IMG/VR virus record: IMGVR_UViG_2534681626_000009
Span: 1-5,298 of that record
Reading direction: 5' to 3' (one strand)
Source: a virus
Taxonomy: Duplodnaviria > Heunggongvirae > Uroviricota > Caudoviricetes
Length of the DNA stretch: 5,298 bases
Positions 1-5,298 of this stretch are shown in pieces. Made by a program: the position numbers and the translations under genes. The notes under the pieces were generated by a model. That model did not search any database, had not been told where the DNA came from, and was given only the letters and a program-made list of their open reading frames with translations. How positions within the stretch are numbered: the first letter of the stretch is position 1; every line of letters starts with the position of its first letter.

Positions 1-717
1 ACTATCACTGAAATTAATACGCCAACCCGTGGCTGGGTTTCGGTAACTAATCCTGCTGCGGCTACTGTTGGCTCTCCGGCAGAAACTGATGCTGAGTTAC
101 GTATCCGCCAGTCGCAAAGTGTTGCGTTGCCATCAATAACCCCATTTGAAGCACTGGATGGTGCTGTTTCTAATGTTACCGGTGTAACCCGCCACAAACT
201 CTATGAAAACGATACTGGTTCGGAGGACGGTAACGGGTTACCGCCACACTCTGTTGCTGTAATTGTGGATGGCGGTGATGTGACGGATATTGCTCAGGCT
301 ATTAGAGGGAATAAAGGCCAGGGGACAGCCACTCACGGTAGAACATCCGTTACGGTTCCGGATAAATACGGCAATCCCCATGTAATCAAATTCTCGCGTT
401 CCAGTGATGTACCTGTTTATGCCCGGATTAAATTAAAAGTTTTTACGGGTTATACCTCACAGATAGGGCAGCAGATCCAGCAGGCTATTTCCGACTATAT
501 CAATAGTCTGATGATTGGTGATTCGGTCCTTTTAAGTCGCATTTACTCACCGGCGAATCTTGGCGTGGTGAGTGGCGGGAATGCACGCTATTACGATATT
601 CAGGAACTGACGATTGGGAAATCCCCGGGGGCTTTGTCGTCATCAAACATTGATATCAGATACAACGAATCTGCGTCCTGTACACCGGAAAATATCGTTA
701 TAACGGTGGAGTCATGA
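1..717 (+). CDS. Baseplate J-like protein (P2 gpJ / Mu gp47 family), C-terminal portion; 5' end lies outside the window
   Basis: The reading frame is open from base 1 with no stop until TGA at 715-717; the ORF track starts at a TTG at 127 only because the window truncates the gene. Family assignment is from gene order (immediately upstream of a tail protein I gene and a tail-fibre gene) and general resemblance, not a search. The stop overlaps the next start as ATGA at 714-717. Confidence 0.7.
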   Translation, partial: TITEINTPTRGWVSVTNPAAATVGSPAETDAELRIRQSQSVALPSITPFEALDGAVSNVTGVTRHKLYENDTGSEDGNGLPPHSVAVIVDGGDVTDIAQAIRGNKGQGTATHGRTSVTVPDKYGNPHVIKFSRSSDVPVYARIKLKVFTGYTSQIGQQIQQAISDYINSLMIGDSVLLSRIYSPANLGVVSGGNARYYDIQELTIGKSPGALSSSNIDIRYNESASCTPENIVITVES

Positions 718-1394
718 GCAAATACACCGAACTGATCACGAACTACCACGCCACCAAACCTAAATTTCTTGCACATGTTGATCTGATGACCCGGCCGCTT
801 ATTGATGTTGCGGCTGCCACCAGAGGGCTGATTACTGCATTTGATATTGACTCTGCGGTTGGTGTGCAACTTGACATTCTTGGATTGTGGATCGGACGTA
901 GCCGTGTTGTCAGCCAGCCTATCTCAGGTGTCTATTTCAGCTGGGATACCGACGGGCTTGGATATGATCATGGTGTATGGCAGGGGCCATACGATCCTGA
1001 TTCCGGATACATGTACCTCAGCGATGAAACTTATCGTGTCATCCTTAAAGCGAAGATTGCGATTAATAACTGGGACGGACGGAATGATTCGCTTCCAGCA
1101 ATTCTTGACGCGGCGACAGCAGGATCCGGACTGCGAATGCAGATAGTCGATAACCAGGACATGACGATATCGGTCTGGCTCTTTCCTGATACTGATATTT
1201 CAGATGTATCGCGTGAGTTAATTGCTGCAATTAAACAGGGATATCTCACAGTAAAAGCCGCCGGGGTTTGGGCGGGTGGCATTGAAACACCTTCGGTGGA
1301 AACTCCATCGGAAGGTTCAAAATTTTTTGGTTTTGATATGGATAACGAATTCATCAGTGGTTTTGATGTAGGGGCATGGGGAGTATTACTCTGA
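714..1394 (+). CDS. Phage tail protein I (P2 gpI / Mu gp48-like baseplate-tail-fibre connector)
   Basis: 226-aa ORF sitting between the J-like gene and the tail-fibre gene, the conserved J-I-H order of P2/Mu-type baseplate modules. Start ATG overlaps the upstream stop (ATGA); stop TGA at 1392-1394 overlaps the next start (TGATG). Confidence 0.75.
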   Translation: MSKYTELITNYHATKPKFLAHVDLMTRPLIDVAAATRGLITAFDIDSAVGVQLDILGLWIGRSRVVSQPISGVYFSWDTDGLGYDHGVWQGPYDPDSGYMYLSDETYRVILKAKIAINNWDGRNDSLPAILDAATAGSGLRMQIVDNQDMTISVWLFPDTDISDVSRELIAAIKQGYLTVKAAGVWAGGIETPSVETPSEGSKFFGFDMDNEFISGFDVGAWGVLL

Positions 1395-2026
1395 TGGCGA
1401 AAAATGACTTTAAAGCGTTTGCAACTGATCGGAATGCCAATGTTATGTCGCAGGAGGAATGGGAAGCGTTGCCTGCGCTTTTATCCGGATTTACAGCAGG
1501 GAAAGCATCCAGTGCGCAAGTCAATAAGGTTATTCGGCAGGCCAGCTTTATTGCTGCAGCTCTGGCCCAGTTTGTAAGTGACAAAACGCAACGGGATGTG
1601 CTTGATAATGGTGATCTGCCCGGTTTTGTTGAATTGCTGGGATCGGGGTTTGCTGTTGAATACCTGAGCCGCAAGAATCCGTTTGGTGATATCAAATCGG
1701 ATGGCGCGGTGAAAACGGCTCTCGAAAACCTTGGTTTGGGAGAAGGTGCTAACTGGGTTATGTTACCTGGAGGAATGATAATTCAGCGTGTTTATCTTGG
1801 ATTTCCTGTCGGCACCAATGTAAGACACATAACTTTCCCCCGGTCGTTTACAACAACGAACTATTCAATCTCAATTAACTGGAATGATATCGGTACTGCA
1901 ACAACTGAAACACAATCTCCAGCAAATGTGGCGGTTGTTCATCAAACAAAATCATTAACAGGGGCCAGCATCTGGCAGGCAGGTCCCGGGGGATTTAATG
2001 TGGACATTATAGCGGTGGGGGATTGA
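1394..2026 (+). CDS. stfP: Tail fibre protein: constant N-terminal region (to about 1747) fused to variable C-terminal receptor-binding module A
   Basis: I placed the start at ATG 1394 rather than the track's 1376 because of the TGATG overlap with the upstream stop and a GGGGAG about 12 nt upstream. The N-terminal portion (118 aa from this start, 124 aa from the track start) is identical to the N-terminus of the reverse-strand ORF 3030..3905, and the two diverge exactly at the crossover site. The symbol is tentative, based on order and size matching e14 stfP as I recall it (about 209 aa). Confidence 0.75.
1719..1744. other. Site-specific recombination crossover site, hix/gix/cix/pix-like (left site)
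   Basis: The sequence CTCTCGAAAACC-TT-GGTTTGGGAGAA has imperfect dyad symmetry (9 of 12 positions per half) around a central TT at 1731-1732. It carries the GAAAACC..GGTTT core that I recall from Hin/Gin/Cin/Pin sites (hixL from memory: TTCTTGAAAACCAAGGTTTTTGATAA). It sits exactly where the two tail-fibre variants diverge. Confidence 0.7.
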
Positions 2027-2027
2027 T

Positions 2028-2456
2028 ATGTACGTATGGAGCGCTAAAGCAAATGGCTTTTTCCCCATAGCGGAGAAAGAAAAATTTGAGGCATCAGGTA
2101 TGTGGCCTGATGATGGTGTAATAGTCAGTGAAGAAGAACATAAAAAGTTATTTATGGATATTCCACCAGGAAAACAGATTGGAACACAGAATGGAAAACC
2201 AGCACTGATAGATATTCCTCAGCCGACCAAAAAGGAATTAATCGCTATTGCTGAAGTTAAAAAATCCCAATTACGGGAAAAAGCTGACAGTGAAATATCC
2301 TGGCGTCAGGATGCTGTTGATGCTGATATCGCAACTGATGAAGAAACTTCAACTCTCACCGAATGGAAGAAATACCGTGTGCTGCTGATGCGTGTTGATA
2401 CTTCAACAGCACCCGATATTGAATGGCCTACGCCTCCGGCAGTTCAGGCCAGATGA
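2028..2456 (+). CDS. tfaP: Tail fibre assembly protein (Tfa / Mu U-like chaperone) for module A
   Basis: 142-aa ORF starting 1 nt after the tail-fibre stop (TGA-T-ATG) with GGGG about 8 nt upstream. The C-terminal motif [11 protein letters not shown] is shared with the convergent partner ORF. Position directly after a tail-fibre variable region is typical of Tfa genes. Symbol tentative. Confidence 0.75.
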
Positions 2457-3033
2457 CATCCGGCGCGGTGCTGGTATCTGTTACCGTCACCGCGTCAATG
2501 TAATCCAGCACGGCGTTAAGTCGGGTTGTTTCTGCCTGCGTCAGCTTCCGCCCGGCCTGTAATTTCAGTTGAATCAGACTGATGGAAGCCATTGCAGTAT
2601 CCATCAGCGACTGGCGCTGTGCTTCTGCTGCATCTACTGCGGCGCTATGCTGTGCCTCGGTATCCGTCACCCATTTCTCACCATTCCATTTATCGTATGG
2701 CGTTAACGGGGCGATAGTGGTTGTATTATCAGGGTAATCCCCCGGAGCTGTGATTTCTTTTGATTCTCCCGTTTCGGTGTTATAGACAACTTCACCGCGA
2801 TGATCTGGCACATATTCCCATGAGTTAAAATCTGCCGAACGGCAGATTGCATAACCAGCCTTATGTGTGCCAGGAGCATCTAAACAGGAATATGCGGGGA
2901 TACCGACACCCACAGCAAGATATTCAATTGATGCAGAAATATACTCCCGTGTCTCACTGTCATAGTTATAAACGGTAATCTCTCCTGCCTTTGTGGCAAT
3001 AAATTTATTATTTAAGATGGCGTTATACATCAT
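2428..3033 (-). CDS. tfaE: Tail fibre assembly protein (Tfa / Mu U'-like chaperone) for module B
   Basis: 201-aa ORF on the minus strand whose start overlaps the stop of the upstream minus-strand tail-fibre ORF (ATGA at 3030-3033). C-terminal motif [11 protein letters not shown]. It is convergent with the plus-strand Tfa gene and overlaps it by 29 bp (2428..2456). Symbol tentative, from the size match to e14 tfaE (about 200 aa). Confidence 0.75.
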
Positions 3034-3905
3034 GCAGCCCTCACAATGTAATTAAATGAAATATTACGTGGGCGTGTCTCTGCTGCACCGACAATACTGG
3101 TACTCAACCCCGTTGCCGTTCGTTTGTTATTTTTATTTCCTTCAATCAAACAGTTGTAATCATCATTACCAATTAACGAATTGGTGGCATCAATACTGTC
3201 CGGGGACAAGGCATTAGTTGTGGAACTTAAAGTCAGCATCTCGTCTGAACTTGGAAGATTTTTTAATGGTGTTTCATTGCGTGAAATACCCGCGTAAAAA
3301 AAGGACTCATGCCTGTGAGCTTCAAAAGAGTCATCCTGAAGACTTAGCAAGGCTCGCCCCGCATCCACTCCACGTCCATCATCCCAGCCACGAATAAATT
3401 CACCGCGTAAATCAGGCAATTTATTGGTCGGGTAAGCCTTTGCCAGTTCCGGGTATTCTTCAGCAGAAAAAGCCGCACCATTGCATTTCAGCCAGCCTGT
3501 TGGCGGAGTGGCTGAAGGCCACGGAACAGGGACACCAACAGGTAATGCAGAGCCTTCTCCCAAACCAAGGTTTTCGAGAGCCGTTTTCACCGCGCCATCC
3601 GATTTGATATCACCAAACGGATTCTTGCGGCTCAGGTATTCAACAGCAAACCCCGATCCCAGCAATTCAACAAAACCGGGCAGATCACCATTATCAAGCA
3701 CATCCCGTTGCGTTTTGTCACTTACAAACTGGGCCAGAGCTGCAGCAATAAAGCTGGCCTGCCGAATAACCTTATTGACTTGCGCACTGGATGCTTTCCC
3801 TGCTGTAAATCCGGATAAAAGCGCAGGCAACGCTTCCCATTCCTCCTGCGACATAACATTGGCATTCCGATCAGTTGCAAACGCTTTAAAGTCATTTTTC
3901 GCCAT
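3030..3905 (-). CDS. stfE: Tail fibre protein: same constant N-terminal region fused to alternative variable C-terminal module B (carries the conserved tail-fibre tip motif)
   Basis: Minus-strand ORF whose N-terminal portion is identical to that of 1394..2026, followed by a different 173-aa C-terminus containing [10 protein letters not shown]...YPELAKAYP...[17 protein letters not shown], which I recognise as the conserved motif of T-even gp37 / lambda Stf / Mu S / P2 H fibre tips. Start chosen at the mirror of 1394. Symbol tentative. Confidence 0.7.
3555..3580. other. Site-specific recombination crossover site, hix/gix/cix/pix-like (right site, inverted orientation)
   Basis: TTCTCCCAAACC-AA-GGTTTTCGAGAG is the exact reverse complement of the left site. 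The inverted orientation is what invertase-mediated inversion, rather than deletion, requires. Confidence 0.7.
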
Positions 3906-4585
3906 CAGAGTAATACTCCCCATGCCCCTACATCAAAACCACTGATGAATTCGTTATCCATATCAAAACCAAAAAATTTTGAACCTTCCGATGGAGTTTC
4001 CACCGAAGGTGTTTCAATGCCACCCGCCCAAACCCCGGCGGCTTTTACTGTGAGATATCCCTGTTTAATTGCAGCAATTAACTCACGCGATACATCTGAA
4101 ATATCAGTATCAGGAAAGAGCCAGACCGATATCGTCATGTCCTGGTTATCGACTATCTGCATTCGCAGTCCGGATCCTGCTGTCGCCGCGTCAAGAATTG
4201 CTGGAAGCGAATCATTCCGTCCGTCCCAGTTATTAATCGCAATCTTCGCTTTAAGGATGACACGATAAGTTTCATCGCTGAGGTACATGTATCCGGAATC
4301 AGGATCGTATGGCCCCTGCCATACACCATGATCATATCCAAGCCCGTCGGTATCCCAGCTGAAATAGACACCTGAGATAGGCTGGCTGACAACACGGCTA
4401 CGTCCGATCCACAATCCAAGAATGTCAAGTTGCACACCAACCGCAGAGTCAATATCAAATGCAGTAATCAGCCCTCTGGTGGCAGCCGCAACATCAATAA
4501 GCGGCCGGGTCATCAGATCAACATGTGCAAGAAATTTAGGTTTGGTGGCGTGGTAGTTCGTGATCAGTTCGGTGTATTTGCTCAT
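3905..4585 (-). CDS. Phage tail protein I, mirrored second copy (identical to 714..1394)
   Basis: Translation is identical to the plus-strand copy and it lies in the right inverted-repeat arm. Whether this is a real second copy or an assembly fold-back is uncertain. Confidence 0.55.
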
Positions 4586-5298
4586 GACTCCACCGTTATA
4601 ACGATATTTTCCGGTGTACAGGACGCAGATTCGTTGTATCTGATATCAATGTTTGATGACGACAAAGCCCCCGGGGATTTCCCAATCGTCAGTTCCTGAA
4701 TATCGTAATAGCGTGCATTCCCGCCACTCACCACGCCAAGATTCGCCGGTGAGTAAATGCGACTTAAAAGGACCGAATCACCAATCATCAGACTATTGAT
4801 ATAGTCGGAAATAGCCTGCTGGATCTGCTGCCCTATCTGTGAGGTATAACCCGTAAAAACTTTTAATTTAATCCGGGCATAAACAGGTACATCACTGGAA
4901 CGCGAGAATTTGATTACATGGGGATTGCCGTATTTATCCGGAACCGTAACGGATGTTCTACCGTGAGTGGCTGTCCCCTGGCCTTTATTCCCTCTAATAG
5001 CCTGAGCAATATCCGTCACATCACCGCCATCCACAATTACAGCAACAGAGTGTGGCGGTAACCCGTTACCGTCCTCCGAACCAGTATCGTTTTCATAGAG
5101 TTTGTGGCGGGTTACACCGGTAACATTAGAAACAGCACCATCCAGTGCTTCAAATGGGGTTATTGATGGCAACGCAACACTTTGCGACTGGCGGATACGT
5201 AACTCAGCATCAGTTTCTGCCGGAGAGCCAACAGTAGCCGCAGCAGGATTAGTTACCGAAACCCAGCCACGGGTTGGCGTATTAATTTCAGTGATAGT
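4582..5298 (-). CDS. Baseplate J-like protein, mirrored second copy (identical to 1..717); 5' end outside the window
   Basis: Reverse complement of 1..717, with the frame open to the window edge. Same uncertainty as the other mirrored copy. Confidence 0.55.
   Translation of the reverse strand, partial: TITEINTPTRGWVSVTNPAAATVGSPAETDAELRIRQSQSVALPSITPFEALDGAVSNVTGVTRHKLYENDTGSEDGNGLPPHSVAVIVDGGDVTDIAQAIRGNKGQGTATHGRTSVTVPDKYGNPHVIKFSRSSDVPVYARIKLKVFTGYTSQIGQQIQQAISDYINSLMIGDSVLLSRIYSPANLGVVSGGNARYYDIQELTIGKSPGALSSSNIDIRYNESASCTPENIVITVES

Follow-up and report, generated by a model that had tools for sequence, protein, structure and literature searches.

A palindromic tail-fibre contig from an ETEC isolate of Escherichia coli is almost certainly a short-read assembly artefact around an ordinary prophage switch

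Results and Discussion

The palindrome formed by the window, i.e. the whole 5298-bp stretch of DNA analysed here, is almost certainly a short-read assembly artefact around an ordinary, well-known fibre switch of an E. coli prophage, and not a new mirrored-operon architecture. Very probably it is a fold-back contig derived from one standard Gin/Pin-type switch that was present in both orientations in the culture, with the single-copy flank used twice by the assembler.

Geometry of the palindrome

A search of the whole window for inverted repeats revealed one long pair, in which positions 1-1746 and 3553-5298 are 100% complementary over 1746 nt. This confirms the preliminary description, which had reported the first of these stretches as the reverse complement of the second. 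The arms are separated by a non-palindromic spacer of 1806 nt. The axis of symmetry, at 2649.5, is the exact midpoint of the window, so that both arms reach the window ends together. The next-longest inverted repeats measure only 14-15 nt and include mismatches, which is the chance level for 5.3 kb; a chance origin of the arms could therefore be ruled out. It was also confirmed that the identity ends 2 bp inside the inner edge of the crossover site, as first described: the letters GG beyond position 1744 are still shared, up to 1746.

Table 1. Features of the 5298-bp window with their positions and supporting evidence
Feature	Position	Strand	Remarks and evidence
Left arm	1..1746	+	"Constant" flank: 3' part of baseplate J gene, DUF2612/Wedge1 gene, fibre constant region to 2 bp beyond the crossover site; judged genuine single-copy DNA; inverted-repeat search, 100% identity to L004 8608-10353 and to L008 (once in each)
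Baseplate J gene, 3' part	1..717	+	Truncated by contig end; PF04865, E=1e-4 (fragment); the full 399-aa gene in L004 also matches PF04865
DUF2612/Phage_Wedge1 baseplate protein, 226 aa	714..1394	+	PF11041, E=2.8e-46; phrog_587
Fibre variant A, 210 aa	1394..2026	+	Constant part Sc (1394-1744, 117 aa) joined to variable part SvA (Gp53-like_C)
Left crossover site, 26 bp	1719..1744	+	CTCTCGAAAACC TT GGTTTGGGAGAA; core dinucleotide 1731-1732; within fibre coding sequence
Body of invertible cassette	1747..3552		Non-palindromic; exchangeable segment between cores 1733-3566
tfaA, tail-fibre assembly chaperone of variant A, 142 aa	2028..2456	+	PF02413, E=3.4e-34
tfaB, tail-fibre assembly chaperone of variant B, 200 aa	2428..3030	-	PF02413, E=4.9e-32
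Fibre variant B, 291 aa	3030..3905	-	Same Sc joined to SvB (Collar domain); PF07484, E=2.9e-15
Right crossover site	3555..3580	-	Core 3567-3568; outer half-site of constant-region type
Right arm	3553..5298	-	Mirror of left arm; judged to occupy the position of the invertase gene in the real genome; inverted-repeat search, sister assemblies, library type

Genes and crossover sites

The central part of the window is an invertible cassette of the Gin/Pin type, with two alternative fibre C-termini, each accompanied by its own chaperone, and with 26-bp crossover sites at its edges (Table 1). As in Gin/Pin/Cin/Hin-type systems, two inverted sites of about 26 bp were found, composed of imperfect 12-bp half-sites around a 2-bp core; we take them to fit the family consensus as given by the hix and gix sites. 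The position of the TT core was confirmed independently by the breakpoints of a quasi-site inversion in contig L015 and by the end of another contig, L013, at window position 1731. Only 16 bp at the crossover sites form a natural perfect inverted repeat. The gene arrangement is likewise that of the family, with one constant N-terminus outside the segment, and with SvA and tfaA on the plus strand and SvB and tfaB on the minus strand inside it. The two chaperone genes are convergent and overlap by 29 nt.

The arms were originally described as duplicating the genes for baseplate J, tail protein I and the fibre constant region. This gene content could be recognised, but the label "tail protein I" is positional only: the DUF2612/Phage_Wedge1 gene holds the same place as gpI in P2, and its product belongs to a different family.

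No serine (resolvase-family) invertase gene is present among the open reading frames of the window, and its absence is read here as a consequence of fold-back assembly. In known members of the family, the Fis-bound recombinational enhancer lies in cis in the 5' part of the invertase gene, and it would thus fall outside the window. Both sites of the window carry an outer half of the constant-region type. The second site of all long contigs examined carries an invertase-side outer half instead, which reads TTTTCATAAACG in the sister assemblies.

Source of the contig and sequencing data

The window corresponds to the full length of contig APYR01000052.1 (5298 bp) in GCA_000358795.2, a draft assembly of the ETEC isolate E. 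coli P0299917.8. Each arm continues as far as the end of the contig. The unique sequence that a genuine long inverted duplication should have beyond its outer ends is absent on both sides. The P0299917 isolates were grown as overnight LB cultures and sequenced at more than 200x as Illumina HiSeq2000 paired ends with 300-bp inserts, followed by assembly with Celera Assembler; nine of the ten isolates from the source patient are closely linked (PMC4462620). With inserts of 300 bp against a centre of 1806 bp, no read or read pair can link the two arms.

Two general origins of such a join were considered and rejected. Fold-backs of a generic kind, such as amplification chimeras or hairpin reads, would not make the symmetry end precisely at a pair of recombination sites that enclose a 1.8-kb cassette. 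The minimum overlap of Celera is about 40 bp, and a spurious join via a short repeat would have only the 16 perfect bases of the natural repeat at its disposal. The fold-back join would therefore need real junction reads.

Sister assemblies

The same locus was found at 99.9-100% identity in sister assemblies under the neighbouring accessions APYK-APYS of the same deposition series. Strain names were tied to contigs, by way of protein names, for P0299917.8 and P0299917.6 only; the other sister contigs were placed in the patient series by their neighbouring accessions, their near-identity and the names P0299917.5 and P0299917.10 on a shared protein. In the 76-kb contig L004 (APYS) and the 23-kb contig L008 (APYM), the constant region occurs once and is 100% identical to the arm of the window. 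It is followed by SvB-tfaB-tfaA'-SvA', the second site, a 184-aa Resolvase/HTH_7 gene (12242-12796 in L004) and a SIR2 gene. The product of the former matches the structure of Mu Gin (3UJ3) with E=6.7e-94 and is thus a close homologue. A homology search with the adjoining 936-aa SIR2 protein yielded a partial cluster representative only. The suggestion that in the window the invertase flank is replaced by a mirrored copy of the constant flank agrees with these two loci, since they have the invertase gene at that place. We judge the right arm to be the genomic DNA of the left arm, walked a second time by the assembler.

Two further sister contigs are also fold-backs, namely L011 (P0299917.6), with arms of 1721 and 1721 nt, and L012 (APYQ), with arms of 1336 and 1282 nt. 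Both lack flanks like the window and end at other positions: in window coordinates, the outer arm ends of the three fold-back contigs lie at 1, 26 and 411/465. These differing arm lengths indicate that the ends are not one fixed duplication boundary. Contig L013 (APYK) stops at the crossover core, as expected of a read-supported fork. In sequence, the sister assemblies differ only at three clustered synonymous positions just inside the SvB end (3531, 3534 and 3540, within 10 bp), which read TTC, GGC or GGG, and the fold-back state does not track the local TTC/GGG haplotype.

Survey of other genomes

A search of 5426 complete E. coli genomes, 50,697 phage records and 72,556 plasmids found no instance of the mirrored layout, defined as at least 80% of the window in colinear order; the canonical locus covers at most 67% of the window. 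Seventeen distinct long contigs were examined, and in all of them the fibre-type outer half-site is located on one side of the cassette and a different outer half-site on the other, followed in each by a resolvase-family gene of 182-188 aa (Resolvase and HTH_7). A fibre-type outer half at both cassette ends was seen only in the three fold-back contigs. Both orientations of the cassette occur beside the invertase, as in Gin/Pin/Cin/Hin-type segments: the constant region is joined to variant A in L001 and L019 and to variant B in L004-L008 and L014.

A real palindrome in P0299917.8 and some of its sister isolates, with at least 1.7 kb of the baseplate/fibre operon duplicated in inverted orientation in place of the invertase flank, is very improbable in the light of these results. 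The two fibre variants would in that case be produced simultaneously, and an invertase acting in trans would merely swap them. In favour of this reading, each local junction of the contig is necessarily backed by reads, a true inverted duplication would, if collapsed, likewise assemble as arm, centre and arm, and contigs of the same kind came from three sister assemblies. Long inverted repeats with kilobase spacers are, moreover, tolerated in E. coli. Against this stand the absence of unique flank on both sides, the variable arm ends among the three fold-back contigs, and the single constant region followed by the invertase gene in sister assemblies whose arm is 100% identical. The independence of the fold-back state from the haplotype and the absence of the layout from the surveyed E. 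coli genomes and the phage and plasmid collections argue in the same direction, and the type of data could not support a linkage over 1.8 kb.

Proposed origin of the fold-back contig

At the end of a myovirus prophage, the real genome would carry a host-range switch of the standard Gin/Pin type, in the order baseplate J, DUF2612, fibre constant region, site, SvA-tfaA/tfaB-SvB cassette, site and Gin-like serine invertase gene. When the segment between the two 26-bp sites inverts, with exchange at the TT core, the variable part joined to the constant region would change between SvA and SvB. We infer that the overnight culture held cells of both orientations, which would result in reads with both the constant-SvA and the constant-SvB junction. 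To give junction reads at 200x, the minority orientation would need to make up about 1% or more of the cells. An overlap assembler could then have passed from the constant region into SvA and on to SvB, and then, over the other junction, back along the same constant region in reverse-complement orientation. The single-copy flank would thus be used twice, with the invertase flank left to another contig. An assembler path through both orientations had already been put forward as the simplest explanation in the preliminary description. It is supported by the finding that the window is a whole short-read contig without flank, by a library too short to span the centre, by the layouts in the sister assemblies and by the lack of the mirrored layout in finished genomes, phages and plasmids.

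The same junctions could also arise without inversion, from a second, near-identical cassette in another prophage and in the opposite state. In that case the assembler would have crossed over via the shared cassette and the last approximately 80 nt of the fibre constant region, which match between the two prophages, and then returned along the same constant region. We consider this explanation unlikely, even though several observations are in line with it. P2-like, Mu-like and two E217/Pam3-like prophage backbones share the cassette at 99.5% identity or more, and the approximately 80 nt of constant region that adjoin the site on its outer side recur in the Mu-like copy L021 and in two records of the plasmid collection (H51 and H52). 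Among complete E. coli genomes with a match to the window, the number of matching places has a median of two and reaches up to ten. The TTC/GGC/GGG mosaic, in addition, is what would be expected of a consensus over two paralogous copies, so a second cassette copy could have supplied the second junction. The contigs L004 and L008, however, pass straight through the cassette, which would be unexpected in the presence of a second copy because a 1.8-kb repeat of more than 99.5% identity would exceed the 300-bp inserts. Nor was a second cassette contig from the sister assemblies present among the matches listed.

It is extremely improbable that the contig reflects a rare real molecule, present in a small fraction of cells, in which the invertase had joined two sister chromosome copies, at the constant-side site of one and the invertase-side site of the other, into a head-to-head arrangement of constant region, cassette and inverted constant region. 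On paper, a core exchange that links the left site of one copy with the right site of the other does yield this order, with a constant-type outer half at both ends as observed. Invertases of the Gin/Hin family, however, act through a Fis- and enhancer-dependent synaptic complex and are strongly restricted to inverted sites on one supercoiled molecule. The product would also be an inverted chromosome dimer unable to segregate normally. Short reads cannot tell such a molecule apart from ordinary inversion, which gives identical junctions far more often.

Comparison with known inversion systems

Like the G segment of phage Mu with its invertase Gin, the locus has the constant fibre part outside the segment and the variable parts with their own chaperones inside it, in convergent gene sets. 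The inverted crossover sites lie in coding sequence and, in the sister assemblies, the invertase gene follows directly beyond one of them. The backbone, in contrast, is not that of Mu, as the tail module matches E217_gp31_N, Phage_Tube_PhiTE, Pam3_gp18 and DUF2612. The segment in the window measures 1.8 kb against about 3 kb for the G segment, and the mirrored arm takes the place of the invertase flank, which we attribute to assembly. A relation to the P region of e14 and its invertase Pin is suggested by the name pinE, given by RefSeq to the neighbouring recombinase. P2-like (L017, L022) and Mu-like (L021) prophages contain an identical tfaA/tfaB cassette adjoining a resolvase-family gene, but the constant regions and outer half-sites differ from one backbone to another.

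The C segment of phage P1, inverted by Cin, also combines an invertible fibre segment with long inverted repeats. Its repeats, about 0.6 kb long, are situated between the crossover sites and are inverted together with the segment, whereas the 1746-bp repeats of the window are located outside the sites and include baseplate genes. The original statement that only the short sites are repeated in known inversion systems is therefore too strong, although repeats outside the segment, as in the window, are not matched by those of P1. A further likeness is to the fold-back contigs that short-read assemblers produce at invertible segments present in both orientations, which have the form arm, segment and reverse complement of the arm, with the symmetry broken at the recombination sites and no unique flank. 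The recurrence of the pattern with other arm lengths in sister assemblies made by the same method also resembles fold-back artefacts. A search of the literature on palindromic contigs at invertible segments brought up no paper on this case.

Significance

If the palindrome were real, it would represent a new organisation of a phage host-range switch, in which two fibres are expressed simultaneously rather than alternately. As an artefact, it illustrates how a short-read assembler can be led by an active invertible segment to produce a fold-back contig. Genes mirrored in this way have been annotated and deposited as though they were distinct, for instance ENC63926.1 and ENC63933.1 on one contig and the singleton fibre protein ENC82068.1/WP_001482422.1. 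In scans of draft assemblies for long palindromes, an arm, an invertible segment and a second arm without flanks can be taken as a signature of orientation heterogeneity. For the bacteria themselves, the fold-back contigs hint that the fibre switch was active, or duplicated, in the ETEC isolates cultured here.

Structure of the palindrome

A repeat search of the window revealed a single long inverted repeat, whose arms (1-1746 and 3553-5298) are each of 1746 nt, 100% complementary and separated by a spacer of 1806 nt, as claimed in the preliminary description. The symmetry axis (2649.5) is the exact window centre, and the arms reach both window ends together. Otherwise the window has only mismatched inverted repeats of 14-15 nt, as expected by chance in 5.3 kb. 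By exact-protein match, the window is the entire contig APYR01000052.1 (5298 bp) of assembly GCA_000358795.2, and its fibre protein was deposited as ECP02999178_5312 of Escherichia coli P0299917.8. The ETEC isolates were grown overnight in LB from single colonies, sequenced on HiSeq2000 (paired-end, 300-bp inserts, >200x) and assembled with Celera Assembler; of the ten isolates from patient P0299917, nine were closely linked (PMC4462620). The arms, 1806 bp apart, are beyond the reach of any read or pair from 300-bp inserts, and the contig is therefore a mere chain of local overlaps.

The gene labels baseplate J and fibre constant region given earlier could be retained, while "tail protein I" holds for the gpI position only and not for the family. 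The 210-aa and 291-aa fibre proteins have their first 117 residues in common and then diverge. The 26-bp sequence at the divergence point is built like a Hin/Gin/Cin/Pin crossover site, with a 2-bp core between two 12-bp half-sites. The arms match through a GG beyond the inner half-site, in line with the 2 bp of identity past the inner site edge noted previously.

Features of the window and of sister contigs (window positions unless a contig is named)
Feature	Position	Strand	Remark
Baseplate_J gene, 3' part	1-717	+	
DUF2612/Phage_Wedge1 gene	714-1394	+	P2 gpI position, other family
Fibre gene	1394-2026	+	210 aa
tfaA, Caudo_TAP chaperone	2028-2456	+	
tfaB, second Caudo_TAP chaperone	2428-3030	-	
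Fibre gene	3030-3905	-	291 aa, Collar domain
DUF2612 and Baseplate_J mirror copies	right arm	-	
26-bp crossover site	1719-1744, mirrored at 3555-3580		CTCTCGAAAACC-TT-GGTTTGGGAGAA; fibre divergence point inside
tfaB quasi-site	2672-2697		CATTTCTCACCA-TT-CCATTTATCGTA; core 2684-2685
Split lytic transglycosylase ORFs	L004, L007, L008 2380-4369		191+480 or 201+461 aa

The locus in sister assemblies

Fourteen contigs encode the 291-aa fibre, several of them from neighbouring-accession assemblies; L011 is named P0299917.6, and a protein common to others of these contigs bears the names P0299917.5 and P0299917.10. Pairwise comparison showed the arm sequence to be present once, 100% identical to the window, in L004 (APYS, a 76-kb contig) and L008 (APYM). 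Beyond it follow SvB-tfaB-tfaA'-SvA' (SvA and SvB being the alternative fibre C-termini), the second site, a 184-aa Resolvase and HTH_7 gene and a SIR2-family gene. L013 (APYK) passes the constant region and the cassette and ends at window 1731, the first core base, which is where an assembler halts when reads give two continuations. L011 (P0299917.6) and L012 (APYQ) are folded back like the window, their arms measuring 1721/1721 and 1336/1282 nt, so that one locus and one method gave a resolved, a site-broken or a folded-back outcome. The fold-back contigs have no constant outer boundary.

Read inwards, the invertase-side site of L004 is TTTTCATAAACG-TT-GGTTTGGGAGAA-GG; core, inner half-site and GG are shared with the fibre-side site, which leaves a natural perfect inverted repeat of just 16 bp. 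The 17 distinct long contigs that were examined all have a fibre-type outer half at one site and a different outer half, followed by a resolvase-family gene, at the other, while fibre-type outer halves at both ends occur only in the three fold-back contigs. Such double halves are the expected product when the constant-SvA junction of one orientation is concatenated with the constant-SvB junction of the other. In the window, a mirrored constant flank stands in place of the invertase flank, as remarked earlier. The sister-locus invertase gives matches to the solved structure of Mu Gin, 3UJ3 (E=6.7e-94), and to phrog_125 'DNA invertase'. With the cassette beside the invertase, variant A is fused to the constant region in L001 and L019 and variant B in L004-L008 and L014.

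Three synonymous differences within 10 bp were found among sister assemblies just inside the SvB end (3531/3534/3540, fibre B coding strand): the window and L011 read TTC, L008 GGC, and L004, L012 and L013 GGG. This mosaic suggests that two paralogous copies were merged into one consensus, or that a paralogue was the donor in a gene conversion. A 662-aa gene in the tape-measure position, named lytic transglycosylase by the sources, is split in the P0299917 sister assemblies and intact in L006 and L009, indicating either a defective prophage or a recurrent assembly error. Directly past the invertase, at the prophage edge beside torT/torR-like genes, L004 encodes a 936-aa SIR2_2-family protein (13017-15827, - strand). 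The N-terminal part is similar to the SIR2 domain of Thoeris ThsA (E=4.4e-29), the remainder being without a strong match; the gene may be prophage-end cargo with a role in defence. In L001 and L002 this position is taken by other genes.

Origin of the palindrome

Beneath the palindrome lies an invertible tail-fibre cassette of a known kind, a classical host-range switch; site, gene layout and invertase homology come from this analysis, the chemistry from knowledge of the family. As in the Hin/Gin family, where sites are paired on one supercoiled molecule and strands exchanged at the core, the serine invertase would pair both sites and swap strands at the TT core. The ~1.8-kb cassette would thereby be inverted and the constant fibre N-terminus joined to SvA and tfaA or to SvB and tfaB. 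The assembler would then have used the single constant flank twice, entering the cassette via the junction of one orientation and leaving it via that of the other. Celera requires an overlap longer than 16 bp; the join would therefore imply real reads for both junctions, and hence a culture mixed in orientation. We consider it very likely that the palindrome is the single constant flank traversed twice in such a culture.

An artefact without inversion, in which another prophage with a nearly identical second cassette supplied the second junction, is rather unlikely. In its favour, P2-like, Mu-like and E217/Pam3-like backbones carry the cassette with at least 99.5% identity, some of them also having the final 80 nt of the constant region in common, and the mosaic near the SvB end resembles a two-copy consensus. 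Against it, the long contigs of sister assemblies pass through the cassette without a break.

A real palindromic locus should give a colinear match over 100% of the window, against at most 67% (1-3573) for the canonical locus. One place covering at least 80% of the window was found in 0 of 5426 complete E. coli genomes, 0 of 50,697 phage records and 0 of 72,556 plasmids. Together with the missing outer flanks, the arm ends varying between fold-back contigs and the canonical layout in sister assemblies, this supports the assembler path favoured from the outset and makes a real inverted duplication in the genome highly improbable. Recombination between sister chromosomes would give a rare head-to-head product with the palindrome's structure, but it would be undetectable by short reads and, as the family is restricted to sites on one molecule, its probability is negligible. 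The mirrored operon layout is almost certainly no genuine feature of the genome.

Rearrangement and apparent spread of the cassette

An aberrant inversion was observed in L015 (6623-7580; GCA_047977725.1, a 715-kb contig) and four similar places, with breakpoints at the constant-side crossover core and in weakly site-like sequence within tfaB; tfaB is split and SvB detached from the constant region. This looks like a fixed invertase event at the quasi-site, and the breakpoints pin the exchange point to the TT core.

P2-like, Mu-like and two E217/Pam3-like backbones carry the cassette (window 1731-3568; L017, L020-L023 5699-7546) at 99.5-99.7% identity, the constant region of one backbone being only 74.6% identical to the window. 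Each backbone has its own outer half-sites and invertase, and the cassette therefore appears mobile between phage types as a module. L014 (7003-12429) and L019 (1-5999), from two other E. coli assemblies, retain cassette and invertase at the torT/SIR2 locus, with the fibre constant region cut ~266 bp outside the site and joined to the lambda-like early genes ral, cIII, kil, gam and recT. They carry opposite cassette orientations, one per assembly, so the prophage remnant is rearranged and the switch apparently still flipping.

Consequences for protein databases

The window alone has GGGGG in place of GGGGT at 2021, a base change following a G run by which the final residue of fibre A becomes D instead of Y. 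The base is T in 18/18 other distinct contigs examined, and the change, probably a consensus error, created the singleton record ENC82068.1/WP_001482422.1. In L011 (P0299917.6), the mirrored truncated baseplate J copies (1-692 and 4557-5248) were deposited separately as ENC63926.1 and ENC63933.1; the fold-back artefact has therefore spread into protein databases. Because duplicated arm genes and the probable error at 2021 were deposited as proteins, this case serves mainly as a warning to palindrome scans and databases.

Follow-up and report, generated by a model that had tools for sequence, protein, structure and literature searches.

The closest described relative of the locus analysed here is the P segment of the E. 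coli K-12 prophage e14, which is inverted by PinE (stfP/ycfK, tfaP, tfaE, stfE and pinE). This Pin/pix switch was described in 1985. PinE, PinQ and PinR all invert the e14 P segment, which has a length of 1,797 bp and TTGGTTTGGGAGAAGG repeats (PMC12529663), and both states of the segment are found together in clonal MG1655-derived cultures (PMC4272514). The G segment of phage Mu (S/U vs. S'/U'), inverted by Gin, resembles the present locus in having a single constant fibre N-terminus outside the segment and two alternative, convergent C-terminal modules, each with its own chaperone; it shares with the pix system 26-bp sites of the Din consensus, a short true inverted repeat and an adjacent invertase gene. 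The Mu segment is about 3 kb in size, and Mu fibres are much longer than those described below. The core dinucleotide is GA in the Mu gix site (TTCCTGTAAACC GA GGTTTTGGATAA) but AA in pix (published site table). The C segment of phage P1, inverted by Cin, is also a Din-family switch of tail-fibre C-termini and uses related 26-bp cix sites. In P1, long (0.62 kb) inverted repeats lie within the invertible segment, with cix at the outer ends.

Such switches also leave their mark on genome assemblies. Prophages Phi1, Phi2 and Phi4 of strain EC958 have, like the present locus, 26-bp crossover sites and alternative modules with a tail-collar domain, but their fibres are P2-like, their site sequences are different and their repeats are longer and imperfect (PMC4134206). 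Both orientations were present in clonal EC958 cultures and the assemblies gave alternative contigs, mixed tail-fibre orientations being a source of alternative contigs and of a risk of artefactual duplications (PMC4134206).

Here, we analysed a 5,298-bp stretch of DNA (the window), which is one entire whole-genome-shotgun contig, APYR01000052.1, of the draft E. coli assembly GCA_000358795. From its letters, a first-pass annotation had proposed an invertase-type tail-fibre switch, in which a constant fibre N-terminus was present twice and two identical sites acted as recombination partners.

Results

The window opens with the 3' part of a baseplate J/gp47 gene (1–717, plus strand) that is truncated by the contig end and is collinear with a RefSeq CDS annotated 'baseplate J/gp47 family protein' in the finished genomes L001, L002 and L004. 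This is followed on the same strand by a DUF2612/baseplate wedge-1 gene (714–1394; Pfam PF11041, E = 2.8e-46, and RefSeq annotation of relatives) and by codons 1–118 of a tail-fibre gene (1394–1747), the constant part that precedes the invertible segment up to the crossover. The last 80 bp of this constant part are 95% identical to e14 stfP. Two convergent cassettes come next, such that the layout of one constant N-terminus and two module/chaperone pairs is present as judged by open reading frames and Pfam. Module A (1748–2026, plus strand) encodes fibre residues 119–210 and matches Pfam Gp53-like_C weakly (E = 1.1e-4, under the gathering score), and it is followed by a tail-fibre assembly chaperone gene in the TfaP position (2028–2456, plus strand; Pfam Caudo_TAP, E = 3.4e-34). 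Module B (3030–3551, minus strand) encodes residues 119–291 and matches Pfam Collar (E = 2.9e-15) and, weakly, the short-tail-fibre receptor-binding domain S_tail_recep_bd (E = 1.6e-3), while its chaperone gene (2428–3030, minus strand; Caudo_TAP, E = 5e-32) is a TfaE orthologue. The 3' ends of the two tfa genes overlap by 29 bp. Between them, RefSeq annotation, Pfam and comparison with K-12 e14 account for all genes of the window. An Rfam scan of the window gave no match at the gathering score.

The predicted fibres are 210 and 291 residues long, have residues 1–118 in common and then continue with A and S, respectively, which agrees with the earlier description of proteins that are identical up to the site. 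The two modules had also been described as very dissimilar, and a protein comparison of A with B detected no similarity. Their short length, which had been thought unusual, is not, as K-12 StfP has 209 residues and the same switch genes are annotated in many E. coli RefSeq genomes. The domain content suggests a receptor-binding role: module B has a collar and a weak receptor-binding match, and module A weakly matches a gp53-like C-terminus. In a comparison with the e14 proteins, as had been advised, module B is 55% identical to K-12 StfE and has a chaperone 89.5% identical to K-12 TfaE over 200 aa; module A is unrelated to the C-terminus of e14 StfP and has a chaperone only 33% identical to K-12 TfaP. 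The window matches e14 in gene order and in the 29-bp tfa overlap, and the distance between site centres is 1,836 bp in the window vs. 1,827 bp in e14. The constant regions differ, with a DUF2612 wedge protein in the window and the DUF2313 protein YmfQ in e14, which show no similarity, and only about 80 bp to the left of the crossover site are in common between e14 stfP and the window.

Two identical 26-mers are found at 1719–1744 and, reverse-complemented, at 3555–3580; none would be expected by chance (200 shuffles). On the plus strand, the first reads CTCTCGAAAACC TT GGTTTGGGAGAA; on the minus strand it reads TTCTCCCAAACC AA GGTTTTCGAGAG, and when compared with curated recombinase sites, as had been advised, it matched the published e14 pixL at 26 of 26 positions. 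Its crossover centre (TT, 1731–1732) falls in codon 113 of the fibre gene, confirming that a crossover site lies inside the fibre reading frame, and the same sequence occupies the same reading-frame position in K-12 e14 stfP (L003, 4779–4804). Both window sites have the expected architecture, with a 2-bp core between 12-bp half-sites of imperfect symmetry, and fit the dix consensus. The imperfect dyad symmetry noted earlier amounts to 9 of 12 half-site positions (counted by hand). The site at 3555–3580 (plus strand) is not pixR but a second written copy of pixL (26/26) in the flipped state, with the constant region joined to module B. The two identical inverted sites reported earlier do exist, but they are not recombination partners, both being pixL. 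A search of the window for pixR (TTCTCCCAAACC AA CGTTTATGAAAA) that allowed up to 3 mismatches found no copy.

These sites proved to be merely the inner tips of a far longer structure. Positions 1–1746 and 3553–5298 are 100% reverse complements of each other along their full 1,746 nt. They extend to both ends of the window, and 1,806 bp of unique sequence lie between them. Thus, the second arm (3553–5298, minus strand) is a mirror copy of the fibre constant part, the DUF2612 gene and the baseplate J gene. Since the arms are perfect reverse complements, the two sites represent a single stretch (pixL and the genes upstream of it) that has been written out twice, and the identical N-termini of the two fibres are a trivial consequence of the mirror. 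The long internal inverted repeats of P1 were considered as a model and rejected, as the 1,746-bp repeat of the window lies beyond the sites and has them at its inner ends; this long repeat is judged artefactual, and the real one measures 15–16 bp.

Finished E. coli genomes contain a different arrangement. In these, the segment is bordered by pixL on one side and by pixR and pinE on the other, and the constant fibre part is present once, continuing into module A in L001 and into module B in L004, L005 and L007, contrary to the anatomy of two constant copies and two partner sites that had been claimed. In K-12 e14 and five finished relatives, pixL lies within the fibre gene and pixR (26/26) immediately ahead of pinE; pixR was at its expected position in all six finished genomes checked (26/26; L001–L005, and L007 by context), and the true pixL/pixR inverted repeat of the finished relatives is only 15–16 bp. 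The pinE gene directly follows pixR in L001, L002, L004, L005 and L007, and L008 has a DNA invertase gene, whereas open reading frames, Pfam and gene calling revealed no serine invertase gene in the window. The absence of pixR from the window is explained by the contig itself, which puts a mirror of the left flank in place of the flank that carries this site.

Natural inversion was evident among the relatives. L002 and L005 carry the same prophage, in both cases at the yfhH site. The flanking sequences match at 100% over 4,870 and 3,128 bp, and the 1,937 bp in between are 99.7% identical in inverted orientation, with overlaps of 20 bp at the sites. L001 and L007 have the A/B module pair in opposite states, and in L007 the silent module A adjoins pixR and pinE. 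The constant-B junction was present in 562 complete genomes and the constant-A junction, at 80% or greater query coverage, in 23, such that both orientations, with breakpoints at the sites, are represented by both genome pairs and by both junction types. The invertase-type switch of a known class that had been recognised from the letters is therefore upheld by the 26/26 pixL match, by pinE in relatives and by near-identical prophages that differ by an exact inversion.

The window as a whole was not found in any of 5,426 complete E. coli genomes (search criterion, ≥80% covered on one strand), and the best single-strand coverage in any of them was 62%. Its parts are real: 1–3047 is collinear with L001 (state A), 2415–5298 with L004 and L005, and 1726–2709 with L007 (state B). 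The 3' arm diverges from real genomes directly after the central AA at 3567–3568. At k ≥ 19, some k-mers of the contig are missing from state A alone and others from state B alone, while every one is found in the union of both states.

Discussion

We consider the locus very probably to be the invertible P segment of a Pin/pix system (a Din-family serine invertase) in an e14-related E. coli prophage with a contractile tail, and we assign a probability of roughly 0.85 to the contig being a draft-assembly chimera that joins both orientations, in which the mirrored arm is artefactual and stands where pixR and pinE lie. In the real layout, baseplate J, DUF2612 and about the first 113 fibre codons would form a single constant block that ends at pixL. 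The ~1.8-kb segment beyond it would carry modules A and B as convergent cassettes, each together with its own Tfa chaperone, and would end at pixR, with the invertase gene pinE immediately after. Cleavage of pixL and pixR by Pin at the central dinucleotide would invert the segment, joining module A or B, with the respective chaperone, in frame to the constant N-terminus and giving the fibre a different receptor-binding tip. From its relatives, the source strain can be presumed to carry pixR and pinE. The inversion that had been proposed to swap C-terminal modules is thus right in mechanism, the relatives being inverted at these sites, but inversion of the window as drawn would alter nothing, because its two constant copies keep both fibres complete.

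The mirror would have arisen when the assembler followed a path that left the constant region by the A junction, crossed the segment and, by way of the B junction, re-entered that constant region on the opposite strand. Such a walk implies that the sequenced DNA held both orientation states. We infer that the most likely source is a single culture of mixed orientation, in which the two states were present side by side; the contig would then be indirect evidence that the switch was flipping there. The alternative contigs of EC958, unlike the two states in the window, were recognised and kept unmerged (PMC4134206). A real repeat exceeding the assembler's k, collapsed in a de Bruijn graph, was also considered and rejected, given that the true pixL/pixR repeat is 15–16 bp and that at k ≥ 19 the contig needs k-mers of both states.

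Both states could instead have come from two prophage or tail-module copies in one genome, fixed in opposite orientations and collapsed by the assembler, with no ongoing inversion. Related tail modules are often present more than once (the median genome has 2 matching places, and the maximum is 10), and two fixed copies would satisfy the k-mer requirement equally well. They would, however, need to be 100% identical over at least 1.7 kb and over the entire interior, whereas related modules compared across genomes differ by 2–5%, and the coexistence of states in clonal cultures is the documented norm for e14-type segments. We therefore regard two fixed copies as unlikely.

Less likely still is that the mirror is a real inverted duplication, generated by an intermolecular pixL × pixR exchange between sister copies, which would leave both fibres permanently complete. 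On paper, this exchange yields exactly such a product, the predicted junction at the central dinucleotide is the point at which the window leaves real genomes, and the window itself holds nothing against it. If true, the strain would have two constant regions and express both fibre variants together, the switch being 'both on'. However, none of the 5,426 complete genomes has such a duplication, and in a chromosomal context it would amount to a dicentric or inverted-dimer product. Wild-type Din invertases (Hin, Gin and Pin) are, moreover, strongly restricted to intramolecular inversion by the Fis-enhancer invertasome. A perfect 1.7-kb repeat is also beyond a short-read draft assembler, so the contig is no evidence for two physical copies, and the two arms share their terminal base, as they would if a single graph node had been passed through twice. 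Finally, a fold-back chimera from library preparation or amplification, formed without site-specific recombination, is scarcely credible: such chimeric reads can give perfect hairpin contigs, and the EC958 authors checked contig ends for hairpin artefacts (PMC4134206), but the window has no fold-back point, with 1,806 bp of unique sequence between its arms, and its inner junctions, which coincide precisely with a published recombinase site, are natural ones known from 23 and 562 finished genomes.

The chimeric contig has consequences for how draft assemblies are read. A perfect mirror contig around a unique core of ~2 kb marks an invertible segment sequenced in both orientations. It creates false duplications, in this case of the baseplate J gene, the DUF2612 gene and the full-length fibre gene, and conceals the true neighbours, pixR and the invertase gene. 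The terms 'palindromic contig' and 'hairpin contig' were not found in the literature searched. A check for whole-contig palindromy is advisable before paired sites in draft assemblies are interpreted.

Biologically, the system is the already known e14-type switch and nothing new, and it would be predicted to alter host range. The relatives of the window have the same pixR as e14, and PinE of L001 and L002 is 96.7% identical to K-12 PinE. Because of this high identity, a Fis-bound recombinational enhancer is likely to lie in the 5' part of the relatives' pinE. The prophage position differs, being beside yfhH or pphA in the relatives vs. icd for e14.

A mirror-image contig with the inverted sites at the inner ends of its arms

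A repeat search showed that positions 1–1746 are 100% reverse-complementary to 3553–5298 over 1,746 nt, up to both ends of the window, with just 1,806 unique nt (1747–3552) separating the mirror arms. All genes left of 1746 (the 3' part of baseplate J, DUF2612 and the fibre N-terminus) have mirrored second copies on the right. The first-pass annotation had proposed a serine-invertase tail-fibre switch, pointing to identical inverted 26-bp sites and to two fibres that stop being alike at these sites. The sites are indeed present, as CTCTCGAAAACC TT GGTTTGGGAGAA at 1719–1744 and its reverse complement at 3555–3580 (chance expectation for this 26-mer in the window, none), and they form the inner tips of the 1,746-nt repeat, the identity of which ends 2 bp past them. 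The predicted proteins likewise bear out the divergence: fibre 1 (1394–2026, plus strand, 210 aa) and fibre 2 (3905–3030, minus strand, 291 aa) have residues 1–118 in common and then diverge, A vs. S. Their shortness, which had been considered unusual, is unremarkable because K-12 StfP is 209 aa.

The constant fibre part comprises codons 1–118, with the crossover TT at 1731–1732 in codon 113. Module A (residues 119–210) weakly matches a gp53-like C-terminus, and the next gene encodes a Caudo_TAP chaperone. Module B (residues 119–291) combines a tail-collar domain with a weak match to a receptor-binding domain of short tail fibres; the gene after it encodes a TfaE orthologue (89.5% identical).

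Crossover sites and gene order in finished genomes

Recombinase-site comparison, as the first-pass annotation suggested, was made with a published Din-family table in which pixL is TTCTCCCAAACC AA GGTTTTCGAGAG and pixR is TTCTCCCAAACC AA CGTTTATGAAAA (PMC3241671). Both window copies matched pixL at 26/26 positions, and no match to pixR was found in the window with up to 3 mismatches. In K-12 e14 and four other finished E. coli loci (L001, L002, L004 and L005), the fibre gene contains pixL, and a pixR matching at 26/26 positions sits just ahead of the invertase gene pinE. Read rightwards, the window agrees with these real genomes through ...CCTTCTCCCAAACCAA and departs directly past the central AA, where it continues with the pixL outer half and the reverse-complemented constant region, whereas the real genomes continue with CGTTTATGAAAA and pinE. 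The true pixL/pixR inverted repeat is only 15–16 bp, TTGGTTTGGGAGAAGG, the same one as published for the e14 P segment (PMC12529663).

A megablast search of 5,426 complete E. coli genomes located the tail module in prophages. In NZ_LR890651 (L001) and NZ_LR882978 (L002), baseplate J and DUF2612 come first, followed by a short fibre gene plus tfa on the forward strand and by another tfa gene plus a 'phage tail protein' on the reverse strand. Next comes pinE (site-specific DNA recombinase), the product of which is 96.7% identical to K-12 e14 PinE. The phage record vB_EcoM-611R5 has a matching layout with a DNA invertase gene. This record (ON470588.1; noted regions 8121–8435 and 10164–10749), labelled a 'complete phage genome', ends with the host gene yfhH and has a DNA invertase CDS of only 315 bp; it looks like a prophage region plus host flank with a truncated or mis-called invertase.

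In finished genomes, pixR lies within a short leader ORF, MPFA(C/R)YF.IFINVGLGEG... (L001 8528–8578; K-12 e14 6606–6656), a part of the system absent from the window. It supplies the 'silent' module with its own start codon, and annotations call the product stfE or 'phage tail protein'. For K-12, an anti-T2 function was assigned to a pixR-side chimera of this type in a 2025 paper (PMC12529663).

Inversion of the segment and origin of the mirror

Strains E2980 (L002) and ETEC-2264 (L005) carry the same prophage at the yfhH site, with flanks 100% identical over 4,870 and 3,128 bp and a middle 1,937 bp that is inverted (99.7% identity); at each site the matches overlap by 20 bp. For the module pair carried by the window, L001 joins the constant part to module A (state A). 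Strain E423 (L007) has pinE, pixR, a silent module A, both tfa genes and a fibre in which the constant part is fused to a B-type module. Among complete genomes, the constant-A junction occurred in 23 and the constant-B junction in 562. PinE, PinQ and PinR invert the e14 P segment, both states of which occur among deposited genomes (PMC12529663); clonal MG1655-derived cultures hold the two states together (PMC4272514).

Window positions 1–3047 are collinear with state-A L001, and 2415–5298 with state-B L004 and L005. We built both states in silico from the window constant part, the interior and the L001 pixR/pinE flank. At every k from 19 to 127, some right-junction k-mers were missing from state A alone and some left-junction k-mers from state B alone, and no contig k-mers were missing from the union of the two. 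Thus, the contig, which is the whole of APYR01000052.1 (5,298 bp; draft NCBI assembly GCA_000358795.2; traced by an exact protein match, the fetched locus being identical to the window), cannot be spelled from a single orientation. Its path leaves the constant region via junction A, crosses the segment and, through junction B, re-enters that constant region on the other strand. Both arms end at the identical base (1 and 5298), as would be expected if a single graph node were traversed twice. The base lies inside the baseplate J gene, away from a gene boundary; these ends probably mark a repeat boundary common to the J gene of another prophage in the same genome. We infer that both states coexisted in one culture of the source strain, which would carry pixR and pinE and have the constant region at 1x depth.

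As a source of the mirror contig, a pair of prophage copies, each fixed in a different state, is improbable. A genuine inverted duplication produced by pixL x pixR exchange between molecules is more doubtful still: the mirrored baseplate block was found in neither L001 nor L002, and the whole window on one strand in 0 of the 5,426 complete genomes at 80% coverage (best, 62%). A library fold-back chimera is the least credible of the three. The same two-orientation situation, in other tail-fibre switches of E. coli prophages, was described in the EC958 genome paper, which warned that merged alternative contigs give 'artefactual duplications in phage regions' (PMC4134206). The invertible switch is supported as a mechanism, and its mirrored anatomy in the window is judged an assembly artefact, with pixL at both sites, a spurious second arm and pixR absent.

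By analogy with the established Hin/Gin/Cin/Pin mechanism, Pin would bind pixL and pixR as dimers and cut the central dinucleotide with a 2-bp stagger, and strand exchange inside one supercoiled molecule would flip the segment. One module-chaperone cassette would then be expressed from the constant N-terminus, the other remaining silent beside pinE. Judged from domain content only, the switch may change host range.

Relation to the e14 P segment

The locus is the e14 P-segment system itself, with the same sites, gene order and orthologous TfaE/StfE cassette and, in relatives, a near-identical invertase; the Pin/pix tail-fibre switch is already known, and the practical lesson of the window concerns mirror-image contigs. 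The locus differs from e14 in module A, in integration sites and in its tail, which has a DUF2612 wedge protein where e14 has DUF2313 YmfQ. Left of pixL, only ~80 bp are in common with e14 stfP (window 1667–1746 vs. e14 locus 4727–4806, 95% identity), a limit that fits the long-known mosaic nature of fibre cassettes. The remaining constant region and baseplate genes are unrelated to e14. The pix-bearing linker appears to act as a portable adaptor through which one and the same switch cassette can join different tails.

Homology with K-12 e14, as well as with many P2-like phages of Escherichia, Salmonella and Klebsiella, begins abruptly at 2394 or 2415, in the 3'-terminal part of the chaperone gene for module A (noted region 2394–2456; mirror-independent interior 2394–3082). 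There the two convergent tfa genes have a 29-bp overlap and each encodes a ...TSTAPD(I/V)xWP... tail; the position resembles a recurrent mosaic breakpoint at which fibre and chaperone cassettes are swapped. In ETEC-2264, the expressed fibre B gene (4519–5250) is shortened, at 732 bp vs. 876 bp, and two annotated fragments take the place of an intact silent gp53-like module (6428–6816), reflecting either decaying switch cassettes in the strain or sequencing errors in the record. In one APEC genome (NZ_CP126934.1, 1485113–1490512), the match spans ~5.4 kb in four pieces, and an InsQ/TnpB-family element is annotated inside the matching tail-fibre region.

Follow-up and report, generated by a model that had tools for sequence, protein, structure and literature searches.

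The window analyzed here, a stretch of 5298 bases, is the whole of contig APYR01000052.1 from the draft assembly GCA_000358795.2. It begins with a constant region on the plus strand, where an in-frame ORF at positions 1–717, cut off by the edge of the contig, encodes the C-terminal portion of a baseplate J/gp47 protein; two related loci (L001 and L002) have a baseplate J/gp47 family protein annotated on this DNA, and in a third (L006) it carries PF04865. A DUF2612/Phage_Wedge1 baseplate wedge gene follows (714–1394; Pfam PF11041, E=2.8e-46) and then the constant N-terminal part of a tail fiber (1394–1746), whose C-terminal letters are encoded by a crossover site and which is 99.7% identical to L002 and 100% to L006, up to positions 1746–1752. 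Counted from the ATG at 1394, this part has about 118 aa, and 124 aa if the ATG at 1376 is used. The fiber probably starts at 1394, giving products of 210 aa (fiber A) and 291 aa (fiber B) rather than 216 and 297 aa, as the gene callers place the start there and both shorter products are found on record as exact matches; an exact-product look-up of the 216-aa and 297-aa ORFs returned no match.

Beyond the constant part lie two alternative C-terminal tips in opposed orientations, each followed by its own tail fiber assembly (Tfa) gene, so that the constant N-terminus stands outside and the two C-termini inside. On the plus strand, module A (1748–2026) is an in-frame ORF of 92 aa (ANWVMLPGG...NVDIIAVGD) that resembles the gp53-like or R-pyocin-foot-like lectin jellyroll tips, and its cognate TfaA (2028–2456, plus strand, 142 aa) matches Caudo_TAP with E=3.4e-34. 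On the minus strand, module B (3030–3551) is a collar-type tip of 173 aa with matches to Collar (PF07484) and to the structures 2XGF, 9CUY and 1OCY; its cognate TfaB (2428–3033, minus strand, Caudo_TAP E=5e-32) has 201 aa, or 200 aa when started at the second Met, which is the gene callers' choice, and overlaps TfaA by 29 nt in antisense. The original prediction, that the modules differ in size (92 and 173 aa) and that each has its own Tfa of a different length (142 and 201 aa), thus agrees with the reading frames: both modules are in frame, and both Tfa ORFs are present and match Caudo_TAP. It had set the variable part at 1747–3552, which is exactly the non-palindromic center of the contig, although both ends fall one base out of codon phase. 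The remainder, 3553–5298, is the reverse complement of 1–1746, with 100% identity over 1746 nt reaching both contig ends, and attaches a constant region, read on the minus strand, to the B end, as in the B-ON state.

A 26-bp Pin-type crossover site lies at 1719–1744 in its constant-side version, composed of CTCTCGAAAACC, a central TT and GGTTTGGGAGAA, and is identical to the left site of the e14 element of E. coli K-12 and to that of L006. The second site (3555–3580), compared with L001, L002, L003 and L006, is a mirror copy of this constant-side site. The window therefore holds two inverted 26-bp sites (12-2-12) with the same central TT, both of them constant-side copies, whereas every natural locus has one constant-side and one invertase-side site, the latter (TTTTCATAAACG, TT and GGTTTGGGAGAA) standing at the right-hand position. 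The 16-bp core, TTGGTTTGGGAGAAGG, has been reported as the inverted repeat of the e14 P segment (PMC12529663). As the two ends have their inner 16 bp in common, the exchange point is the central TT at 1731–1732, 15 nt upstream of 1747. In complete E. coli genomes the natural order is baseplate J, DUF2612, fiber, Tfa, (Tfa), (promoterless tip) and pinE. A pinE or Resolvase+HTH_7 gene is directly past the right-hand site in L001, L002, L003 and L006–L010, and pinE/resolvase DNA is found there in these loci and in L011 as well. Neither a serine invertase gene (ORFs and Pfam) nor an invertase-side site is present in the window, the missing invertase being accounted for by the chimeric nature of the contig, discussed below. 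In Hin/Gin-type systems, a Fis-dependent recombination enhancer sits in the invertase gene. Both orientations exist in nature: L001, a complete genome with the same cassette at 96% identity, is in the A-ON state, and L006–L011 are B-ON.

The center of the window is an e14-type "P segment", a cassette open to inversion in a temperate E. coli prophage of the myovirus type, in which a Pin-family serine invertase, encoded just past the right-hand site in natural loci, would recombine the two inverted 26-bp sites at the central TT. As the left site lies inside the fiber gene, inversion would fuse the constant N-terminus (about 118–124 aa) to either of the two tips, and as a Tfa gene directly follows each tip, a single late transcript is expected to yield both the tip and its matching chaperone. 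The tip copy adjoining the invertase lacks its own promoter. A promoter and terminator scan of positions 1300–3999 gave fewer sites than shuffled sequences, and thus no evidence of internal promoters or of a terminator between the convergent Tfa genes. We put at roughly 85% the probability that this is an e14-type switch, joining one fiber to two unrelated tips with their own Tfa proteins, and that the window is a chimera of its two states.

The palindrome itself is most likely an assembly chimera of two inversion states, with no biological symmetry. In sister assemblies from the same project, the identical 291-aa fiber B has the usual B-ON arrangement, with a resolvase after it; the window with its center flipped differs from L006 in 4 of 3552 bases; and L001 shows the A-ON state in a complete genome. 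Together, these observations indicate that the contig joins the constant-to-A and constant-to-B junctions of the two states. The deposited contig does show a structure that could be taken at face value, i.e., a genuine inverted duplication of the baseplate and fiber region, in which both fibers would have promoters and be made together, with no switch at all. This reading is quite improbable, for several reasons: both arms stop at exactly the same base at the two contig ends, a pattern typical of an assembler that walks out along its inward path; a resolvase lies past the right-hand site in all the other loci examined, including the sister assemblies with the identical fiber; the flipped window matches L006 as closely as described; among the records, only APYR01000052.1 has the exact 210-aa A-ON product; and both orientations of e14 are known to coexist in clonal cultures of K-12 E. 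coli (PMC4272514). Returning to the chimera, a culture of mixed orientation is its simplest cause, given the short length of the real repeat (about 20 bp), and we infer that inversion is active in this strain. More generally, palindromic contigs around invertible segments can be read as assembly chimeras and as a sign that the culture sequenced contained both orientations. A long inverted repeat of the P1 kind was also considered for the 1746-nt arms and rejected, as the arms end at the same base and the other loci carry the resolvase.

Profile searches place module A in a receptor-tip family, Gp53-like_C (PF21882). Module A alone scores 26.6 bits, against a Pfam gathering cut-off of 24.9, and the whole 216-aa fiber A scores 23.0 bits, slightly under that cut-off; on trimming, all eight of eight members of the module A clade match PF21882, with a best E-value of 7.8e-12. 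As judged from these profile scores, membership is borderline for module A's own sequence and solid for its clade. The relatives are few. When 1.84 billion representative proteins were searched exhaustively with HMMER, no more than 18 clusters matched; a few have 37–52% identity, and it was this search that brought them in, all the matches of a word-indexed homologue search being at least 80% identical to module A. With the single module A sequence, a search of the PDB gave no match; the clade profile gave a weak one to the R1 pyocin fiber 6CXB (E=0.012). The jellyroll predicted in a monomer model of module A superposes on 6CXB and 4MTM, and the fold comparison gives scores of 10.0 for the R1 pyocin foot (6CXB), 9.9 for gp53 of phage AP22 (4MTM), 9.5 for the R2 pyocin fibers (6CU2, 6CL6), 8.6 for discoidin I and 8.0 for the Helix pomatia agglutinin. 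The feet of the R-type pyocin fibers (6CXB, 6CL5, 6CL6, 6CU2) and AP22 gp53, all Gp53-like_C, are among the closest known systems. Compared with them, the module A clade is small and divergent, reading "IQRG" where typical members read "IQWG". The pyocin foot has been described as a lectin jellyroll of the discoidin type, with distal loops that are likely to bind sugars of LPS, and for R pyocins it has been proposed that the trimeric foot binds saccharides through these loops (PMC6363177). Module A is carried by 112 of 5426 complete E. coli genomes, where most of the matches listed bear the RefSeq label "gp53-like domain-containing protein", and three genomes have it joined to the same constant fiber region (at least 80% of the junction query covered). 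Module A is thus a rare, divergent gp53-like subtype, and this is one of two points that are specific to the window, the other being its palindromic contig, a chimera of assembly.

In the case of module B, the Phage Tail Collar profile (PF07484) scores 57.4 bits, against a Pfam cut-off of 24, and the PDB matches comprise a short tail fiber (9CUY, E=1.3e-18), T4 gp37 (2XGF, E=5.5e-17) and gp12 (1OCY, E=3.9e-6). The AlphaFold model has a pLDDT of 30.6 and was built from near-identical homologues only (at least 120 are listed, all 98–100% identical over the module). As the model is unusable, the assigned fold derives from sequence homology to solved structures, and at that level the matches to Collar and 2XGF are strong, beyond chance. 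The alignment to 2XGF covers the collar residues 1–83 and the returning C-terminal strand 151–173, with H79-R-H81 of module B set against H-S-H of gp37; between the collar segments lies a variable insert of about 67 aa (roughly residues 84–150). The first 61 aa are identical to K-12 StfE, the insert is divergent, and the HxH of StfE is HAH. Module B thus has in common with T4 gp37 (2XGF) and gp12 (1OCY, 5IV5) the collar, the first HxH and the collar-returning C-terminal strand (...NIAFNYIVRLA in gp37). However, gp37 has a longer stretch, of about 117 aa between the matched 2XGF segments, which forms a needle with several HxH motifs and a head (PMC6363177). Module B has a single HxH (HRH; H79 and H81) and its shorter insert, and so nothing like the long multi-HxH needle and distal head of T4 gp37. 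It belongs to the collar-type tips and is no gp37 orthologue. It also pairs with a Tfa-type chaperone, while T4 gp37 needs gp57A and gp38 instead (PMC9608196).

The original prediction held that the switch probably toggles between two structurally distinct tips, with a tip motif, HRH included, in module B only. Its quoted letters and HRH are indeed found in B, and none of the motifs of module B occurs in module A. BLASTP between the two modules gives E=1.5, hhalign between the module A clade profile and a small module B profile gives a probability of 0.2%, and one belongs with Gp53-like_C and the other with Collar. These results support two unrelated modules, each with a fold of its own, over a pair of alleles sharing a single fold. 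Module A is the shorter of the two (92 against 173 aa), and the ...LGLGEG junction to the constant part is common to both, as might be expected if A were a truncated or degenerate member of the module B tip family; set against the BLASTP and hhalign values, as well as the profile and structure comparisons, such an origin is scarcely credible, and it was rejected as already refuted at the level reachable by the tools used. With two distinct folds, a putatively sugar-binding lectin-type foot and a gp37/gp12-type tip, modules A and B would bind different receptors.

The two Tfa proteins score 118 and 111 bits against Caudo_TAP (PF02413), far over the cut-off. Their likeness is confined to the C-terminal 64 aa (36% identity), and the same 64 aa of TfaA match the Mu Tfa (5YVQ_B) with E=1.2e-6. 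In both, a conserved C-terminal domain is thus combined with a variable N-terminal one, and both genes lie directly 3' of their tips, in keeping with the published Tfa design, in which the variable N-terminal domain binds the tip and the conserved C-terminal domain is for oligomerization (PMC9608196). The two classes follow the tips across loci. Short Tfa proteins (137–146 aa) adjoin gp53-like tips in the window, L002 and K-12, TfaA being 45% identical to that of L002 and 33% to K-12 TfaP (33–45% overall), and TfaE-type proteins of 200 aa, 89–91% identical to TfaB, adjoin collar tips. A comparison of the window with L002 shows module A and the TfaA N-terminal part swapped as one block (1753–2393) with flanks that stay 94–99.7% identical, which fits the published design. 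From this block swap and the Tfa design together we infer, with good support, that each Tfa is a dedicated chaperone, specific to its own tip. The unrelated tip-binding N-terminal domains of the two proteins fit the presence of two different tip folds.

The closest known system is the P segment of e14 in E. coli K-12, with the order stfP-tfaP-tfaE-stfE-pinE (Plasterk and van de Putte 1985, cited in PMC4272514; also PMC12529663). The two are alike in gene order, in the constant-side 26-bp site, which is identical, in the 16-bp core and in the 29-nt antisense overlap of the Tfa genes; TfaE is 89.5% identical to TfaB. The pairing of tips is also the same, with StfP a Gp53-like_C protein (58.7 bits) and StfE a Collar protein (57.4 bits), and a gp53-like domain had already been noted in a StfP-derived chimera (PMC12529663). 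They differ in the upstream baseplate genes, DUF2313 (YmfQ) in e14 and DUF2612 here, and in the constant part of the fiber, alike in the last ~86 nt only. The e14 StfP tip has no detectable similarity to module A (BLASTP E=2.5), the relationship being at family level only; the insert of the collar tip diverges, and so does TfaP, at the 33% identity to TfaA given above. Finally, e14 is a remnant, whereas the prophage here has a complete tail module.

The G segment of Mu (S/U, S'/U', Gin), to which the C segment of P1 with Cin is related, has the same architecture: a constant fiber N-terminus outside and two opposed C-termini inside, a Tfa (Caudo_TAP) after each C-terminus and an adjoining serine invertase. 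The Mu variable parts also differ from each other in their domains, with Gp34_trimer in S and gp37_C in S' and a weak likeness over the first ~78 aa. In contrast to the present tips, they are much longer (334 and 318 aa); no Pfam match to Gp53-like_C or Collar was obtained in them at E≤0.1, and the exact e14 16-bp core was not found in Mu. As e14 and Mu both pair unrelated tips, an unrelated pairing is normal for this class of switch. The two-tip arrangement described here is thus ordinary and already known, with the same pairing in K-12 e14; Pfam already holds both tip families and the Tfa family, and the RefSeq labels "gp53-like domain-containing protein", "phage tail protein" and "tail fiber assembly protein" are in place. 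As a discovery, this close relative of the e14 P segment matters little. For engineering the host range of phages and tailocins, it is of help to know that e14-type switches routinely combine a collar-type tip with a lectin-like foot, and that a matching chaperone goes with each.

A role in host defense has also to be weighed. StfE2 of K-12 e14, in which the invertase-side leader is fused to the gp53-like module of StfP, is reported to block adsorption of phage T2 (PMC12529663). By analogy, the host might use the element itself, with the short invertase-side product (an 18-aa leader plus the tip) blocking other phages and the two tips acting as two receptor masks. An equivalent 111-aa ORF, leader plus module A, is called in L006–L010, and its protein cluster (P0002) has 543 member sequences. 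Against this, the flanking genes in L006 and L008 form a full baseplate and tail module, and the deposited phage genomes include a 42.7-kb record of the same family, which makes ordinary host-range switching the simpler reading; defense by the host is therefore unlikely. On our analysis it is a shade less probable still that the silent tip, expressed on the 18-aa leader after inversion, would mask receptors for host defense instead of, or besides, serving the host range of the phage. If it did, the different folds would imply that each orientation protects against a different set of phages. Such a role is compatible with the host-range switch proposed above.

In the proteins related to module A, the same tip is carried by different shafts. 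At least four unrelated N-terminal shafts (among proteins P0141-P0145) bear near-identical copies of it (97-99%), one of them being e14-like and another containing a repeated shaft motif that resembles that of P2 gpH. The join between shaft and module A always reads ...LG(L/F)GEG|ANW, a stretch encoded by the 26-bp crossover site (1719-1744 and 3555-3580 in the window). The constancy of this junction therefore points to the crossover site as having a double role, since it also serves as the seam where different phages exchange tips. A further relative, P0153 (122 aa), has a gp53-like tip that breaks off at about residue 70 and continues without a gap into the conserved C-terminus of Tfa (...[13 protein letters not shown]...); it looks like a deletion joining a tip to its own chaperone.

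In module B (3030-3551, minus strand), the first 61 residues are identical to StfE, and the collar flanks are 90-95% identical to those of L001, the complete genome in the A-ON state, and of K-12 StfE, while at the DNA level the variable middle (about residues 65-160, window 3072-3358) resembles neither of these two. This middle is a second swappable cassette, nested within module B, and it is probably this nested cassette that sets specificity.

The convergent Tfa genes overlap in antisense, on opposite strands, by 29 nt (window 2428-2456). The annotations of K-12 e14 (L003, 4518-4546), of L001 (6428-6456) and of L002, a related locus with another gp53-like tip (6517-6545), show this 29-nt overlap as well. 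The short Tfa ends in 16 residues ([15 protein letters not shown]) that the window, K-12 and L002 have in common without a single difference, the remainder of these proteins sharing only 33-45% identity.

The window, which is the entire record APYR01000052.1, is a perfect palindrome with arms at 1-1746 and 3553-5298. Its two crossover sites are both constant-side, and neither an invertase-side site nor an invertase is found within it. The likeliest cause is that a single prophage was present in both inversion states and that these were merged during assembly. Compared with the sister assembly L006, three of the four differences lie within 10 nt at the start of module B (3531, 3534, 3540), just inside the crossover site, and all three are synonymous, the 291-aa product being the same in both. 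At base 2021, in the last codon of module A, the window has G, giving the C-terminus ...AVGD, versus T in L006 (TAT, Tyr). Tyrosine is the terminal residue in L001 and most relatives, and the window holds either a unique Tyr-to-Asp change at a conserved position or a sequencing error.

Directly past the invertase, at the prophage end, L006 and two other B-ON loci (L007 and L008) encode a 936-aa SIR2_2-domain protein (9017-11827); its gene is possibly cargo for anti-phage defence, and in L009, also B-ON, it is cut short. The same layout of fibre, two Tfa genes, tip and invertase is present in a 42.7-kb record deposited as a phage genome (vB_EcoM-611R5, ON470588.1), whose shared constant region is 97% identical to that of the window. 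The host gene yfhH lies at the end of this record, so the sequence may come from a prophage prediction and not from DNA that was packaged.

Follow-up and report, generated by a model that had tools for sequence, protein, structure and literature searches.

Gene content of the locus and its mirrored arms

The window, by which we mean the entire 5,298-nt stretch of DNA analysed here, corresponds from end to end to contig APYR01000052.1 (5298 bp) of the draft E. coli assembly GCA_000358795.2. Its six real open reading frames match the Pfam families Baseplate_J, DUF2612, Gp53-like_C (weakly), Caudo_TAP (twice) and Collar (Table 1). The baseplate J fragment at 1-717 matches annotated 399-aa baseplate J genes in the comparison loci L001, L002 and L020. 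The exact DUF2612 protein of the window is present in many assemblies, and among the 10 places listed for it there is no other APYR contig. Downstream of these genes, two alternative fibre C-termini with their cognate chaperones lie opposed within one segment, Sv and U on the plus strand and Sv' and U' on the minus strand, with the 3' ends of U and U' overlapping by 29 nt. The Sv' part is joined in the window to a mirrored copy of the constant part Sc, giving a fused 291-aa reading frame (3030-3905), and resolved genomes with the segment in the other orientation encode an identical Sc-Sv' protein as a real gene. The longest-ORF versions of the two fibre proteins (216 aa and 297 aa) have no exact database match because gene callers start the genes at 1394 and 3905 (210 aa and 291 aa).

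The segment is enclosed by two arms of 1746 nt each (1-1746 and 3553-5298), which are 100% complementary to one another and separated by a gap of 1806 nt. Both ends of the window are arm ends, and no unique sequence anchors the right arm. The original prediction had described a mirrored constant region in the position where the invertase gene of such a system is expected; a mirrored region is indeed found there, 3553-5298 being the 100% reverse complement of 1-1746, but the description was too narrow in that the mirrored part also duplicates the DUF2612 gene and the partial baseplate J gene.

Table 1. Features of the window, with the basis on which each was assigned
Feature	Position	Strand	Basis
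Baseplate J/gp47, 3' part	1-717	+	Pfam Baseplate_J; cut by contig end; genuine left flank
DUF2612 / baseplate wedge, 226 aa	714-1394	+	Pfam PF11041, E=2.8e-46; genuine
Tail-fibre gene as it stands in the window, 210 aa	1394-2026	+	Gene call; weak Gp53-like_C match below the Pfam cut-off
Constant fibre part Sc, 118 codons	1394-1746	+	Both fibre ORFs share the N-terminus to ...GLGEG
Left 26-bp crossover site, CTCTCGAAAACC TT GGTTTGGGAGAA	1719-1744	+	Genuine; complete-genome matches start or stop here
Variable fibre part Sv	1747-2026	+	C-terminal part of the 210-aa fibre gene
Chaperone U (tail-fibre assembly), 142 aa, partner of Sv	2028-2456	+	Pfam Caudo_TAP, E=3.4e-34
Alternative chaperone U', 200 aa, partner of Sv'	2428-3030	-	Pfam Caudo_TAP, E=5e-32; gene call
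Alternative variable fibre part Sv', tail-collar domain	3030-3552	-	Pfam Collar, E=3e-15
Right 26-bp crossover site as written, TTCTCCCAAACC AA GGTTTTCGAGAG	3555-3580	+	Alignments with L001, L002, L004 and L020
Artefactual mirror, reverse complement of 1-1730 (Sc, DUF2612, partial baseplate J)	3569-5298	-	Inverted arms without mismatch that reach both contig ends
Second copy of the DUF2612 wedge gene	3905-4585	-	Inside the mirror
Second copy of the partial baseplate J gene	4582-5298	-	Inside the mirror

The earlier observation that no reading frame in the window has the layout of a serine recombinase holds, as none of the six real ORFs matches Pfam Resolvase. A search of all six frames of the window with a genuine Pin protein (tblastn) gave nothing better than a chance-level match of 22 aa (E=1.1), and the DNA of the pin locus (blastn-short) found only chance matches of 9-13 nt in the window. 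A hidden or degenerate recombinase within the window is thus ruled out by Pfam and by tblastn and blastn-short with Pin and the pin locus. As for the recombinational enhancer, which in Din-type switches depends on Fis and lies in cis in the 5' portion of the invertase gene, the degenerate Fis motif GNNYRNNWNNYRNNC has 53 one-mismatch sites in the window and is too degenerate to discriminate. One pair of such sites with 48-bp spacing (736/784, mirrored at 4515/4563) occurs at about the chance level, and in the pin gene of a sibling the same degenerate motif, too weak to decide the matter, forms a pair 50 bp apart at +101/+151.

Crossover sites and the point of departure

The segment is bounded by two 26-bp sites in inverted orientation, each made up of 12-bp half-sites around a 2-bp core, a layout that agrees with the sites tabulated in PMC4134206; the repeat arms reach 2 nt past these sites into the segment. 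Switches of the Din type have a small serine invertase gene, coding for about 180-190 aa with Resolvase and HTH_7 domains, directly beyond one of the sites. The segment is inverted by this enzyme, which cuts each 26-bp site at its central dinucleotide; the inner halves are exchanged, and either Sv and U or Sv' and U' come to stand behind the constant N-terminus of the fibre (PMC3798978, PMC4134206). In resolved relatives of the window the right site reads TTCTCCCAAACC AA CGTTTATGAAAA; its inner half is identical to that of the left site, and the outer halves of the two sites agree at 8 of 12 positions. In the window itself the right site is genuine over 3555-3568, its inner half plus AA core; at 3569-3580, where genuine DNA carries the pin-side half-site CGTTTATGAAAA as the outer half, it has the Sc-side half-site GGTTTTCGAGAG instead. 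Neither the letters of the hix site nor the WGS accession prefixes returned a match in literature searches.

We located the departure from genuine sequence by alignment with two resolved loci, namely L004, a metagenome contig that is 99.83% identical to the window over 1-3573, and APYS01000133.1 (L011/L020), whose arm is 100% identical to that of the window and which matches 1726-5298 at 99.86% identity. The window agrees with both through position 3568, the end of the AA core, and identity collapses from 3569: past this point the window continues with GGTTTTCGAGAG followed by the mirrored Sc, whereas the genuine loci continue with CGTTTATGAAAA, a spacer and pin. The break between 3568 and 3569 therefore coincides with the strand-exchange dinucleotide, exactly the place at which a path that passes from one orientation of the segment to the other would turn. 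Compared with the resolved loci, the mirror at 3569-5298 occupies the place of pin together with its half-site and short spacer. The contig is a chimera that combines both orientations of the segment, with the junction at the crossover core. The absence of an invertase from it is an artefact of assembly rather than biology, with no counterpart in the real genome.

The locus in resolved relatives, sibling assemblies and complete genomes

The expectation from which the original prediction set out, that the invertase gene adjoins one crossover site, is correct for tail-fibre switches of the Pin/Gin type, and the gene lies at the outer site in every resolved locus that we fetched. A gene of the Resolvase family stands outside the site in all fetched loci that are resolved through the outer site, the intact or contig-cut gene being found in L001, L002, L004, L009-L018 and L020-L024; in L003, the phage record ON470579.1 of the same tail type, it is truncated, with an annotated 315-bp 'DNA invertase' fragment. 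This adjacency is independent of the phage backbone, as it recurs with the tail module seen here, in a P2-like phage, in a Mu-like phage and in a lambdoid remnant. In NZ_LR890651.1 and NZ_LR882978.1 the gene, annotated pinE and coding for a 184-aa site-specific recombinase, begins no more than 30 bp beyond the Sv' gene. The 184-aa product matches Pfam Resolvase (E=1.5e-51 in L001) together with HTH_7, and an intact gene of this length and domain composition lies just outside the site in APYS01000133.1, the contig whose arm is 100% identical to that of the window. The Pin protein of L020 matches the structure of Mu Gin (3UJ3) over residues 1-181 at E=6.7e-94. It contains QAGRL, with the Gln, Arg and Leu that are described as conserved among Fis-dependent invertases (PMC3798978). 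The sequence of the Pin protein is given as MLIGYVRVSTNDQNTDLQRNALNCAGCELIF...

The APY* assemblies, which we take to be siblings from their neighbouring accession numbers and near-identical sequence, break repeatedly at this locus. APYP01000141.1 is a fold-back of 5248 bp with 1721-nt arms, each arm being an exact suffix of the arm of the window and the centre differing from that of the window at one position. APYQ01000151.1 is a fold-back of 4424 bp; its perfect repeat measures 1282 nt and stops 54 nt short of one contig end, leaving these unpaired. The arms thus differ in length (1746, 1721 and about 1300 nt) on identical sequence, and these contigs therefore end without a fixed sequence boundary. 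Of the remaining siblings, APYN01000049.1 (171.8 kb) stops exactly at the crossover core, ending in ...TTCTCCCAAACCAA, APYL01000151.1 (1852 bp) is approximately the segment alone, and APYS01000133.1 resolves the locus with pin, showing it once within a 76-kb context. In unrelated runs, Logan contigs likewise span exactly from core to core, one of them (L006) in 16 samples. Comparable behaviour is documented for related switches: about half of all reads of E. coli EC958 have the tail-fibre segment of a prophage in inverted form, and this gave spurious extra contigs bounded by the 26-bp sites, leading the authors to warn of artefactual duplications (PMC4134206); clonal K-12 cultures contain the e14 pinE segment in both orientations (PMC4272514).

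Among 5,426 complete E. coli genomes none holds the whole window at one place at a coverage of at least 80%. The matches in complete genomes cover either 1-3573 or 1726/2394-5298. The 1806-bp segment itself (at least 80%) is held by 48 complete genomes, and the segment together with pin was found in 13 genomes in one orientation and in 33 in the other; as 48, 13 and 33 were counted in separate searches, the resulting 46 of 48 with pin is approximate. Both orientations are thus found among complete genomes, and both fused fibre proteins have been called as genes in resolved assemblies.

Probable origin of the fold-back and comparison with known switches

In light of these observations we consider it highly probable that the window is a fold-back (hairpin) contig formed at an ordinary invertible tail-fibre segment of the Din type (Hin, Gin, Cin, Pin) in an E. 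coli prophage, assembled from DNA that held both orientations of the segment. Perfect arms reach both contig ends and the turn lies at a recombination site; the structure is missing from finished genomes and the locus is resolved normally elsewhere. The mirror, the exact switch point, the pin gene in near-identical resolved loci and the recurrent assembly breaks at this place are direct observations. The order on the real chromosome would be baseplate J, DUF2612, Sc, site, Sv, U, U', Sv', site, pin. Sequenced DNA with the 1.8-kb segment in both orientations would yield reads that join Sc to Sv and reads that join Sc to Sv'. The assembler may then have entered by the left flank, crossed Sc and the segment, and at the right-hand crossover site taken the branch of the other orientation on the opposite strand, reading Sv'-site-rc(Sc) rather than Sv'-site-pin, so that the path would have left through the same left flank as its reverse complement. 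Every local junction in the window is genuine, and only the path as a whole corresponds to no real molecule. The invertase gene and any enhancer of its own would lie on another contig of the same assembly, and the end of this pin-bearing contig would read CGTTTATGAAAATGCAG... / (CCAAACCAA)CGTTTATGAAAATGCAGAAATAACAAG..., with the 184-aa ORF and probably the 936-aa SIR2_2 gene behind it. From the siblings we infer that pin is probably present in GCA_000358795.2 itself.

Since the Sc-Sv and the Sc-Sv' junctions both occur in the contig, both were present in the data, which suggests that the switch was active in the sequenced culture; the structure of the contig likewise points to a mixture of orientations, which probably arose by active inversion in that culture. 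If the switch was active, the segment is not a locked orphan, which was one of three possibilities raised earlier to account for the missing invertase and which also sits poorly with the occurrence of both orientations among complete genomes. Another of the three, that the true right flank was lost to a fold-back assembly, is the one that the data support, given the departure at the crossover core and the resolved sibling with pin. It leaves no need for the locked orphan or for the last of the three, a switch driven in trans.

The explanation that competes best with a single switching locus, though still an improbable one, is that the contig is the same assembly artefact but owes the two orientations to two near-identical copies of the prophage or cassette, fixed in opposite orientations in one genome, and not to switching within the culture; the assembler would have collapsed the copies and folded back, and the invertase or invertases would lie elsewhere in the assembly. 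Such a situation is conceivable in that E. coli genomes often hold several related cassettes, the number of matching places having a median of 2 and a maximum of 10 per genome, and that the same 1.8-kb cassette, at least 99.5% identical, occurs in P2-like, Mu-like and lambdoid backbones as well as in the phage backbone seen here. However, because the arms are 100% identical over 1746 nt that include baseplate J and DUF2612, two full copies of the tail module would be needed, whereas the resolved sibling contig shows a single one; moreover, mixed orientation in clonal cultures is the documented norm (PMC4272514, PMC4134206).

Considerably less probable is a prophage that lacks a functional adjacent invertase, its segment being inverted in trans by a Din invertase of the host and the fold-back hiding a degraded or missing pin. 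Prophage Phi4 of EC958 offers a precedent, as it inverts despite a truncated invertase, presumably in trans (PMC4134206); the invertase fragment of L003 is compatible with such a state, as are the approximately 2 of 48 segment-holding complete genomes that the segment-plus-pin queries left unmatched. Against this stands the intact gene of the sibling with the 100% identical arm, and likewise that of L004 and of all ten loci in one fetched set.

We give hardly any credence to a real palindrome, in which the tail module stands in inverted duplicate on both sides of the segment, itself a locked orphan with no adjacent invertase: the one thing that speaks for it is the contig as deposited, in a form seen in three assemblies, but its absence from all 5,426 complete genomes, the unequal arms of the three fold-back contigs of identical sequence, the switch point at exactly the strand-exchange dinucleotide and the normally resolved locus of the sibling all argue otherwise, and a perfect 1.7-kb inverted repeat with 1.8-kb spacing would be recombinationally unstable. 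Just as hard to credit is such a palindrome, real in this strain and in two sibling isolates, in which the duplicated module replaces pin and the two identical sites could still be switched in trans.

The preferred reading, a fold-back at a single switching locus, carries little biological weight, the invertase being at its expected place in resolved copies. Its interest is one of method, namely that sequencing a mixed culture with an invertible segment gives rise to fold-back contigs as well as to contigs terminated at the core and free-standing segment contigs. Scans that take such contigs at face value would report "missing" flanking genes and "mirrored" genes, and a perfect inverted repeat that reaches both ends of a contig is a cheap flag for the fold-back artefact.

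Among artefacts of related form, the window resembles the SMRTbell adapter hairpins mentioned in PMC4134206 in that its ends are their own reverse complement; however, those hairpins turn at a point, with no spacer or the adapter only, whereas here the spacer is 1806 nt long. An unremoved SMRTbell adapter hairpin from PacBio sequencing was rejected as the source, the 1806 nt between the arms being genuine asymmetric sequence and the turn lying at the recombination core. A further parallel is EC958 (Forde et al. 2014; PMC4134206), where reads of the other orientation likewise gave an extra or misjoined contig with its boundaries at the 26-bp sites. That product was a separate long-read contig with normal flanks, whereas in the window the left flank stands on both sides and the pin flank is missing.

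As to the switch itself, the locus is comparable to the P segment of e14 with pinE in E. coli K-12, the G segment of Mu with gin and the C segment of P1 with cin, in all of which a constant fibre N-terminus is joined at a 26-bp site to either of two opposed C-termini. It shares with the Din family a dedicated Caudo_TAP chaperone for each alternative C-terminus, 26-bp sites built as 12 + 2 + 12 with a TT/AA core (compare Table 3 of PMC4134206), an adjacent gene that in resolved relatives is annotated pinE and matches Gin as described above, and the occurrence of both orientations in nature. It departs from the family in that the window is without pin, and this solely from assembly. The upstream tail module, which is here of the baseplate J / DUF2612 type, sets it apart from Mu, P1 and e14, yet this is no difference in kind. 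The underlying system is a standard, already known Pin-type tail-fibre switch, and the membership of the locus in the Din family is not in doubt.

Prophage contexts of the invertible cassette

Comparison of the fetched relatives (L-numbered loci) placed the invertible 1.8-kb cassette (window 1726-3573), at an identity of at least 99.5%, behind very different tail modules and fibre N-termini. Judged from these sequence comparisons, the cassette behaves as a module swapped among unrelated prophages, with the crossover site as the boundary of the swap. Among the matches listed, three further loci (L031, L035 and L037) encode an identical DUF2612 baseplate wedge protein and the same tail module, followed by a single fibre gene and a single chaperone; these loci have neither an opposed second fibre/chaperone set nor an invertase, and therefore fixed, non-invertible forms of the tail module exist. 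Downstream of the chaperone, L035 has an integrase gene and L031 has unrelated genes.

Features of the relative loci
Feature	Locus	Coordinates	Remarks
Cassette host loci	L012, L017		P2-like
Cassette host locus	L016		Mu-like
Cassette host loci	L009, L014		lambdoid remnant
Loci with one fibre and one chaperone	L031, L035, L037	2681-3833 in each
SIR2_2 gene	L020	9017-11827	also in L009-L011, L013, L014, L021, L022
Switch region	L003	8196-8935	phage record ON470579.1; tail type same as window's
Rearranged stretch	L010	6630-7575	GCA_047977725.1, ABXZSK010000001.1; counterpart of window 2685-3568
Contigs ending at or near the crossover core	L006, L005, L008, L025, L039

Regions flanking the switch

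In the resolved copies, the gene that comes after pin (the serine invertase gene), at the prophage edge, encodes a 936-aa product carrying a SIR2_2 domain (PF13289) and may be a prophage-borne defence gene; next to it are host genes whose products are a response regulator and a periplasmic binding protein. At the switch of ON470579.1, deposited as a 'complete phage genome', the annotation shows no more than a tail-fibre fragment of 168 bp and a 'DNA invertase' fragment of 315 bp; this switch may have decayed. As this record continues into host genes, namely those for a yfhH-like regulator and phosphatidylglycerophosphatase C, it contains host flank.

A flipped stretch within the switch of L010

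Sequence comparison of L010 (a 715-kb contig) with its near-identical relative L011 revealed that the stretch tabulated for L010 lies flipped, with both junctions reciprocal and each at a TT/AA dinucleotide (...CATTTCTCACCA TT GGTTTGGGAGAA... and ...GATAAATGG AA GGTTTTCGAGAG...). The pattern suggests that an invertase inverted the DNA between the crossover site beside Sc, the constant fibre N-terminus, and a secondary site within the U' chaperone gene (about window 2673-2696), which is a poor match to the crossover site. The inversion breaks the U' gene in two and would join the fibre gene to antisense sequence; the arrangement was seen at least in L010, among the matches listed. The convergent chaperone genes U and U' share 29 nt at their 3' ends (window 2428-2456), and their C-terminal peptides (14 residues each) are alike despite being encoded on opposite strands.

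Contig ends at the crossover core

Many independent short-read contigs stop at the crossover core or a few bases from it (...TTCTCCCAAACCAA or TTGGTTTGGGAGAA...), the end of L039 being judged from gene coordinates only. Looking for contig ends at this motif could be an inexpensive way to detect active invertible segments in draft assemblies.
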